Part shown: positions 1 through 64,000 of the stretch, in pieces
Layout: each line of letters begins with the position of its first letter
Numbering within the stretch: the first letter of the stretch is position 1
IMG/VR virus record: IMGVR_UViG_3300044838_000061
Span: 10,483 to 74,482 of that record
Direction: 5' to 3' (one strand)
DNA from: a virus
Length of the DNA: 64,000 nt
Made by a program: the position numbers and the translations under genes
The notes under the pieces: model-generated
Databases searched by the model: none
What the model was told of the DNA's origin: nothing
Seen by the model: the letters and a program-made list of their open reading frames with translations, nothing else

Positions 1-2750
1 GATCCGGCGATGAAGACGTCGTTCCAGTTCGGCTCGAGCCACATCCACTGCGGGATCGACGTGATTAGGTACTGCTTCTGGGAGGTCCCGGACGAATTGA
101 CGAGGGTCCTGGCCGCGCAGTCGAAGGCGAGGTAGTCGCCGTCGGCGAGAACTCCCGTCCAGTTGATCTGCTGCCCATTGGTCAGGTTGAGCAGGATGAG
201 GTTGGAGATCGCCCCGTAGACCACGATCAGCGGTCGTTCGGGCGCGGTGCCACGGTTCCTGACGAAGAGGATCTGGTTCTGTAGTTGGACGCTCCCAGGG
301 ATGATCGTGCGCGCCGTCAGGGGTGCGGTGAGGGGTGCCCCGAACCCCAGCTGCGTCGTGTTCCCAGACGTCGGCACGAGGACCTGACTGTGGCTTTGCG
401 TCGAGCACTTCGCGTATGGCTTACTCGTCCTGACGGTGACTTGGAAGGACCGCTTGAACTGCGTCATGGAGTCCTGGGACTCCTTGATCGACGGCTTCGT
501 GACCGGCTTAGCCCAGAACGACACGTCTGCGGGACAGATCGACGCCGCCCGGAAGTCATCGAGCGCCCAGTTCGTCCCAACCGTCTGCGCCCCGAACCCG
601 ACCTGAGAGAGAACCTGGTCCCCGTAGGAATCGGCGTCTGACCCCGTCAGTGACGCCGAGACCGTGAATGTCGGCAGTGTGCTCTCGGACGGCGGAGAGG
701 CCCAGAGTTCGCCCGTGACGTAGTCCCCGTCTTTCCTCGCGCGCAGCCAGATTGACTGCCCTTGCACGACCCCAGTCACGAGTGTTGTCGCGAGCACGGT
801 CATCACGCCGGCGTCCACCACGGCGATAGTGATCGTCGGCGTTCCCGAAGCGACGTTGTAGGAGACCTGGAGGTAGTTGTTGGCGTCGACGAGGCACGGG
901 GCGACGTAGGCCGTCGATGCGTCGGTGGTCGACCCGACGACGATTCGTACGGTGGTGACGGCGTCTCCCCACAGTCGGTTATCAGCGCTGCGCATCAGCA
1001 TCACGTTCGAGGTCGTGAGCCACTGGAGGACGCCGCCCGAGACGGCCAGCGAGGCCGAAGACCCGATCGTTGCGGTGTAGTTCTGGAGCGTCTGTGGGTC
1101 GTCAAAGGTGTCGTAGACGTCGAACCATCGGAATTTCATCGGTGCCTCACTCAGCGGTGCGAACGCTGCCTTCAGGTCGCGCTCAAGCCTCTTACAGACC
1201 CCGAGCGACCCGGCTTGGATGTCGCCCGAGATGACGAACGTATTGTGAGTCGGGATCATCTCTCGGCCAGCAAGATAAAGATGGTTCGGAGAATCAACCG
1301 AAATGCATCTAACTGGCCGACTTGCCACTGACTTCACTTCTACGATGTATCGGAATCGCTCGACTTCGGGATATTTGAACGCCGCGCGACGGGCGCGCCA
1401 AGTTTCTGTCTTGCGACTCAGCCAAAATACATTATCGTTCGGAACGAAACTCACATTCCATTGTGGACCGCATACCGTTCCGTCCCTTCTCTTTGATACA
1501 CCTTGTCTGATTACCGCCCGATATCCAAGTGATAGGACTAATTCTAATACGTCATTAGCTAGACGCTCATTTGTGTTATCAAATTCGACCCTGCCGGAAT
1601 CTCCAACTGTGCCATCAGTATCCAACAATCCAGCAAGCAGCGCACGACGTTGCTTGATGGATGACTGCATATATTCGCGTGGAATATGTTTGTTGCGCTT
1701 TGATTCTTTCTTGCTCAAAAGTCCCATTTTACTTAGAGCAGCACCGAGTCCATGAGAGTAAGGGGGCGTTGAACGGACAATCCATTCAAGTGCTACGGGT
1801 GTCCGAGTGACCTTGTAACCATCGCGTCGAATGTAGTCGATGATTTCCTCATCCCATTCCGGCACGTATAATTTGGGAAAGTATGAATTACCATCTCCAA
1901 GCCATGCGCCGAGGGTATACGGCCTGATAGGAAGATCACATTCTGAGTATCTAAGTGGACCTGCTATACGTATGGCATGGTTTGTGTCGCCATTTGACAC
2001 TCGCAGAGTTGCGCTGATCTCTTTAGTCGTATGAATTGCTGAGCTATGTATGTGTCCAGAATCCTTCAGCCTTTGGACTCGATAAGTCGCCGCAGTTTCG
2101 GCAGCCTCTACTTCAGTATCAAAAACACCGAGATCACGCCGAAAATATCCACCGTGGTATGCAACCCACTGATTGCCTTCAGACCTAACTCCGCGGTATC
2201 GTGAGGATGCTTTGTCGCGGCGGCCGGCGTGTGTATTGCGCAACAGTTTGCGCGCCGCCGCTAGCCTGATCCTAGACTTCAGATCGACCGTTGCCCACCG
2301 ATGATCTGCGTCCGCGATTATGCAAGATCGACTTACGTCAGTCTTCCCAGATGAGAACCAAACTTCATAACAAGGTCGACCACTAGGCTGTGGATAAACG
2401 CTGATGACATTGCAAGGTTCGCCCTTATCATCAAAGACTTGATCTCCTACACGAAGATCCTTCATCAATCTCCAACCATTGGGGGTAGGGATAGGTGTTT
2501 CGTCGTCTAGTGCGCGCCCGCGGTACCAAGAGTCGTAGACGAACTCCCCCTCGTCACCGGGCACGACCTCGCGCGAGTCCGTTATGTCCGCCCCGTCGAG
2601 TCCCGTGATACTCGTGACGCGGATCCGGTCCGCCTGATGGCGGTCGTTGATGACGTACCCGTTGTACTCGATGAACGCCTGTACCCCGAACGACAGCGGA
2701 GAATCCCAGGGCGCTGTCTGGTGTGAGTAGGTACGTGAGGCGACGGTCAC
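1..2750 (-). CDS. Distal tail (Dit-like) protein precursor with a class 3 intein and an inserted lectin-like domain; 3' end lies beyond the window
   Basis: Absent from the ORF track because it has no stop inside the window. Translated by hand from GTG at 2750, just after the tape-measure stop: MTVASRTYSHQ...VTSITGLDGADITDSREVVPGDEGEFVYDSWYRGR|intein|TFVISGDIQAG...LFVRNRGTAPERPLIVVYGAISNLILLNLTNGQQINWTGVLADGDYLAFDCAARTL...WLEPNWN. Its position after the TMP and the N-G-T-A-P-x-x-P and 'GD-L--D' motifs are typical of siphovirus Dit. Confidence 0.85.
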   Translation of the reverse strand, partial: MTVASRTYSHQTAPWDSPLSFGVQAFIEYNGYVINDRHQADRIRVTSITGLDGADITDSREVVPGDEGEFVYDSWYRGRALDDETPIPTPNGWRLMKDLRVGDQVFDDKGEPCNVISVYPQPSGRPCYEVWFSSGKTDVSRSCIIADADHRWATVDLKSRIRLAAARKLLRNTHAGRRDKASSRYRGVRSEGNQWVAYHGGYFRRDLGVFDTEVEAAETAATYRVQRLKDSGHIHSSAIHTTKEISATLRVSNGDTNHAIRIAGPLRYSECDLPIRPYTLGAWLGDGNSYFPKLYVPEWDEEIIDYIRRDGYKVTRTPVALEWIVRSTPPYSHGLGAALSKMGLLSKKESKRNKHIPREYMQSSIKQRRALLAGLLDTDGTVGDSGRVEFDNTNERLANDVLELVLSLGYRAVIRQGVSKRRDGTVCGPQWNVSFVPNDNVFWLSRKTETWRARRAAFKYPEVERFRYIVEVKSVASRPVRCISVDSPNHLYLAGREMIPTHNTFVISGDIQAGSLGVCKRLERDLKAAFAPLSEAPMKFRWFDVYDTFDDPQTLQNYTATIGSSASLAVSGGVLQWLTTSNVMLMRSADNRLWGDAVTTVRIVVGSTTDASTAYVAPCLVDANNYLQVSYNVASGTPTITIAVVDAGVMTVLATTLVTGVVQGQSIWLRARKDGDYVTGELWASPPSESTLPTFTVSASLTGSDADSYGDQVLSQVGFGAQTVGTNWALDDFRAASICPADVSFWAKPVTKPSIKESQDSMTQFKRSFQVTVRTSKPYAKCSTQSHSQVLVPTSGNTTQLGFGAPLTAPLTARTIIPGSVQLQNQILFVRNRGTAPERPLIVVYGAISNLILLNLTNGQQINWTGVLADGDYLAFDCAARTLVNSSGTSQKQYLITSIPQWMWLEPNWNDVFIAG
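1242..2513 (-). mobile_element. Class 3 intein (424 aa) with LAGLIDADG homing endonuclease and an AP2-like domain
   Basis: Block A ALDDETPIPTPNGW (Ala1); block B IIADADHRW; block C YTLGAWLGDG; block E LLAGLLDTDG; block F RPVRCISVDSPNHLYLAG; block G MIPTHN|T. GC content is visibly lower than in the flanks. Confidence 0.93.
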
Positions 2751-2753
2751 CCT

Positions 2754-5700
2754 CTACAGAGCTCCACTGACCTCGTGCGCCAGCTGCTCGCCGATGATCG
2801 ACGGGTCGAGCGAGGTCGTCGGGGCGTGGTTGATGTTCAACTCGCCGATGGTTGGCGGAGTCGTGCCCCCGGTTACGCCAGTGAAGGTCGGAGCGATCGA
2901 CGGTGCGGATCCGGCCGGGAGCGACGCCTGGAACTGCGGCAGGAGGTTCCCCATCCCGCTGAAGATCGCGGTGCGGAATGAGGACCACGCGCTCGTCGAC
3001 CACTGCTGGGGCTGGAGCAGCTGTCCGTTGAGCGTCGCGAGCTGCTGGTTATTCTGGGCGATGGCCCCGGTGTTTGACTCCAGACTGCTGATGAGTCCCT
3101 CGAACGTGCTGATCCACGCCGCGTCGTGGCCCGACTCGATCCCCGAGATGTTGGCCCCCGAGAGTGCGGTGACGAATTGCTGGGGGGTAGACGCCTGTCC
3201 GAGCAGCGACGCGAGTCCGGACGCTCCATCCCCGAGCTGACCCAGTTGTCCTAGGAGTCCAGTGTTCGTTCCCTGGAGGCTGGTGTTGCTCATCGACGTG
3301 AGCGCCTTCAAGGACGCGACATCGGTGAAGCCTGTCGTCTGCCCGATGGTCTGGATGATCTGTCCGAGACCACCAAAGACGCCGGTCTGGAACTGGCCCC
3401 GGGACTGGATGTACTGCGCGGTCTGGTTGACGACCTGAGCGGTGTTGTCCTGGAGAGCTAGGTCGTTCTGTGCCAGTTGCGCGGTCAGCCCGTCGATCGT
3501 CTGAGTCAGCGTCGCGACCGCCCCCGTGTCCCCGGCGGCGCTGGCCTGGACGAGGAGCGAGTTGTAGGACTGGAGCTGGCCCTGAAGACTCGACTGGTTG
3601 AGTTGAAGGGCCTGGAGGTTTGTCGCCCCGGCCGCGGCGAACTGTCCGGGAGTCGAGGCCGACTGGGTCATCGTTTGGGAGATCGACTGAAGCTCGGAGA
3701 CCTTGGCCTGCTGGGTCTGGGCAGTTTGCTGGACGGCCGAGATCGAGTCTTGGATCATCTGGGCCGTCATCTGCACAACTGATCCCTGAAGCTGTGCGAT
3801 CTCCTGCTCGATCTGCGACGCGAGCCCTTGGTCACCGCCGGCCACGGCCTGCGCGAGAACCGCCTGAAGCGACGTGATGTGCTGCTGTGTCGTTTGGATG
3901 ATGGCCGCGTCGATGCCTGGTAGGAGGCTCAGCTGGCCGAGGGACTGCGCCGCCGACTGGATCGCCGACTGCTGCGCGGATTTGGTCTGGAAGGTCTGCT
4001 CGACGGCGGAGAACTTGTCTTGGACCATCTGGATCGTGGCCTGGCCGACTGTCTGGTTGAGCTGAGCGATCTCCTGCTCGATCTGCGCGACGAGGTCAGC
4101 GTCGTGCATCTTCTTGGCCTCTTGAAGAGGCTTCTGGAGCGCCGATATCTGGTGCTTGGCGGACTCGGCCAGCGCCTTGTCGATGGACTGGAGCGCGCCG
4201 TACTGGCCCTTACTCTGGGCGGTCGACTGGGCCGCCTGTATCTGGGTCTGCTGGGTCTGGTAGACGTCGCTGACCTGATTCAGGGTGTCCTGTACGTACT
4301 GCTGCTCGGCCTGGAAGGTCGTCGTGATCTGGGAGTTGATCGAGTTGTTGAGGCCCTCCTGCTGCTGGACCAGGAGCGTGTAGGCACTCTCCAGCTTCTT
4401 GACCGTGGAGTCCTTGGTTGACTTGGAGAGGCGCGACCGGCGTACCTTCGAGATCCTTGACTTGACCTCGTTGATCGCCTTGGTGGTCGCCTCGGCCTCG
4501 CGGCGGAGGTAGTCCGTCTCCTCTACCGAAGCGCGCACCCCCAGCGCGTCCAGCTCGGCCTGACCCGTCTCCCCGATGTGTCCCGTACCGGAGGTGACCG
4601 TTCCGACGCCAGCGACGTGCCTCGTAGTCAGGAGTCCTGCTCCCCTCAGTGACACGCCGCCGTAGCCGCTGCCGGCGAACCCAGCAGGTGTTCGGTGGGT
4701 CACACGTGCCACCGATGTCGGGCGAACACTCGCTGATCGGTACCCGATCCCCGTGATCCAGTTCGTTAGGTTGTTCTGGAAGCGCTGGAACGCGGCCGAG
4801 AGCATGTTGAGCGTCGAGTTTGGGTTGTTTGGGTCGGCGAACGCCTCCAGGAGCGTCCCGATCTTGTCCGTCTGTTTCTTGATCGGGAGCGCGTCTATCT
4901 TCGTGAAGGCGCGCACGACTGCCTGGAATACGCCCGAGAGGACCTCGAGACCACTCGTGAGTGAACCGGGGTCGATCTTGAACAGGTTCGCCGAGACGCT
5001 CTGGAGGAAGCTTGTCGCCGACGACACGGTCTTGAAGTGCTTCGGTACCTGTCCACCTACATCGAAGTGCTGCCGCGGTGCCTCGCTGTCATAGCCTAGG
5101 TGGGAGTCGAGTCCGTGCGCTCCCATGCCCGTGATGCGCCCGAGCTCGTCCCACTGCGGCGGATTGACGACGCGCTCGCCCTCGTGCGCCATGATCGGCA
5201 CCGGCTCGCCGCCCCACGGCGCTCGACCGCCACCTGCGAAGCGAAGGACGTGCTTGCGGAGGTGACGTAGGCCGATACGCCTCGCATGCCGAGTCAGGAG
5301 GCCCCCCGCCGCGTAACCCTGTGCGTAGGCGGCGTTAGCACCTGTAATGCGGTTTGACATCGCCGGGATACCAGCGCGCTCGAATCCCTGCTCAAAGATG
5401 GTCGCGGCGTCGCCCGGACTCTTGGCAGCATTCATCGCCGCCTTCAGGCTCTCGATCTGAGGCAACATGGTCTGCATCTGGTGTAAGAGCGAGCCGCCTG
5501 AGCCAGACCCGAAGTTGCTGATCTGCTGCCACAGTCCGCCGCCAGCAGCGTTCGGGTCCATCGAGGACTCCTGGTAGGCGTTGCCGAGCATCCCCGCGAT
5601 GGCGATCTTGTTGAACCCTGCGGCGCTCATGAACTGATCGACTTGTTTCTCGACCGAGCCGCTGAGCTTCACGTTCGGCATCCCGGCGCTACCGACGAAC

Positions 5701-8700
5701 CTGGCGAGGTACTGGTTGGCGGCGTTGGTGACCTTGTTGACGACCCCCTGCGCGATGGCCCCCCACGCGCCTCCCACGCCTTTGACCTTCGGCGCGACGA
5801 GCTTCTGGATGGCCGCGAGTCCACCCGTGATGACACCGCGCTGCAGTCCGCTCAGGAAGGTGCGGAAGGACGACCCGGCAGGCGTTACCTGTCCTTCTTG
5901 GTAGCCGGTGGTCGCCATCGCCATCGTCTCACCGCTGGCGGTCGCCCAGCCCGTCTCTATCCCGGACCCTGAGGTCGCGTAGTAGGCGATCCGCTGTCCC
6001 TCGCTGAGGGTTCGACCAACCTCTGCCTGGAGGGAGCTGGTCGCGCGAGGGTCATTGGAGGGGATCCCGGGAACTCCGGTGATCTGCTCGGCGACGTAGA
6101 CGTACTGTCCCGCGTCGGGTCCGCCCGTCAGCTGGTACCAGATGAGCGGCTGGCCGTTGTACCAGCCCGGCTTCACTCCCTCGACGTGGGCGTTCCCGAT
6201 TACGCCGATCGGCGTTCCTGGCGCTAGGTCGACGTCAACGCCTTGGTCGGTGCGTCCCCAACTGACGTTCGCATTCCCGAAGGGCGACGTGTAGATACTC
6301 GCGTTTCCGACCAGTCCCCCCTTCGCGAGGTGCGGTGAGTTCTGGAGGTAGCGACTCAGGAGTGCGCGTTGGCGTGGTGCGTGTCGCGGGTCGGTGGTGA
6401 GGGTGACCTCATCGTGACCGCCCTCCGCGACGTGGACCAGCCTGCCTCCGGGCTGCGCGGCGTTCCAGCCACCCTCCGCCTGCGACATCACGCCACCAGC
6501 GCTCAGCGTTCCGCCGAGTAGTCCCGCGATCACGTTACTTTGAGTGACAGGGTTGATCTGCCTCGCCCCAGTCCCGAGCGAGATCCCTCCCTGCCCGAGT
6601 GCCTTCAGGGCGTTGTCCAGCATCCGGTCAAGCTGGCCCATCGCCTTCCCGACGCCGCTGACGCCTAGCGCCGCGAGTGTCTGGATCTTCGTGAAGGCCG
6701 CAGCGGTAAGTCCGGTGACTTGCTCGGTCCAGCCCTGAGTTCCCTGAATGAAGTTCGACGAGATCGCTTGGTTGTCCTGACTGAGTTGCTGCTGGATCTG
6801 GCCCATGACGTTCTTGGTTGTCGCGTCGAACCCGGTGAAGGTCGTCGCCCACTGCGCCCCCGACTTCTTCAGCGCGACGTTGAGGGGATTCAGCTCATTC
6901 GACAGCGCGCGGATCGCCTCGCGCTGTTTCAGTGTGAGGTCGGGCTGCTGACTGAGCTTCTGGACCAGCCCGTACATCGACTGGAGCTGGGAGTTGCTCA
7001 GTTGCGACGCGTCGGTGACGCCCTTGAGTCCTTGTTGGAGCCGAGATAGGTCGGCGGTCGTTCGCGAGCCTTGATTTGACGACGTTGAGGACCCGAGCAG
7101 TCCGAGCGTGGCGAAGTTCGCGAAACTGCTAAGGCTGATCCCAGACTCATGCGAACCACCGACTGGGCCGAGCATCGACGCGAGATCGCCCTTTGTGCTC
7201 TTCCCGGCCGTGATGTTCTGACCGAAGGCGTTGGTCTTGTCTGCTAGGTAGGCAGCGGCGGCGATCGGGAGGACGCGCGTGAGGCCGAACCGGGCCGCTC
7301 CCACGCCCGCGGCGGCGCCGCCCGCTCCGACCTCAGCGGCGGGGACTCCGGCTCCGCCAGCTCCGGCCGCGACTCCGCCTCCGGCGGCCGTTCCACCGGC
7401 CGCGAGGATGGCGAGGTCGGCCTCCTCGGTGGTAATGAGCGTCGTCTGCTCGATGATCGCTGCGTCCACGGCCTGTTCGTCGGCTACCTGGCGCGCGGAG
7501 GACGCGTCGGTCGCTCCGGCTAGCTCCGTCTGTGCTGCGGCTACGTCGCGTGTGGCCTTGGCGCCCTTGGAGATGCGCGTCGTCAGCGCCTCCCACGCGG
7601 CCCCGATACGGTTCAGTATCCCCTCGCCCTCCTGGAACGCCTTGAAGGCATCGAAGAATCCGTGGACGACGTTCGTCGCGGTCGTGACCAGCGATATGAC
7701 GCGGTTCAGCACCATGAGTCCTAGGAACGCGGCGACTAGTCCGACGACTACTGCCTTCAGCGGGGCGACAGCGTCGAGCAACCTCATGAACTGGGTGACG
7801 AGGAAGCCGACCGTCGTCGCAAGGATTCGCGCCGCTGGCAGCACGATGTTGTTGAGCAGTCCCGCGAACGCTCGCAGTGACGTCAGGTTGAAGACTTGGA
7901 TCAGCGATGACCCGACGTTGAACAGCACTCCGCCGATCAGGCCGAGTCCTTGGCGGGCGTCCGAGAAGAACCTGGTGACCTCGGGGCCGTGGTTCTGGAC
8001 CCAGGTCGTAGCATCGTGAAGCGCCTCTGTGAAGCTCGTGACCGTCTTCATCCCCTGCGGGGCGGCGTCGTGGCCGAGCGCCTTGAACAGGTCGAAGGTG
8101 GCTCCGGCGAGGTGGGCGAAGTCCTCGGCCCACTTGGCGCCCTGGTTGAAGAACGACGTCAGCCGCGCCTGCCCTTGCGGCGTACGGTCGCGAGCATCCA
8201 TCGCGTCCCAGAAGCGCGCCCAGTCCCCCGAGAGCTGCCTGAACGCCGGGGCCGCCGCCGTGGCGATGTCCTCGAAGACCTTCATCAGGCCCGTGATGGC
8301 CTTGGTGATGATCGGGATGCTCTTGGTGGCGTCCTTCGACATCGTCTCGAAGAACGAGGTTCCTCGCTGACCGAACATGGTCTTCTCGAGGCCGCCGAAC
8401 TCCTGTCCCATCGCCTTCGCGAGCGCGTTGATCGGCTGCATGAAGCTCTTGTTGCCGAGGAGCTGCTGGAGCCTCATTCCGGCGTCGAGGAACGGCGTGA
8501 CGATGTAGTCGGTGATCTTCTTCAGTGGCGAACTGGGAGAGCGAAGCTGGGTCTCGAGGTTGTTGAGCATCGAGAACAGCGCCTTCTCGGGGGCCGACAT
8601 CTGGCCCAAGAGGTATTGGAGCGTTCCCTGCTGCGACGTCATGTGGGACGCCGGCTGGGCGAGTTGAAGCTCGGTGATCCGCATTTGCCGCTGGGCGTTG

Positions 8701-10313
8701 GCGACCTGCTGCTGCGCCTGCACGACAGCGAGCAAGGACTGGCGATAGGACTCGGAGGCCGCGAGAACCTGCGGCGATCCTGTGACTCCGTAGCTCAGCG
8801 CGAGTTGGAGGTCTTGTCGTGATCTCGGCACTGCGAGGTGTGCCTGTTGGCGGGAGACCTGCGCTCCCTGGAGCTGTAGTTGGGCCTGCTGGATGCCGAC
8901 CTGAGACCCGCTCGCCTGGACGGCCCGTAACTGCTGTTCCGCCTGGAGGACCGAGAGGTTCGCTTCCTTGAGCTGTAGCTGGGCGCTCTTCTCGGCGAGG
9001 GTGAGGTCCTGGAGGTTTCGGACGGCGTCGATGCGCGCCTGGGTGAGCGCGATCTGTGACTCCCTGACCTGGACCTGGGCGTCCTTGAGGGTGTAGTAGG
9101 AGTTCGCGAGGTTCTGCTCGGACTCGATCAGCTGGCTCGTGTTCTGGAGCTGGTTGATGAGTCCCTGGGAGGGCTGGAAGAAGGCCGTTTGACGCGCCTG
9201 CTGCGCCGCTTGGACGGCCTGGAACACGTCCCTAAGGCGTATGAGGGCGGCGATCCCGACCGAGACCATCGGGATCATCTGGCCGAGTCCCGATAAGAAC
9301 ACGCCTCCAATGGAGGCACCCGCTTGTGAGGCACCAGAGGCGACGTTGAAGAACCCAGCCACGAGGCTCCCAAGGCCCGTGATGAGCGGCTGGAACAGAC
9401 CGAGTAGTGCAGTCAGCCGAAGCCCTCGCAGCCCTGCCGACAGCGACATGATGTGTACCCCGACACTGTCCGTCGCAGCGGCGAACTTCTGCGCGAACTC
9501 GCCCACGGACGACGAGGCACGCGCGAGGTCGGTGTTCTTGGCCTTCTTGCCTGCATCCTCCATCGCGTTACCGAAGCGGTGTGCCTCCGACGACCCCGCG
9601 TCAAACTGACGCATGACAGACCGCAGCCCGCTCTCCACCTGCTTGTAGCTGACCTCTAGCTGCTTGTTCGTGGCCGTGTGCGAGCGCGCTGCCTGGTCCG
9701 TGCGCTCAAGGCTCCCCAGTAGCGCTTCTCCGCGCGTCGCAGCCTTCTGTTGAGCCTCGGAGAGCTTGTCTGTCCCTGCCGACGCGCGACCTAGGTCGCC
9801 GTCGAGGTCGCGTACCCCGGCGGCGAGCTGGTCCACCTTCTGCCGCGCTTCCTCCGTGCTGGCACCGAGGTCGACGTGCGCCTGCGCGTGAGAGGTGACC
9901 GACTCTGCCGCCTGGTCGTGCTGCTGGGCGACGCGCTTGACCGACGCTTCGGCGCGCTGAGCGTCCTGTGGGAGTAGCTGCTGCTGGCGCCGGACCTCCT
10001 GCAATGACTCCGCGTGACCTGTGGCGGCCTCGGACGCTTCCTGCTGCCACCGGGCAGTGCGCTTGACGTCACTCTCGCTCTGCTGAGCTGCCCGTCGCGT
10101 CTCCTGCTGCTGTCTGGCGAGATCCTTGTGGGCCTGGGTCGCTCGCTCCGCCTCGTCAGCGGTGTCGCTGAGCCCCGACCGGAGGTCCTTGGTGGCGTCC
10201 TCTCCTGCGGCCTTCGCCTTGAGTTCGTCTACCGCGTGCTGGAGGTCGCGGATCTTCTGACTGGCGTTATCCTTCGCTTCAAGAAGGATCTCGATGAGGT
10301 ACGAATCGGACAT
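2754..10313 (-). CDS. Tape measure protein (2519 aa) with a degenerate M23-like domain and a tail-lysozyme domain
   Basis: Very long A/Q/L-rich helical ORF after the tail chaperone, with hydrophobic segments. Internal motifs: GRTDQGVDVDLAPGTPI (M23-like) and AGFNKIAIAGMLGNAYQESSMDPNA..GLWQ (phage tail lysozyme type). Confidence 0.93.
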   Translation of the reverse strand: MSDSYLIEILLEAKDNASQKIRDLQHAVDELKAKAAGEDATKDLRSGLSDTADEAERATQAHKDLARQQQETRRAAQQSESDVKRTARWQQEASEAATGHAESLQEVRRQQQLLPQDAQRAEASVKRVAQQHDQAAESVTSHAQAHVDLGASTEEARQKVDQLAAGVRDLDGDLGRASAGTDKLSEAQQKAATRGEALLGSLERTDQAARSHTATNKQLEVSYKQVESGLRSVMRQFDAGSSEAHRFGNAMEDAGKKAKNTDLARASSSVGEFAQKFAAATDSVGVHIMSLSAGLRGLRLTALLGLFQPLITGLGSLVAGFFNVASGASQAGASIGGVFLSGLGQMIPMVSVGIAALIRLRDVFQAVQAAQQARQTAFFQPSQGLINQLQNTSQLIESEQNLANSYYTLKDAQVQVRESQIALTQARIDAVRNLQDLTLAEKSAQLQLKEANLSVLQAEQQLRAVQASGSQVGIQQAQLQLQGAQVSRQQAHLAVPRSRQDLQLALSYGVTGSPQVLAASESYRQSLLAVVQAQQQVANAQRQMRITELQLAQPASHMTSQQGTLQYLLGQMSAPEKALFSMLNNLETQLRSPSSPLKKITDYIVTPFLDAGMRLQQLLGNKSFMQPINALAKAMGQEFGGLEKTMFGQRGTSFFETMSKDATKSIPIITKAITGLMKVFEDIATAAAPAFRQLSGDWARFWDAMDARDRTPQGQARLTSFFNQGAKWAEDFAHLAGATFDLFKALGHDAAPQGMKTVTSFTEALHDATTWVQNHGPEVTRFFSDARQGLGLIGGVLFNVGSSLIQVFNLTSLRAFAGLLNNIVLPAARILATTVGFLVTQFMRLLDAVAPLKAVVVGLVAAFLGLMVLNRVISLVTTATNVVHGFFDAFKAFQEGEGILNRIGAAWEALTTRISKGAKATRDVAAAQTELAGATDASSARQVADEQAVDAAIIEQTTLITTEEADLAILAAGGTAAGGGVAAGAGGAGVPAAEVGAGGAAAGVGAARFGLTRVLPIAAAAYLADKTNAFGQNITAGKSTKGDLASMLGPVGGSHESGISLSSFANFATLGLLGSSTSSNQGSRTTADLSRLQQGLKGVTDASQLSNSQLQSMYGLVQKLSQQPDLTLKQREAIRALSNELNPLNVALKKSGAQWATTFTGFDATTKNVMGQIQQQLSQDNQAISSNFIQGTQGWTEQVTGLTAAAFTKIQTLAALGVSGVGKAMGQLDRMLDNALKALGQGGISLGTGARQINPVTQSNVIAGLLGGTLSAGGVMSQAEGGWNAAQPGGRLVHVAEGGHDEVTLTTDPRHAPRQRALLSRYLQNSPHLAKGGLVGNASIYTSPFGNANVSWGRTDQGVDVDLAPGTPIGVIGNAHVEGVKPGWYNGQPLIWYQLTGGPDAGQYVYVAEQITGVPGIPSNDPRATSSLQAEVGRTLSEGQRIAYYATSGSGIETGWATASGETMAMATTGYQEGQVTPAGSSFRTFLSGLQRGVITGGLAAIQKLVAPKVKGVGGAWGAIAQGVVNKVTNAANQYLARFVGSAGMPNVKLSGSVEKQVDQFMSAAGFNKIAIAGMLGNAYQESSMDPNAAGGGLWQQISNFGSGSGGSLLHQMQTMLPQIESLKAAMNAAKSPGDAATIFEQGFERAGIPAMSNRITGANAAYAQGYAAGGLLTRHARRIGLRHLRKHVLRFAGGGRAPWGGEPVPIMAHEGERVVNPPQWDELGRITGMGAHGLDSHLGYDSEAPRQHFDVGGQVPKHFKTVSSATSFLQSVSANLFKIDPGSLTSGLEVLSGVFQAVVRAFTKIDALPIKKQTDKIGTLLEAFADPNNPNSTLNMLSAAFQRFQNNLTNWITGIGYRSASVRPTSVARVTHRTPAGFAGSGYGGVSLRGAGLLTTRHVAGVGTVTSGTGHIGETGQAELDALGVRASVEETDYLRREAEATTKAINEVKSRISKVRRSRLSKSTKDSTVKKLESAYTLLVQQQEGLNNSINSQITTTFQAEQQYVQDTLNQVSDVYQTQQTQIQAAQSTAQSKGQYGALQSIDKALAESAKHQISALQKPLQEAKKMHDADLVAQIEQEIAQLNQTVGQATIQMVQDKFSAVEQTFQTKSAQQSAIQSAAQSLGQLSLLPGIDAAIIQTTQQHITSLQAVLAQAVAGGDQGLASQIEQEIAQLQGSVVQMTAQMIQDSISAVQQTAQTQQAKVSELQSISQTMTQSASTPGQFAAAGATNLQALQLNQSSLQGQLQSYNSLLVQASAAGDTGAVATLTQTIDGLTAQLAQNDLALQDNTAQVVNQTAQYIQSRGQFQTGVFGGLGQIIQTIGQTTGFTDVASLKALTSMSNTSLQGTNTGLLGQLGQLGDGASGLASLLGQASTPQQFVTALSGANISGIESGHDAAWISTFEGLISSLESNTGAIAQNNQQLATLNGQLLQPQQWSTSAWSSFRTAIFSGMGNLLPQFQASLPAGSAPSIAPTFTGVTGGTTPPTIGELNINHAPTTSLDPSIIGEQLAHEVSGAL

Positions 10314-10318
10314 CTACC

Positions 10319-10813
10319 TCATCCCTGCGGGAGTGCCTCCAGCGCAGACTCTCCGGGCATCGCGAACGACTCGACGCCGGATTGGATCGCCTTCCTCCCG
10401 GCCTTCATAAACGGCGATTCCCAAGCTTCCTGCTCGGCCTCGGACATCTCGTCCTCGGACGAGCCATTCCAGATCCGAGTGATGATCTGGTTGTACTGCT
10501 CCTCTAACTGGGTGATCTTCGTCGGCCGGTCGTTCTTCTCGTCGTCGAAGTTGGTGTTCGCGAACATCGCCGCGATGTGAGTCGTCTTCCTCGTGCGCCA
10601 CTCGTCGCAGAGAACGCGTCGCTGGAAGGCGTCGAACGCCTTGAAGAAGCGACGGTACGGCCACTCCATCAGCTCCTCTATGGACTCTGCGTGTCCGCCG
10701 GAGTAGTGCTCGAGGGCCTCGAGCGCCGTGAGCCGCTTTCTCTTGACGCCGCCTTCCGCGCCCTCAGCTTGCTCACTATCGCCGTGAGCCGCTTCAGACG
10801 CACGCCGAAAAAA
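10319..10813 (-). CDS. -1 frameshift extension of the tail assembly chaperone (gpT-like part of gpGT)
   Basis: The ORF 10319..10960 is in the -1 frame relative to 10678..11463. The heptamer T TTT TTC (GAT TTT TTC, codons D-F-F) lies at 10813..10807. Confidence 0.7.
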   Translation of the reverse strand, partial: FFRRASEAAHGDSEQAEGAEGGVKRKRLTALEALEHYSGGHAESIEELMEWPYRRFFKAFDAFQRRVLCDEWRTRKTTHIAAMFANTNFDDEKNDRPTKITQLEEQYNQIITRIWNGSSEDEMSEAEQEAWESPFMKAGRKAIQSGVESFAMPGESALEALPQG

Positions 10814-11463
10814 TCCTCGACCTCGTCGTAGTTCTGAGCGAGGAAGACCTCGAGCATCTCCTGGCCTTCGAAGAAGGCGAGGCCGCCGTCCTCCGGTGAG
10901 CGAGACCAGATTTCCTTCACGATCGGACGCTCGGCGTACGGGACGCGGAGCCAGATGCACTGGCAGTCCTCGATCACGCTAGGGACGTATGTCGCGAGCT
11001 TCGCGAGGCCCTTGACGAACGAGTCCACGCCGGCGAAGTCGCTACTCGTAAGTAGCGCACGACCGAATCCGGCGACCCCGTCGGCCTCGTTGAGCATCCC
11101 GTCGAGGGTCAGGCCCTCCGGTCCGGCCATCGCCTCGGCGATCTTCTCCCCGATCAGTCCGGTGAACTGGAGCATCGCCGTAAACGAGAGCGGCTTCTGG
11201 ACGTAGGACCGCTGGAAGTGAGAGGTCTCCTCGGACCTATCGCGCTTGATGACCTTGAAGTCACCCTCGACGACCCACTCGCGGTGGGCGACCTGGATCT
11301 CGATGTCGTCGAGTTGCGAGTCGTGCTGCTCGACGGCGCTCGCGATGGAATCGTCGGCTTCACTGGGATCTGCGTGTGCAACGGGGCCGTCCTGGGGGAC
11401 GTCGTCCTCTTTGACCATCTCTCCGTTGACGTACTTCTCGGTGCTCTCTGCGGTGGCGCTCAC
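10678..11463 (-). CDS. Tail assembly chaperone (gpG-like)
   Basis: Lies immediately upstream of the TMP and overlaps a -1 frame ORF at a slippery heptamer. Confidence 0.75.
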   Translation of the reverse strand: MSATAESTEKYVNGEMVKEDDVPQDGPVAHADPSEADDSIASAVEQHDSQLDDIEIQVAHREWVVEGDFKVIKRDRSEETSHFQRSYVQKPLSFTAMLQFTGLIGEKIAEAMAGPEGLTLDGMLNEADGVAGFGRALLTSSDFAGVDSFVKGLAKLATYVPSVIEDCQCIWLRVPYAERPIVKEIWSRSPEDGGLAFFEGQEMLEVFLAQNYDEVEDFFGVRLKRLTAIVSKLRARKAASRESGSRRSRPSSTTPADTQSP

Positions 11464-11489
11464 CAGTTACGCTCCTAGCTCGGGGTTAC

Positions 11490-12020
11490 TCAAGTCGCTT
11501 CCATCCCGGCCTTCATGGCCTCGGCCTCGGCGGCCATCTCCCTCAGCGCGAGTCCGACCTGCGGGTCGGCGCGGAGGATCTCCCGCGCCTGGACGTACGT
11601 CGCGAACATGAACGGCTTGGCGTCCTGTCCGCGGACCTGCTTGCGCCCGAAGATCCCTTCGGCCGGGTTCCACATCAGTCCGCCCTGGTTCGTTCGCGCC
11701 GAGAAGATCGGTGACTGCGTGCCGCCTTCAACAAACAGCGGATACTGCGAGCGCCGGTAGCGACCTCTACTGGTACGCCCGTCGGCCTCCTCGACCCTCG
11801 TCACTCCGAGTCGACCCTCGATCAAGTCGGCTAGCTCGACGATGTCCTCGTCCTTGATGTGCTCGGCGAGTAGGTCGGTGCGGTGGGGCGCCGCTCCACG
11901 CGCGAAGTCGCGCATTCCCCTCACTGAGTCCTTCACCATGTCCACGAGGGCGCGATGCAGCCGCAAGGCCGAAAGGGCCTCGAGATTGGAACGAACTCGA
12001 ACTCTTACTTCGTTAGCCAT
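11490..12020 (-). CDS. Neck/tail completion protein (HK97 gp10-like)
   Basis: Motifs APHRTDLL, YPLFVEGGT and RGQDAKPFM, within the tail cluster. Confidence 0.7.
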   Translation of the reverse strand: MANEVRVRVRSNLEALSALRLHRALVDMVKDSVRGMRDFARGAAPHRTDLLAEHIKDEDIVELADLIEGRLGVTRVEEADGRTSRGRYRRSQYPLFVEGGTQSPIFSARTNQGGLMWNPAEGIFGRKQVRGQDAKPFMFATYVQAREILRADPQVGLALREMAAEAEAMKAGMEAT

Positions 12021-12122
12021 GTTGGCGAGGCGGCATCGCTTCCTTGAAGGAACCGACGCGGAGTTGGCCTCGCCTGAAACAGCCGCGTACTAGACCACCA
12101 AATACTAGCGCACGAAGCTAGC

Positions 12123-12770
12123 TTAGTACAGGGAACTCTGCACGATGTAAAGGATCTCCATCCCCTGATAGACCAAGAACGCGCCCGTCCCGGACGTCTG
12201 CTTCTTGACGAAGGGGAGACTCGGGGTCATCGTCGGTGGCCGCTTGATCGAGAGGAAGTTGTACCCGAGAGAGCGATCCTGGTCCACACACCCGACGACC
12301 GCGTCGGAGAGTCTCTGATACTGGCGGTCCACCGCGTCGCTCGTGCTGCGGTCGTCGAGGGGATCCTGCCTGAACGGCCCCGCGTAGGTCAAGACCTCAA
12401 CGATCAGCTCGACGTCCATCACGTCATACTGGTCCGGCTGCTCACGGTCGTCGGTCGCCTTACGCGTCCCAGCGCGGACGGTGATCGCAGGCCACTTGTC
12501 GAAGCGAGCGCTCTCTCCAGCGACGAGGGACGGCTGCGCGCCGAGGTAGATGCTCTGTCTGTCGACCCGCGCGATTCTCGTCGGCTTGTAGGGGATGCTC
12601 ATGAGCATCGCCCAGTCCTCGTCCCTGGCAGCCCACTGAGTCTCCTGGAGGTCGCACTGAGACTCCAAGTTGACGTTGATCTGCTGCGCCGCGGCGCGGG
12701 CCACCTGCTCGGCCGAGGACCCGTAGTTCACGGCGGGACGGCTGAAGGCTCTCCACTCAGTCGCGCTCAT
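12123..12770 (-). CDS. Putative tail terminator / head-tail joining protein
   Basis: Position between neck genes; WPAITV motif and size fit. Confidence 0.5.
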   Translation of the reverse strand: MSATEWRAFSRPAVNYGSSAEQVARAAAQQINVNLESQCDLQETQWAARDEDWAMLMSIPYKPTRIARVDRQSIYLGAQPSLVAGESARFDKWPAITVRAGTRKATDDREQPDQYDVMDVELIVEVLTYAGPFRQDPLDDRSTSDAVDRQYQRLSDAVVGCVDQDRSLGYNFLSIKRPPTMTPSLPFVKKQTSGTGAFLVYQGMEILYIVQSSLY

Positions 12771-13300
12771 GGTAGGTCTCCGGGCTTGTCGGGAACATCG
12801 TGCGCCTCGGCCAGCTCGGCTGGTGACATGGAACTCGGCTCCTCGTCATAGATCATCCAGCCGCGTACCTGCGTGTTCGCGACGAGTCCGCTGCAGATTC
12901 GAGTCACTCCCGCGCCGAACCAGATGCCGCGTCCAGGGGTTAGGAACCGAAGTGCGTCGCCGATGATCGTCGCCCACCCGTATGCATCGCCGAGGCACGA
13001 GCGAGCGAACGCAACGGCTTGTGCTGCGTCGTCGATGGACAGTCCCGTCCTCACGAGTACGTACTCGGTGTTGTGGTAGCTCTCCAGCGGCGTGCGTACT
13101 ACCCCGCGAGCCAGCGCCTCGATGATCGTCGTCGAGGTCTCCACGAAGACGGCGTGCGACCACCTAGACCCGGAGCGAAACCGCAGGCGTTCCCCCCACC
13201 TGATGATGGCCGAGACGATTCCCCTGCGATGGCAGAGGAGGAAGTCACCTGGTGACGGTGACGCGGTGTGTCCTGAGGGCGAGACCTCGAAGGCACTCAC
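12767..13300 (-). CDS. Permuted papain-like amidase (YaeF/YiiX, NlpC/P60 permuted)
   Basis: PGDFLL...WSHAVF...IIEA..RGV...GDAYGW...ICSGLVA...MSPAEL, with His before Cys. The likely start is GTG 13300, overlapping the upstream stop. Confidence 0.8.
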   Translation of the reverse strand: MSAFEVSPSGHTASPSPGDFLLCHRRGIVSAIIRWGERLRFRSGSRWSHAVFVETSTTIIEALARGVVRTPLESYHNTEYVLVRTGLSIDDAAQAVAFARSCLGDAYGWATIIGDALRFLTPGRGIWFGAGVTRICSGLVANTQVRGWMIYDEEPSSMSPAELAEAHDVPDKPGDLP

Positions 13301-14196
13301 GGCATGAAGATTGAGCCCCATCTGGGGCCACCTACTCGCGGACGGTCGTTGTCCTGAGGGTCGAGGGTGCGGTGCCGGTTCCACGGGACGCTCGGGTCAC
13401 CGAGCGATGACGCCGGAGACGGCTCCACGCGATTCTGCGGGAGTCCCGGCACGAGGCGCTGAAGCTGAAGCCAGTCGTGAACCAATTCGTGCGAGAGCCT
13501 CACACACAGATCGTCGAGGTTCTTCAGCATGTCCGGGTAGGTCGCGCTCTCGGACGGTCCCTGCGTGAGCACCTGTCGGTACTGGCGTCCCCAGTAGTCC
13601 TTCGCCGGCGCGATGAGTCTGAGCGCGGTCCGCTTGGACAGGTACTCGACCAGCGCCGGGTCGTAGTCGACCTCGAGATCCGGCGCGACCGCCTGACCCA
13701 TCACGACGCGCTTGACGTAGTCGGCGTGAGCCTGGAGGAACCTGTCGCCGAAGTCCGGGTCCTCTCGCAGCGCGCGGAGCGTGACCGGCATCCACTGTGC
13801 GACCTCCTCGACCACTACGCCCGTCTCTGTCCCGAAACCTGGGCCGTGGTCGGTGACGACGACGAGGAACTCGGGCGTCTCAGCGAGCGCGTGTCCGGGA
13901 AGCACGTATCCCCACCACGCGCTGTAGTTCCCCGCTATCGCGACATCCGAGCTCTGCCAGTCGTACCTGACGTTATGGCCGTCCTGGTCGACCGGCCAGA
14001 TCACCGTCGCGGAGGAGCCGTCGACCACGGGCGTACGCGACGACAGCGGGCGCATGAAGAAGACGGCCGTGGCGCCCCCGAGGTTCTCCGTCGTCCCGTC
14101 CGGGGCGAGGATCGTGTCGTAGAGTGAGGGCTGTGTTACCCCGACATAGACGACGAGCGGGTCAACCGTGGAGGTGTCGAGGACTACGCGAGGCAT
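13297..14196 (-). CDS. Putative head-tail adaptor with an N-terminal beta-sandwich (BppU-like) domain
   Basis: N-terminal ENLGGATAVFFMR...VRYDWQSSDVAIAGNYSAWW; helical C-terminus; lies next to the major tail gene. Confidence 0.5.
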   Translation of the reverse strand: MPRVVLDTSTVDPLVVYVGVTQPSLYDTILAPDGTTENLGGATAVFFMRPLSSRTPVVDGSSATVIWPVDQDGHNVRYDWQSSDVAIAGNYSAWWGYVLPGHALAETPEFLVVVTDHGPGFGTETGVVVEEVAQWMPVTLRALREDPDFGDRFLQAHADYVKRVVMGQAVAPDLEVDYDPALVEYLSKRTALRLIAPAKDYWGRQYRQVLTQGPSESATYPDMLKNLDDLCVRLSHELVHDWLQLQRLVPGLPQNRVEPSPASSLGDPSVPWNRHRTLDPQDNDRPRVGGPRWGSIFMP

Positions 14197-14269
14197 TCGC
14201 CCGACGCCGTTCGTCCTGAGGTCGGAGCCGCCTCGTAGGACGACCCCGACTCAGGCATGAACGGTGCTC

Positions 14270-15229
14270 CTAGAAGACCTGCTCGATGAAGTCGGCGAAC
14301 CTGTTGTACTCGTTCGTGATCGTCCAGTCGGCGAACGCGCGGAACGAGTGCGGGATCGTCTGCATCTGGCCCGTCTTCTGGTAGTCCAGAGTCGAGTTCT
14401 GCGGCGAGCGCAGGACCCGGCGATAGACGAGGGCGCGGACGCCACCCGCGTCGGGGCCGATGGTCTTCTGGTGCAGGACCGCCAGCAGACGCTCGGTGTA
14501 GCGCAGCGGTGCCCCCATCGGGAGGTGCTGCTCGTTCGGCGTCTGGGTCGTGTCGAGGGTGATGGTCCCGCCCTCCCACGCCATCTGGAGGTTTGCGAAC
14601 GTCGTCTCGGCGAACTGAGTCGCGACGGTCATCTCCCACTCGTCCGGGACAGCCATGATCGAGGAGTAGACCTGGTCCACGTCGAGCTGGGTCTCGGTGT
14701 TGTTCCTGCTCGACTGCACGCCGGAGCGCGTCGATCCGAGCTCGGTCCACGCGGACCCCGGGGCGACGTCGTACTGCCCGTTACCCGGGGCGGTCATCGC
14801 GACCGTGACGGCGGGTGTCGCGCCGCCTGTGAGAGCGTTGACGGTCGTGAGGAGCGGCTGCGAGCCGTTCACTCCGAACGTGGCTACGACCGGGGTCGTG
14901 TTCACGGGGCCGCCTGTGCAGGTGACGCCGCCGGCCGACACGACGCCGGCGATGGCGTTCAGCGCCGCCTGGACCTGTACGGCGGTCGCGTTGTACGGGA
15001 TCGCCGGGCTCTGGTACGTCTGGAACGCGAGCTGGAAGGTGCCCCCGGTAGGAGCGCCAGTGATCGAGATCGTCTCAACCGCCGGGACGTACCCGACGTT
15101 GATCGCGGCGACGTTGATGATCTGCGCGAGGGTGGACGGGAACGGGGTTCCCACGGGGGCGACTACGAGACGAGCCGGTCCGCGGATCGTGCCGAGCCCG
15201 ATCGGTGTAATACGCTGGAAGCCGGACAT
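14270..15229 (-). CDS. Major tail protein with an inserted accessory domain
   Basis: GPARLVVAPVGT...WTELGSTRSGV...VDQ...VATQFAETTFANL tube motifs; insertion ITGAPTGGTF...IPYNATA.QVQAAL. Confidence 0.85.
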   Translation of the reverse strand: MSGFQRITPIGLGTIRGPARLVVAPVGTPFPSTLAQIINVAAINVGYVPAVETISITGAPTGGTFQLAFQTYQSPAIPYNATAVQVQAALNAIAGVVSAGGVTCTGGPVNTTPVVATFGVNGSQPLLTTVNALTGGATPAVTVAMTAPGNGQYDVAPGSAWTELGSTRSGVQSSRNNTETQLDVDQVYSSIMAVPDEWEMTVATQFAETTFANLQMAWEGGTITLDTTQTPNEQHLPMGAPLRYTERLLAVLHQKTIGPDAGGVRALVYRRVLRSPQNSTLDYQKTGQMQTIPHSFRAFADWTITNEYNRFADFIEQVF

Positions 15230-15240
15230 CTACTGCGCTC

Positions 15241-15528
15241 CTAGCTGCCCTGAGCGGGCGTCGACGGTGGACTTGAGACCGGCGCGACGCTCTGGCTACT
15301 CGCGGGCGGGAACGACTGTACCGACGAGGTCGAGGACGACTTGTCCTCCTGCTCGTCGAGGTTCTTGAGCACGTACTGTCCGCTGAGGCTCGCGAACTCC
15401 TTGTCGGTCAGCTCCAGCGTCTCGCCCTTGACGAGGATCCTCTCGACGCCTTCCGAGTCAGGCTCAAGCTTGATCGCCCCGACGGGGTCGGACGAGCTGG
15501 TGTTGCTTACGTATCGGGTGAGTGGCAT
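15241..15528 (-). CDS. Small virion-cluster protein with a Ser-rich tail
   Basis: ATG 15528 overlaps the upstream stop (MPLTRYVSN...). Confidence 0.55.
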   Translation of the reverse strand: MPLTRYVSNTSSSDPVGAIKLEPDSEGVERILVKGETLELTDKEFASLSGQYVLKNLDEQEDKSSSTSSVQSFPPASSQSVAPVSSPPSTPAQGS

Positions 15529-16142
15529 CAGGCCATGACCTCCTCGGTCGTCTTGGACTCCGCATCCTCGTGGCCTTCGCCACTCTCGTTCTCCGAGTCG
15601 GAGCGCTCGTAGCTGATGATCGCCGGGCGGCGACGGTGGGCCGACTCGTAGGTCAGCACCTCTCCTACCGCCTCGTCGGACAGAACCTCGAGCTTCTCGA
15701 GGACACTGCGGACGGGCAGTTCGTCGTACCCGTAGAACGGCTCGCGTTCCACCGGGGCGACGTAGTCGAGGATCCCGGCCCGGCTCAGGCCACCCCGCTC
15801 GTAGAGCCTCACCTGCGCGACCTCGTCGCGATCGGCGGACTTCTTCAGGCGGTCGACGATCTCTTCCGGATGCAGGCCGACGTAGTCGGGCCACGGCGGA
15901 GAGACCCACTGCCCGTCGACCATCCGGTCGCCCTCGACGGCGGTCTCCTTGGCGCGGTGGTCGAGGGCCTCCTTCTCGGTCAGCGGCTCGAACAGAGTTC
16001 GGTAGTGGAGGGAGCCGTCCTTGATCTTCGCTTTGATCTTGTCTGACACCTCCCAGTCCGAGACCACGGTGCCCTGCTGGTGCAGGACAGAGTCGCCGTT
16101 GACGTTGGTGCAGGAGACGTCCTTCAGGATTAGAAACGGCAC
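15528..16142 (-). CDS. Hypothetical acidic protein with two tandem small helical modules
   Basis: PWPDYVGL..EEIVDRL...VRLYER..RAGI and PFYGYDEL..RSVLEKL...VLTYES..RPAI; lies directly after the capsid gene. Confidence 0.65.
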   Translation of the reverse strand: MPFLILKDVSCTNVNGDSVLHQQGTVVSDWEVSDKIKAKIKDGSLHYRTLFEPLTEKEALDHRAKETAVEGDRMVDGQWVSPPWPDYVGLHPEEIVDRLKKSADRDEVAQVRLYERGGLSRAGILDYVAPVEREPFYGYDELPVRSVLEKLEVLSDEAVGEVLTYESAHRRRPAIISYERSDSENESGEGHEDAESKTTEEVMA

Positions 16143-16191
16143 GGGCTCTCAGCTCCTTGTGCGTGTGGTGTGCGAGTCATCCTCGGGACGC

Positions 16192-17373
16192 CTACCCGGT
16201 CTGCCCGTTCAGGAAGGCTTCTGGCCGGCGCAGCCGCACGAACCGCGCTGACGCCTGCCGGAAGAAGTGCGTGTAGTGGTCGAGCAGGATCTCTGACTGC
16301 ATCCCCTGTAGCCACGCCAGGCGGTTGAAGTCCTGGCGGACGGCGACCATCCCGTCGGCCACGTCGGCGATCGGCTCGCCCTCGAACACGTACGGCCCGG
16401 TCACCAGCACGGTCCCGTCGGGGATGTACTTGGTCATCGCCGAGAGGCCGCGGCTGTAGCCGGCGGTCGTGTCGCGGTAGCCGGCGTCCGAGACGATGAT
16501 CCTCGGGGCCTGCGCTACGCGGTCGCCCTGTGAGTCGGTGTCGACGGACCCGTACAGCAGTCCCTCGATGTCCTGACGCGTCGGGAGGAACGCGTTGCGG
16601 TCGGTCTGGGTCAGGTAGCCGCGGGCCTGATCGGAGCGCTGGAGGCGCGTCCAGGTGACCGTGTTCATGTGCAGGTTGCAGCCGTAATAGCCAAGGTCGT
16701 TGGCTACCTGGAGCTGCCACGCACGCATGTCGTCGATCGGCGTCGCGTTGCCGCGGTCTGACCACGGGATCGCGGCCGTCGGCTTGTGGCCCGAGTAGTA
16801 GTTGTACTGGACGGTGACCTGCTGTCCGGTCTGCGGGTACTGCACGACGATGTTGTTGCCGAGGAACGCCTGCCAGCGCATCCACTCGGTCCGGTTCTCG
16901 TTGCGCAGCTGGAGGACCGCGGCGCTCGTCACGAGGTCGACGCCCGCGCGTGCGCGCACGTTCGGAGTCGGCGACGTGAGCTTGAGGTGGGCGTCCTCGT
17001 CGATCCGCTGCATCTCGTCGATGAGCAGCAGGCTCACGACCTCTTGCGTGTAGCGGATGTCCGGGGTGTAAATGGCCGGCGTTGCACCCGGGGCGCGGAA
17101 CTGCGCGACTCCGAATGAGGCGACCTCCGCGATCTCGCGCTCGATCGTTCGGTCATAGACCGAGAAGTTCGGCGCGATCTGCGGCCCGATGGCCAGGATT
17201 GACTCGAACATCGTCTGGAGACGACGACGGACGAGGTCGGTGAAGGTCGCCTGCGAGAAGACGTCGAAGACGTTGAGATTCCCGTCGGGACCCTGCTGCT
17301 CGCCGCCCCCCATCGGGCGGTGACTCTCGGCCAACCATTCGGCGCGAGAGGGCTTGCGTGTCTTGACTGCCAT
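16192..17373 (-). CDS. Major capsid protein (lambda gpE-like)
   Basis: 393 aa; ENRTEWMRWQA, WSD..ATPIDDM..W and YIPDG motifs; follows the decoration gene. Confidence 0.85.
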   Translation of the reverse strand: MAVKTRKPSRAEWLAESHRPMGGGEQQGPDGNLNVFDVFSQATFTDLVRRRLQTMFESILAIGPQIAPNFSVYDRTIEREIAEVASFGVAQFRAPGATPAIYTPDIRYTQEVVSLLLIDEMQRIDEDAHLKLTSPTPNVRARAGVDLVTSAAVLQLRNENRTEWMRWQAFLGNNIVVQYPQTGQQVTVQYNYYSGHKPTAAIPWSDRGNATPIDDMRAWQLQVANDLGYYGCNLHMNTVTWTRLQRSDQARGYLTQTDRNAFLPTRQDIEGLLYGSVDTDSQGDRVAQAPRIIVSDAGYRDTTAGYSRGLSAMTKYIPDGTVLVTGPYVFEGEPIADVADGMVAVRQDFNRLAWLQGMQSEILLDHYTHFFRQASARFVRLRRPEAFLNGQTG

Positions 17374-17395
17374 GTGGCTCAGTGCTCCTTTCGCG

Positions 17396-18121
17396 TCACG
17401 GCTGGAACGTGCAGTTCGGGAGCGCTGCTCGAGCAGTGGCCCCGTAGGCCAGCCAGTTCTTCAGCTTCGCTGTGTCGAAGGCCGTGAACTGGTCGTAGAT
17501 CGGCACCGGCTCGTCGTCGTTGACGGCGTTGCCGAAGAAGTCGTACTCGAGGTTGTCGAACACCCCGACGATGTGCTCGGCCGTCTGGCCGGCGGTCGTG
17601 GTGGCGACGCTCACGGCCGGGGTGGTACCTCCGGTGAAACTCCCGGCCGCGGTCATCACCGCCTGCGGCAGGTTACCCAGGAGACTCTGGAAGGTGACCG
17701 TGACGGGGGTCGCCGGTAGGGCACCTCCGCCTCCGAGGACGTTCGCAGCGGAGGCGATGTTGGACAGCGCCACCAGCGCCGCCTGGACTTGCGCGGCGGT
17801 CGCGTTGTAGGGGATCGCGGCGGTCGTCTGACCGCTGTAGGTCAGGGTGAATGTGCCACCCGTGGGGGCACCCGTGATCGTGACCGTCTGGACGGCGTTC
17901 ACGTTCGTACCGAGGCCCTGGTAGACCTTGATCTTGGTCGGGTCGTTCGCGACCGACGGGGTCACGAAGCTGAAGGCGGGCACGTAGTAGAACCCGTTGG
18001 AGTCCGGCGACAGCGTGGTCGCGTCGAACACCATCGACTTCACATACTGGGTACCCGTGAAGCCGACGATGCACGTGTCGCGACCGACGACGCGCTGGCG
18101 GGTGATCTGTGAGGCGGGCAT
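17396..18121 (-). CDS. Head decoration protein with an inserted accessory domain
   Basis: Between scaffold and MCP; carries the same ITGAPTGGTF...IPYNATA.QVQAAL module as the major tail protein. Confidence 0.75.
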   Translation of the reverse strand: MPASQITRQRVVGRDTCIVGFTGTQYVKSMVFDATTLSPDSNGFYYVPAFSFVTPSVANDPTKIKVYQGLGTNVNAVQTVTITGAPTGGTFTLTYSGQTTAAIPYNATAAQVQAALVALSNIASAANVLGGGGALPATPVTVTFQSLLGNLPQAVMTAAGSFTGGTTPAVSVATTTAGQTAEHIVGVFDNLEYDFFGNAVNDDEPVPIYDQFTAFDTAKLKNWLAYGATARAALPNCTFQP

Positions 18122-18125
18122 CTAC

Positions 18126-20435
18126 TCAGCTCTCCTTCGTGGTCGAGAGGGTCAGGCCGACGGTCGACCCTGGGGCGACCTTCTCGGCCTCGGCGAGCCA
18201 CTCGTCGGCGGACGCCGGGCGGTCCTTGTTCTCCTTCTCCTCGACCTTGCGCTGGTCCTCGGCGTCGACCGGAGGACGACCGGAGATCGGGGAGGTCAGG
18301 AGGTCGGCGCGCTCGGCGAGCGCGAGCTTGCCGGAGTTGTCCACGGGGATCGCGGAGATGAGCGATTCGGCGATCTGGGTCGCCGTGTACTCCTTGGAGC
18401 CGGTCGCGTTCCCCTTCTCGTCGGAGAGGTTCAGCACGGCGGCGACCTCTCCATCGTCGGCGAGAGCGATCTCCTCGTAGCGGCGGCAGAATCCGGGCGG
18501 GAACTTCGCTTCCTGTAGCTCCTTGACGCGCGCCTCGACCTTCGTCTTGCGCGTCTCCTTGGTGACCTCGCCGAGCTGGGTCGAGAGGCGATTGTTGTCT
18601 TCGACGATCTTCTGGATGACGGACTGCTGCTCTTCGGAGAGTCCGAGCCGCTCCAGAACTTCTGACGTGGTGGGCTTCATGGCCCCTCCTTCGAGCGGGT
18701 TTCTGGGGTCTGGGGCGGTCGTCCGTTCGGCGAGTCCTAGCTCGCTCAGGATCGACTGCCCGTTCAGCAGGGAGGAGACCTCCTCCTTGTCTTGCGCTGC
18801 GTCCTCGTCGGTGACCCACTCCTTCTGGACCGGGGTCCAGGAGGCGAAGTCGGACAACGACACGCTGTCGCCGTCGACCTCGAGCGGGATCACCCACGCG
18901 TCCCTCGTCCCGTCGGGGTCGCCGTAACTGCAGCGGACGAGCGCTTTGGGGTCAGGGTTGCCAACGACGTCGAGGACGGTGAAGATCGGGTACACCTCGT
19001 CGGCCGACCCCATCTCGTCGAGGTGCGAGACGACCTGCGACGTGATGTCGTTCATCGAGAGCTCGCTCGCTCCCCACTGCACGTCGGCCAGCAGCAGGTC
19101 ACGGCGGTCGCGCTCGGAAAGACTCGTCGAGGCACCCACGAGAGAGCGAAGGTCGTCAGGTGGCTGTCCCCCGGACTGGCGGTAAGCGGCGATCAGCTTC
19201 CTGGCTGCGGCCTTCTTCTGGGAGAGGCTCGCGCCCTTCACCTGCTTGATGCGTCCGGCCGCCGCGACAACGCCCTTCGAGTTCAGCGTGCCGTCAGGCT
19301 CTCGGATCGGGAGCGAGTAGCGCTCCTTCGCGCCCTTGACCTCGGCCCCGCGGTCGAGCACGCAAGAGCGCGCCCACTGCTCATCGGTGAACCGCGACGC
19401 CGAGCCATCCCACGAGGAATCGGTCGCGTCGGCGAGGTCCGCGCGCCCGGGGCGCTCGGAGAGGAGCATCGGGACTACCTCGCGGTCGCCGAACTCGTCG
19501 CCGTCCAGCTCGCCATAGGGGGTCATGCCGGTCACCCACGGCCTGTTCGTCAGCGCGACGTGGTCGATCGTCTGGTCGTACGACTGACCGCTCTCGGTGT
19601 TGACGTAGTCGTAGACGATCCCGCATGAGCGGTTGGCGATCGTCCCGAGCTCGACCTTCTTGCGGACGTCCGGGTCGCGGAAGTCGTGGGCAGCGACGAG
19701 GACCTTCTCGCCGGGCCGCTTCTTGGAGTCGACGATCTTCAGATCCTTGATGAACCCGGTGTTGTCGAGGACCCCGTTGTCGTGATTCGTCGGGATCGTG
19801 ACGTGCTGGATCGCGCCGGCCTTGAAGCTGTCATAGAGGTTCTGGAGTCCGATCTCCTTACGCGGGTCTGACGCCAGTCCAGGAACGAAGACGAGCGGCT
19901 CATGCTTCTTCTCGCCGTTCGGTCCGGGGCGGGTCGCGAGCATCCCCGAGCGCAGGATCGGCGCCCAGATCATCTCGCGGTCCTCGTCGAGGTGGATCGG
20001 CTCGCCGAGTCCGTCACGGACGAAGACCTCGAGGCTGATCCCCTTGCCGCTCTGGTCGAGTTGAAGGATCGACGGGGAGTCGGACTGCGACAGTTGGCTC
20101 ACGTCTATTGCGGCGACACGAGCGGATGACCACTGCGCTCCGGGCGAGCCGCCCCAAAGCATGTCCTCGGCGGACTGAGAGTCGGACCCGGCGAGGCAGG
20201 GGCCGTCGTGCGCCGCGTGGTATGAGGCCATCTCCTCGACGTGCTGGTCAGAGAGCGGCTGTCCGGAGGCGACTCGCCGCCCGACGGCGACGGCGACTGG
20301 ATCCATGTCGCCAAGCGCGGACGCCTGCCGTACCCCGCGCTTAGCGACAGTCTTCATCGCCGACGTCGGAGTGTGCTTGTGGGTTGACAGCTCGGTGTGA
20401 GCGTTCGCGACCTGCTCTAGGAGACTCAGTGTCAT
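18126..20435 (-). CDS. Multidomain prohead protease/scaffold (Mu gpI-like protease)
   Basis: HVALTNRPWVTGM motif; coiled-coil scaffold at the C-terminus; extra domains (LWGG..G..W at the N-terminus and WDGSASRF...LPIREPDG). Confidence 0.8.
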   Translation of the reverse strand: MTLSLLEQVANAHTELSTHKHTPTSAMKTVAKRGVRQASALGDMDPVAVAVGRRVASGQPLSDQHVEEMASYHAAHDGPCLAGSDSQSAEDMLWGGSPGAQWSSARVAAIDVSQLSQSDSPSILQLDQSGKGISLEVFVRDGLGEPIHLDEDREMIWAPILRSGMLATRPGPNGEKKHEPLVFVPGLASDPRKEIGLQNLYDSFKAGAIQHVTIPTNHDNGVLDNTGFIKDLKIVDSKKRPGEKVLVAAHDFRDPDVRKKVELGTIANRSCGIVYDYVNTESGQSYDQTIDHVALTNRPWVTGMTPYGELDGDEFGDREVVPMLLSERPGRADLADATDSSWDGSASRFTDEQWARSCVLDRGAEVKGAKERYSLPIREPDGTLNSKGVVAAAGRIKQVKGASLSQKKAAARKLIAAYRQSGGQPPDDLRSLVGASTSLSERDRRDLLLADVQWGASELSMNDITSQVVSHLDEMGSADEVYPIFTVLDVVGNPDPKALVRCSYGDPDGTRDAWVIPLEVDGDSVSLSDFASWTPVQKEWVTDEDAAQDKEEVSSLLNGQSILSELGLAERTTAPDPRNPLEGGAMKPTTSEVLERLGLSEEQQSVIQKIVEDNNRLSTQLGEVTKETRKTKVEARVKELQEAKFPPGFCRRYEEIALADDGEVAAVLNLSDEKGNATGSKEYTATQIAESLISAIPVDNSGKLALAERADLLTSPISGRPPVDAEDQRKVEEKENKDRPASADEWLAEAEKVAPGSTVGLTLSTTKES

Positions 20436-21028
20436 GCCGCCTCCGACAGGTCGATCGACGGCGGCTCATCGAGTCCGATCAGGACGCGAAACACGTCGCA
20501 CTTCTCGCTCAGCGCGCAGAGGACGTCGGCGGCGTCAGAGAGGCCCTGGGAATGGTCAACCACGCCGAACTCAAGGTCGAGCTCGTCGAGCAGGCTTAGC
20601 GGACGCTCGTCGGAGAGCTTATGTCCGCCCCACGCCGGCGCGGCCCACTTGTCGGCCTCGCCGATGGCGACGCCGGGAGCGCCAGCATCAGGATGATCGG
20701 CGTGAGGTCCGCGCGGTGACCCGTGGCGCCACATCGCGTTCTGGCGGATTGCGTCCTTGAGAACGGCACAAAGACCCTTCGTCCTCGGGCCGAAACGCTT
20801 GAAATTGTCGGCGACGCACTGCGTCCAGGGGTGCGGAAGCTTCGCGTAGTGGCGAAGGAGGGACCGCAGGTAGCCCATCGTCCGGGGATTGGCCGTGACC
20901 GCGTGGTAGCGGTCGCCGGGGTTCTCACCGTGGATGACGTTCGCGAGCAGGAGGTCGAGGCGCTTGTCGATCTCCTCGTTGAGCACCCGCTCGCTGCGGG
21001 CGAGTGACGCCTCCGCGACGGTGGTCAC
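20432..21028 (-). CDS. Hypothetical head-associated protein
   Basis: PHPWTQCV...KGLCAVLKD...WR motif; coupled to the protease gene. Confidence 0.55.
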   Translation of the reverse strand: MTTVAEASLARSERVLNEEIDKRLDLLLANVIHGENPGDRYHAVTANPRTMGYLRSLLRHYAKLPHPWTQCVADNFKRFGPRTKGLCAVLKDAIRQNAMWRHGSPRGPHADHPDAGAPGVAIGEADKWAAPAWGGHKLSDERPLSLLDELDLEFGVVDHSQGLSDAADVLCALSEKCDVFRVLIGLDEPPSIDLSEAA

Positions 21029-21303
21029 TCCGTACCCCCGAGGCCGAGGTCCAAGGGCTCGCCTACGGAAAAAATGCAGCGGCAGGACTCAACGCGACCA
21101 GTACGGGGGTTCGGGACCCGAGCGCGGCACTTCATCACGACGTTCAGCTCGTTGGCGTACGCCTCCGGCCGGTCGAACACGAAGTACGAAACCTGGTCCT
21201 GAGTCGTTCCACAACGCGGACAACGCAGACGGTGACCCACGATGAGGGACTCGTGCTCGCTTGCGACGCCTCGCGGTCGCTGCGCTAGTGCTTCCATGAA
21301 CAC
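21025..21303 (-). CDS. Zinc-ribbon protein
   Basis: CPRC...KC...CRC. Confidence 0.55.
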   Translation of the reverse strand: MFMEALAQRPRGVASEHESLIVGHRLRCPRCGTTQDQVSYFVFDRPEAYANELNVVMKCRARVPNPRTGRVESCRCIFSVGEPLDLGLGGTE

Positions 21304-21391
21304 TAGGAAGCATCACGGAAGCTAGTTCATAAGAACATCCCCCCGACGGGCGGAAGCTACGTTCTTAGTAAGAAAACTCGACGGCGACGAG

Positions 21392-21619
21392 TCAGGCGAC
21401 TACCTGATCTGACGACGTGAGAATTCCGAGGGCGAATGCCTTCATCACCGCCTGCGGCAGGTTGCCAGCGTCGAGTCGCTCTCGAGCGTCGTCGAGCGTC
21501 GACTTGACGGTCCACGCCGACACGTCGCACCTCTCCGCGATCTGCGAGCGCGTGAGTCCCTCAGAGACGAGGACGAGGAATTCCCTCTGCCGGCCCGTGA
21601 GCTTGATGATCTCAGACAT
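21392..21619 (-). CDS. LuxR-type HTH regulator
   Basis: LTGRQREFLVLVSEGLTRSQIAERCDVSAWTVKSTL. Confidence 0.85.
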   Translation of the reverse strand: MSEIIKLTGRQREFLVLVSEGLTRSQIAERCDVSAWTVKSTLDDARERLDAGNLPQAVMKAFALGILTSSDQVVA

Positions 21620-21829
21620 CTCGCAGCCACCACGACCGGCGAAGATCCGGGAGGTCGTCCCACGCGAGCGCCGCCCCGACCGCGATGAGAGCCTCAGCGA
21701 CCAGTCGATTATGTACGTGGGCCGCCAGGTACACGCAGCCGACTCCGACTGCCCCGTGGTGGACGCGGACGAACCAACGCCTAGTCCCGAGGTACAGGCG
21801 TCGACGTCGTCGGTCGAGGCGAAGTCCGA

Positions 21830-22096
21830 TCACGCTGCGGCCTCACGGGGAGCGTAGTCGGGGACGACGACTCCGTCGCATACGAGCTCGTACGCGTCCA
21901 AGACCAGTTCGGCCTCGACCTCTCCTCGCGCTAGCGTCGAGCAATCCTCGACGACGACCCAGAACCGTGCAGTCACGATCGACGACCCGGAGATTCTCGT
22001 GTCGACGACCTCGAATAGCGACTCTCCGTCGGTAATCTTCGTGCCGACCGCGCAGCGGCGATCCTGAAGAAGGCGCGGTATCGGTTCCAAGATCAC
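21830..22096 (-). CDS. Hypothetical protein
   Basis: Part of a chain of 4-bp stop/start overlaps. Confidence 0.5.
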   Translation of the reverse strand: MILEPIPRLLQDRRCAVGTKITDGESLFEVVDTRISGSSIVTARFWVVVEDCSTLARGEVEAELVLDAYELVCDGVVVPDYAPREAAA

Positions 22097-22515
22097 GCCC
22101 TCTCTAGAAATGCGGCAGGGACGCGACTCGGAGCAGGCTCGTCGAGCGACGGCCCGCGCAGCCAGCCAAACTCCGCGTCGATGTAGTCGGTCGCCGCCGC
22201 TCTCAGGGCATCGGCGTCGTTCTCGCGCACAAGGTCGAAGATTCTGCGGAGATCCGCGCTAAACCAGAAGAAGCACCACTTCCCGAACGCGGCGTGTCCG
22301 AGGTGTGCCTCCTCCGGAAACGTCTCCCTCCACGAACGCTCGATGCGCTCGGCACACTCGATGAACGCCATGTCGACGGGGTCTATGTCGACGTACACCA
22401 CATCGCGACCTCGCGTACGAATGAGATCAACCACGACGTCCGCGCTGTCGCGTAGGTGATCTAGACCGTGGTCCTCCAGAGCGTTCTCGCGCCCACGCCA
22501 GAGAAGCCAAGTCAC
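22093..22515 (-). CDS. Hypothetical protein
   Basis: Stop/start overlaps at both ends. Confidence 0.55.
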   Translation of the reverse strand: MTWLLWRGRENALEDHGLDHLRDSADVVVDLIRTRGRDVVYVDIDPVDMAFIECAERIERSWRETFPEEAHLGHAAFGKWCFFWFSADLRRIFDLVRENDADALRAAATDYIDAEFGWLRGPSLDEPAPSRVPAAFLERA

Positions 22516-22880
22516 GAGTTGGCCTTGGCGTGACGCTCGTGGATAACGCGCAGGGGAACACCATGTCTCGGATGCTGTGAGAGCACGGGATGGTGATGCC
22601 AGCAGGTCCGGTGAGGAGTGCCCTCGACACGGTGGAAGCCGAGCCTGTGACAGGTTTCCTCATGGCACTCGAAGTGTGCGTGGAGGAAGCGGTGGACGGT
22701 GAGCGTGCCGGCGATGATCGCCACTGGTACCGTGATCTCGCTGACGTCAGATCCGATCCCGGACCACAGCTGATACCCCAGTCCTCCGAGCGGATGCCAG
22801 ATCCAAGCGGGTGCGACCGCGAGTCCGTACGCGAGGAGTCCGAGCAGGAGTCCAACGAGGACGACGTAGCGGCGAGTCAT
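22512..22880 (-). CDS. Membrane protein with a Cys/His-rich C-terminus
   Basis: Two hydrophobic segments followed by CHEETCHRLGFH...CWHHH. Confidence 0.6.
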   Translation of the reverse strand: MTRRYVVLVGLLLGLLAYGLAVAPAWIWHPLGGLGYQLWSGIGSDVSEITVPVAIIAGTLTVHRFLHAHFECHEETCHRLGFHRVEGTPHRTCWHHHPVLSQHPRHGVPLRVIHERHAKANS

Positions 22881-22917
22881 CGCTCAGGCAGAGGATACGC
22901 CTGAACTAGCTAACTTT

Positions 22918-23274
22918 CTAGGTTCTTCCTTCAAGGACGCTCGGTGTCGCCGCTAGCGCTCGTGCGAGGACGTAGAAGGCGCACTGCCAGACGACGCTGT
23001 TCCCGATCGCCTTGAGCTGCTGCGATCGAAGTTGAACACCGACAGCGACCCTCGGAGCGACATGAAGTGGCTCGTCGTCCCACCAGACCTGCGTCAGGAA
23101 CTCGTTGTGGACACGCGGATCAGACCACCATAGGGGCATCCCCATAAGCCAAGCGGTCCACGTAGGGTTGAGGGAGCCGTTGACACGGGTGACAAGGTTC
23201 TCGCCGCCCTCTCGTCCGGAGTTTCCGGGACCCTGGCTGCCGCTGGCGGCGCTGGCGGGGCGGTTTTCGCCGAT
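22918..23274 (-). pseudogene. C-terminal remnant of a C5 cytosine DNA methyltransferase
   Basis: In frame: GPGNSGREGGENLVTRVNGSLNPTWTAWLMGMP...PRVAVGV..RSQQLKAIGNSVVWQCA (motifs IX/X). An in-frame TGA lies upstream, and motifs IV-VIII are missing. Confidence 0.65.
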
Positions 23275-23333
23275 TCACGTCCCTCGCGCTCCCCGAAGGA
23301 AATCGGCTTGTCAGGGGAGCGACGAGCACGCTC

Positions 23334-23606
23334 CTATCTGCGATCAGACCACCGAGCTTGCCTCGGTCGCCCGAGAGAGTCGAAGCCGGGTCTACCCCGG
23401 TTTCTGATCGACGGACGACGAGGATCTTGAGGTCGTCTACTTCGGAAGATCGCGCGAATCACCATCGCCGCAGCCGTCCCGACGAAGATCAGCACAATCG
23501 CACTTAGGTACAGCACGATCACGGACATCACGACGAGGGCGTAGAAGGCGATGACGAACAGGTAGGCAAGGATGATCGTCAACAAGAAATCCTCATGTGT
23601 TGCCAC
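23334..23606 (-). CDS. Small membrane protein
   Basis: About 45-residue hydrophobic stretch followed by a basic tail. Confidence 0.5.
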   Translation of the reverse strand: MATHEDFLLTIILAYLFVIAFYALVVMSVIVLYLSAIVLIFVGTAAAMVIRAIFRSRRPQDPRRPSIRNRGRPGFDSLGRPRQARWSDRR

Positions 23607-23820
23607 CCCAAAACCGGGTAGCAGGAGCCACCCATCCGTCGCCTATGCGTCGCCGTCCCCAGCAAATCGCGTGCTTCTCGGTTCTCCTGCGTGCATGTTG
23701 GTGCGATTGTAAATACGCAACAAGCCAGTTGTCGCGGGGGCTTCTGCCCTCTAATGCGCGACATGACGGCGTGTCCTGATGAGCGCCCCCGGCAGGTGCG
23801 GCCACGCCGAAACCATCGGA

Positions 23821-24963
23821 TTAGCGGGCGAATCGTGCGGCATCGTCGGCGTCACCACCCTGATTCCCACCCACATCAACGGGTGCCTGCTCGAATGCGG
23901 CGCGGACCCGTGCTCGGACGCGGTCGCGGTACGGGTGGATGTAGACCTGCTCACAAACGCGCTCGCTGTTCCCGAGCTGCTCGGCGATGTCTCGCGCGGA
24001 GCATCCCCGGTCGGCGAGGAGCGAGCCGCAGAAGTGCCTCAGTTCATAGAAGTCGAGCTTATCAGCGAGGTCTAGCTCGAGCCGACGCGGAAGCCAGTGG
24101 GAGCGGTCGAGCTCGCGCGTGAATGCATCGCGGACCGGGCGCCAGTAGTAGCCCCACGAACCCTTGGAGAACGGCCTACCGTTCGGCGTGACGAACAACC
24201 ACTCGTCGTCTCGTATCGCTGTCGACTGGACAGCGTCGAGCGCCTCGGCCGGCACGACCGGCTCGCGCGAGCGCTTGGTCTTGGTGCGCGCCAGTCCATC
24301 GGGGCGCCGCTGTCGCTCGACGAGAACCGTCCCGGCCTCGAGGTCGAGATCGTCCCAGCGCATCCCGGCCAACTCGCCGGGCCTGCATCCGGTCCAGGCG
24401 GCGAACAGGATCACCGCGCGGAACGTCGCCCCGAACAGCAGTCCGTAGGACTCGACGGCGATCGCGCCGAGCCGCCGCACCTCGTCCTCGGTCAACGGCG
24501 TGATGTCCTGACGCCCCCTCCCCTCCGTAATGAGCTTCTCGAATGGGTTGCCAGCGCGGTAGCCCTCTAGGTAGCGAATGGCGTCGTTGAACATGGCGCT
24601 GGCGGTCTTGGCGACGTGGAGACGCTGCTCGACAACGCGCTTGGCCTCGGCCTTCGTGATCCGGTCGAGGCGGCGCTCACCAAACTCGGCGAGGAACAGC
24701 CTGAGGTTCGCCTCGTTGTGCCGGTTCGTGGTCACCTCCGGCCGCGGGTAGTCGACGAGCCAGCGCTGCGCCCACGACGCGACGGTCCCCGCGTACACGC
24801 GGCCCTGCTCGTGGAACTCACGCTCCGCCTCGACCTCCGCGTGGCGCGCAGTCCCCAACTCCGTGGCGGTGCCGCGCTTGGCGAACGTGCCGACGTAGAC
24901 CTTCCTGCGGACGGCCGGGGAGTAGACCGAGACCTCGAACTTCTTGCCACGCTTTCGGATCAA
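23821..24963 (-). CDS. int: Tyrosine integrase
   Basis: TGCRPGEL, KTK, FYELRH, LGNS and Y catalytic motifs; N-terminal arm-binding-type region. Confidence 0.93.
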   Translation of the reverse strand: MIRKRGKKFEVSVYSPAVRRKVYVGTFAKRGTATELGTARHAEVEAEREFHEQGRVYAGTVASWAQRWLVDYPRPEVTTNRHNEANLRLFLAEFGERRLDRITKAEAKRVVEQRLHVAKTASAMFNDAIRYLEGYRAGNPFEKLITEGRGRQDITPLTEDEVRRLGAIAVESYGLLFGATFRAVILFAAWTGCRPGELAGMRWDDLDLEAGTVLVERQRRPDGLARTKTKRSREPVVPAEALDAVQSTAIRDDEWLFVTPNGRPFSKGSWGYYWRPVRDAFTRELDRSHWLPRRLELDLADKLDFYELRHFCGSLLADRGCSARDIAEQLGNSERVCEQVYIHPYRDRVRARVRAAFEQAPVDVGGNQGGDADDAARFAR

Positions 24964-25190
24964 CTCGCCCTCCTCTCAAGCCAGTCCTCGACCTCGGATA
25001 GCTTGAACCTTCGGGAGCGCCCGTAGCGGTGTGACGGTAGACCTTCCTGCACTCGGTAAGCGATCCACCTCTCGGACATGCCAAGAACCTCGGAAAGCTC
25101 GACGGCTGTGAGGTAGCGTTCAATTCTTGCGCGGTCTGGGAAGGGGATGACCTTAGCGCCGTTCTTCTCTGAATCCACTAGTGGCGTCAT
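24960..25190 (-). CDS. xis: Excisionase-like HTH protein
   Basis: YLTAVELSEVLGMSERWI...GLPSHRYGRSRRFKLSEVEDWL; overlaps the int start. Confidence 0.8.
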   Translation of the reverse strand: MTPLVDSEKNGAKVIPFPDRARIERYLTAVELSEVLGMSERWIAYRVQEGLPSHRYGRSRRFKLSEVEDWLERRAS

Positions 25191-25717
25191 CGCTCACCCC
25201 ACCACTCGCGGATGCGTCCGAGCAGCCCGTAGCCATAGAGGGCGCGACGGCGCTGGAGGCCAGCCATGTAGCGATCCTGCGCCGCGATCATGGCCTCGAA
25301 CTCGCGCATTTGCCGCCGCCCGGCAACCTCGGCGAGGTCGCCCCCGGCGACAAACGGGTCCAGTCCCATGTACTCGGCATAAGCGAGCAGACAGAAATCG
25401 CGTTCCTCCTCGGTCTCTGGCTCGAATGCCTCACCAAAATGCCGCGCGTGGGTGTATTCCTCGCCGAGTCCTAGCGGCTCCATTGATCCCCGGCCGATAA
25501 AGGCGAACGGAACCAGCGCCCCCTCCAACGCTTTTATGCGGGCTCCGAGCGCGTCTGCGAGCCGGTCGAAGTCTGTCCGCGCGATGACCTCGATCGTCTC
25601 CCCCGGCACCGGCCCCGAACCACTAAGGAGGATGACTTCCAGTCCTCGATTCTTGACGTTGGAGATACCCCAGCGCCGCAGGCAGCCGCTTTGCTCGGTG
25701 TGCTGATCTCGACTCAA
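25187..25717 (-). CDS. Hypothetical protein
   Basis: Likely TTG start overlapping the upstream TGA; begins (M)SRDQHTEQ. Confidence 0.5.
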   Translation of the reverse strand: MSRDQHTEQSGCLRRWGISNVKNRGLEVILLSGSGPVPGETIEVIARTDFDRLADALGARIKALEGALVPFAFIGRGSMEPLGLGEEYTHARHFGEAFEPETEEERDFCLLAYAEYMGLDPFVAGGDLAEVAGRRQMREFEAMIAAQDRYMAGLQRRRALYGYGLLGRIREWWGER

Positions 25718-25973
25718 AACTGCCTCTTTCGCCCGGTGCCTTCGCACGGCCAGCAGGACACGACCTCACCGATGCCACCATTGGACGCCAAGATCACGTC
25801 TTGGCCGCTGCCCTTGCACTTCTCGCAGCGATCGGTCTCGGGTATGGCAGCGATCTGAGCGCGCCGCCATTTGGTCACGGACTTGTAGGGCGTGTCGCGG
25901 AGGTAGCGAGCGCCCTTGTAGCCGTTCTCCGGGCCGGGACTAACGACTTGCTCGGTGTTCTGATCTCGACTCA
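25691..25973. repeat. 26-bp direct repeat at the starts of two adjacent genes
   Basis: ttgctcggtgt[g/t]ctgatctcgactca at 25691-25716 and 25948-25973, with 1 mismatch. Confidence 0.9.
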
Positions 25974-25974
25974 C
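25714..25974 (-). CDS. Small protein with a DnaJ-type zinc finger
   Basis: CEKCKGSG...CWPCEGTG; begins (M)SRDQNTEQ. Confidence 0.65.
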   Translation of the reverse strand: MSRDQNTEQVVSPGPENGYKGARYLRDTPYKSVTKWRRAQIAAIPETDRCEKCKGSGQDVILASNGGIGEVVSCWPCEGTGRKRQF

Positions 25975-26797
25975 GAGCAACACACCGCCATAAGCAGCCG
26001 CACAAAACGGCCGTCCAGCGTCTCGATGTTCGCCCAGGAGGGCTCGCCCTCAGGATGTTCCAACAGGTCGCCGCGGCAGATTGACTCCCATGCTTGCTCA
26101 GGCGACCAGCCGACCGGGACCGGAATGGTGTGGACGCGCTTCACGAGTGGTCCTCGCAGAAGGACTCGATTTGCGCATCGACCTCTTGGCGGGCCTTACA
26201 CAAGGCGGCTACCGCAACGTCGCGACCCTCGTCGTCTAGCGTTGACTCAAGCGCCTCCAGCTCGTCCTCGTCGGCCATTGAGACGAGCACGAGCAAGACC
26301 TCCCACGCACCGTGATCGGTCACGCCGCCTCCCTGACCGTGAGCCAACCCTGCGCCGACGAGCAGACCGTCCTGGCGAGGCGCCCGGACACTTCAACCTG
26401 CGCCGTACCGCGAGAGAGGTCGACCGCGCGCACCAACTCGCGCTCCAGCTTCACCTCGCGCATACTCGTCGCCGACCCCCGGTGCTCGTAGGCCAGCAGC
26501 GCATCGCGACCGTCGCGCTCGGACATGTAGTAGACACCGGCTCTACCGTCCCCCACGTACCACAGGCTCACCGCATCCGGCAGATGCCTGAGGGCGCGCT
26601 TCTCCTTGCTCGTCATGATCCATCTCTTCATCGTCCTCTCTCTTCCTGCCCGTCGTAGTTTTGACGCGCGACACGAATCAGCGAGGGGCAGCGGGAACCA
26701 CCTGGCGATAGCGTCAACACCATCGTACATTTTCGCGCAAATTCCGTGCAGTAGTTTCCGCGGCAGACGTGGCTCTCGACCGTGACGTGATGTCCGC

Positions 26798-27001
26798 TTG
26801 GCGCTGAAACCAACCACCGTGCGCTTCACCCCCGACGCGCTCGCCGCCGTCCGCGAGGCATCCGAGGAGCTGGGGTGCAGCATCGGACAGTTCGTACGTG
26901 AGGCGGCCATAGCGCGAGCGATCCTCGTCGCGGAGCCGACCATCCCTCCTGCCGCTGTCCTACGGCTCATCGGGGAAGTCACGCGGCGCTCCTCGGGCTG
27001 A
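26798..27001 (+). CDS. Ribbon-helix-helix DNA-binding protein
   Basis: PTTVRFTPDALAAVREASEELGCSIGQFVREAA; lies opposite to the neighbouring genes. Confidence 0.6.
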   Translation: MALKPTTVRFTPDALAAVREASEELGCSIGQFVREAAIARAILVAEPTIPPAAVLRLIGEVTRRSSG

Positions 27002-27539
27002 CCCAGCAATGCCAGACCCCGTCGCGGTACTTCAGGACGATCGGCTCGTCGTCGCGCTCGATGAGCTGCTCGAGCACAGCACCGACGTCGTCCTCCGACA
27101 GACCGAGATGCTCGGCGATCTCGCTGGTCGTTCGAGACTCCTCTCCCACGCATGAGTAAACGCGCTCCTCGACCGAACGTTCCGGGTCATCCTCTGGGAG
27201 TCCGTCCTGAACAGAGTCCTGCGAGCGGCGCGAGAGGTCGCCCTCCTCAGGGGGCGACGTCGATTTCGGCTCGGGATGGTCGGCGGGCATAAGGGGGCGC
27301 GACGCCCGCCGACGCTGACGCGACTTTTCGCGTCCCGCTTGCTTGTTACCTCTGCGTGGACTACCCACGGAGTCGTCACTCGCAGTCTTGTCGAAGAGTC
27401 CGCCGCTCGGCCGCGAGCGGCCGGCGCGGATCAGCTCGCAGACGTGCGCTGAGAAGCTCTGGCCCTCAGCGACCTCGGCGCGGAGTTCCTGCGCCAGGTT
27501 CACATCCATCGACACGCTGACGGCGACCTTGCCGCTCAC
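26979..27539 (-). CDS. RHH plus winged-helix DNA-binding protein
   Basis: KVAVSVSMDVNLAQELR...SFSAHVCELIR, and C-terminal TTSEIAEHLGLSEDDVGAVLEQL. Confidence 0.55.
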   Translation of the reverse strand: MSGKVAVSVSMDVNLAQELRAEVAEGQSFSAHVCELIRAGRSRPSGGLFDKTASDDSVGSPRRGNKQAGREKSRQRRRASRPLMPADHPEPKSTSPPEEGDLSRRSQDSVQDGLPEDDPERSVEERVYSCVGEESRTTSEIAEHLGLSEDDVGAVLEQLIERDDEPIVLKYRDGVWHCWVSPRSAA

Positions 27540-27923
27540 GCCGCGGCCTGTCGTGAGTGCTGAACGAACATCTCGGCGTACTCGGCTGTCTGGACCTCCT
27601 CGCCGCGGCAACGCAGCCCGCGCGAGGCGACCTCGAAGAACGTCAGCGCGTCGCGTCCGCGTAGGACAACGAATTCGTCGATCGCCTCACAACCCTGGTC
27701 CGGCTCGCCGCCGAGCACGGCATAGGCGTGGCGGACCTCTCCGTGACCGCAGCAGGCGTGCGAGACACCGGGAACGAACCCGACGCAGGGATCCGGGTCA
27801 CCGACGACCACGCGAGCGCCGCACTGCGGACAGTCGCGGTCATTCACGTTGTCCAGCCCGAGAATGGAGGACGCGGCTCTAGTACGACGACCGCGAGGAC
27901 CCACGTGGCGACGAGAACGACGC

Positions 27924-28202
27924 TCACCCGGTCACCACGTGGACCGGGTAAGTCTCGGAGAGTCGGCGATGGTGCTCGTAGACCTTGTCGCTCATCTCGC
28001 GCGTGACCGGCGTTCCCTCGGTCTCAGCCAGCAGGACGTCGGGGTCTGGTACCGACTCTGCGCACGCCCTCATCTTCGTCCCGGTACCGTCTCCGGCGGA
28101 GAACGCGCGCAGGGTTGTGAACGCCGCGTCAATGGCCGCCTCCCCGAGTAGACGGAAGGCATCGCTCGAGGACTCGCAGCGGATGACGAGGAAGTGCGCC
28201 AT
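27924..28202 (-). CDS. Hypothetical protein
   Basis: MAHFLVIRCE... with a TGATG-coupled start. Confidence 0.5.
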   Translation of the reverse strand: MAHFLVIRCESSSDAFRLLGEAAIDAAFTTLRAFSAGDGTGTKMRACAESVPDPDVLLAETEGTPVTREMSDKVYEHHRRLSETYPVHVVTG

Positions 28203-28432
28203 CAGTCTCGCCTCTCTACGAGCGGGGGCCTCTCCTGGTCCGTGATCGGAGGGAAGCCCCACTCGTCGAGGACGACGACCTCGGAGCCATCGTTGAGAAA
28301 AAGCACCGGGTAGTCTGCCGTGCCTCTCGGATCGCCGATCGAGCCGATTCGACTACGTCCTTCCTCGACATCTCGACCTCGATCACGCGCAAGACGGCTC
28401 CCCTCTCCTAGGAAACGATCAACTCGCCGATG

Positions 28433-28461
28433 ATCCTACTCCCGTACCTAGTTCCTGTCAA
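28433..28461 (-). promoter_or_regulatory. Sigma70-type leftward promoter
   Basis: TTGACA-ggaactaggtacgggag (17 nt)-TAGGAT on the minus strand. Confidence 0.8.
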
Positions 28462-28467
28462 GGAGAC

Positions 28468-28612
28468 TTCCTAAGAACGCCCCCGCGGTGCCCCGTCGCG
28501 CCTTCCTAAGAACCATCGTTCATAAGAACTCTTCATAAGAAGACGTCGGGGACCCCGCGGGACTCTTCATAAGAATTCATAAGAACGTAGGCGTCACGTC
28601 TCTTCTTATGAA
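28468..28612. repeat. Array of 7 TTCNTANGAA palindromic boxes
   Basis: TTCCTAAGAA at 28468 and 28503; TTCATAAGAA at 28519, 28532, 28566 and 28576; TTCTTATGAA at 28603. Confidence 0.9.
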
Positions 28613-29092
28613 GGAATCGAGCGCTCAGGTGTGCTCTCAGGTGCTGGCTATCACCGCCCCCCTATCCCCACGCCGGCAGTGGTCTACGGCGACCCCCTGG
28701 GGTGGGTTAGGCGGTCTAGTGGGTGGCTGAAGCTGCGCTATCGCCCGCAGTTACTGGGGATCGTCCCTGCCTGCGCGGCTGGGTCGACTGCTCGATGGAG
28801 CTGAGCTCGGTCTCGGCTGGCGAGCTCGTGCGTGTGGGCGAAGATGCAAGAGGGGCGTGCATGAGAGGAACGCAAGGGGGCATATAGAGGTGAGACGAGA
28901 ACTGAGGAGACCATCTTCGGATGGGTAGGTAGGGGACTGAGTACGGCAAATTGCGCGCGATTCTGGGAAGGGACTCTGCGCGCTTCCTAGGAAGGCTCGA
29001 GGGTCAGTGTTCTTATGAGGGTGTTGGGTAGCTAGTTCTCGCGCGAAATCTGGGGATCTCGAGCGCCGATGTAAATATTCTTGCCTAGGTAC

Positions 29093-29121
29093 TTGACAGA
29101 TAGCTAGTTCGCTAGTAGGTT
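29093..29121 (+). promoter_or_regulatory. Sigma70-type rightward promoter
   Basis: TTGACA-gatagctagttcgctag (17 nt)-TAGGTT, upstream of the plus-strand operon. Confidence 0.8.
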
Positions 29122-29171
29122 GTGTCTCGTGAGCGGCTTGAGGATCGCTCCCGGAGTAGGAGACGGAGACA

Positions 29172-29363
29172 ATGCTAAGCGAGTATCGAGTGACGGACAG
29201 AGGGACCTTTCCGCGCGGTTTTGCGGTACTGGACAAGCGCGGCGCACTGGTCGACGCGTTCAGAACTAAGAGTGGTGCGGAGTACGCAGCGCGGGTTCTG
29301 GGAACTGATCGCGCGACGCTGGACCACCACGCAACCTTTGGTTGCAGGGTGGTAGAGCGATGA
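29172..29363 (+). CDS. Hypothetical early protein
   Basis: First ORF after the promoter, with a GGAG RBS. Confidence 0.6.
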   Translation: MLSEYRVTDRGTFPRGFAVLDKRGALVDAFRTKSGAEYAARVLGTDRATLDHHATFGCRVVER

Positions 29364-29584
29364 CACGCCAAGGCAAGATTGACCTATGCCACGAGATGCC
29401 GAACGGCGCGACAGTCAAGGATTGGCTAGGTACGACGCTCGTAGCTGCTCGCATCGCGCAGACGTGTATTGGCCTAGGTCGCAAGGGGATCGCGAAGGAT
29501 TCGAGTTGGCTTGTAGAGGCTGAGGATCGCCTCACACAAGCGCTTGAGGAAGTGCGCGCCGTGCGCGCCGAGGTGGACGTATGA
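29360..29584 (+). CDS. Hypothetical protein
   Basis: ATGA coupling at both ends. Confidence 0.55.
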   Translation: MTRQGKIDLCHEMPNGATVKDWLGTTLVAARIAQTCIGLGRKGIAKDSSWLVEAEDRLTQALEEVRAVRAEVDV

Positions 29585-29727
29585 CACGCGTACTGAACGA
29601 CCCCACGCTTCACCTGCAGGACTCTAAGCGTCGCGCGCTTGCGTCTCGCTTCGCAGACAAGCTGAGCGGGGTACATCCCAACTTCGACCGCTCGCGGTTT
29701 CTGCGCGCTTGTGGGGTGGAGCGATGA
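29581..29727 (+). CDS. Small phage protein with a PNFDRSRFLRAC motif
   Basis: 48 aa, below the track cut-off; ATGA-coupled at both ends. Confidence 0.55.
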   Translation: MTRVLNDPTLHLQDSKRRALASRFADKLSGVHPNFDRSRFLRACGVER

Positions 29728-30254
29728 CGGTCTACTACGTATGCGATCACTGCGCGCACGTCGCGCCGTGGCCGGCTGACGTGGACGACGCGCCGCGTAG
29801 GTGCGAGAACTGCGGCGAGTCCGGTCAGTGGATGCACGGTCCGTGTCGGGATCTCGATGACGCGGAGGAGCGCTCTCAGCTCGTCCTAGACGCGCACGCG
29901 CACCGCGAGAAGATCGCGCTAGACAGCTGGATCGCTGAGGCACACAAGCTCGGCGCTGAGGATGCGAAGGCTGCAGCGTCGTGGATCACTGACGGTAACG
30001 ATACGGACGAGTCTCGACGCGCGAAGCTACAGCGGATCGAGGATGACGGCCCGGATTCGGTCATTGGCCGGCGACCTGATTTGTCCGGCGAGTACGCGGA
30101 CAATCCAACGCCGCTAAGTCTGGCGCGCGAGATCACGGGCGACGACGATCCCGATGCGGACACGGTCGACGCACTGGCCGATGCCTATGAGCTCGGCGTC
30201 TCGGACGAGTTCGAGGATGCCTGCGTGGCTGAGTTGGAGAGGTGGTTGTCATGA
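29724..30254 (+). CDS. Acidic protein with an N-terminal zinc ribbon
   Basis: CDHC...CENC. Confidence 0.6.
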   Translation: MTVYYVCDHCAHVAPWPADVDDAPRRCENCGESGQWMHGPCRDLDDAEERSQLVLDAHAHREKIALDSWIAEAHKLGAEDAKAAASWITDGNDTDESRRAKLQRIEDDGPDSVIGRRPDLSGEYADNPTPLSLAREITGDDDPDADTVDALADAYELGVSDEFEDACVAELERWLS

Positions 30255-30487
30255 GCGCGCCCAACCTAGCTGCACGCGCGGAGCGAGCAGAGCAGTACGT
30301 CGCGAGCATTCGCAACGCCAAGAAGCGCGCCTACGCGCATAGGTTCCTGCGTTACCTGCGTAACGGCGTCACAGACGACATCGGCTCGCTACCTGGAGAC
30401 ACGCCGCAACGCGCCGGCGAGCTGAGTTACATGGCCGCGCAAGCGGTCGAGATGAACCTACGCGCAATCTGGCGAGGTGAGCGATGA
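30251..30487 (+). CDS. Hypothetical protein
   Basis: Coupled ORF chain. Confidence 0.55.
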   Translation: MSAPNLAARAERAEQYVASIRNAKKRAYAHRFLRYLRNGVTDDIGSLPGDTPQRAGELSYMAAQAVEMNLRAIWRGER

Positions 30488-30705
30488 GCGTCCAAGAGCA
30501 CGGTTGGCTCGTCTGCGCGCCCGGAGATCCGAACGAGCGCCAGACGGACGCGATGCTGACCCTTTCCGGCCCGGATCACTACTGCGCCGAGCGTTGGAAC
30601 GCTGACACTGGCGCCGTCCGATTCGTGGTCTACCACGACCACCGGACGATGGAGTACAGCGTCGACGTCGCCGGAGAGGTGCGAGTCATCGGGGTATGTC
30701 GATGA
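30484..30705 (+). CDS. Hypothetical protein
   Basis: Coupled ORF chain. Confidence 0.5.
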   Translation: MSVQEHGWLVCAPGDPNERQTDAMLTLSGPDHYCAERWNADTGAVRFVVYHDHRTMEYSVDVAGEVRVIGVCR

Positions 30706-30860
30706 GCGTCGCGATCTGCACGAATGAGACCAACCGAACGGAGGACACGGATGAGGGACGCCGTCTACACGCGGCAAGATCGTAAGCGCACGAGCTCGGC
30801 ACGGCTCGAGACGATGCGCCGGCGCAAGATCCGCGTCGAGAAGTACGGAGGTCGGTCCGC

Positions 30861-31046
30861 ATGATTGCCGTAAGCGAACTGAAGGACTGGGCAGCAACGC
30901 TCAGCGCACTAGACCGACACGGAGAGCATTTCGTCGCGGTCGACGATGGCGGTCTCACACTCGTCGAGATCCAGAACAACGAGCAAACCGGCGCCTACCT
31001 GGAAGTGGGCGGCGAGCCATCAGACGAGGAAGGCGAGCAGCGATGA
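30861..31046 (+). CDS. Hypothetical protein
   Basis: GGAGG RBS; coupled to the next ORF. Confidence 0.55.
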   Translation: MIAVSELKDWAATLSALDRHGEHFVAVDDGGLTLVEIQNNEQTGAYLEVGGEPSDEEGEQR

Positions 31047-31240
31047 CCACCTACAGGTTCGCCGTAGAGGTCGAGATAGACGATGAGCTGTTGGCGAGTC
31101 ATGACGGGAGCCTGACTCCGCCGCCGAATAACCCGCGTGAGTGGTACGGCGGGGATCTTGTCGCGGCGATCAACGACGGGCTAGCTGAGGTCGTCCACGA
31201 CGAGCTAGAGGTACTTTCCGTGACAGCGGGTGAGTCGTGA
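31043..31240 (+). CDS. Hypothetical protein
   Basis: Coupled ORF chain. Confidence 0.5.
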   Translation: MTTYRFAVEVEIDDELLASHDGSLTPPPNNPREWYGGDLVAAINDGLAEVVHDELEVLSVTAGES

Positions 31241-31449
31241 ACACCTGGAGCGACCTACAGACGAGACGCGGCAGGCTGCAGGAGATGGCCGCGACACTTT
31301 CGCGCGCAAAGAGCTTTGTAGACGAGGTCATGCAGGACTACCCGCGGAAAGAGCTAGACGGAGTCGCGGGCCTCGAACACGCGATAGAGCTGATCGGGAT
31401 CTGTGAGCGCGAGCTAGACGACGCGGCCGATTCGGAGCCTGTCACATGA
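31237..31449 (+). CDS. Hypothetical protein
   Basis: Coupled ORF chain. Confidence 0.5.
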   Translation: MNTWSDLQTRRGRLQEMAATLSRAKSFVDEVMQDYPRKELDGVAGLEHAIELIGICERELDDAADSEPVT

Positions 31450-31597
31450 GGCTCTACGAGGTCATAGAGCGACTACCGGATGGTCGAGAGCGAATCGTCC
31501 CACACCCTCACTCGCACGCGTGGACAATGTCGCTCAGGGAGACCTACGCAGCCGTGGACAATTGCCGTTGGGCGGTAATGATCCGTGAGGTGACGAT

Positions 31598-31954
31598 GTG
31601 AGAGGTCAAGACGTCATCGTCACTTGGCCGCAATCGCGCCCGCTTGACTCCTATCTGGCCGAGCTCAAGCGCGCAGCGCGCGACGGACTCGTCATCAACT
31701 ACCGCGTCTCGCGTCTGCCGGCAACGAAGCCGCGGCGCTGCTACATGGTCCACTCCGGAATGGTGCGCGGGTGGTGCGACGTACTCAGTGTCGAGCGACG
31801 AGGAGAGGGCGACGTCAGACGCGCCGAAAATGATTCTGGATTCTGGCCGGGCGGCTACTACATTGTCCGCTCGCCCGTGTGGCACGCGCTCAAGAACCCT
31901 CTACCCATGCGCGGGTTCCAAAGCTGGCGCTGGTACGACGGGAGTAGCGCGTGA
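31598..31954 (+). CDS. ASCH/PUA-like domain protein
   Basis: C-terminal LKNPLPMRGFQSWRW resembles the ASCH P-x-P-x-x-G-x-Q-x-x-W motif. Confidence 0.5.
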   Translation: MRGQDVIVTWPQSRPLDSYLAELKRAARDGLVINYRVSRLPATKPRRCYMVHSGMVRGWCDVLSVERRGEGDVRRAENDSGFWPGGYYIVRSPVWHALKNPLPMRGFQSWRWYDGSSA

Positions 31955-32151
31955 TGACCGAGCAAGAGCTAGAGGCGCTGCGCGAGATGTCTACCCCGGC
32001 GATTCGACGGGCGCAGGGGATCGTCCAGCTACAGCTACCGCTAGCGCACGCCCAACGGAACACACGCGCGCTAGCCAAACTCCAAGAGTTGGAGCGCGAC
32101 TACGCCGAGGAGCTGTGTCGCAGGTTTGATCTAGCTGAGGCTAGAACATGA
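31951..32151 (+). CDS. Hypothetical protein
   Basis: Coupled ORF chain. Confidence 0.5.
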   Translation: MMTEQELEALREMSTPAIRRAQGIVQLQLPLAHAQRNTRALAKLQELERDYAEELCRRFDLAEART

Positions 32152-32384
32152 GCGCCAACGGTCGCCGGTTCTTCACGATCACCTGCGTCCGTCAGGACGA
32201 CGAGGGAGCCTGGACAGCGCACGTGTCCACAGACGGCCGAACGTACCGGGCTACCCGTCGACACGGCTCCTGGTCGCTCGTGGAGGGTGACAGCGAGCGA
32301 ATCGTCCTACCTCACGTGGCGACAGCCCTACAGCAACGCGTCAGGCGCGCGGAGCGGAGATCTCGGCGTGATGCCTCTAGCTAA
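32148..32384 (+). CDS. Hypothetical protein
   Basis: Coupled ORF chain. Confidence 0.5.
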   Translation: MSANGRRFFTITCVRQDDEGAWTAHVSTDGRTYRATRRHGSWSLVEGDSERIVLPHVATALQQRVRRAERRSRRDASS

Positions 32385-32558
32385 GTTTCTGCGACGTCGG
32401 AGAGTTTGGATCGTGACCACTGCATGGGCTGATGACCCGAACGAGCGCGGGAGCGATCTTGCCGGCGTCTATTCCAGCGAGGCGCGCGCAAGAGAGATCG
32501 CCGCGAAGTTTCCTCACACGGGAAGGGTTGAAGAGGTCCATATTGACGAGGTGCCGTC

Positions 32559-33629
32559 GTGGCTGTAATGACCGCCCAAGAGCAAGCAGAGCGCGTCGTC
32601 GGCAAGCTGGCCGAGCTCGGCGTTCCCTGCTCACTGCTCTCGGTGACGGAGGGTCCGCAAGTCGCCCGCGCCGAACTCGAGCCGGGGGACGGCGTCAGGA
32701 TGCACGATACGCGGAAGCTCTCGCGCTCCGATGACCTGGCCTACGCACTCGGCGCTACCCACGTTCGGATAGTCGCGCCGGTACCCGGCAGGAGCGCGTT
32801 CGCGGTCGAGTGGGATCGTGCGGACCGCCGAACTATCACACTCGACGACCTACCCGACGCAGGATGGCCGCTCGCGCCCACGATCGGCCTCGATGTAGAT
32901 AACAAGCCTGTTATCGCGTACCTCCCGGACGCCCCACACATACTCATAGCGGGACAAACTGGCGCTGGTAAGTCAGTCCAACTACACGCGATTCTTTGCG
33001 CCCTCTTGCGCATCGCCGGACCGAACAAGCTGCGGCTCGTGATGGTCGATCCGAAGAGGGTCGAATTTGCTTCTTATGACGGGCTGCCGCACCTCGCGGC
33101 GCCAGTCGCGTCAGACACCGAGACGGCCGTCGGTCAGTTGCGCGGCGTAGTCGAGAACATGGAGAGGAGGTACCGCCTGCTCGAGACTCTCGGCGCGCGA
33201 AACTGGGCCGACGGAAACGATGCGCTCGCTCGACTCGACCGAGACACGCTCCCGTACGTCCTGGTGGTTGTGGACGAACTGGCGGACCTGATGATGACCT
33301 CGCGCAAGGAGGTGGAGTCGCTGATCGTCAGGCTGGCGCAGAAGGGCCGCGCTGCCGGCGTCCACCTGATCCTCGCCACGCAGTACCCAACCGCGAACAT
33401 CGTCACCGGACTGATCCGGGTGAACGTACCCACGAAGGTCTGCTTCGCGGTACCGGACATGACGGCGTCACGCGTGATCCTAGACCGGAACGGGGCCGAG
33501 TCTCTACTTGGCCGAGGGGACGGACTGCTCAGTTTCGGCGGTCTACCTCCGGTGAGATTCCAGAGCGCCTATGTCAGCCCTGAGGAAGTCACGGAGACCG
33601 TCTCGCGCTGGACTAAGGTCTCCGCTTAG
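32559..33629 (+). CDS. ftsK: FtsK/SpoIIIE-family DNA translocase, motor domains only
   Basis: GPQVARAEL (alpha domain), PHILIAGQTGAGKS, VDPKRVE, VVVDELADLMM, QKGRAAGVHLILATQYP and GAESLLGRGDGL. Confidence 0.92.
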   Translation: MAVMTAQEQAERVVGKLAELGVPCSLLSVTEGPQVARAELEPGDGVRMHDTRKLSRSDDLAYALGATHVRIVAPVPGRSAFAVEWDRADRRTITLDDLPDAGWPLAPTIGLDVDNKPVIAYLPDAPHILIAGQTGAGKSVQLHAILCALLRIAGPNKLRLVMVDPKRVEFASYDGLPHLAAPVASDTETAVGQLRGVVENMERRYRLLETLGARNWADGNDALARLDRDTLPYVLVVVDELADLMMTSRKEVESLIVRLAQKGRAAGVHLILATQYPTANIVTGLIRVNVPTKVCFAVPDMTASRVILDRNGAESLLGRGDGLLSFGGLPPVRFQSAYVSPEEVTETVSRWTKVSA

Positions 33630-33644
33630 ATCGACAATAGCTGC

Positions 33645-33673
33645 TTGACTAGTAGCTACAGCTAGGGTAAGAT
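33645..33673 (+). promoter_or_regulatory. Sigma70-type promoter
   Basis: TTGACT-17 nt-TAAGAT. Confidence 0.7.
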
Positions 33674-33680
33674 CCTTCCC

Positions 33681-33758
33681 AAGCGCGCGGCTCAGACAAC
33701 CTCGTCGAACCAGTCCCCGGCGGGGTTATCTTGGGAGGCACCGCGCGCTTCTTTTTTC
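33681..33758 (+). ncRNA. Promoter-proximal long hairpin plus U-tract (small RNA or attenuator)
   Basis: AAGCGCGCGG/CCGCGCGCTT closing stem, inner stem AGACAACCTCGTCG/CGGCGGGGTTATCT, then CTTTTTT. Confidence 0.55.
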
Positions 33759-33775
33759 AGAGAGAGGAGCAAGTA

Positions 33776-34105
33776 ATGGGGATTACCCGTTCCACACATG
33801 ACACAAAACCAGTGGGGCGCGAGACGCTCACGATTCGGATCCCTCGCCCAATGCGCACCGACCTCGAGCGCCTCGCAGCGGTCGAGGATCGCTCTCTCGG
33901 CTCGATCGTTCGTCGCGCGCTGCGCGGTGTTCTCTCGGACCGGTCGTCTGCCAATCCCTACGCCACATCGCAAGACGTTCGTGAGCTTGTGGGCGCGGCG
34001 CGCGATCTCGTGAAGACGTGGAGACAAGGAGATGGCCTCATGGCATCGCGATACAGACGGCTTGAAGTTGCGTGTGATGTGATCGACGAAACAACACAGA
34101 CGTGA
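33776..34105 (+). CDS. Ribbon-helix-helix protein
   Basis: ETLTIRIPRPMRTDLERLAAVEDRSLGSIVRRAL; GAGGAG RBS. Confidence 0.75.
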   Translation: MGITRSTHDTKPVGRETLTIRIPRPMRTDLERLAAVEDRSLGSIVRRALRGVLSDRSSANPYATSQDVRELVGAARDLVKTWRQGDGLMASRYRRLEVACDVIDETTQT

Positions 34106-34380
34106 GTAAAAGCGACGAAGACTTCCTAGCGACCGCGGCGGTAGTAGCTCGAGCGCGGGTCGAGGTGATCGGCGACGTCGCGCGGCGTCTGAGGGGCGAG
34201 TCCGCGCGTCATGAGTCTGAGGTAGTCCGGATCCGAGGGACACACCTGGACGCGAATCGTGCGCTCGTCGGAGTCCTCGACGAAGCAGCGCGAAGGAGGA
34301 TCCCTCAGCACGTCCTCTCTCAGCGACTAGGGCTCAGCCGGCAGCGTCTCTACAAGATCCGCCAGGCGATGCGGGCATGA
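34102..34380 (+). CDS. HTH protein
   Basis: IPQHVLSQRLGLSRQRLYKI. Confidence 0.65.
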   Translation: MSKSDEDFLATAAVVARARVEVIGDVARRLRGESARHESEVVRIRGTHLDANRALVGVLDEAARRRIPQHVLSQRLGLSRQRLYKIRQAMRA

Positions 34381-34428
34381 CCCGGCAGGCGCATAGCGAC
34401 CTTAGCTTCTGCCCGAGGAGGGCCTGAT

Positions 34429-34723
34429 ATGTGCAACGTCTCGATGGGTGATGGACAACTACGGCCCCTACATTCCGCGCCCGGATCAGTACCCGTGGAC
34501 GCAGCCGCCGATTCAGACCGTGCCCCCAGCGCCCGCACCGATGAAGCGGTGGCCGACCTTTGACGAGCTGAACGAGCTGCTGGAGTCCTTCCGGGACGCC
34601 GTGAGAGCCGCCGAGGCGTTCGACCGCCTTACGGGTCAGCCCGACTGCGTGGACCCGGAGAAGGCCGCGCTGGAGGAGCGCGTCGCCGAGCTGGAGCGCA
34701 AGCTCGAGGAGATGGCCGCATGA
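34429..34723 (+). CDS. Small phage protein (QPDC motif) with an apparent 1-nt frameshift near the start
   Basis: GAGGAGG RBS, then ATG 34429 (MCNVSM), one extra G, then VMDNYG... in the frame of ORF 34448..34723. Confidence 0.5.
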
Positions 34724-34821
34724 CCACCGATCCCGAATGGCTTGGCCGATGACAGAGCACGCGCCTCCCGAGCAAAACGCCTGTGACCCGCAGGAACTGG
34801 TCAACGTCACGATGGACTTGG

Positions 34822-34914
34822 ATGGGAGCGCTGACCGTTGGCGGACTCTTTGACGGCTGCGGGCTGCTCGCCGGAGGACTCCACGAAGCCAGACTTGAGC
34901 ACCGCTGGCTCTGA
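34822..34914 (+). pseudogene. N-terminal remnant of a C5 cytosine methyltransferase (motif I)
   Basis: MGALTVGGLFDGCGLLAGGLHEARLEHRWL* matches the LTVGxLFxGxG..xGL..AG...W pattern. Confidence 0.5.
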
Positions 34915-35119
34915 TCCCTGAGATCAAATGACCACAACACAAGAGGAGAACGGTGAAGACACAAGATCGTAGACTGACGGAAGATCAACACTTCGTTCTT
35001 GATCGAATCGCGAAGGACGACCCCGGCGCGAAAGTCGTCGACTGGGACTCAGACGTACACGGTCCGGTCCTACGCCACTCAAACGGAGATCGAGGGGTCG
35101 TCGTACCAGGACCCTCGTC

Positions 35120-35533
35120 GTGAGTGTCTCCCGGAAGATGCAGCGAGCAGCTCAGCCTCCCACCGCCGGCGCGGTCGACCTCGGTGCCCTCAAGGGAGCT
35201 AAAGAGGCCGCAGAGGAGGGCAAGAGGCAGCTCCTATCCCAGAATGGTCTCCTGTGCGTGTGCGGCGCGATCATCGAGGACGAGGGCGTCGTCCTGTTCT
35301 CGATGGGCGAAGGTATGGTCCCGACACCGAACGGACCTCAGCCCGGCGTAGCGATGGCGACACAGACGTTCCACTCGCGCGAGTGTTCTGCTCTGACGAC
35401 ACAGCTACGAGCAGCGCACGTACCCGGCCAGCCAAAGCCGATCGCGCTACGAGCTCTACCCGTTACGGAGTGGCTGGAGCAGGCTCCGTCGTCAGACTCG
35501 CGGAAGATCCCCGCAGTGATTGTCGACGCCTGA
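35120..35533 (+). CDS. Hypothetical protein
   Basis: Last ORF of the plus-strand block; CVCG...HSREC. Confidence 0.55.
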   Translation: MSVSRKMQRAAQPPTAGAVDLGALKGAKEAAEEGKRQLLSQNGLLCVCGAIIEDEGVVLFSMGEGMVPTPNGPQPGVAMATQTFHSRECSALTTQLRAAHVPGQPKPIALRALPVTEWLEQAPSSDSRKIPAVIVDA

Positions 35534-36053
35534 CGCCGCTCGGGTCGACTTGGTCGTTGACCGGGTCCAGCATCCTCTCAACGGCGTCGTGCTGGACCTT
35601 CGCGGAGATCAGGAACGTACGGACGTTGGGGTGGTAGATGCGCTCATCGTCACCGAGTTGGTCTAGGGCATACCTGCAGTACCAGGAGGCGAGTCGAGCC
35701 GCGTCAATTCCGGTGAGTGGGAACTCTGGCTCCGGACGAAGGTGAATCGACGGCGAAGTCGTGGCCGCTTGAGGAATTCCCGAGGCGCAACACGACGAGC
35801 AGCGCGCCCCGAGATGTTCGCCGTGTGTCGGGCACTCCCGCCGATGAAGCGCGGTGAGTGCCACCTCAATCACGCCTGAGAGATCAGCATTAGTGCGCCC
35901 ACCAACGCTAGAAACAGGAGAAATAACAGACCAGGCTTGGCCCACGTGGGCCACTCGGCGTCCGGATGGCTCTCCATCAGGTACGGCCTCCGGTGAAGAT
36001 CCACGCCGCAGTTCGGACAGCAACGCTTATCTTCCACGGTTCTGGTCCCGCTC

Positions 36054-36371
36054 CTACCAGTACACGCTGATCTCGACGCTGCCCGAGACGACCTCGAGCC
36101 AGACCTTCCCGGAGCTCAGCTGGATGCCCTGCTCGACAAACTCGCTGCTCTCACCGCCAGATGCGAGGACGATCAGGGGTGCGAGCTCCGGACCGCTCGC
36201 GTCTGCCCCGTCGTGGAGCCTGATCTTCGCCGCGGCTGACCCCGTGGACTCCGTGACTGCCCACCCCAGTACCTCCGGGGGCGTCTCGGTGACGCCATCC
36301 ACTACGAACGAGATCGAGCACGAGGTCGAGGCGGGGTTTCCGCCCGTCGGAAGAGCTACGCGAGCGGCCAT
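36054..36371 (-). CDS. Small beta-rich protein, possibly structural
   Basis: AKIRLHDGADASG...GIQLSSGKVWLEVVSG. Confidence 0.55.
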   Translation of the reverse strand: MAARVALPTGGNPASTSCSISFVVDGVTETPPEVLGWAVTESTGSAAAKIRLHDGADASGPELAPLIVLASGGESSEFVEQGIQLSSGKVWLEVVSGSVEISVYW

Positions 36372-36383
36372 CGCTCACGGACC

Positions 36384-36584
36384 TCAGAGGGAGACGATCT
36401 GCTCGATGCGCGCGACGTTGATGCTACGCGCCTTGCCGCCGTCCGCAGGCTGTGTGACGGGCAGGAACCCGGTGGAGATGGCGGCGACCGCAGCGGCGGC
36501 GTTCGCGTAGTCGTTGGCGGTCACGGTGTCGCTTCCGGCACCACCCGAGACTGCGCTGCTCACGATTTTGATGCTGACGGCCAT
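36384..36584 (-). CDS. Hypothetical protein
   Basis: GGGAG RBS; codon style consistent with real genes. Confidence 0.55.
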   Translation of the reverse strand: MAVSIKIVSSAVSGGAGSDTVTANDYANAAAAVAAISTGFLPVTQPADGGKARSINVARIEQIVSL

Positions 36585-36723
36585 TCGCTTCTCCCTTGGG
36601 AAAGGTGTTTGTAGCTAGCTACGGGCAGTCTACCGTACTCCATCCCTACCTGCTATAGTTCCTGCTTCGAGGCGCCCCGCATCCGTCTCGTCTCCTCTCC
36701 CCGTACCACCGACCCGGACGGCC

Positions 36724-37134
36724 CTAGCGCTGTTCCGGGTCGTGGTCGTCTCGGAGCAGAGCAGGAGTGTCGGCGGAGTCGCGGATCGCACGCGACCGAC
36801 TCGGCTTACCGAGGACGGCGGGATCCTCCGTTAGCAGTACGGCGGCGTCGGCTAGACGCATCACGAGGAACCGCTCGCCGTCGGCGTCCTCAACCGCCAG
36901 CGCCGGCGTCTCGCCCGTCCCGGCGGCCATGTCAATGGCCTCGACTATCTGCGAGCGTGTCTCGCCCCACGTGCGTCGTCCCGTGGTGCTCTTGCAGCTG
37001 AGCCTGATCCTGCCGCTAGCGTCGCTGCGTGAGTGCCACTGGTTCCCTGATCCGGGGACTAGGGACAGGCCCAGCGCCTCTGCCGCCTCGCGCTCGAAGA
37101 CCATGCCGCGTTGGATCGCGACTCGGTCAGGCAT
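36724..37134 (-). CDS. PD-(D/E)XK Holliday-junction-resolvase-like nuclease
   Basis: G..FERE...VPGSG...SDA...LSCKST (Ser replaces the Glu of ExK). Confidence 0.6.
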   Translation of the reverse strand: MPDRVAIQRGMVFEREAAEALGLSLVPGSGNQWHSRSDASGRIRLSCKSTTGRRTWGETRSQIVEAIDMAAGTGETPALAVEDADGERFLVMRLADAAVLLTEDPAVLGKPSRSRAIRDSADTPALLRDDHDPEQR

Positions 37135-37143
37135 CCAGCGTGC

Positions 37144-37725
37144 TCACACGTGGATCCGGTTACCAGTCAGTCGCGCGTGCGCCTCGAGGAACTTGCGCTC
37201 GGCTCTGTCGGGCGACCAGCAGGTTCCGGCCATCGGCAGGAAGCTTTCCTCATTGCGCCAGTGTGGTCCGACCCCGTGCGAGTGCTTGAGGGTCGCGGCC
37301 TCGCGTCGCAGCTGGAGGTAATCGGCGTCCTTCACCGCTTGGTGGTAGAGGAGATCCTGGTCAAAGCCAAACCTCTCAGCGACGGCACGGTCAATGTCGT
37401 TCCGCAACTTCTCCAGCAGCTCGCTGTCGAAGACGTACTTGAGCGGAGACGGCCAGTCACCGAGGTAGGCTTCGTGCGAGTCGTGGTGCAGCGCGGCGAA
37501 CGCGAGCTCGGGGTACCCGGCCTCGACGACGCGCTCACTGACGTAGACAGCGTGCTCTGCGACCGAGAAATATTTGACCGTCTGCCCAGCGAACCGGCAA
37601 GTGTTGGCGAGTCCACGCGCCACATCGGCGACCTCTACGTGCTCAACACGCGGATCGAGGTAGTCGAGGTAGTGCCCGCAGTAGGTCTCGACGCTGGTGA
37701 CAAGATGGCGGTCGACGATGGTCAT
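37144..37725 (-). CDS. HD-domain 5'-deoxynucleotidase (YfbR-like)
   Basis: CRFAGQ..YFSVAEH...LHHDSHEAYLGDWPSPLK...VKDAD. Confidence 0.85.
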   Translation of the reverse strand: MTIVDRHLVTSVETYCGHYLDYLDPRVEHVEVADVARGLANTCRFAGQTVKYFSVAEHAVYVSERVVEAGYPELAFAALHHDSHEAYLGDWPSPLKYVFDSELLEKLRNDIDRAVAERFGFDQDLLYHQAVKDADYLQLRREAATLKHSHGVGPHWRNEESFLPMAGTCWSPDRAERKFLEAHARLTGNRIHV

Positions 37726-38105
37726 CGCGAGTGCTGCGCGTTCGACATTGACGAACGCTCGTCCTGCTCCTGTGTGGGTGGCTGCGGACCACGGTCATCG
37801 TGGAATGTCCCCGCTTCCATCGCACCAAAGAGCACATGAATATTGGCCCCGATGTGCGAAAGGTGACTTAGCCCACTCTCTGGGTCGAGATCCTCACCGT
37901 TCAACCACGCGCCGATATGACGACGAACAGCAGCTCCGTACGTCGAAGCGAAAATCGCACCGATGCTCTTGTAGTTCTGCTTTCCATACTTGACCGCCCC
38001 GGTGTGGATAGCTCGCGCGATCTCGACATCGGCAGCGTGCTCAAGAAGGTCGAGCGGTGCCTTCATGTCGCGCGTCGCCGCAGCCTGCTTCGGGTTTAGC
38101 GGCAC
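37722..38105 (-). CDS. dATP/dGTP diphosphohydrolase-like protein (DUF5664)
   Basis: GAVKYGKQNY...RHIGAWLNGEDLDPESGLSHLSHIGAN. Confidence 0.8.
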   Translation of the reverse strand: MPLNPKQAAATRDMKAPLDLLEHAADVEIARAIHTGAVKYGKQNYKSIGAIFASTYGAAVRRHIGAWLNGEDLDPESGLSHLSHIGANIHVLFGAMEAGTFHDDRGPQPPTQEQDERSSMSNAQHSR

Positions 38106-38106
38106 C

Positions 38107-39144
38107 TCAGTTCACCCAGACGATCCGCTCGCTGGTGACCATTCCCTTCTGCGGCTCAATGAAGTTCAGGCGTTGTCCCGGCGAGCCGATCGCGGCCACG
38201 AACTCCTGAGCGTATGTGCTACCCGACTCGAGCGACGGGTTCATGAATGCCCGACGGTGACCCTCGGCCATCGGGAGCACCATCGGCTGGTGGAAGTGCC
38301 CGAGGTACACGTCGATGAACGGCTCGACGACACCAGCGGCCCAAGCGTTCACCTTGCGGGCGACGCCAAAGGCGGGGAGGTTGCCGCCGAACTGCTTGAT
38401 CTGATCTCCGTGGACGAGTAGCGCCCGGTAGTTCCCGATCACGACGATCTGGTACCACCGCTCGCGCGGGTGCCAGACGATCCTGCCGGCACGCTCATAC
38501 TCCGCCAGACGCTCGCGTGCTTCCCGGTACGTGAACAGGTCAGCGTTATCCTCCCGCGGACCCTCTCCGTACGACCCGAGGCGTCCATGATTCCCATCGA
38601 CCTCCCACATGTGAATCCGCTCGAAGACCGAGAGCTCAATCCGCGCCAGTTCCTCGATCGCCCCAACGCAGTTGAATGTCTGCTTGAACAAACCAGAGTC
38701 GATCTCGAATGCCTGACCCTTGAAGATGTGGGTTCCTTCAGGGAAGTCTCCCCCGAGCATGTTGTGACACTCCCTCACGGGATGGTCAGCGCGCTCGATC
38801 TCCGTCAGCCTGACGAGCTTGTTCGCGACCTGTCTGACTCGATCTCGGGCGATCTCCGAGTTGAAGGTCTCGGTCACCTTCCCAAGCTGCCAGTCGGACA
38901 GGTGCAGAAGCGCGACCTCCTCCTTGGCGCGTCGCCGTCGATCCTTAGGAGGAGGTGAGACGGGCGGCGGGTTACCAAGAATCACCGCCGCTTCTCGCGC
39001 GCCATCATGCGCCGCCTGCACCAAGTCGGCGGTCTTCGTCTCGGCGCGACGCAGGCGTGCCTGTAGCTTGCTGACCGTACCGCGTAGCTCTCCGACCTCC
39101 GTCAGCTGCTTGAACTCCTCGAGACCATCGTCAGGCGTCGGCAC
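38107..39144 (-). CDS. Calcineurin-like metallophosphoesterase/nuclease
   Basis: SDWQLG, GGD..EG, GNHGR, HGD and GHFH motifs; likely GTG start at 39144. Confidence 0.85.
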   Translation of the reverse strand: MPTPDDGLEEFKQLTEVGELRGTVSKLQARLRRAETKTADLVQAAHDGAREAAVILGNPPPVSPPPKDRRRRAKEEVALLHLSDWQLGKVTETFNSEIARDRVRQVANKLVRLTEIERADHPVRECHNMLGGDFPEGTHIFKGQAFEIDSGLFKQTFNCVGAIEELARIELSVFERIHMWEVDGNHGRLGSYGEGPREDNADLFTYREARERLAEYERAGRIVWHPRERWYQIVVIGNYRALLVHGDQIKQFGGNLPAFGVARKVNAWAAGVVEPFIDVYLGHFHQPMVLPMAEGHRRAFMNPSLESGSTYAQEFVAAIGSPGQRLNFIEPQKGMVTSERIVWVN

Positions 39145-39403
39145 AGGAGCACTTCCCGTCTCGGTGCGACAACGCGTGCTGCCAAGCGCCAGTCCATCGG
39201 TCCTTACCGTGTGACTCCAGCCACAGGTGTAACGCTTGGTTGCTGATGATCCCCGCGTCCTCCCGACATGCGGCCTCAAACTGCTCTCGCTCACCCTTGC
39301 CGAGCGCGTCGAGCACCGGACGCACAAGACATGGCTTGCGCTTCCCTCGACGAGTCAGCTTGTAGAACTCCGCCAGATCCGGCTTGTCAGCCGTAGCCGT
39401 CAT
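39131..39403 (-). CDS. Small Cys/His protein coupled to the phosphoesterase
   Basis: C...HRDGKCSC. Confidence 0.6.
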   Translation of the reverse strand: MTATADKPDLAEFYKLTRRGKRKPCLVRPVLDALGKGEREQFEAACREDAGIISNQALHLWLESHGKDRWTGAWQHALSHRDGKCSCADA

Positions 39404-39433
39404 ACGCCTCTCCTTTGAGTTAGTCGTGTGGGA

Positions 39434-40183
39434 CTAGGCCGCGTGCTGCTCGTCGGTTGGTGGGTGATCCTCCGGGACCGCTGAGGGCTCACTCACCTCC
39501 GCAGGGGAGTCAGCGACCCGCACCTCTACGCCGAGAGGGCGTTCCGGTGGGACATCTGAGTCCGGGATGGACTCGGGGGAAGGTTCAGCCTGCGTCGACT
39601 CGTCTGCGGGATCCTGGAGGGACGCGTCAGACGCAGGCTCGGTGACGGTCGCGCTCTCTTCGTGCGCCGACTCGTCCACCGCCGAGGATGTCGCTTCATC
39701 GACATCCGCGGGCTCAGTCGGGCCAGCCGACTCCGCTGGTGGCGTAGGGTCCGAGAGAGACTCCTCTACGGCCGTGTCCCACTCGGCCTGAGGCTCGCTC
39801 AGCGCCGCCTGGGGAACTGGCTCCTGTGCGGCAGGGGGGGACTGGTCCTCGGTCGCGGGAGCCGCGGTGGACGCCTCGGGCGGGAAGTTGCGGGGGGATC
39901 CTCCGGCCGCCTCCAGCCCCGCGTCCTCTACGGGCTGCGCCGGAGGAAGGACCGAGTTGACCTGGATGTTGACGCCGTCGCCGGGCTGGTCGTCGTACTC
40001 GTTGATGTGCCCATAGACGCTCACGGCGACGTGTCCGCCCACGGCACGCGCGACATCGTCGGCGGCGTCCTTGATGACGGCGAGGATCTGCGCCTCGCGC
40101 TCGTGTCCTGCCTTGTACGAGAACTGCACGTCGACCTCGTCCGCGGGGACCGCGGCCTGCTGTGTTCCTGTTCCGAAGCTCAT
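39434..40183 (-). CDS. Acidic, low-complexity protein
   Basis: MSFGTG... start; long E/P/S/A-rich C-terminus. Confidence 0.55.
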   Translation of the reverse strand: MSFGTGTQQAAVPADEVDVQFSYKAGHEREAQILAVIKDAADDVARAVGGHVAVSVYGHINEYDDQPGDGVNIQVNSVLPPAQPVEDAGLEAAGGSPRNFPPEASTAAPATEDQSPPAAQEPVPQAALSEPQAEWDTAVEESLSDPTPPAESAGPTEPADVDEATSSAVDESAHEESATVTEPASDASLQDPADESTQAEPSPESIPDSDVPPERPLGVEVRVADSPAEVSEPSAVPEDHPPTDEQHAA

Positions 40184-40214
40184 CTGCTGTCTTCCTCTCT
40201 CTCGTTCTGTAGTT

Positions 40215-40679
40215 CTAAGTCGAAATCTGTGACTGGGACGGTGCTGGCGCTGTAGCCGTACTCGCCGATGTCTGGCCCATCTGCTGCGCTTGTGAGAGCC
40301 GTCCCGCGATCTGTTCGACAACGTCCTCAACCGATGGCGGAGCATGAACCAGCTGTCCTACCTGCTCGACGATCTGCTCTGCGTGTGAATCGAGCAGTTT
40401 CTCGAGGTCGACCGGGCCGAGGGTCACCTGCAGCCTCCGTACTACCTCCGCGACGATGTCCTCGACGCTGTCAGCTGTCCTGACGAACTTCTGCCTGTCG
40501 TGGAGCCACTTGATCGCGGCACTCGCGGCACCCACGAACCCAGCGATCTCCAAAGCTGTCACCTGAGCCGCGTCGAGGTGCGGGAGACCGGGAAACTTGC
40601 TCGCGATCAGTCCGGTCAACCATGCGGCCACGGCCGCGAAAACAGGCGTAAGGAGGGTGACCGCCCGCTCAATCGACAT
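40215..40679 (-). CDS. Holin-like membrane protein
   Basis: Two N-terminal TM segments plus a coiled C-terminus, in the lysis cassette. Confidence 0.6.
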   Translation of the reverse strand: MSIERAVTLLTPVFAAVAAWLTGLIASKFPGLPHLDAAQVTALEIAGFVGAASAAIKWLHDRQKFVRTADSVEDIVAEVVRRLQVTLGPVDLEKLLDSHAEQIVEQVGQLVHAPPSVEDVVEQIAGRLSQAQQMGQTSASTATAPAPSQSQIST

Positions 40680-40772
40680 CTAATCGCCGTTCCTAATTAG
40701 GTGAAAGAAGACCCCCAGCAGAGCCAGAAGAGCGACGAGAAGCACAATCAGGAATGCCACGTCGGCACTCAC
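40680..40772 (-). CDS. 30-aa single-TM peptide
   Basis: Hand translation MSADVAFLIVLLVALLALLGVFFHLIRNGD*, abutting the holin-like start. Confidence 0.45.
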   Translation of the reverse strand: MSADVAFLIVLLVALLALLGVFFHLIRNGD

Positions 40773-40962
40773 CGGGAAGGTCACCTGCTCCCGTCGTAGT
40801 CGTCTAGGGCCTGCGCCGGACTACGACCGATGCCGACACGCCCATCTCTGTCACGAATCACGCAGCGCTGGTGGCCGTCGAGAGACAACGTCAGACCGCT
40901 ACGGCGTATGCGGTCCCACTGGTCGTCGATCAGCGCACGAGAGAGCGGGACGGTAGTGCTCA

Positions 40963-41706
40963 TCACGCGTGCCAGCCATGCGCCGTGCGTGGGACAGTCA
41001 CGTCCCCGCCTTGGCCGAGCAGCGTCTCCCAGGTGGCGAAGCTCATGCAGAAGCAGCCGCCGGGAATCTCGGCGCGCGCCACTCCGTAGCCCGCGCCCCA
41101 CGAGTTCGGGAACCACACCAGCTCGTTGAGCACGTCGATCTCGTTGGCGACGATCTCGTGGCCGCCGCGGACCGTCGCGCCCTTGGCGATCGTCACGAGA
41201 CCCGAGGCGTCGGGCGAGTCGAATGACGTGAACCAGTTGATGCCTGTGATGACGGGGCGCAACACCAGCGCGGCCAGAGCCTGGTGGATGTCAGCTGCGT
41301 GCTGATAGGCGCGAAGCATCCCGGCGTTCTTGGCCGCCTGGCAGACCTCGGTGCCCGAACCGCCCGGGTCGTCGGTCGCGGGGTTGCCGCCTTCGAGCAC
41401 GATCTCCTCGTCGTAAAGATGGTCGGCATCAGGCTGAACGAGCGGCGCCTGGCCGCGGGCGCCTGTACCGAAGTGCGGCAGGCAATTCAGCGCACCGCAC
41501 ACCGACTCGGCGGTGCAGGAGCCGCGAGCCTGGCTGAGCGGCAGCCCGGCGGATACGTGGCGAACTGAGACGAGCGCCGTCGCCGTCGCCGTCTCGGCCG
41601 GAAAGTTCGCCGAGCGCGAGTCGATGTGAATGTGGCGACCCAGCGGCTTGCCGGGGACGACGAGCTCGGGGATCTGAATACGGATGACGGCGGGTGCGAT
41701 GCTCAC
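40963..41706 (-). CDS. Papain-like (C1) cysteine peptidase
   Basis: QARGSCTA, GGHEI and NSWG catalytic motifs. Confidence 0.85.
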   Translation of the reverse strand: MSIAPAVIRIQIPELVVPGKPLGRHIHIDSRSANFPAETATATALVSVRHVSAGLPLSQARGSCTAESVCGALNCLPHFGTGARGQAPLVQPDADHLYDEEIVLEGGNPATDDPGGSGTEVCQAAKNAGMLRAYQHAADIHQALAALVLRPVITGINWFTSFDSPDASGLVTIAKGATVRGGHEIVANEIDVLNELVWFPNSWGAGYGVARAEIPGGCFCMSFATWETLLGQGGDVTVPRTAHGWHA

Positions 41707-41858
41707 AGCGCGTTGACCGCCGGCGCTAGTCCGGTGACGAAGATGCCGAGGATCGTCAGGTTGGCTAGCGACCCGTGGAAGGAGTGGTCGGGTGAGGTCG
41801 CGACACCTACGCGCAACGACACAAAGGAGAAGATGAAGATCGCACCGAGGACGGTCAC
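41703..41858 (-). CDS. Small two-TM protein
   Basis: GTGA overlaps at both ends; hydrophobic. Confidence 0.45.
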   Translation of the reverse strand: MTVLGAIFIFSFVSLRVGVATSPDHSFHGSLANLTILGIFVTGLAPAVNAL

Positions 41859-42250
41859 GCTGGGGTCGCCTCCAGCGGGAGGACCATGAAGTTGCTCGCC
41901 TGCCCGGCTGCCTGCCACGCTGTGCCGAGGGCATCACCAGCGGCAGGGTCACTCGTGAGGTAGGCGTGGTATTGCGGCGCAGCTTGGAACACCTGCTCGC
42001 CGCGATAGACGACCCACGATGCTGAGGAGGGTGTCGGGTGCTGGGTGCTCAGCGCCTCAATCAAGAGCACCATGAACCCGAGCGGCTTCTCGTTCGCAGA
42101 CGAGGCGGACTGTTCAAGGTTCTGACCAATGACCTGTGCCGACGCCTCACTCGTGGGACCGTAGGCATGGCAATCGAGCCGGAAGCCGCCCTCAGCCCCG
42201 GAATCCGGAATCTGCTGGTAGGTGTAGAGAACGAACGACTGCTCGGTCAT
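41855..42250 (-). CDS. Hypothetical protein in the lysis cassette
   Basis: MTEQSFVLY...; follows the lysin stop. Confidence 0.5.
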   Translation of the reverse strand: MTEQSFVLYTYQQIPDSGAEGGFRLDCHAYGPTSEASAQVIGQNLEQSASSANEKPLGFMVLLIEALSTQHPTPSSASWVVYRGEQVFQAAPQYHAYLTSDPAAGDALGTAWQAAGQASNFMVLPLEATPA

Positions 42251-42252
42251 CG

Positions 42253-43446
42253 CTACAACCGACTCGTCGCAAGCGTGTGGTTGATGCGTCCCTGGAAGTA
42301 GAGGTACCGATTCCACGGCGACCTGCACCGAGCAGGTAGAGGAACGCCTTGCGGTGGCGGCACGCAATGGAGTCGGCTGACCATCGCGTGATAGCTGGCC
42401 TTCGCCGCACCCGTCCAGACCGCTACAGCCGGCCGGATGATCTGACACTCAGCCGCCCCAAGGTTCCGGCGCTTGCCGAAGCATCGCGGGTAGTAGCCGT
42501 GCGCGGTGTCGACGAGCTTCTGGAAATGGTCGACGCGCCACGCGAGCTGCCCGCATGTCCCGCTGGTGAGGACGGGCTGGCGGCAGCCGTGGAGGTAGTA
42601 GGCGTGCAGCGATCCGCCGCGCTCGGCGATCCGTGTGCGGGTCAGTGCTGGCGACGGTCCGGGCGGCGTGGCATGGACGAACGCGTGGAACTGGTCGAGC
42701 GAGCCGAGATAGACGCTCAGGTCGATCGGCGTCGAGGTGAACTGGTGCGCGTTGTAGCCCGTCGTCCCGCACGGCACCGGAGCATTCGGATATCCCGACA
42801 GCCATGCCGACACCAGGCCGGACGGCCACTGGCAGCCCGCGTGCGGACCCCAGTACCAGTCGCCCGTGTAGATGCCGACGCGGTAGCCCTTGGAGCGGAG
42901 ATAAGCGATCTGCGCGAGCAGCCCGCCATAGCTGAAGTTGCCGTACTCGACATCGAGATAGGCGGGGAACGTGTTGGGCGTGGACGGGCCGATCCCAGCG
43001 GCTTGCAGGCGCGCGACGAACACCTGCGCCTCGCTGACCGTGTAGTCCTGGTCAAAGTCGTACTCGCCAACCGCGAGCCCAGCCGCACGCGCGGAGGCCA
43101 CCATGCCGACGGCGGTGGAGTCGATGAACCCGACGCCCTGGTTCGCCTTGACGATCAGCCCCACCTGTCCGCGCTGCTTGATCGCGGCCCCGCAGTAGCA
43201 CGGATCGTTGTTGGACAGGTCCTGGTATACCGGGCCGCCCGAGGTCGTCGAGCGCGGAGCCGTGAGTCCGAGCCGCGGCTTCGGCGCGCACACGCCCATC
43301 GCGCCATGACCAGCCGCAGCCTGCGGACAGGCAGCGTCAGCGGCGCCAGAGACGACGTCCGGCACCCGCTTGATCGTCGTCTTGTGGGAACCGCCGCAAC
43401 CTGTGACGGCGACAGTGAGTAGCGAGAGGGCTAGGACTCGTCTCAT
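42253..43446 (-). CDS. GH25 muramidase endolysin with a lipoprotein signal peptide
   Basis: DLSNN, IVKANQG, GEYDF, LDVE, GIYT, WLSGY and HQFTS motifs; N-terminus MRRVLALSLLTVAVTG-C. Confidence 0.85.
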   Translation of the reverse strand: MRRVLALSLLTVAVTGCGGSHKTTIKRVPDVVSGAADAACPQAAAGHGAMGVCAPKPRLGLTAPRSTTSGGPVYQDLSNNDPCYCGAAIKQRGQVGLIVKANQGVGFIDSTAVGMVASARAAGLAVGEYDFDQDYTVSEAQVFVARLQAAGIGPSTPNTFPAYLDVEYGNFSYGGLLAQIAYLRSKGYRVGIYTGDWYWGPHAGCQWPSGLVSAWLSGYPNAPVPCGTTGYNAHQFTSTPIDLSVYLGSLDQFHAFVHATPPGPSPALTRTRIAERGGSLHAYYLHGCRQPVLTSGTCGQLAWRVDHFQKLVDTAHGYYPRCFGKRRNLGAAECQIIRPAVAVWTGAAKASYHAMVSRLHCVPPPQGVPLPARCRSPWNRYLYFQGRINHTLATSRL

Positions 43447-43799
43447 TCGGCAGAGCGTAGTATAGCCAGTTCCTAGAACTAAAGTAGGTCTGCCTCAAGA
43501 TGTATCCTGTATCGGATACCTCGACCACGGAAGAGGAACCATTGAGCAGACCAAGTTGGGGCGAGGGACATCGCAAGGTCGGACACAAAGCACCAGGAGA
43601 GGGCGCAAGAACCCGAAGCCGGGTACTCACCGCCAGCACCGTAAGAAGCTCCCGACCCTCTATGAGGCGCCCCGCGCGACCGAGCGACGCCGACGACTGC
43701 TCGAGCTTCGAGAGCGGGATCTAGAGGAAGTCAGCGAGGACGACGACTACCTCAGCCCCTACGAGCTTGAGCCAACCGACTTCGAGGAGTCGGTTCCCC

Positions 43800-46463
43800 C
43801 TAAGAAGAGAGCTTGAGCTGGTCTCCCAGCATCAGGAGCAGCGCGCGCTCGTGCGCGTCCTCTAGGTCGTCGGTCAGGTAGAGCGTCTCGGTACCCTCGT
43901 CGTAGGCGACTCGCAGGCCGTCCACCGCGAGGTGTGCCGGCAGCTCCGGCACCCGCTCAACGGACAGCCTCTCGGTCGAGAGCGGGACCCAGCCGAGCGT
44001 GCCATTCTGGTGCTCGTCGACATCCATCGCGTCCTCGACGGAATAGACGCGGCCCTGGCGAGCCTGACACTCCGCGTCGGTGGTGGCGTCGGTCCCGTCG
44101 GAGGCGTCCACTGCCTGCACCTGCGCGACCCCGGCGCGGTGCAGAGCCTCGAGCGTCCCGCGGTTGAACGCGTCACGGGTCTCCGTACGAGTCGCTCGGT
44201 CCGCGTGCGTCTTGGGGAAGTCCTGGAAGTGCTCCTTGGCGGCGTCAGCGACGGCAGCAGGGTCGACGGTCTTCTGTAGCTCGTCCCCGAGCCAGGACCG
44301 GCACTCGTCTCGCACGGTTCCGTCGATCGAGTCCAGCGCGAACTTGACGCGGTCCTTTACCCACGGGTCCAGCGCGCCGGATCCGAAGTCCTCGGCGTCC
44401 AGGCGCGCCCCCTTTAGCGCGCTCCTGCCGCCGCTCAGCGCCACCCCTCCCACGAGGTCCGCGAGTCGCCCTCCGACCTCGGTCGCGACGACCTGAGACG
44501 AGTGCCCGGGCGCCCCGGCCGCGTGCGAGGACGACCAGAGCGCGACGATCGACGCCGCCGCGGCACTCGCCTGCTGCTCGTCCAGCCCGGTCTTCTGCCG
44601 CTGATCCTGAGCCAGGTGGAGGGTCGGCTGGGCGCGAAGGAAGTCCACGAACGAGCCGTACTGCTGCTCGTAGCGCTCCAGCAGCAGTCGTCTCAGCCTG
44701 ACCACGCGTGACCTGACGCCCGCGTCCCGATAGTGCGGGGTGTCGGGGAGCGAGTTCATGAACCCGTCGGACTCGGCGAGCACAATGCGCTGCGGGGGCT
44801 GCGCGTACTGATTTCCTCGCGCAGTCTTGACGACGCCGGCGTTGTAGCCCTGGGTGCCGACCTTCTCCGGATCCTGCACGGGCGGTCCCATGAGCGCTGC
44901 GAGCTCCGATATCTGCTGGACTTCCTTCTTCAACTGCATCTCATTGAGAAGCGGGATGTTCATCTGCTCGAGCAGCGCGCGAACGTCAACGGGGAGAACC
45001 TCGCCGCGGACCTGACCGATGAGCTGGAAGACCTGGCTGCGCGTCTGCTCATCGAGCACACCGAGCGAGCGCGAGACCTTCTTACACGGAGTCCCCACCA
45101 ACTCGGGGAAGTTCGCCGCGATGAACTGCGGGATCATGTACTCGTTGATGATCGAGTCGTAGTAGTTCACGAGGAGCTGCTGGCTCTCCTCGTAGACTTG
45201 CCCGAGTTGGGTCGCCATCCGCGCACCACCAGTGCCGCCAGAGGAACCTCCGGCTGTCCTTGACCCGGTTCCCTCGATCATGGATTGCTCAGGGATAAAC
45301 CACGATCTCAGCTTGTAAACATCAAGTAGCTTGAATGTTGCATCGAGCTCGGAGAAGTTGTTCTTGCCGTCGAGGTAGCCGATATCCCACTTACGCATCG
45401 TCGTCACATGGCCGTCGCTCGTCTCGGCCAGTGATCCCGGAACCGCGAGCGTCGCCCCAGAGCGTGTCTGGTTCCCGAGGTCGAGCGCTGTCTGTCGCGC
45501 TCGCTTGACCATCGGGTTCTCCTGGTCGGGGTCATCCGGGTCGATGTACTGGTCGAAGTCCACCGGGTAGTAGACGACCTTCGGAGGATCGGCGAGGTTC
45601 TCATAGCTGCGGTCCGCGAGTCGCCACCTGAACCAGAAGCTCCACCAGAAGGGATAGGCCCTTTTCGTCCTAGCAGCCCCAAAGCATGATCCGAAATTTA
45701 GGGATTCTTCGTTCGTGAGCCAGAGCGCATAGTCCGGCCCGATGAAGTGACCCGGGATGACCATGTACCCGTAGGCGCTGGCGGCCGAAATGAGGTCGTT
45801 ATGAGGGATCGGAGTCTGCGAAAACTTGAACCCGACCATTTGGCCGTCCTCGTCCCACTGCGGGAGACAGTGGGAGGGGTTGAGCGTCGCCGGAGGTCTC
45901 CAGAGCAACGCGTCGGCCGACGAGTCCCAGACCGGGATGTCCTTGTCCGAGTCCTCAGAGTTCGGATCGCGGTAAGTGCCCCCGAGCTTCCCGAGCCGGA
46001 ACCGCTTGACGGCCGGCTGGTGCCCGTACCAGAGCGAGTTGCTGAAGGCTAGGAGCGTCTCGGCGATGATAGGACGGAGGGCCTCGTCGACAGCGGCTGC
46101 GAGTCTGGCGTTGGGACTCGCGATGCTCCACTCGGCACGGACGATCGGCGTGATCGTCATCCACCATCCGAACGCGAGCATGAGGTCGGTCGTCATCTCT
46201 CGCAGCTGCTCGAATGGGATCCAGCGGACGGAGAAGGGGTTCCCCAGCTGGTTCTGGAGGAGGGAGAGGTCGATGATCTCAGACTGAGTCCGCTGCCTGA
46301 TCGTCGGTCCCGACGCCTCGGCTCTAGCAAGCCGCTGAAGGACGCCCTGGTCACGCTCGGTCTCGACGACACGCTCCTCCTCGGGAGAAGGTCCCTGCGT
46401 CCGCTGAGTGAGGACGGGATCCAGGCTTATTGACTGGTCGAGGCTGCTGTCGTCAACGGCCAT
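43800..46463 (-). CDS. Portal protein fused to a MuF-like minor head domain
   Basis: Follows the terminase; portal-like N-terminal ~540 aa; C-terminal RATRTETRDAFNRG...C..R.G.VY...EHQNG. Confidence 0.8.
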   Translation of the reverse strand: MAVDDSSLDQSISLDPVLTQRTQGPSPEEERVVETERDQGVLQRLARAEASGPTIRQRTQSEIIDLSLLQNQLGNPFSVRWIPFEQLREMTTDLMLAFGWWMTITPIVRAEWSIASPNARLAAAVDEALRPIIAETLLAFSNSLWYGHQPAVKRFRLGKLGGTYRDPNSEDSDKDIPVWDSSADALLWRPPATLNPSHCLPQWDEDGQMVGFKFSQTPIPHNDLISAASAYGYMVIPGHFIGPDYALWLTNEESLNFGSCFGAARTKRAYPFWWSFWFRWRLADRSYENLADPPKVVYYPVDFDQYIDPDDPDQENPMVKRARQTALDLGNQTRSGATLAVPGSLAETSDGHVTTMRKWDIGYLDGKNNFSELDATFKLLDVYKLRSWFIPEQSMIEGTGSRTAGGSSGGTGGARMATQLGQVYEESQQLLVNYYDSIINEYMIPQFIAANFPELVGTPCKKVSRSLGVLDEQTRSQVFQLIGQVRGEVLPVDVRALLEQMNIPLLNEMQLKKEVQQISELAALMGPPVQDPEKVGTQGYNAGVVKTARGNQYAQPPQRIVLAESDGFMNSLPDTPHYRDAGVRSRVVRLRRLLLERYEQQYGSFVDFLRAQPTLHLAQDQRQKTGLDEQQASAAAASIVALWSSSHAAGAPGHSSQVVATEVGGRLADLVGGVALSGGRSALKGARLDAEDFGSGALDPWVKDRVKFALDSIDGTVRDECRSWLGDELQKTVDPAAVADAAKEHFQDFPKTHADRATRTETRDAFNRGTLEALHRAGVAQVQAVDASDGTDATTDAECQARQGRVYSVEDAMDVDEHQNGTLGWVPLSTERLSVERVPELPAHLAVDGLRVAYDEGTETLYLTDDLEDAHERALLLMLGDQLKLSS

Positions 46464-48348
46464 AGGGACTCCTGTCGGCGAATGACTCGCCTAGTCGGGA
46501 ACGCCACGCGCGCTCGTCAGCGAAGGGGTCGCCTCCCTGGGACACCGCGGCGGCGAGGGACGAGTCGTGCGCGCGCTGGACGACTATCGGCGTCGCGCCG
46601 GACCCCGGAGCCTGGTGCTGTCTGCGCCGCTCGAGTGTCTCAGTATTGGCGTGTAGGTACCTAGAGGCGGCCATCGTGTGGGAGCTCTCGTCGTGGACCT
46701 CGCGGCCGTTCTTCTGTCGCCACGACTCGACGTCGTCCATGTGACGAGAGCACCTCGAGTCCACCCAGTAACGCTTGTCCGCGACGAGATCCTGCAACGT
46801 CTTCACCGTCGGGGCGAAGTCTCGGTTCGGCAGGTACCAGACAGTCCGAAGCGGAGGGGTGTGTTCGCGCCAATCGTCGCGCTGCTGCTTCCCGGCCATG
46901 TCGGCGAAGCGTCCGGTGACGCGAAACCCGGGGATCTGCCTGCGCCACGCGATCTCCTTGGCGACGACCTTGTCGGCGAGCTTGGTCGCCCCAACGTTGG
47001 CCTCCAGTAACTCGTCGAAGGCAACGTACGCGCCGAGTATGACCGTCACGGTTCCGGACGGACCCTGGATCGTCACAGACACACGTAGTGGTCCTTGTAC
47101 CCAAAGGACTGCCGAAACCGCGGAGCCACCCCAGTCCACCGACTGCCACACCTGTCCGAGTTCCGGCCGAGGCTGCCAGCCGACGGTCGTGAACCTCTGG
47201 CGCGTCCAGCCCGGGAGGTAGAGGCCGTCCGCCATCGGTCGTCGACACTCCATCTGTGCGTCCCAAGTGGCTTGCGCGTTCTTACGAAACTTGCGCTTGA
47301 TGTCATCGTAGGCCAGCCATCCCCGCGAGCGGAAGAATCGCCCGCGACAGACTGACTCCAGCGTGCGCGGGACGTCCTCGGCCCACTCGCCCTTGACAAC
47401 TCGGTCACACGAGCACAGTTCCCCGGGATCGCGACCGAGTTCACGCAGACGTCCCTCGCGCTGCTCAACGGACACGCCGCGGCAACAAGGAACCTCCTCG
47501 GCCACCTCTGCCACGCAGTAGGCGTAGAGCTTCCATGACCCCTCGTACCCCTGTCGTTCGGTCTCCTCGGTCTCCTCGATGAGCTTCTGCATCGGGCCGT
47601 GCATCGACTTACGAGTCGACGTGACGACGTCCAACGCCGGGATACGACTACCGTCGGGGAGCAGCGTTGAGGAGGACATGTTGGCCGACTCGGCCAGGAT
47701 GTCGTCGTCCATCAGGTCAACCTCATCGGCGTGAACGGTGTTGGGGTGCGGGCTGTTTACGCCCGAGGCGGTACCTACGATGATGGATAGTAACGAGCCG
47801 ATCTTCCATAGGATGCGTTTCTGGAGCGGCTCACCGTCGATTTCGGGCTTTACTCTCCGGGTGACAGATCCGTCATCGTTTGACACCCTCTCCTGCACGA
47901 ACCCCTGGACGTAAGAGAAAGCCTTTTCCGCCTGATCTCGAATAGATCCGAAGGTGACTCCCTCGTGCTGCGGGATGAACTTGCACTTCATGTACTGGAG
48001 GATCGAGACGTTGAGCGTCCCGCCGGCCTCGCGCGACTTCAGGATCAGGATCCCGCTGTGGCGGTTGAAGAACCCGTCGGCGATCGGGTCGAACGGCGCG
48101 CAGTGGTCCTCACAGACAGAGACCCGCGGGATGTCAAACCCGGTCTCGGCCAAGATGGCGGCGTGGAGCTCGTCGTCTGTCTGCGGCACCCGAGCACCCT
48201 GAGTCGTTTGCCGCTCACCTCGGTTGTCGACGATCGGCTTGGTGATCGTGGCGAGAGAGACTTTGGCCTCGTGGGACAGTCCACGCAGCCGCGCGCGCAG
48301 CGCATCGAACTCCTCTTGCGTCGCCGGACGTCGAGCGGTGGCGCTCAC
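46453..48348 (-). CDS. terL: Terminase large subunit
   Basis: LKSREAGGT (deviant Walker A), VHADEVD (Walker B), TST (motif III), VDWGG and H..A.RY (nuclease). Confidence 0.8.
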   Translation of the reverse strand: MSATARRPATQEEFDALRARLRGLSHEAKVSLATITKPIVDNRGERQTTQGARVPQTDDELHAAILAETGFDIPRVSVCEDHCAPFDPIADGFFNRHSGILILKSREAGGTLNVSILQYMKCKFIPQHEGVTFGSIRDQAEKAFSYVQGFVQERVSNDDGSVTRRVKPEIDGEPLQKRILWKIGSLLSIIVGTASGVNSPHPNTVHADEVDLMDDDILAESANMSSSTLLPDGSRIPALDVVTSTRKSMHGPMQKLIEETEETERQGYEGSWKLYAYCVAEVAEEVPCCRGVSVEQREGRLRELGRDPGELCSCDRVVKGEWAEDVPRTLESVCRGRFFRSRGWLAYDDIKRKFRKNAQATWDAQMECRRPMADGLYLPGWTRQRFTTVGWQPRPELGQVWQSVDWGGSAVSAVLWVQGPLRVSVTIQGPSGTVTVILGAYVAFDELLEANVGATKLADKVVAKEIAWRRQIPGFRVTGRFADMAGKQQRDDWREHTPPLRTVWYLPNRDFAPTVKTLQDLVADKRYWVDSRCSRHMDDVESWRQKNGREVHDESSHTMAASRYLHANTETLERRRQHQAPGSGATPIVVQRAHDSSLAAAVSQGGDPFADERAWRSRLGESFADRSPYGR

Positions 48349-49049
48349 GCGGCCTGCGCCTCTGTGGCTCGGTGCTCGGGGCAGGCCGCCAGCGATGCCG
48401 TGCGTGCGAGTAGGTCCGGATCCGAGACGCCTGAGTCGCGCATCAACTCGACCACGCGGTCCTTCTCCGCGTCGCACGCGTAACAGTCGAACGACGGCGG
48501 AGGCTCGATTCGTGGGGGACCGTCGTCCGGAACAACCTCCGCGTCCACGACCTCGCCGAAGGCGGAGAAGTCGACACCTAGCGCGTCACCCATCAGTTCC
48601 AACAGGCGTTTATCGAGTTGGGTCCCAGAGAGTTTCCTGAACTCCTTCTCGTCCTCCCGTGCATTCTTGACGGCCCAGTCCTCCATCCGCATGTACTCGC
48701 GGATTCCCTCAAGCTGCAGGCGCTTGTCCTTGTGCTGGCCGAAGATCATCGCGTCGAGCTTCTCGATGATCTCGTCGGCCTTCTCTTGGGCGTGCTCGGC
48801 CGCGATCTCCTGGAACTTCTTGGTCCGACGACGGTGGAAGCCGTTCTGACCGCCAGCCCTCCCCTCGACGTGGAGCTGGAGCATCTTCTGACGCTGCTCC
48901 TCGCGTCTCGCGGGAGTCCAGTACGTATCGTGGTAGTCCTCGGTCGTACAACCCCCCAGCTGGCGACCGTCCTTGCCTAGGGCGGCGTGGCGCGACCCGA
49001 ACGCCGATGGCGGTCGAGCGGGTAGCACATCGGGTTCCTCTGCGGCCAC
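48345..49049 (-). CDS. Putative terminase small subunit
   Basis: Directly upstream of and overlapping terL; charged and helical. Confidence 0.45.
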   Translation of the reverse strand: MAAEEPDVLPARPPSAFGSRHAALGKDGRQLGGCTTEDYHDTYWTPARREEQRQKMLQLHVEGRAGGQNGFHRRRTKKFQEIAAEHAQEKADEIIEKLDAMIFGQHKDKRLQLEGIREYMRMEDWAVKNAREDEKEFRKLSGTQLDKRLLELMGDALGVDFSAFGEVVDAEVVPDDGPPRIEPPPSFDCYACDAEKDRVVELMRDSGVSDPDLLARTASLAACPEHRATEAQAA

Positions 49050-49096
49050 GAACCTCAGAGCATACTCGCTCTCGTTCCTAGTTTATACACCTACTA

Positions 49097-49573
49097 CTAG
49101 GTCTCTGCCAGCGTCCTCGCGGCGAGGGCCATCACAACGGCGTCGGCCCGATCACTGCCTCCCTTGTCAAACCGCCCGAAGTCGTGGTTGGGGTAGAGCC
49201 TCTTCACGGCGTCGAACGCATCGCGCTTGGACAGCGCGCCGGAGCCGAGCGCGATCTTCCGGGCGGTGCTGACGCGCCCTTCGACGACCACGACCCCGAG
49301 CCGCTTACAGGCCAGCACCGCGGCGCTCTGATAATGCGAGACGACCCTCGTGCTCTGAGCGTTACGCTCAACGGAAAGGAACTCGACGGCGGCCATGTCG
49401 GGGACACCGACGCGCCTGAGCCAACCGATGAGCCATTCATGGAACTGGTAGAGACGCTCTGGAGCGGAACCGCTGGAAGGACGCTTCCAGGTGTCCGTCA
49501 GGAGGAGACCCTTGCGGTCCATGTAGGCGACCCCGCTGCAGGAAGAACTGGGGTCGACGCCCACGAGCTTCAC
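49097..49573 (-). CDS. ruvC: RuvC-like resolvase
   Basis: LVGVDPS..SGVA, AVE, G.G..SK and DRADA motifs. Confidence 0.85.
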   Translation of the reverse strand: MKLVGVDPSSSCSGVAYMDRKGLLLTDTWKRPSSGSAPERLYQFHEWLIGWLRRVGVPDMAAVEFLSVERNAQSTRVVSHYQSAAVLACKRLGVVVVEGRVSTARKIALGSGALSKRDAFDAVKRLYPNHDFGRFDKGGSDRADAVVMALAARTLAET

Positions 49574-50061
49574 TCGGGCCTCACCAGCGCGATGACGTCC
49601 TCGTGGAAGAGGGGCTGACCGAGTAGCCAACACGTGGCGGCGATGAAGTCGAAGTCCCCCTCGTAACGCGATCCCCACTGTCCAAGTAGTCCAACCGATC
49701 GAGGCGCGATGACCATCTGGGTCGACACATTTCCGCAAGCCACCTCCGGCAACTGCCAGAGCTCGCGGCCGTCCGCATAGCGCATCCGGAACACATGCAC
49801 CCTGTCCGGCACCTCGGCGAAGCGAGCGCGAACGACGTCGAGAGCGCCCTCCACGTAGGCGTCGTCGTCGTCGATGAACAACAGCGCGTCCCCGCGAGCC
49901 GCCGGCATCAGCTGATTTCGCGCGGCGTGCCCCCAGGGTGCGTCCGAGTTGACTGAAACGAGTATCTCGTCGCCATCGACCATCTGTGATCGAGCGCTCT
50001 CAATGGTCCGCGAGAGAGTGGGTCGCCCGCAAGACGCGACGATGATCGAGAGGTGGATCAC
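49570..50061 (-). CDS. GT2-family glycosyltransferase (minimal)
   Basis: SIIVAS.GR..L, GHAARN, LFIDDDD and YEGDFDF. Confidence 0.85.
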   Translation of the reverse strand: MIHLSIIVASCGRPTLSRTIESARSQMVDGDEILVSVNSDAPWGHAARNQLMPAARGDALLFIDDDDAYVEGALDVVRARFAEVPDRVHVFRMRYADGRELWQLPEVACGNVSTQMVIAPRSVGLLGQWGSRYEGDFDFIAATCWLLGQPLFHEDVIALVRPE

Positions 50062-50603
50062 CGCGTCTTCACCCAGAGCGTGTCGACCAACCGACTCGGA
50101 CCTTCGGGGAAGAGCGCGTCTAGCGCCGCCTCGACGCCATCGCAGCTCTCCTCACGGTAGTCGTGACAAGCGAGCGCCCCTCCGTCCGTGAGCACCCACC
50201 ATGCGAGCTCGACGTCCCGACGCACCGAGTCCTTACGGTGGTCGCCGTCGACGAACACTAGGTCGAATAAGGCACCAGCGCGACAGAGGCCGCTCAGGAC
50301 TTCCGCGCTGCGAGCGACCACGACGCTGACTTTGTGGGACAGATCGTAGGCGGCGAGGTTCGCGCGCAGATGGGCAAGCGAGTCGCCGGCCAAAGACCCG
50401 AAGCCACCGTGGGGGTCGATCGCGAACACGTGCTCGGCAACCTGTCCCATCACGACCGAGCTATAGCCGTACGCCGAGCCGACCTCGACGACCCTCCCGT
50501 CGACCGCTAGAGAGCGTAACTCACACGTCTCGGCCTCCGTCAGTGAGGTGGAGATCGGTCGCCCGTCGCCGACGCTGATCTCGCGCCAAGAGAGCAACAT
50601 CAC
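50058..50603 (-). CDS. Class I SAM methyltransferase (Methyltransf_24 type)
   Basis: VVEVGSAYGYS, IDPH, DLVFVDGDH and HDY. Confidence 0.85.
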   Translation of the reverse strand: MMLLSWREISVGDGRPISTSLTEAETCELRSLAVDGRVVEVGSAYGYSSVVMGQVAEHVFAIDPHGGFGSLAGDSLAHLRANLAAYDLSHKVSVVVARSAEVLSGLCRAGALFDLVFVDGDHRKDSVRRDVELAWWVLTDGGALACHDYREESCDGVEAALDALFPEGPSRLVDTLWVKTR

Positions 50604-51652
50604 GCGACCCTCGCGACGTGTTGCTTACCGTGGTTCTCACGAGCGAGTTCCCAAGCCTCAAGCCAACGCCACGCGTTGTCCTCGAGCACAAAGCTCTCGC
50701 GAACTCGCTCGCGCAGCTCCTCCCCGTAGCCGTGCTGCACCATATCGAGAGCAGCGTGTACCTCCCTACGCCAGCTACGACCGCGGTCCTCGACCACCCG
50801 AAAGTCAAGGTAGGAGGCTAGGGCGCGGTACTCGGGTAGACCCGAGGCGACGGGCACAACGCCGAGCGCCGCGTACTCGAGCGGTTTGATTCGCGACTTC
50901 GCTGAGTTGAAGACGTTCGAGGCGAGCGGGGCAATCCCGACGTCGAGCCGAGCCACCGCCGTCGCGTAGTCGGAGAAGGAGACGACGCCGGTCGCCTCCG
51001 GCTCGCCGTCTAGTCCGAGCCTCCGCTGAACGTCCTCCCCCGGACCCACGACGAGAAATCGCGCCCCACGCTCACGGACCGCCTTTCCGACGCCGCCGCG
51101 GGTGACGTCGAGGTCGTCGTGATGGACAAGCAGGTTCCCTCCCCATCCGACCGTGAGACCGTCGCGCTCGACCTCCACACCGAGGAGCCGCGAGGGGACG
51201 AAGTTCGGCAGGACGACGGAGTGCTCCGGCGCGTATCGCCGTAGGACCGGAGCGGACACCGTGACGAGGTCAGCCAGCCGACACGCGCGTCGCAGGTGCC
51301 TCCAGTTGCAGGTCGGGTTCGTTCGCGGCTGATAGAAGACGTGCTGGGAATGGAGGGGAGGTAGGTGCTCGAGGTCGTCGTCCAGTTCCACCACTACCGC
51401 GATCCCGGACGCCTGGTAATAGGGGATTGAGTCGACAAGGCGCGCATCCACCGGGCGCTGGAGGACCAGCACGTCGACCTCAGGCGCGTCCTCGACGCCC
51501 ACTACGAGGCCCGACGACCGCGAGACCGTGAACCTCAGCGTCGGCTGAGACACGACCTCGACCTCCCCGTGGGCCACGAGGATCCCAGCCGGGCCGTCGA
51601 CGCGGTAGAAGCCGCACGCCTCCTCGTCGAACGCGACGGTAGCTACGCGCAC
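50600..51652 (-). CDS. GT-B (GT4-like) glycosyltransferase
   Basis: CGFYR, ELDDD, ADLVTVS, LPN, VGWGG...H..D and DVGIAPL..FNSAKSRIKPLEY. Confidence 0.85.
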   Translation of the reverse strand: MRVATVAFDEEACGFYRVDGPAGILVAHGEVEVVSQPTLRFTVSRSSGLVVGVEDAPEVDVLVLQRPVDARLVDSIPYYQASGIAVVVELDDDLEHLPPLHSQHVFYQPRTNPTCNWRHLRRACRLADLVTVSAPVLRRYAPEHSVVLPNFVPSRLLGVEVERDGLTVGWGGNLLVHHDDLDVTRGGVGKAVRERGARFLVVGPGEDVQRRLGLDGEPEATGVVSFSDYATAVARLDVGIAPLASNVFNSAKSRIKPLEYAALGVVPVASGLPEYRALASYLDFRVVEDRGRSWRREVHAALDMVQHGYGEELRERVRESFVLEDNAWRWLEAWELARENHGKQHVARVA

Positions 51653-51945
51653 GCCTCCCTCCTCGCCCGCTTCTCCGCCATGATCTGGCCGACGAGAATC
51701 CCGTCGATCCACAGGCCGGCGATGGTCCCGACGGCGTCGACGTCCTGCTCCACCGTCGCTGCCATGACCTTGTAGGCGAACTGCATCGCTAGGTCGGAGA
51801 CCTCGTGTGGATCCACATCGGTCCCGACGAACACAGGCAGCATCCGTCCCATGTCGGTGAGCGTCTCTCCAGAGCGCTCATCGACCGACAGCTTGCGCCT
51901 GTTCAGCGCCTCAATGGCCTCGACCAGCAGGCTCACGCCGCTCAC
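51643..51945 (-). CDS. Hypothetical protein
   Basis: Coupled ORF chain. Confidence 0.5.
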   Translation of the reverse strand: MSGVSLLVEAIEALNRRKLSVDERSGETLTDMGRMLPVFVGTDVDPHEVSDLAMQFAYKVMAATVEQDVDAVGTIAGLWIDGILVGQIMAEKRARREACA

Positions 51946-52196
51946 GCCGCCAGCCTCGGCTTGGTCGGCGCCTCATACCAGAACTCCAGCGCGAGGCCCT
52001 CCCTCGAGCGCATTACGAGCGGGACCACAACGGCGTCGTTGAAGGCGGTAGCCATCTGGTCGGAGACGACCCTCCGCGCCGCCTCGGCGTCCTCCGCGCA
52101 GACCAAAAACAGTCCGTCGTGGACGCGCCCGAACCCCTGGTGACGAGGCGAGTTGCGCGACTTGTGAAAGACCGCGAACCAGTCGAGCGAGATCAC
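51942..52196 (-). CDS. Hypothetical protein
   Basis: Likely GTG start at 52196. Confidence 0.45.
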   Translation of the reverse strand: MISLDWFAVFHKSRNSPRHQGFGRVHDGLFLVCAEDAEAARRVVSDQMATAFNDAVVVPLVMRSREGLALEFWYEAPTKPRLAA

Positions 52197-52359
52197 GTGA
52201 CGGTCTTCACCGCGACGTAGAGTCCGATCAGGCTCCAAGCGACGACATTGAGCCAGAGGAGCCTCATCGCCAAGATCGTCATCCATGCGGGCACGTTGTA
52301 TGACCCCGTGTAGCCGTCGGCCGTCTTGCGGGTCACGTACAGCGGTATCGACGGTGTCC

Positions 52360-53988
52360 TCATCGCAGGCCACCAGCGCCCTCCAGCTCCTTATGGCGCA
52401 TAGCCCATTGACGCGAGCAGGCCGACACGTCACGTGAGTAGCCGTCGCGGAGCGTCGTGAGCTGGCGCAGCACGCGCTCGATCTCATGTTCGCGCTCCTT
52501 CAGCGCGACGACCTCGAGATCGGCGGCGACCATCGCCTCACGTTGAGCGTCGGTGAGGCGCTTGCGGGAGTCCTCCGGATCCTTCGACGGTAGGGAGTTG
52601 GCGACCTCGACCTCTCGCCCTTTCCGCAACTTCACCACGTCACGATGCTCGCCCTCCCACAGCCCCACCACGAAATTCGCGCGGCTGTGGCAGGCGTGGA
52701 ACCGCGCGTGGTGCGAGCGCACGTCGTCGTCCGAGCACTTGGACATGTCGAACGGCAGCCGAGGAGGACGCTCGTCGATCTCCGGCGGTACCGGGAAGTG
52801 CTCGCGGTCGATGACCTCCGCGGCCGGGTTCTGCGGTAGCTCCTGGCTCGTCGCCCGGGTTGCGGTCATGCGCTTCGACTGCTGCTCCGCTGTTGACGCA
52901 GGCTCACCGATCTTCTCGGCGCGATCAGGAACCTCTGGCTCCTCGCGCTGCTCAGCGACGGTCGTCTGCTCACCCTCGCTGGTCTCGTCCAGCTGGTGCT
53001 CGGTTACCTTCTCGGTGGTCGCCGTCCCCTCATCCAGTGCCCGCGCGGCAAGAAGCTGCTCCTGCGTCACACGCCCTTCCGGGTTCTCGACCATGAACCG
53101 AAGCTCCTCGTCACCGATGGACGGGACGTCGACCCTCCCTCGTCCGAACGCCTTCAGCATCGATCCGGAGACCTGCGACTCCAGTTCCTCGCGCTCGGGG
53201 GTGATCCCATCCAACACGTCGCCGGACTTCGATGCGGGAGCCTGCGGCTCGGGCTGTCGGTCGACGACCATCCGCGTCGTCTCGACCGTCTGACCCTCCG
53301 ACTCTGGTGTTTCGACGCCATCGTCCGTCGGCGTCTCCTGCACCTCGCCGCCGGGATGCTCCACGACCCAGCGCAACTCCTCGTCGCTGAGCGAGGGAAT
53401 CTGCGAGGGGTCGAGCTTGTGCGCTCGCATCGCGGAGAACGTGAGCCGGTCCTCGAGCGCCTTGCGCTCGTCTGAGGGAGGCGCGAGTTCCTCCGACACG
53501 CCATCCTGCGCGACCTCCGCATGGCCGTTGGATTCCGGAGCCGCGACGACCTCCATCCCGCGCCGCCGCATCTCCGCCCTGACCACCTCGATGTTCTCCT
53601 CGACCTCCTGGGTCCGAGGCTCGTAGTTCAGTAGCGTCTCCTCGAACTTCCGGAGCGCCTCGTCCGGCTGCTTGGTGAGGTCTACCTCTGTGGCGGTCAC
53701 GTCGTCTCCTCCTGTGTCTGGTTCAGTTGGTGGCCGAGGGTTCTGATCGACCTCGGCGATGAAGAGCAGGGACATCACGCCGGCCGACCTGTTGCCGACG
53801 GCATACGAAAGTCGGCTCTGGCGAATCAGCTCGCTAGCTGCTGCCAGCCGGTCCCTCGAATCGCGCGGCAGCTGGCCGTCTACGTCGAGCTCGAAGTAAT
53901 TTGCTGCTAGGGCTTCGGACAGGATCGCCTCGACCTGCTGCTCGTTGAGGTCCGGAACCTCGCCTACGTCGATGGTCGTCGCGCTCAC
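52360..53988 (-). CDS. Acidic multidomain protein with a putative UvsY-like recombination-mediator C-terminus
   Basis: C-terminal coil TDAQREAMVAAD.EV...SACSRQ; internal duplicated module; near RecA. Confidence 0.5.
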   Translation of the reverse strand: MSATTIDVGEVPDLNEQQVEAILSEALAANYFELDVDGQLPRDSRDRLAAASELIRQSRLSYAVGNRSAGVMSLLFIAEVDQNPRPPTEPDTGGDDVTATEVDLTKQPDEALRKFEETLLNYEPRTQEVEENIEVVRAEMRRRGMEVVAAPESNGHAEVAQDGVSEELAPPSDERKALEDRLTFSAMRAHKLDPSQIPSLSDEELRWVVEHPGGEVQETPTDDGVETPESEGQTVETTRMVVDRQPEPQAPASKSGDVLDGITPEREELESQVSGSMLKAFGRGRVDVPSIGDEELRFMVENPEGRVTQEQLLAARALDEGTATTEKVTEHQLDETSEGEQTTVAEQREEPEVPDRAEKIGEPASTAEQQSKRMTATRATSQELPQNPAAEVIDREHFPVPPEIDERPPRLPFDMSKCSDDDVRSHHARFHACHSRANFVVGLWEGEHRDVVKLRKGREVEVANSLPSKDPEDSRKRLTDAQREAMVAADLEVVALKEREHEIERVLRQLTTLRDGYSRDVSACSRQWAMRHKELEGAGGLR

Positions 53989-55598
53989 GCCGTAATCTCC
54001 TCTCTCTTAGCTAGCTGCGCCGCGGCGTACTCGATCCGGACGCGAGCTATCCGGCAATAGCCCTCGTCCTGCTCCACACCGACGAAGCGGAAGCCTTCAA
54101 GCACGACTGCGACCCCAGTCGTACCGGAGCCAGCGAATGGGTCTAGGACTAAGCCACCGGGGGGGGTCACTAACCGCACAAGCCAGCGCATCAGCGCGAC
54201 TGGTTTCACCGTCGGGTGGTTATTCGGCTTCGGTCCCGGAGCGTTGCCGTCTCTCCTGGTGACGTGCTGACCGCTCGTCTCGCTGACCATTCCGCTCGGC
54301 AACAGCGGCAGGTGATCCAACCCGTCGTTGCGCTCCTTCGAGGACGCCTTAGAGCAGTAAAAGAAACGACTCGCGCCGCCAGAGTCTCCGTACGACTGCC
54401 ACGCTGGTCTACGGCGACCGTCCCCGTAGACCTCGCCGGAGAAGCTCTTCGACGGCTCCTCGCCGGACAGATCGCCGCCACCCTTGAGCTTGACCGTCTG
54501 CTCGTCTAGTAGACGAACCGGACAGTCCGAGTGACACTCGAAGACTTCCACCTCCGCATCTCCGTAAACCGGCGCGTTCGGCTCGCCGGAGCCGAGGCTG
54601 GAACCGACGTCCACGAATCCCGAGTCTCGCTTCCCGTCACCGACCTGACGCGGATCACCCTTGACGACCCTAGTACCAACCGACTCGCAGTCGGGGTGAT
54701 GGGTCAGGGCGACGTTCGCGGGCCAGCGTCCCCCGTCGTTGGACGCCTGGAACTCAGTACGCTCGCGGCTATTCTGCGTGCTCCCAGCCAACGCACCAGA
54801 CTTCGCCGTGACACGCCCTTGTGGGATCGCAGAGGCTTGATCTGCAACACTCTGATAGCCGAGACGGCAACCGTCGATGTTCAACGCCCCGGTTCCGTGC
54901 CTTAGGACGTTTGCCGCGACGTTCTTCTCGCCCAGTGGCTTTCGCGCGACGATGATCGGCTCGTACGCTGGCTTGAGAGCGGTCCCAAACCCGCTCCAAA
55001 CCTGAGCCTCAGGAACTAGCTCACGTTCTTCCTGCTCACCCTCGCCGACCATGAACTGTCCCGGCCCAGCCCCGAATCCCTGACCTTTATCGCCCGCTGT
55101 CCGTTTCCCTTCCGTCAGCTGTGTCTTGTACTTACCGTGGTTGGCGCTCGTCGGGTCGGAACTACCCTGCGGAACGCCACGCGCGGCCTTGTCGATGGCC
55201 TTCGCCACATTCAGACTTTTCGGAAATCCGCTGCCGTAAATCCATGCAACGCAGTCCCGCTCCTCAAACCCGGCGAATCGGATCGAGACGCCCATCAAGT
55301 CTGCGGTGCGAGTCCCGGCGAAGACGAGCATGTGACCGCCGGGCTTCAGTACGCGAAAGCACTCGCGCCACGCCGACGGACCGGGCACGAAACTGTCCCA
55401 GGACTTCCCCATGAAGCCTCCGCCGCGATGCTCATAGTCGTCACCAGCTAACCAGTGACGAAGAACCTCCTCAATGTCCGGCTCGGAACCCAAGCCGTAA
55501 GGCGGGTCGCAGACGACCGCGTCGACCGAGCTCTCGTCCATCCCGCGCATGACCTCGATGCAGTCGCCCTCGATCACGAGACGGTCGAGGAGGCTCAT
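53985..55598 (-). CDS. N4/N6 DNA methyltransferase (beta class)
   Basis: GDC, DPPY, HPTVKP and LDPFAGSGTT. Confidence 0.92.
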   Translation of the reverse strand: MSLLDRLVIEGDCIEVMRGMDESSVDAVVCDPPYGLGSEPDIEEVLRHWLAGDDYEHRGGGFMGKSWDSFVPGPSAWRECFRVLKPGGHMLVFAGTRTADLMGVSIRFAGFEERDCVAWIYGSGFPKSLNVAKAIDKAARGVPQGSSDPTSANHGKYKTQLTEGKRTAGDKGQGFGAGPGQFMVGEGEQEERELVPEAQVWSGFGTALKPAYEPIIVARKPLGEKNVAANVLRHGTGALNIDGCRLGYQSVADQASAIPQGRVTAKSGALAGSTQNSRERTEFQASNDGGRWPANVALTHHPDCESVGTRVVKGDPRQVGDGKRDSGFVDVGSSLGSGEPNAPVYGDAEVEVFECHSDCPVRLLDEQTVKLKGGGDLSGEEPSKSFSGEVYGDGRRRPAWQSYGDSGGASRFFYCSKASSKERNDGLDHLPLLPSGMVSETSGQHVTRRDGNAPGPKPNNHPTVKPVALMRWLVRLVTPPGGLVLDPFAGSGTTGVAVVLEGFRFVGVEQDEGYCRIARVRIEYAAAQLAKREEITA

Positions 55599-55803
55599 GA
55601 CGGAAACCGCGTTGGCATCGGCCGCGAACGGTCTAGCTCGTCCTCAAGGATCCCCACCTGACCGAGGATCGCTCTCTCGCCGGTCTCTAGATACAGGGCG
55701 CGAAGACGCGCGATCTCCTGACGCTGCAGCGTGTCGGCCCTCATCCTCGACGCACGACCGAGATGGTGCGCTCGCCTCCAACGTCGTCTCTCGCGGTGAG
55801 ACT

Positions 55804-56889
55804 TCACGCAGCCTCCTCTACAAGTAGCGCGTCCGCGACGTGCCACCTGTCAAGCACGGACGCGCGCTGTGCGTCGTAGTCGTAGTGACCTCGGACGTGC
55901 TCAGCGTGCTCAACTCCGTGGGACTCAGCGAGACTCGTCACCTTGCCGGTGTAGTCGGGCTTACACGCCTTCGCCTTCATTCCGCAAAAACGGCAAGGTG
56001 AGACGTTCCACTTCTTGCTCTGTCCCTCCAGTGGGTGCGGCGGAATCTCCCCGCGCTCGTAGTAGCCGCGCCACTCAGCGAGCCTCGCGCGACCGGCCGC
56101 CATGAACTCGGGGTCGTACTCGACGTAGTAGGAGACGGTGGTCAGCGGATCGTCGCGCGAGCTGTAGATCAGCGTGCCGTCGTCGGGGGGGGCGAGCCTG
56201 AGACCGACGACCTCGCACTCGAAGGAGCGGTGGACGGGGCAGAACCTCATCCCCATCGGAAACTCGCGCGTGATCGCCCAGGAGTCCTTACACAAGGTCA
56301 CCTCCGGCGCGAACGGCTGCTCGTGCGTGAGGGCGATGTAAGTCTTGAGCTGGCGGAGGTACTTCTGATGCGAGAACGGCGTGTCGTCACGGTTCGCCTT
56401 CATCGCGGAAATCTTGTCCGCCCCCGTAGTCTTGACCTCACAACAATGTGATTTACGCCAGAACGGCGGCAGGATGATCGCGTCCGAGGCGCCAGACAGC
56501 CAGTGCTCGGAGTCGAGGAAGACCGTCTGGTAGTCGTCCCCCACCGCCGGCGACTTGCTGAGGAGCACGCCCTCGGCGTGAAGACGACGGACCCAGTGGT
56601 GCTCCAGGTCGGATCCGTAGTCGAACAGCGTGGAGAGGAACGGCTCGCGCGGCTTGTCGTCGGGGAGGTCCATCAGCCCGTAGAGCGCCAGTCGGCCGCA
56701 GGCGAGCGGATCGTCGCCGGGGAAGCTCGAGGCGTGAAAACTGGTTGACCAACGATTCCCGTGCGGAGAGTCGTCGCCGTCCCCGTGCCACTCCCTCTCA
56801 GCCTCGCGCTGGTAGGCGCGGATCAGCAGTGGCTCGACGAGGCTGACCTCGACGTCTGCACCCCAGAGTGCGATCCTCGAGAGTCCGAT
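55804..56889 (-). CDS. Cas4-like PD-(D/E)XK exonuclease; start uncertain
   Basis: The frame stays open upstream of the track's ATG and includes FHASS...ACGRLALY; downstream motifs are D...EVK, QxxxY and CRFC...C. Confidence 0.75.
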   Translation of the reverse strand: MGLSRIALWGADVEVSLVEPLLIRAYQREAEREWHGDGDDSPHGNRWSTSFHASSFPGDDPLACGRLALYGLMDLPDDKPREPFLSTLFDYGSDLEHHWVRRLHAEGVLLSKSPAVGDDYQTVFLDSEHWLSGASDAIILPPFWRKSHCCEVKTTGADKISAMKANRDDTPFSHQKYLRQLKTYIALTHEQPFAPEVTLCKDSWAITREFPMGMRFCPVHRSFECEVVGLRLAPPDDGTLIYSSRDDPLTTVSYYVEYDPEFMAAGRARLAEWRGYYERGEIPPHPLEGQSKKWNVSPCRFCGMKAKACKPDYTGKVTSLAESHGVEHAEHVRGHYDYDAQRASVLDRWHVADALLVEEAA

Positions 56890-57211
56890 CCGTCAGCCCG
56901 CCGTCGCGAGTTGCTGGCCTCGCCTAGCACTCATACCCATACTAGGAAGTATAGCTAGTAGCTCGGCGCTATGCGGCGTCGTCGCGTCCGTGCCACACGA
57001 GGATATGCCGCGAGGTCCGTCGACACCCGTGCCGCAGCTTCAAGACGCTGCCGTCGGACGCGCGGTAGCGCAGTCGCACCCACATACTGCCGTCACGTCG
57101 ACGCCCAGAGAACCCCCGTCTGCGAGGCATGAAGTAGATGCTGAATCGAGCGCGAGGTTCCTTCCTGCTGCCCTCGCGAAGATGTACCGCGACCGGACCA
57201 AGTCTCATCGC

Positions 57212-59305
57212 TCACCAGCCGCCGAGCATCGCGCGACGGATCGTCGCGGCCAACTCGTCATCGGTCGTAATTTCTTCTCGTACCTTTCGTTCTCCTTGAA
57301 CCTTCTTCCCAGTTGGCAAGAGAAACCATGAGGACCGTTCGCCTGTCCGCTGCACGATCGACGGCCGCTTAGAGCGGTGCGACGGCTCCCCGTCGTGGTC
57401 GAAGAACGTCGCCGCGTCGAGTAGCTCGAAGGCCGTGTCGAACTGGAAGGTGTGAAGGTCGAGCCGCATCTTCGCGACACGGAAAGGTCTGCAAACGCGT
57501 GAGTTCCCGGTGAGTAGCCCATTACCAAGAACCCAAGTGTGGGTTTGCGGCTCGCTACAGCAGTAGACAGACTCAACTCGGTCAGCCCTCTCGACAGCGA
57601 CAACTCGGGCATATAGATCCATCTTTGGAGGTCCAGACACCCTTAGGTTGAATCTGTGTCCACGCTTGAGGACAAGTCGATCATCAATAACACCGACCGT
57701 CGTGAAGAACGAGCGCTTTCCCAATGGGAGCGTATAAATCGTCCTCTTGATCTCTCGCGGATATTTTGGATCGCCCCAACGTTTTGCAAGATGACCACCA
57801 GTCGTCATCATCGATGATGAGGTAATGCGGCCAGTCGAGAACCCCGCAGCCTGAGCAATCAACCGAACATCCTCCAGCACTACCTCATCGGCACAATAGA
57901 TATAGATTCCACCTTTCCGATTTACATGCCCATCCGCCTCTAACAATCCCGCAACAAAGCCCCGTAGATACGACTGCGGTTCGTCCAAAGAAGGAAGAGA
58001 TCGCCATTCAAGCGGCAAACCACCAACTCGATAGGCACCAGAGCTCTTGATTTCATGCGGAACCGTAAGCGAGTTGAAATGAGCATCTGGTCGTGGGATC
58101 GAAAAGAAACGGTCCATCACTTCTCGATCATCGGGGATGAACTGATCCAATCGAGCAGAACTAACCTGCGCGGTGCCGTCACCAAATGTCATCCCATGCC
58201 GAACCCCTTCTTCGTATTCTTCTTCGTCATATGCAAAGTCTCTGATCGGTTGATATGGGATACTCTTTCCAACTAAATCAACCGTAAGGCAGCGTTGCCG
58301 AACTCCATGATGACGAAGGCTCGTGACCCATTCGTGATTAGGAGTAGCTAACACCTCGTCACCCGTCGAGAATAAGACACGATAGAGCTCAGCTTCACCC
58401 TCGTAAGACCAGACAGCGGACCGATAGATCCCACCTTCAGACAACGTCAACACTTCGCCGTCCAAGTCCCTAGCTCTTACGAGGCCGTTGATCGTATGAA
58501 CCCACGTATCGCCTGAAACACACTTATTTACCCTGACGGTGACCTCGAAACCGTCGGCCTCCTTCTGCCCCGACGGCGACAGCCCCGCGTCCTCCTTGAT
58601 CTTCTCCGCCTTGTCGAGGCGCCCGTCGGGGTGGTAGTAGAGCCACGTCCCCTTGCGAAAGTGAAGGCTCATCGAGGAGGCGAACTCGACCTCTCCGCCG
58701 TCCTTCGCGTACTCGGACTTAGTCTGCATGTCCTGACCGGCGTGCGAGATCAAAACGATGACATGCTCGTCCTTGTCCATGCGCGCGTTGATCCGCTTGA
58801 TCGACTTCTTCCAGACCCGAGCGTCGAGAGCACGGAACCAGTCGCCCACGTCGGCGGCCAGTTCCTCGCGGGAGGTCGCGAAGCTGGTCGAGTCGACGAC
58901 GTGGACCTGAATGGAACGCATCATCAGCTCCATCTCCTCGGTCAGGTCCTCGATGGTGTTCACCTGCCCGATGAACAACTTCTTCGTGTCGATGCCCAGG
59001 TGGACCCGACAGTGGAGCTCGTCGAACTGCTTCTCGATGTTCCAATAGGCACACCCCATCTCCAATCTCTGGGCAGCGCGTACAATCTCCCAGCCGATAT
59101 GCGACTTGCTCGCACCTGGCATCCCCCAAAGTCTCGTGATCCGGCCCAGCGGGATTCCTCCTCCGGTGACCCGGTTCAACGCTGGAGAGTCGAGCACGAG
59201 ACGTCTTACCTCGGGCTGCTCGGAGCCACGGTGGAACGAGTCCGCGCCGTACTTCTTTCGGAGAACCTTCAGGTCTTCCTCGAGAAGTTCAGGATTGATC
59301 GGCAC
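57212..59305 (-). CDS. recA: RecA-like recombinase precursor with an intein
   Basis: LNRVTGGGIPLGRIT, GMPGASKS, IEKQFD, VVDS, GG..F..S and VRVNK|SRVCRPFR. Confidence 0.88.
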   Translation of the reverse strand: MPINPELLEEDLKVLRKKYGADSFHRGSEQPEVRRLVLDSPALNRVTGGGIPLGRITRLWGMPGASKSHIGWEIVRAAQRLEMGCAYWNIEKQFDELHCRVHLGIDTKKLFIGQVNTIEDLTEEMELMMRSIQVHVVDSTSFATSREELAADVGDWFRALDARVWKKSIKRINARMDKDEHVIVLISHAGQDMQTKSEYAKDGGEVEFASSMSLHFRKGTWLYYHPDGRLDKAEKIKEDAGLSPSGQKEADGFEVTVRVNKCVSGDTWVHTINGLVRARDLDGEVLTLSEGGIYRSAVWSYEGEAELYRVLFSTGDEVLATPNHEWVTSLRHHGVRQRCLTVDLVGKSIPYQPIRDFAYDEEEYEEGVRHGMTFGDGTAQVSSARLDQFIPDDREVMDRFFSIPRPDAHFNSLTVPHEIKSSGAYRVGGLPLEWRSLPSLDEPQSYLRGFVAGLLEADGHVNRKGGIYIYCADEVVLEDVRLIAQAAGFSTGRITSSSMMTTGGHLAKRWGDPKYPREIKRTIYTLPLGKRSFFTTVGVIDDRLVLKRGHRFNLRVSGPPKMDLYARVVAVERADRVESVYCCSEPQTHTWVLGNGLLTGNSRVCRPFRVAKMRLDLHTFQFDTAFELLDAATFFDHDGEPSHRSKRPSIVQRTGERSSWFLLPTGKKVQGERKVREEITTDDELAATIRRAMLGGW
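57503..58522 (-). mobile_element. Class 1 intein (340 aa) with LAGLIDADG endonuclease
   Basis: CVSGDTWV..., ATPNHEW, GMTFGDG, FVAGLLEADG, VYCCSEPQTHTWVLGNGLLTGN|S; low GC. Confidence 0.93.
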
Positions 59306-59603
59306 GATTCTTCCTCTGATCGCGACGACACCACTTCCAGTACGAGGCGTCGAACCAGAAGCCCTCGAGCGTCACCAGGTCAGTCGGCCAAATCCGTTCT
59401 CCAACCCGGATCACGATGTCAGGCAACCACGACGCCGCGCGCATCAAGCGATGACGTGCCCGATACCGTCGAGTCATCTTGAAGACATAACGATCAACGC
59501 TTATGTCCTGATTCGTGCAGTCACCGCAGATCAGTCCGCCATGCAACGCGCGCCCACCGTCCTCTAACACCGCCCCTCCGCACTCAACACAGTGACGCCT
59601 CAC
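59289..59603 (-). CDS. Zinc-finger hypothetical protein
   Basis: CVEC...CGDC. Confidence 0.45.
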   Translation of the reverse strand: MRRHCVECGGAVLEDGGRALHGGLICGDCTNQDISVDRYVFKMTRRYRARHRLMRAASWLPDIVIRVGERIWPTDLVTLEGFWFDASYWKWCRRDQRKNRADQS

Positions 59604-60016
59604 ACCGACTTCTCCAGGACCTTGACGTAGAGAGGGAGCGCACGCAGAAACTCAAGCGGATCAGTCTCCTCTAGCCGACACGCCTCCTCCTCGATCGAGT
59701 CGTGGGCCGCCTCACCGCCGTCGTGTCTATCTAGGTCGATCCACGCGCAGATAGACGCGGCCTTGTGGATCATCACGGCACGCTTCTCCAACCACCGCAC
59801 GAGGTTCTGCGCGTGACTCTTGCCTATCTTTGAGACCCTAATCGTCTCGCCCTCTCGCGTCGTCCAAACCTTGTTCTGGCGACAACGACTCAGCAACGAG
59901 ACTCCCACCGGAAGCCAGGGATAGAGCTCAAGCATCAACTCGATCATGGGGTCCTCGACCCGCGGAAGGTCACGTGTACCGACATAACGACCACCCTGAT
60001 AAATCTCGGTCTTCAC
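59600..60016 (-). CDS. Hypothetical protein
   Basis: GTGA-coupled to dnaE; WTTREG...HAQNL motif. Confidence 0.55.
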   Translation of the reverse strand: MKTEIYQGGRYVGTRDLPRVEDPMIELMLELYPWLPVGVSLLSRCRQNKVWTTREGETIRVSKIGKSHAQNLVRWLEKRAVMIHKAASICAWIDLDRHDGGEAAHDSIEEEACRLEETDPLEFLRALPLYVKVLEKSV

Positions 60017-63000
60017 GCCGCGACCGCCTGCGGAGACTTGACCTCGACTAGGAATTCCGCCATCGGCATCGCACCCGTCACGATGATCTTCGCGTTCTCG
60101 TCGACGCGACCACGAACCATGAGCGGCTCGCCGGACTCGACCAGCTCGCGACAGGAGTCCCAGGAGTCGGGGAACAGAGTGAGCGACCACTCGTCGAGGT
60201 CGAGCGAGAGCTTCGCGAACGCCATCTCGCGCCCCGTCTGCTTGCCGCGCTTCACCCTCGTCTTGCGTAGGTCGGAAGTGAACCCTCCTACGACTACCTT
60301 CTCGCCCTCGCGCGCCTCGAACACCTCCTGCTCGGAGTGGATGTTTTCGCGTACGAGCTCGGAATCGTCAGCTCCGAGGATCCCTCCCGGCTCGAGGGTG
60401 ATGCCCAGCAGCTCGCTCTCGCACCTGGCGCGCAAGCCAGAGTCCCAGAGCACGAGTTCGCCGGCGTCCGAGATCCACGCGACCTGACCGTCGTTTCGCG
60501 CGCCGAATCGGTCCAACGCGCCGACCTTGGTCAGGATCTCCCGCGCCTTCTTGTTGACCTTGCTGTACTTACGCGAGCTGCGCTGGGTGAAGTCGTGCAG
60601 GCCCTCGAACGGCCGATCCTCGACGACCTGCTTAGCGACGGCCTCCCCGATCCCCTTGATCCCGCGCAAGCCGTAGCGCACGGCCTCGACCTCGTGGTCC
60701 ACGGTGAACCCGTCCCCCGAGACGTTCACGTCCGGAGGCAGCACCGACACGTCGAACGCGCGGGCCTCGCGCAGGATGAGCTGCGCCTTCTTCTCCTCCA
60801 TCGTCAAGAGCACCGCGTAGAAGAACAGCGGGTAGTGCTGCTTCAGCCACGCGTCCTGATACGACTGGATCATGTAGGACCCGGCGTGAGGACGATTGAA
60901 TGAGTAAGCAGTGAACGGAAGGATCTCCTCCCACAATCGCTGCGCCCACTCGTCTCCGAGCTTCTCCGTCGCTCCGTCGATAAAACGCGTCTTGTGCTCA
61001 GCGAGCTTCTGCTCAGCGAGGTCTCCCTTGTCACGGTAGAGCTTCGCGATGATCTTTCGGATGTCATCAGCCTGACCGGGCGTGTATCCGACCAGCACCT
61101 CGAATAACGACATCACCTGCTCTTGGAACGAGATCGTGAAATAGGTATCCTCCAAGATCGGACGCAGAATCTCGGGGTAATCGGCCCTCTCCTCACCGCG
61201 CTTACGTTTGACGAAGCGATTGTGTGCGCCGGATCCAAGCGGCCCCGGCCGATAGAGAGCATTTACCGCAGTCAGATCGACAATGTTCTCCGGTCCAGCG
61301 CGACGCAAGAAGTCACTGATCCCATCTCCCTGCAACTGATTCACGCCGAGCATCGTCCCTTCTCGGAAACGACACATAACATCGTCTTCCACGTCGTACG
61401 GGTCATTGAGGGGAGGAAGAGAATCGAGTTCTATCTGTTCGCCCGCGTACTCGGCGATCATGTCCACGATCATCTGCTGCTGGTCCATCCCCTTCAACGC
61501 AAGGAAGTCTGCCTTGACAATCCCTAGTTCCTCTTGGATCGAGATGCGAGTCGTCTCCGCCCATGCCGTCCGCTGTCCAACCTCCTCCTCGCTAGCGCGG
61601 ATCGTTGGAATGAAATCAGTCACGTCCCCCGGCAACACCGCAACCGCCCCGGCATGCTTACTCAGTCGAAGAACGGACGGATCGCCCGCGTTCTCGAGCC
61701 GTCGGGCGTGTTCCCACGCGTCCGGCCAACGCGTCGCCCAAGAGTCAAGCTCCGATTCTCGTTCACGCAACACAACAAGATTGGTGTCGTGGACCGGGTC
61801 GATGACGCCCGTGTCCTCGTGCGTGAGTCGCGCGACCTCCTTGAACGCCTGGTGGTCGTAGCCGTAGATCGTCTTCGTGACGTTCAACAACGCGGCGCGC
61901 GGCTGCCACGTCTGCTGAGAGACCACGTCGGCCACAGAGTCACGGCCGTACTTACGCGCGACATACTCCTTCAGTAACCCACGACAACTCGACGCCACGT
62001 CGATGTCAATATCAGGAATCGAACGTCGTTCAGGGTTCATGAACCTCTCAAACTTGAACTTATGAGTGATCGGGTCGATCATCGTGATCCGACTCGCTCG
62101 GCAGATCAGGCTTGCGGCGGCGCTCCCTCGGCCACTGTTCAGACGAATCGGACTCTTCGAGGCCGGATCTGGGTCGTCAACAGTCTTCGGCAGGGGGTCA
62201 GTCGAGCGTGCCCAACGCACCACATCTCCCACGAAGTACAAAAGCGGCCAGGCCCGCTGTGCGTCAACAACCTCGATCTCGTACCGCAGACGCTCCTCAT
62301 AGACCTGGTCGTTCTCTCTTCCCATCTCACGTAATCCCTCACAACACCAGCCCAAAACAACCTCGCGCTGGTTTTCCCCCCTCGCCGCACGCGGCATCTT
62401 GAGAGAGCGGTCCATGAGGTACGGCTCAACCCCGAGGAGCAACTCGTCAGTGTTGCGGATCGCCTCGTCCACGGCCTCCGCGGGAAGGTCGGGGTGGTGA
62501 CGCGCGTACATCTCGCGATCCTCCTCCTCGCCAGAGAGGTGCAGTCCGTCGTGCCAGAGCTCGTAGACCTCGTCGCCGGCCTCGATCCGCTTGCGGTTGA
62601 CCTCCTCCGCCTGCGCGAACGTCTGGTTGATACCCGTGAGGATCGCTACTTTCTGCGTGTCCACCCAGCCCGGCTCGGGATAGTGCGAGTCTTTCTCGTG
62701 GAGCAACTTCCCCCCGTACTCTCGGGCGAGGGACACAATCGCCAAATTGACCTCGCGCTGCCGGTCGATGTCGTGGGGCATGATCGAGAAGTAGAGGTCG
62801 TCGCCGTGGATTTTCTGCGCGCGCTCGATCCAATCGCGCACCTCGCGGTCGGTGCCGTTCTCAATCAGGTACGGAAGCGGCCCGAGAATGCAGGACGTCG
62901 TGCAGATCAACCCCTCCCCGTAGCGCTCCATGAGATCCCAGTCCGCACACGGTGACTGGTAGAACCCATCACCGTGTGCCGCGGACGTAATCCTGATGAG

Positions 63001-63291
63001 GTTGTGCCACCCGCGCAGATTCTTCGCGATCAGGATGAGGTGCCATCTCTTGAACCTCTGCTCCTTCTCGCGAACGAGCCGGTCGGGGCGCCAGTAGACC
63101 TCACTACCGACGACCGGGATTAGCCCGCGCTTCTCACAGGCTTTCCGGTGCGCTAGGGCTCCGTTGATGTGCCCGTGATCTGAAATCCCGAGTGCTGCGT
63201 GTCCGAGACGAACGGCGACCTCCGCGCGGTGGTCGCAGGACCCGACTCCGTCGAGCTGCGAGAAGCTCGAGTGAGCGTGTAGATGGATCAC
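60013..63291 (-). CDS. dnaE: DNA polymerase III alpha subunit
   Basis: PHP motif HLHAHSSFSQLDG, SDHG, GRGSAA, FERF, PDIDID, KHAGAV, YRPGP, QEQVM, PPDVN and a C-terminal OB fold. Confidence 0.95.
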   Translation of the reverse strand: MIHLHAHSSFSQLDGVGSCDHRAEVAVRLGHAALGISDHGHINGALAHRKACEKRGLIPVVGSEVYWRPDRLVREKEQRFKRWHLILIAKNLRGWHNLIRITSAAHGDGFYQSPCADWDLMERYGEGLICTTSCILGPLPYLIENGTDREVRDWIERAQKIHGDDLYFSIMPHDIDRQREVNLAIVSLAREYGGKLLHEKDSHYPEPGWVDTQKVAILTGINQTFAQAEEVNRKRIEAGDEVYELWHDGLHLSGEEEDREMYARHHPDLPAEAVDEAIRNTDELLLGVEPYLMDRSLKMPRAARGENQREVVLGWCCEGLREMGRENDQVYEERLRYEIEVVDAQRAWPLLYFVGDVVRWARSTDPLPKTVDDPDPASKSPIRLNSGRGSAAASLICRASRITMIDPITHKFKFERFMNPERRSIPDIDIDVASSCRGLLKEYVARKYGRDSVADVVSQQTWQPRAALLNVTKTIYGYDHQAFKEVARLTHEDTGVIDPVHDTNLVVLRERESELDSWATRWPDAWEHARRLENAGDPSVLRLSKHAGAVAVLPGDVTDFIPTIRASEEEVGQRTAWAETTRISIQEELGIVKADFLALKGMDQQQMIVDMIAEYAGEQIELDSLPPLNDPYDVEDDVMCRFREGTMLGVNQLQGDGISDFLRRAGPENIVDLTAVNALYRPGPLGSGAHNRFVKRKRGEERADYPEILRPILEDTYFTISFQEQVMSLFEVLVGYTPGQADDIRKIIAKLYRDKGDLAEQKLAEHKTRFIDGATEKLGDEWAQRLWEEILPFTAYSFNRPHAGSYMIQSYQDAWLKQHYPLFFYAVLLTMEEKKAQLILREARAFDVSVLPPDVNVSGDGFTVDHEVEAVRYGLRGIKGIGEAVAKQVVEDRPFEGLHDFTQRSSRKYSKVNKKAREILTKVGALDRFGARNDGQVAWISDAGELVLWDSGLRARCESELLGITLEPGGILGADDSELVRENIHSEQEVFEAREGEKVVVGGFTSDLRKTRVKRGKQTGREMAFAKLSLDLDEWSLTLFPDSWDSCRELVESGEPLMVRGRVDENAKIIVTGAMPMAEFLVEVKSPQAVAA

Positions 63292-63539
63292 TACGACGAA
63301 ATGACCTCGGCGCAGACGGACACCTTCCCGCTCGGCACCGAGACCTCCGCGACAACCTGCTCGGCGCGCTTGAACTCCTCGTCTGGTACGTCGAGCACAA
63401 GCGCGAATGCCGTCGTCGGCAACACCCTGTCACGTGAGTCGTATAGCGGGGACAAGTTTGGCTCCGAGCTGGCGACGACCTTGAATGGTCGCCGCCCACG
63501 CGAGTTCTTGGCGACGCGTAGGTGAACCTTGACCTTCAC
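63291..63539 (-). CDS. Hypothetical protein
   Basis: Coupled between the pentapeptide gene and dnaE. Confidence 0.6.
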   Translation of the reverse strand: MKVKVHLRVAKNSRGRRPFKVVASSEPNLSPLYDSRDRVLPTTAFALVLDVPDEEFKRAEQVVAEVSVPSGKVSVCAEVISS

Positions 63540-64000
63540 ACCGCGACCTCCAGTTCCTTCACGAGACCGAGCTTCACGAGGTCGACCTCACCGACGATCT
63601 TGCACTTACTTACCCTGAACTTGCCATCGGAGTTCGGAATCGCGGCGATGTCTCGTGCGCTGAACTCCGCAATGAGTATCCGGTAGCCCTCTCGCCAACC
63701 CCTGACACACCACGGCAGGGTCGCGAGGTTGATCCCGCGCCCGCAGTCGTTGTCCGCGTTCGTGTCGACGTCGGCTACCTCGTAGGTCTGTCCTCGCTCA
63801 TACTTGATCCCGCCGTAGTTCGGACCCTCTCCTTTCTCGTTGACGAGCTTGTATGCCCGGACCCTGCCGGGCTGCTCGGCGAGGATGAGTAGGTCGTTAC
63901 AACGCCACGGTTCGACACCCTTGGCGCCGCTGAGGTCGGCGCTGCTGAGGTTGGCGCTGCTGAGGTCGGCGTAGCTGAGGTCGGCGTTGCGGAGGTTGGC
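63536..64000 (-). CDS. Pentapeptide-repeat protein (5' end beyond the window)
   Basis: Hand translation ANLRNADLSYADLSSANLSSADLSGAKG...AYKLV...CGRGINL...DGKFRV. Confidence 0.85.
   Translation of the reverse strand, partial: ANLRNADLSYADLSSANLSSADLSGAKGVEPWRCNDLLILAEQPGRVRAYKLVNEKGEGPNYGGIKYERGQTYEVADVDTNADNDCGRGINLATLPWCVRGWREGYRILIAEFSARDIAAIPNSDGKFRVSKCKIVGEVDLVKLGLVKELEVAV

Follow-up and report, generated by a model that had tools for sequence, protein, structure and literature searches.

Inteins are typically described at the nucleotide-binding or catalytic sites of enzymes involved in replication, repair, and packaging. In PI-SceI, the yeast VMA1 intein, a LAGLIDADG endonuclease is inserted into a Hint domain, and a DNA-recognition region is added after block B. 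PI-SceI (1lws) belongs to class 1 and uses Cys1 as its nucleophile. Class 3 inteins have been solved from mycobacterial DnaB: Msm DnaBi1 (6bs8/6own) and Mch DnaB1 (6rix/6riy) contain Ala at position 1, a Trp-Cys-Thr triad, a penultimate His, and a terminal Asn. These inteins interrupt the P-loop of a replicative helicase, are followed by Ser at +1 (PMC7360933), and were solved as mini-inteins. In Mycobacterium smegmatis DnaBi1, oxidative stress leads to a reversible C48–C118 disulfide, and the zinc ligands are C118, the backbone of V119, and Y128 (PMC7360933). The inteins catalogued in actinobacteriophages belong to class 1 and class 3, carry LAGLIDADG endonucleases, occur sporadically, and show evidence of "extein switching"; the class 3 members are limited to four host proteins and do not exceed 359 residues (Kelley et al. 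2016, PMC5050341; bioRxiv 10.1101/2025.01.02.630785).

The DNA analyzed here, a 64,000-nucleotide stretch of a viral record (the window), very probably carries a selfish and probably still mobile class 3 intein that invaded the ring-domain motif of an evolved Dit in a large uncultured siphophage. Similar to the mycobacterial DnaB inteins, the Dit intein has Ala1, the Trp-Cys-Thr triad, a penultimate His, and a terminal Asn, and also has in common with them Cys48 and a Tyr ten residues past the block F Cys. It differs from them in its structural tail host, in Thr at +1, and in the presence of a LAGLIDADG endonuclease and an AP2-like module. With 424 residues, it is longer than the catalogued actinobacteriophage class 3 inteins, although it is likewise phage-borne, sporadic, and of the LAGLIDADG type. 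The arrangement of a Hint domain with an inserted LAGLIDADG endonuclease is shared with PI-SceI, which is only about 16% identical and has a eukaryotic host. The earlier note on this DNA regarded a distal tail protein as an unusual intein host, and this view stands in part. Dit is not among the intein hosts in two actinobacteriophage surveys (PMC5050341; bioRxiv 10.1101/2025.01.02.630785), and a full-text literature search for inteins with distal tail, minor tail, or baseplate proteins returned no Dit intein. Structural hosts as such, however, are already known, the 2025 survey including tape measure, portal, minor capsid, and "baseplate wedge domain" proteins (bioRxiv 10.1101/2025.01.02.630785).

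Architecture of the Intein

The intein occupies positions 1242–2513, the coordinates given in the earlier note, on the minus strand, and its translation is free of stop codons over all 424 residues, Ala1 to Asn424. The junctions read YDSWYRGR / ALDDETPIPTP at the N terminus and IPTHN / TFVISG at the C terminus. The N-terminal Hint half (2217–2513, minus strand) comprises blocks A and B and contains Cys48 (2370–2372), His71 (2301–2303), and Trp73 (2295–2297). The C-terminal Hint half (1242–1358, minus strand) comprises blocks F and G and contains Cys403 (1305–1307), Tyr413 (1275–1277), and Thr422-His423-Asn424 (1242–1250). Inspection codon by codon verified the class 3 signature that had been proposed, namely Ala1, His71 and Trp73 in DADHRW, Cys403 in VRCISV, Thr422-His423-Asn424, and Thr+1. 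Position 1 is thus without a Cys, Ser, or Thr nucleophile, and Ala1 is also found in most relatives. Trp73 (B:12) lies two residues past the block B His and aligns with its counterpart in solved class 3 inteins; in 6bs8 and 6rix, the residue aligned with Cys403 (F:4) is the block F Cys, and by analogy with these inteins Cys403 is the likely initiating nucleophile. Across an alignment of 29 relatives, C403, T422, H423, and N424 are invariant, and H71, W73, C48, and D68 are conserved at 90% or more.

The observed features of the insert lie far outside chance expectation, and comparisons with proteins of known structure lead to the same assignment. In a phmmer search of PDB sequences, both splicing halves match the class 3 DnaB inteins 6rix, 6riy, and 6bs8 (E 6.5e-25 to 1.2e-22) in an alignment that spans approximately residue 3 to the terminal THN, and a profile search of PDB sequences matches MchDnaB1 and Msm DnaBi1 with E values of 1e-49 to 1e-52. 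The structure model of the intein (pLDDT 90.4) has PI-SceI as its best fold match (E 3.5e-19, TM 0.61), followed by class 3 DnaB inteins and I-DmoI.

The homing endonuclease domain (1374–1946, minus strand) contains two LAGLIDADG motifs, LGAWLGDGNS and LLAGLLDTDGTV, in both of which the acidic residues are kept. Pfam LAGLIDADG_3 (1.4e-9) and Hom_end (1.6e-4) match the intein, and the LAGLIDADG positions G206, G208, D298, and G301 are invariant among the 29 aligned relatives. Between the N-terminal Hint half and the endonuclease is a module of residues 103–151 (2061–2207, minus strand), a putative extra DNA-binding domain, which is modeled as three strands (109–112, 115–120, and 126–131) and a helix (134–151) with a block-averaged pLDDT of approximately 80–92. 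The Pfam AP2 match to this region, 13.9 bits (E 0.069), is under the gathering cut-off of 33.3 bits; 3 of the 29 relatives have a match with E ≤ 0.1, the strongest with 1e-4. No AP2 chain is among the matches of the intein profile search of PDB sequences. For these two reasons, the score below threshold and the lack of an AP2 chain in the PDB matches, the module is named AP2-like, as a probable assignment, and membership of the AP2 family is not claimed. The insertion of this module accounts for the length of 424 residues. We take the AP2-like module to occupy the position where PI-SceI has its DNA-recognition region.

Host Gene and Insertion Site

The intein interrupts a Dit precursor gene of 934 codons at the left end of the window (1–2750, minus strand). 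Its open reading frame covers window positions 3–2750 and continues beyond the left edge, so that in L001 coordinates it extends over 1446–4250, with the final 18 codons plus stop codon at L001:1446–1502. The earlier note remarked that the whole gene was missing from the ORF track; the frame is listed only among open-ended ORFs, and the omission is likely due to its running past the window edge. The N-extein (2514–2750, minus strand; 79 residues, ending in YDSWYRGR) makes up the opening portion of the Dit N-terminal ring domain. The C-extein (3–1241, minus strand; 413 of its 431 residues inside the window) begins with Thr+1 at 1239–1241 and holds the remainder of the ring domain, a lectin/CBM-like insert, and the C-terminal domain.

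The description of the host as a Dit-type protein is borne out by gene order, profile matches, and fold. The gene for the tape measure protein (2754–10313, minus strand; 2519 residues) is directly upstream and by its position marks the following gene as Dit, and the GTG start of the Dit gene (2750–2748) is 3 nucleotides past the tape measure stop codon. The gene after Dit encodes 658 residues with two ConA-like lectin domains and is without a recognizable Tal signature. The C-extein itself matches PHROG 33, "Dit", at 4e-11. One of the intein-bearing relatives described below (P0155) passes the Pfam SPP1_Dit cut-off, whereas the gene studied scores below it (16.5 bits versus 25). As a proxy for the ligated exteins, the fold was modeled on P0008, an intein-free allele that is 52% identical. 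The best match of this model (pLDDT 84.8) is the SPP1 Dit, 2x8k (3e-9, TM 0.71 on the target), and further matches are the monocin tip and several phage baseplates (80alpha, NF5, and Douge). The model also has a lectin/CBM core that resembles the evolved Dit of phage J-1. The host protein is therefore predicted to fold as an evolved Dit, with an N-terminal ring and a C-terminal domain.

Intein-free alleles exist, and they read YRGR↓TMVMTG, NRGR↓TIVLTG, and YRGR↓TFVMSG, where the arrow marks the insertion point, exactly between R and T. The RGR↓T sequence is uninterrupted in P0004, P0006, P0007, P0008, and others, which fixes both edges of the intein. The insertion interrupts the most conserved motif of the ring domain (G, then G or R, then R or K, with T following the insertion point), and in the P0008 model a core strand begins there. 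Among the 150 best Dit-family representatives, the intein is present in only 2, and some close alleles lack it. Because most Dit alleles have no intein, the element is dispensable for the phage lineage.

Searches for related loci covered cultured phages, prophages, and metagenomes. A megablast of window positions 1–4000 gave no match, and neither did tblastn of the C-extein and of P0008 against 50,697 phage records; consequently, no cultured relative could be used for comparison. No relative came from a related-locus search seeded with the C-extein alone, and a profile scan of genome contigs found no prophage relative. A profile scan of metagenomes for related loci returned only two, both distant and intein-free. 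No second intein was found elsewhere in the same phage record.

Relatives and Origin of the Intein

Other inteins at the same Dit site are found in three metagenomic Dit genes, P0005, P0155, and P0037. The intein of P0005 is 75% identical over its full length, with no decay, and the accompanying N-extein is 79% identical. The intein of P0155 is approximately 50% identical to the window copy; it is flanked by WGGK and TVTIAG, belongs to a different Dit subclade, and probably resides in an uncultured phage genome of 98 kb and 54% GC. P0037 is the neighbor of P0155 on the extein tree, and its C-extein is approximately 29% identical to that of the window. The four Dit inteins form one clade (100/100), whereas on the extein tree the intein-bearing Dits fall in two distant subclades and are interleaved with intein-free alleles. 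A single intein clade with scattered extein positions implies at least three gains or losses. A single old invasion, after which the intein was precisely lost several times, could also fit the two trees.

The clade of Dit inteins joins (100/100) those of TraG P-loop (PF19044) and AAA_10 (PF12846) ATPases. These conjugation-type ATPase inteins, from metagenomes and Actinobacteria, are the nearest relatives on the tree, have the same architecture, and are 40–50% identical over the full length. Their insertion site, G-K↓T, resembles the G-R/K↓T of Dit. Of 132 related inteins examined, most are inserted at GxGK↓[ST], and this holds for every one in the Dit inteins' own subclade. They differ in that the TraG and AAA_10 hosts are nucleotide-binding enzymes with a true Walker A loop, whereas the Dit site only resembles one. 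The Dit inteins nest among, and descend from, Walker A inteins of TraG/VirB4-like ATPases, and the Walker-A-like motif of Dit, GG[RK]↓T, may have enabled the jump from ATPase genes. The window's element appears to be a selfish intein of the ordinary kind, one that moved from such genes.

The base composition sets the intein apart from its host gene, in agreement with the description of a low-GC insert. The intein has 49% GC and a GC3 of 0.425, in contrast to 63–64% GC and a GC3 of 0.835–0.847 in the exteins; the GC3 of the tape measure gene is 0.825. The shift in GC3 is sharp at both intein junctions. A GC3 this foreign to the exteins (0.425 versus approximately 0.84) points to recent horizontal arrival. 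A low-GC3 co-conversion tract was sought in the extein flanks and none was found, extein GC3 being high up to both junctions. The absence of such a tract is not what simple homing out of a low-GC donor allele would lead one to expect.

Proposed Splicing and Homing

By homology to characterized class 3 inteins, the Dit precursor is expected to undergo protein splicing. Translation would yield a precursor of 934 residues, in which the block F Cys403 would attack the Arg(-1)–Ala1 peptide bond to form a branched thioester. The side chain of Thr+1 would receive the N-extein, cyclization of Asn424 would release the intein, and an O-to-N shift would give a native Dit of 510 residues, able to join the tail tip. 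The freed intein would be a two-motif LAGLIDADG endonuclease with an AP2-like DNA-binding module. In homing, as suggested by its domain content, it would cut the intein-free Dit alleles of co-infecting relatives and then copy itself in. The monophyly of the inteins across two distant Dit lineages and the foreign GC3 are indirect evidence for such homing.

Alternative Explanations

The earlier note proposed a different role, that of a redox- or metal-sensitive gate on virion maturation. In this reading, the intein would have been co-opted, and under oxidative or metal stress a Cys48–Cys403 disulfide, or zinc bound at Cys403, would switch off Dit maturation and hence tail-tip assembly. The redox and zinc residues of DnaBi1 have equivalents here in C48, C403, I404, and Y413. 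Since the intein is inserted where a core strand of the ring domain begins, the unspliced precursor would be unlikely to assemble. With such a gate, the completion of virions would be put on hold in hosts under oxidative stress or loaded with metal, and the system would be the first splicing-based post-translational checkpoint on a phage structural protein. It is nonetheless an unlikely reading of this locus. The high conservation of C48 is clade-wide and extends to the inteins of many unrelated host proteins, so the sensor residues are not an adaptation to Dit. The rarity of the intein in the Dit family, with close alleles lacking it, likewise speaks against a gate, and the foreign GC3 indicates a recent arrival, not a long-integrated regulator. 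A redox or metal gate finds no support in the data and is not needed to explain them, and the element would bring any such sensitivity with it as a by-product.

The insert might also be dead or domesticated, remaining unspliced as an extra Dit domain or marking the gene as a pseudogene. Dits of this family do tolerate large inserted domains, and alleles of 669–713 residues with extra modules are found. Those inserts lie in a loop region, however, whereas the 424-residue insert breaks up the best-conserved motif, just where a core strand of the N-terminal domain begins. All splicing residues and both LAGLIDADG motifs are intact, and the identity to the nearest relative is maintained over the full length without decay. 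With the catalytic residues intact, the site in a conserved motif, and no decay, this explanation was rejected as highly improbable. An error of metagenome assembly, in which low-GC foreign DNA was wrongly joined into a high-GC phage contig, would account for the abrupt change in GC3 at both edges. It would not be expected to produce an insert of exactly 424 in-frame codons whose edges coincide to the residue with intein termini and whose site is intact in alleles without the intein. Related inteins also occur at this site on three independent contigs of other origin. On the strength of the in-frame boundaries and these three contigs, a chimera was discarded as extremely improbable. The reading of the insert as a selfish class 3 intein is retained.

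Implications for Intein Hosts and Annotation

The Dit intein is not a new mechanism; it adds Dit to the known intein hosts. Residing in a non-enzymatic tail hub, at a motif that is like the Walker A loop of its relatives' hosts, it offers a testable example of "extein switching", the transfer of an intein together with its endonuclease into an unrelated host protein. It is also another natural class 3 intein, with an Arg-Thr junction at which splicing is predicted, and may suit protein engineering. For annotation, a "Dit" of 930–960 residues may represent a Dit of 510 residues plus an intein. The AP2-like module, the Walker-A-like character of the site, and the presence of the element in several other Dit genes had been overlooked in the earlier note.

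Anatomy and classification of the intein

The in-frame, 424-residue insert described in the earlier note lies at positions 1242–2513 on the minus strand and corresponds to residues 80–503 of a 934-codon ORF. It begins with Ala, ends with Thr-His-Asn, and is followed by Thr at position +1. The class 3 triad assigned to it was correctly recognized: Trp73, which together with His71 marks block B, Cys403 of block F, and Thr422 are all present. In a phmmer search of PDB sequences, both splicing halves align with class 3 DnaB inteins, those of M. chimaera (6rix and 6riy) and M. smegmatis (6bs8), at E-values of 6.5e-25 to 1.2e-22; the alignment begins near residue 3 and extends to the terminal Asn. 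Among 29 aligned intein relatives, C403, T422, H423, and N424 are invariant, and conservation reaches at least 90% at H71, W73, D68, and C48. The central region matches Pfam LAGLIDADG_3 (1.4e-9) and Hom_end (1.6e-4), and the conserved Gly and Asp residues are kept in both of its LAGLIDADG motifs. An AlphaFold model built on the alignment of the 29 relatives (mean pLDDT of 90.4) is closest in fold to PI-SceI, a bifunctional intein (E 3.5e-19, TM 0.61); next come other inteins with endonucleases, the class 3 DnaB inteins, and I-DmoI. These features mark the insert as a class 3 intein carrying an endonuclease, and both splicing and homing are predicted.

Residues 103–151, which follow block B, are modeled as three strands and one helix and probably constitute an AP2-like module with a putative DNA-binding role; the likeness to AP2 falls below threshold (13.9 bits here, with a best E-value of 1e-4 among relatives). 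The DNA-recognition region of PI-SceI likewise follows block B. This module is the main reason that the intein is longer than 359 residues, the largest size reported for an actinobacteriophage class 3 intein (bioRxiv 10.1101/2025.01.02.630785).

The host protein and the insertion site

The precursor ORF (positions 3–2750, minus strand) has a GTG start located 3 nt after the tape measure gene (2754–10313, minus strand; 2519 residues), which adjoins it upstream. The full gene of 934 codons (1446–4250 of the record's own locus, L001) extends 18 codons beyond the window's left edge. This overrun probably explains why, as had been pointed out, the gene was absent from an ORF list that excluded open-ended frames.

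With the C-extein, the part of the host protein that follows the intein, as query, 535 relatives were retrieved from 1.84 billion representative proteins. Intein-free alleles, which the earlier note had proposed to seek, are among them: P0008 (512 residues, 52% identical) and the other close alleles P0004, P0006, P0007, and P0009 read without interruption through ...[YN]RGR|T[MILF]V.... The R|T boundary is thereby confirmed, and the intein therefore comprises exactly Ala1–Asn424. Family-wide, the insertion site has the motif GE..YD..YGGR|TITL.G, and in the family alignment, G86 is invariant, with conservation of 90% or more at G79 and T81.

The proposal that the host is a distal tail protein (Dit) is upheld by a match of the C-extein to PHROG 33, "distal tail protein Dit" (4e-11), and by the fold of P0008, which was modeled with 46 homologues (pLDDT of 84.8) in place of the ligated exteins of this gene. 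The top match of the P0008 model is SPP1 Dit (2x8k; E 3e-9, TM 0.71 on target), and the monocin tip and the baseplates of phages 80alpha, NF5, and Douge are also matched. The central domain resembles lectins and CBMs, including CBM2 of the phage J-1 evolved Dit. Together, the Dit-type fold and the lectin/CBM-like central domain identify the host protein, at the level of sequence and model, as an "evolved" Dit. In the model, the insertion point is R80|T81, at the start of a long strand (residues 80–90) of the N-terminal domain, a position that would make ring folding by an unspliced precursor unlikely.

Five close Dit alleles (P0004, P0006, P0007, P0009, and P0015; 669–713 residues) contain an extra domain of ~190 residues downstream of the intein site, at points that differ among alleles. 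The family is thus a modular "evolved" Dit whose swappable inserts probably bind carbohydrate.

Dit had also been called an unusual intein host, which is true of Dit itself but not of structural proteins in general. The word "tail" occurs nowhere in a 2016 survey of mycobacteriophage inteins (PMC5050341). A 2025 survey of ~800 actinobacteriophage inteins lists 19 host genes, which do not include Dit but do include genes for tape measure, portal, minor capsid, and "baseplate wedge domain" proteins; only four of the hosts carry class 3 inteins (bioRxiv 10.1101/2025.01.02.630785). Full-text searches for inteins in distal tail, minor tail, or baseplate proteins brought up no tail-hub intein, and a Dit intein is thus not catalogued in any of these sources. 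The element is of a familiar kind, and its mechanism is not new; what is new is Dit as a host protein and the site of insertion.

Origin and distribution of the Dit inteins

Among the 120 best matches to the intein, 132 inteins were located, in hosts that include FtsK-like, TraG/VirB4-like, Rad3/DinG, and TerL proteins. Most interrupt the Walker A motif between Lys and Ser/Thr (GxGK|[ST]), and the remainder, at other motifs, mostly belong to proteins with two inteins, of which they are the second. The Dit inteins group with inteins of PF19044 (TraG P-loop) and PF12846 (AAA_10) ATPases with 100/100 support, and every intein of their subclade outside the Dit site occupies Walker A. Because the Dit motif, GG[RK]|T[IV]T, is similar to GxGK|T, we infer that this resemblance could have opened the way for an ectopic move from the P-loop of an ATPase into a structural protein.

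Two class 3 inteins per polypeptide are present in many related hosts, TerL and FtsK-like proteins among them (P0154, P0156-P0159, P0161, P0168-P0170, P0175, P0176, P0181, P0198, and P0216). The second intein often lies at a different motif and has Pro or Ala as its first residue.

A related intein is found at the same Dit site in three other proteins: P0005 (953 residues; intein 75%, N-extein 79%, and C-extein 55% identical), P0155 (962 residues; from a 98-kb viral contig, with flanks WGGK|...|TVTIAG), and the partial P0037 (intein 57% and C-extein 29% identical). In a maximum-likelihood tree, the four Dit inteins form one clade with 100/100 support. In the extein tree, the carriers fall in two distant Dit subclades, both interleaved with intein-free alleles; P0155 is sister to the intein-free P0038 (100% support), and at least three gains or losses are needed to account for the well-supported branches. 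One intein clade in scattered Dit alleles fits a homing cycle of gain and loss. The tree pattern does not separate several invasions from a single old invasion followed by precise losses.

The insert is indeed low in GC, as had been noted: its GC3 is 0.425, whereas the two exteins have values of 0.835 and 0.847 and the tape measure gene one of 0.825. The change is sharp at both edges, and the copy looks recently gained by this phage. The extein flanks show no low-GC co-conversion tract in their GC3 profile, which simple homing from a low-GC donor allele would not predict. In the P0155 gene (L009:4001-6886; IMGVR_UViG_3300047388_000292), from a phage of 54% GC, the intein has a GC3 of 0.385 versus 0.48–0.54 in the exteins. 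The intein lineage seems to keep its own moderate-GC composition regardless of the carrier genome.

A low-GC, intein-free Dit branch (GC3 of 0.22–0.26; loci L004, L005, L007, and L008; proteins P0010, P0011, and P0015) has GGR|N at the insertion site. Asn at +1 does not supply the Ser, Thr, or Cys nucleophile needed by an intein, so such alleles may have a natural immunity against productive invasion.

Possible redox and zinc sensitivity

In M. smegmatis DnaBi1, oxidative stress leads to a reversible disulfide between C48 and the nucleophile C118, and zinc is bound by C118, the backbone of V119, and Y128 (PMC7360933). C48, C118, V119, and Y128 are equivalent to C48, C403, I404, and Y413 of the Dit intein, so by analogy, oxidant or zinc sensitivity of its splicing is plausible. 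The same residues, however, are conserved throughout the clade in many different host proteins, the intein is absent from most Dit alleles, and this copy appears newly acquired. The gate on virion maturation suggested in the earlier note is therefore improbable and, if it exists, is rated a by-product of the element.

Genomic setting

The source IMG/VR virus record spans 74.5 kb, with an estimated completeness of 80%, and the window covers its bases 10483–74482. The major capsid protein (16192–17373, minus strand; PHROG 29, 4.4e-21) gave only weak tblastn matches (~30% identity over 41% of its length), to the 90-kb Gordonia phages Mollymur, Bantam, and SpeedDemon. No close cultured relative was found, and this similarity is the sole, weak clue to the host organism. 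The gene that follows Dit, outside the window (L002:8448-10424, minus strand), encodes a 658-residue protein with two concanavalin-A-like lectin domains (Laminin_G_3, 6e-31) and no recognizable Tal signature, and for the two genes beyond it, the only matches are to PHROGs of the "minor tail" and "virion structural" kinds. Residues 1555–1664 of the tape measure protein, encoded at positions 5322–5651 on the minus strand, form a "Phage tail lysozyme" domain (PF18013, E 2.1e-10).
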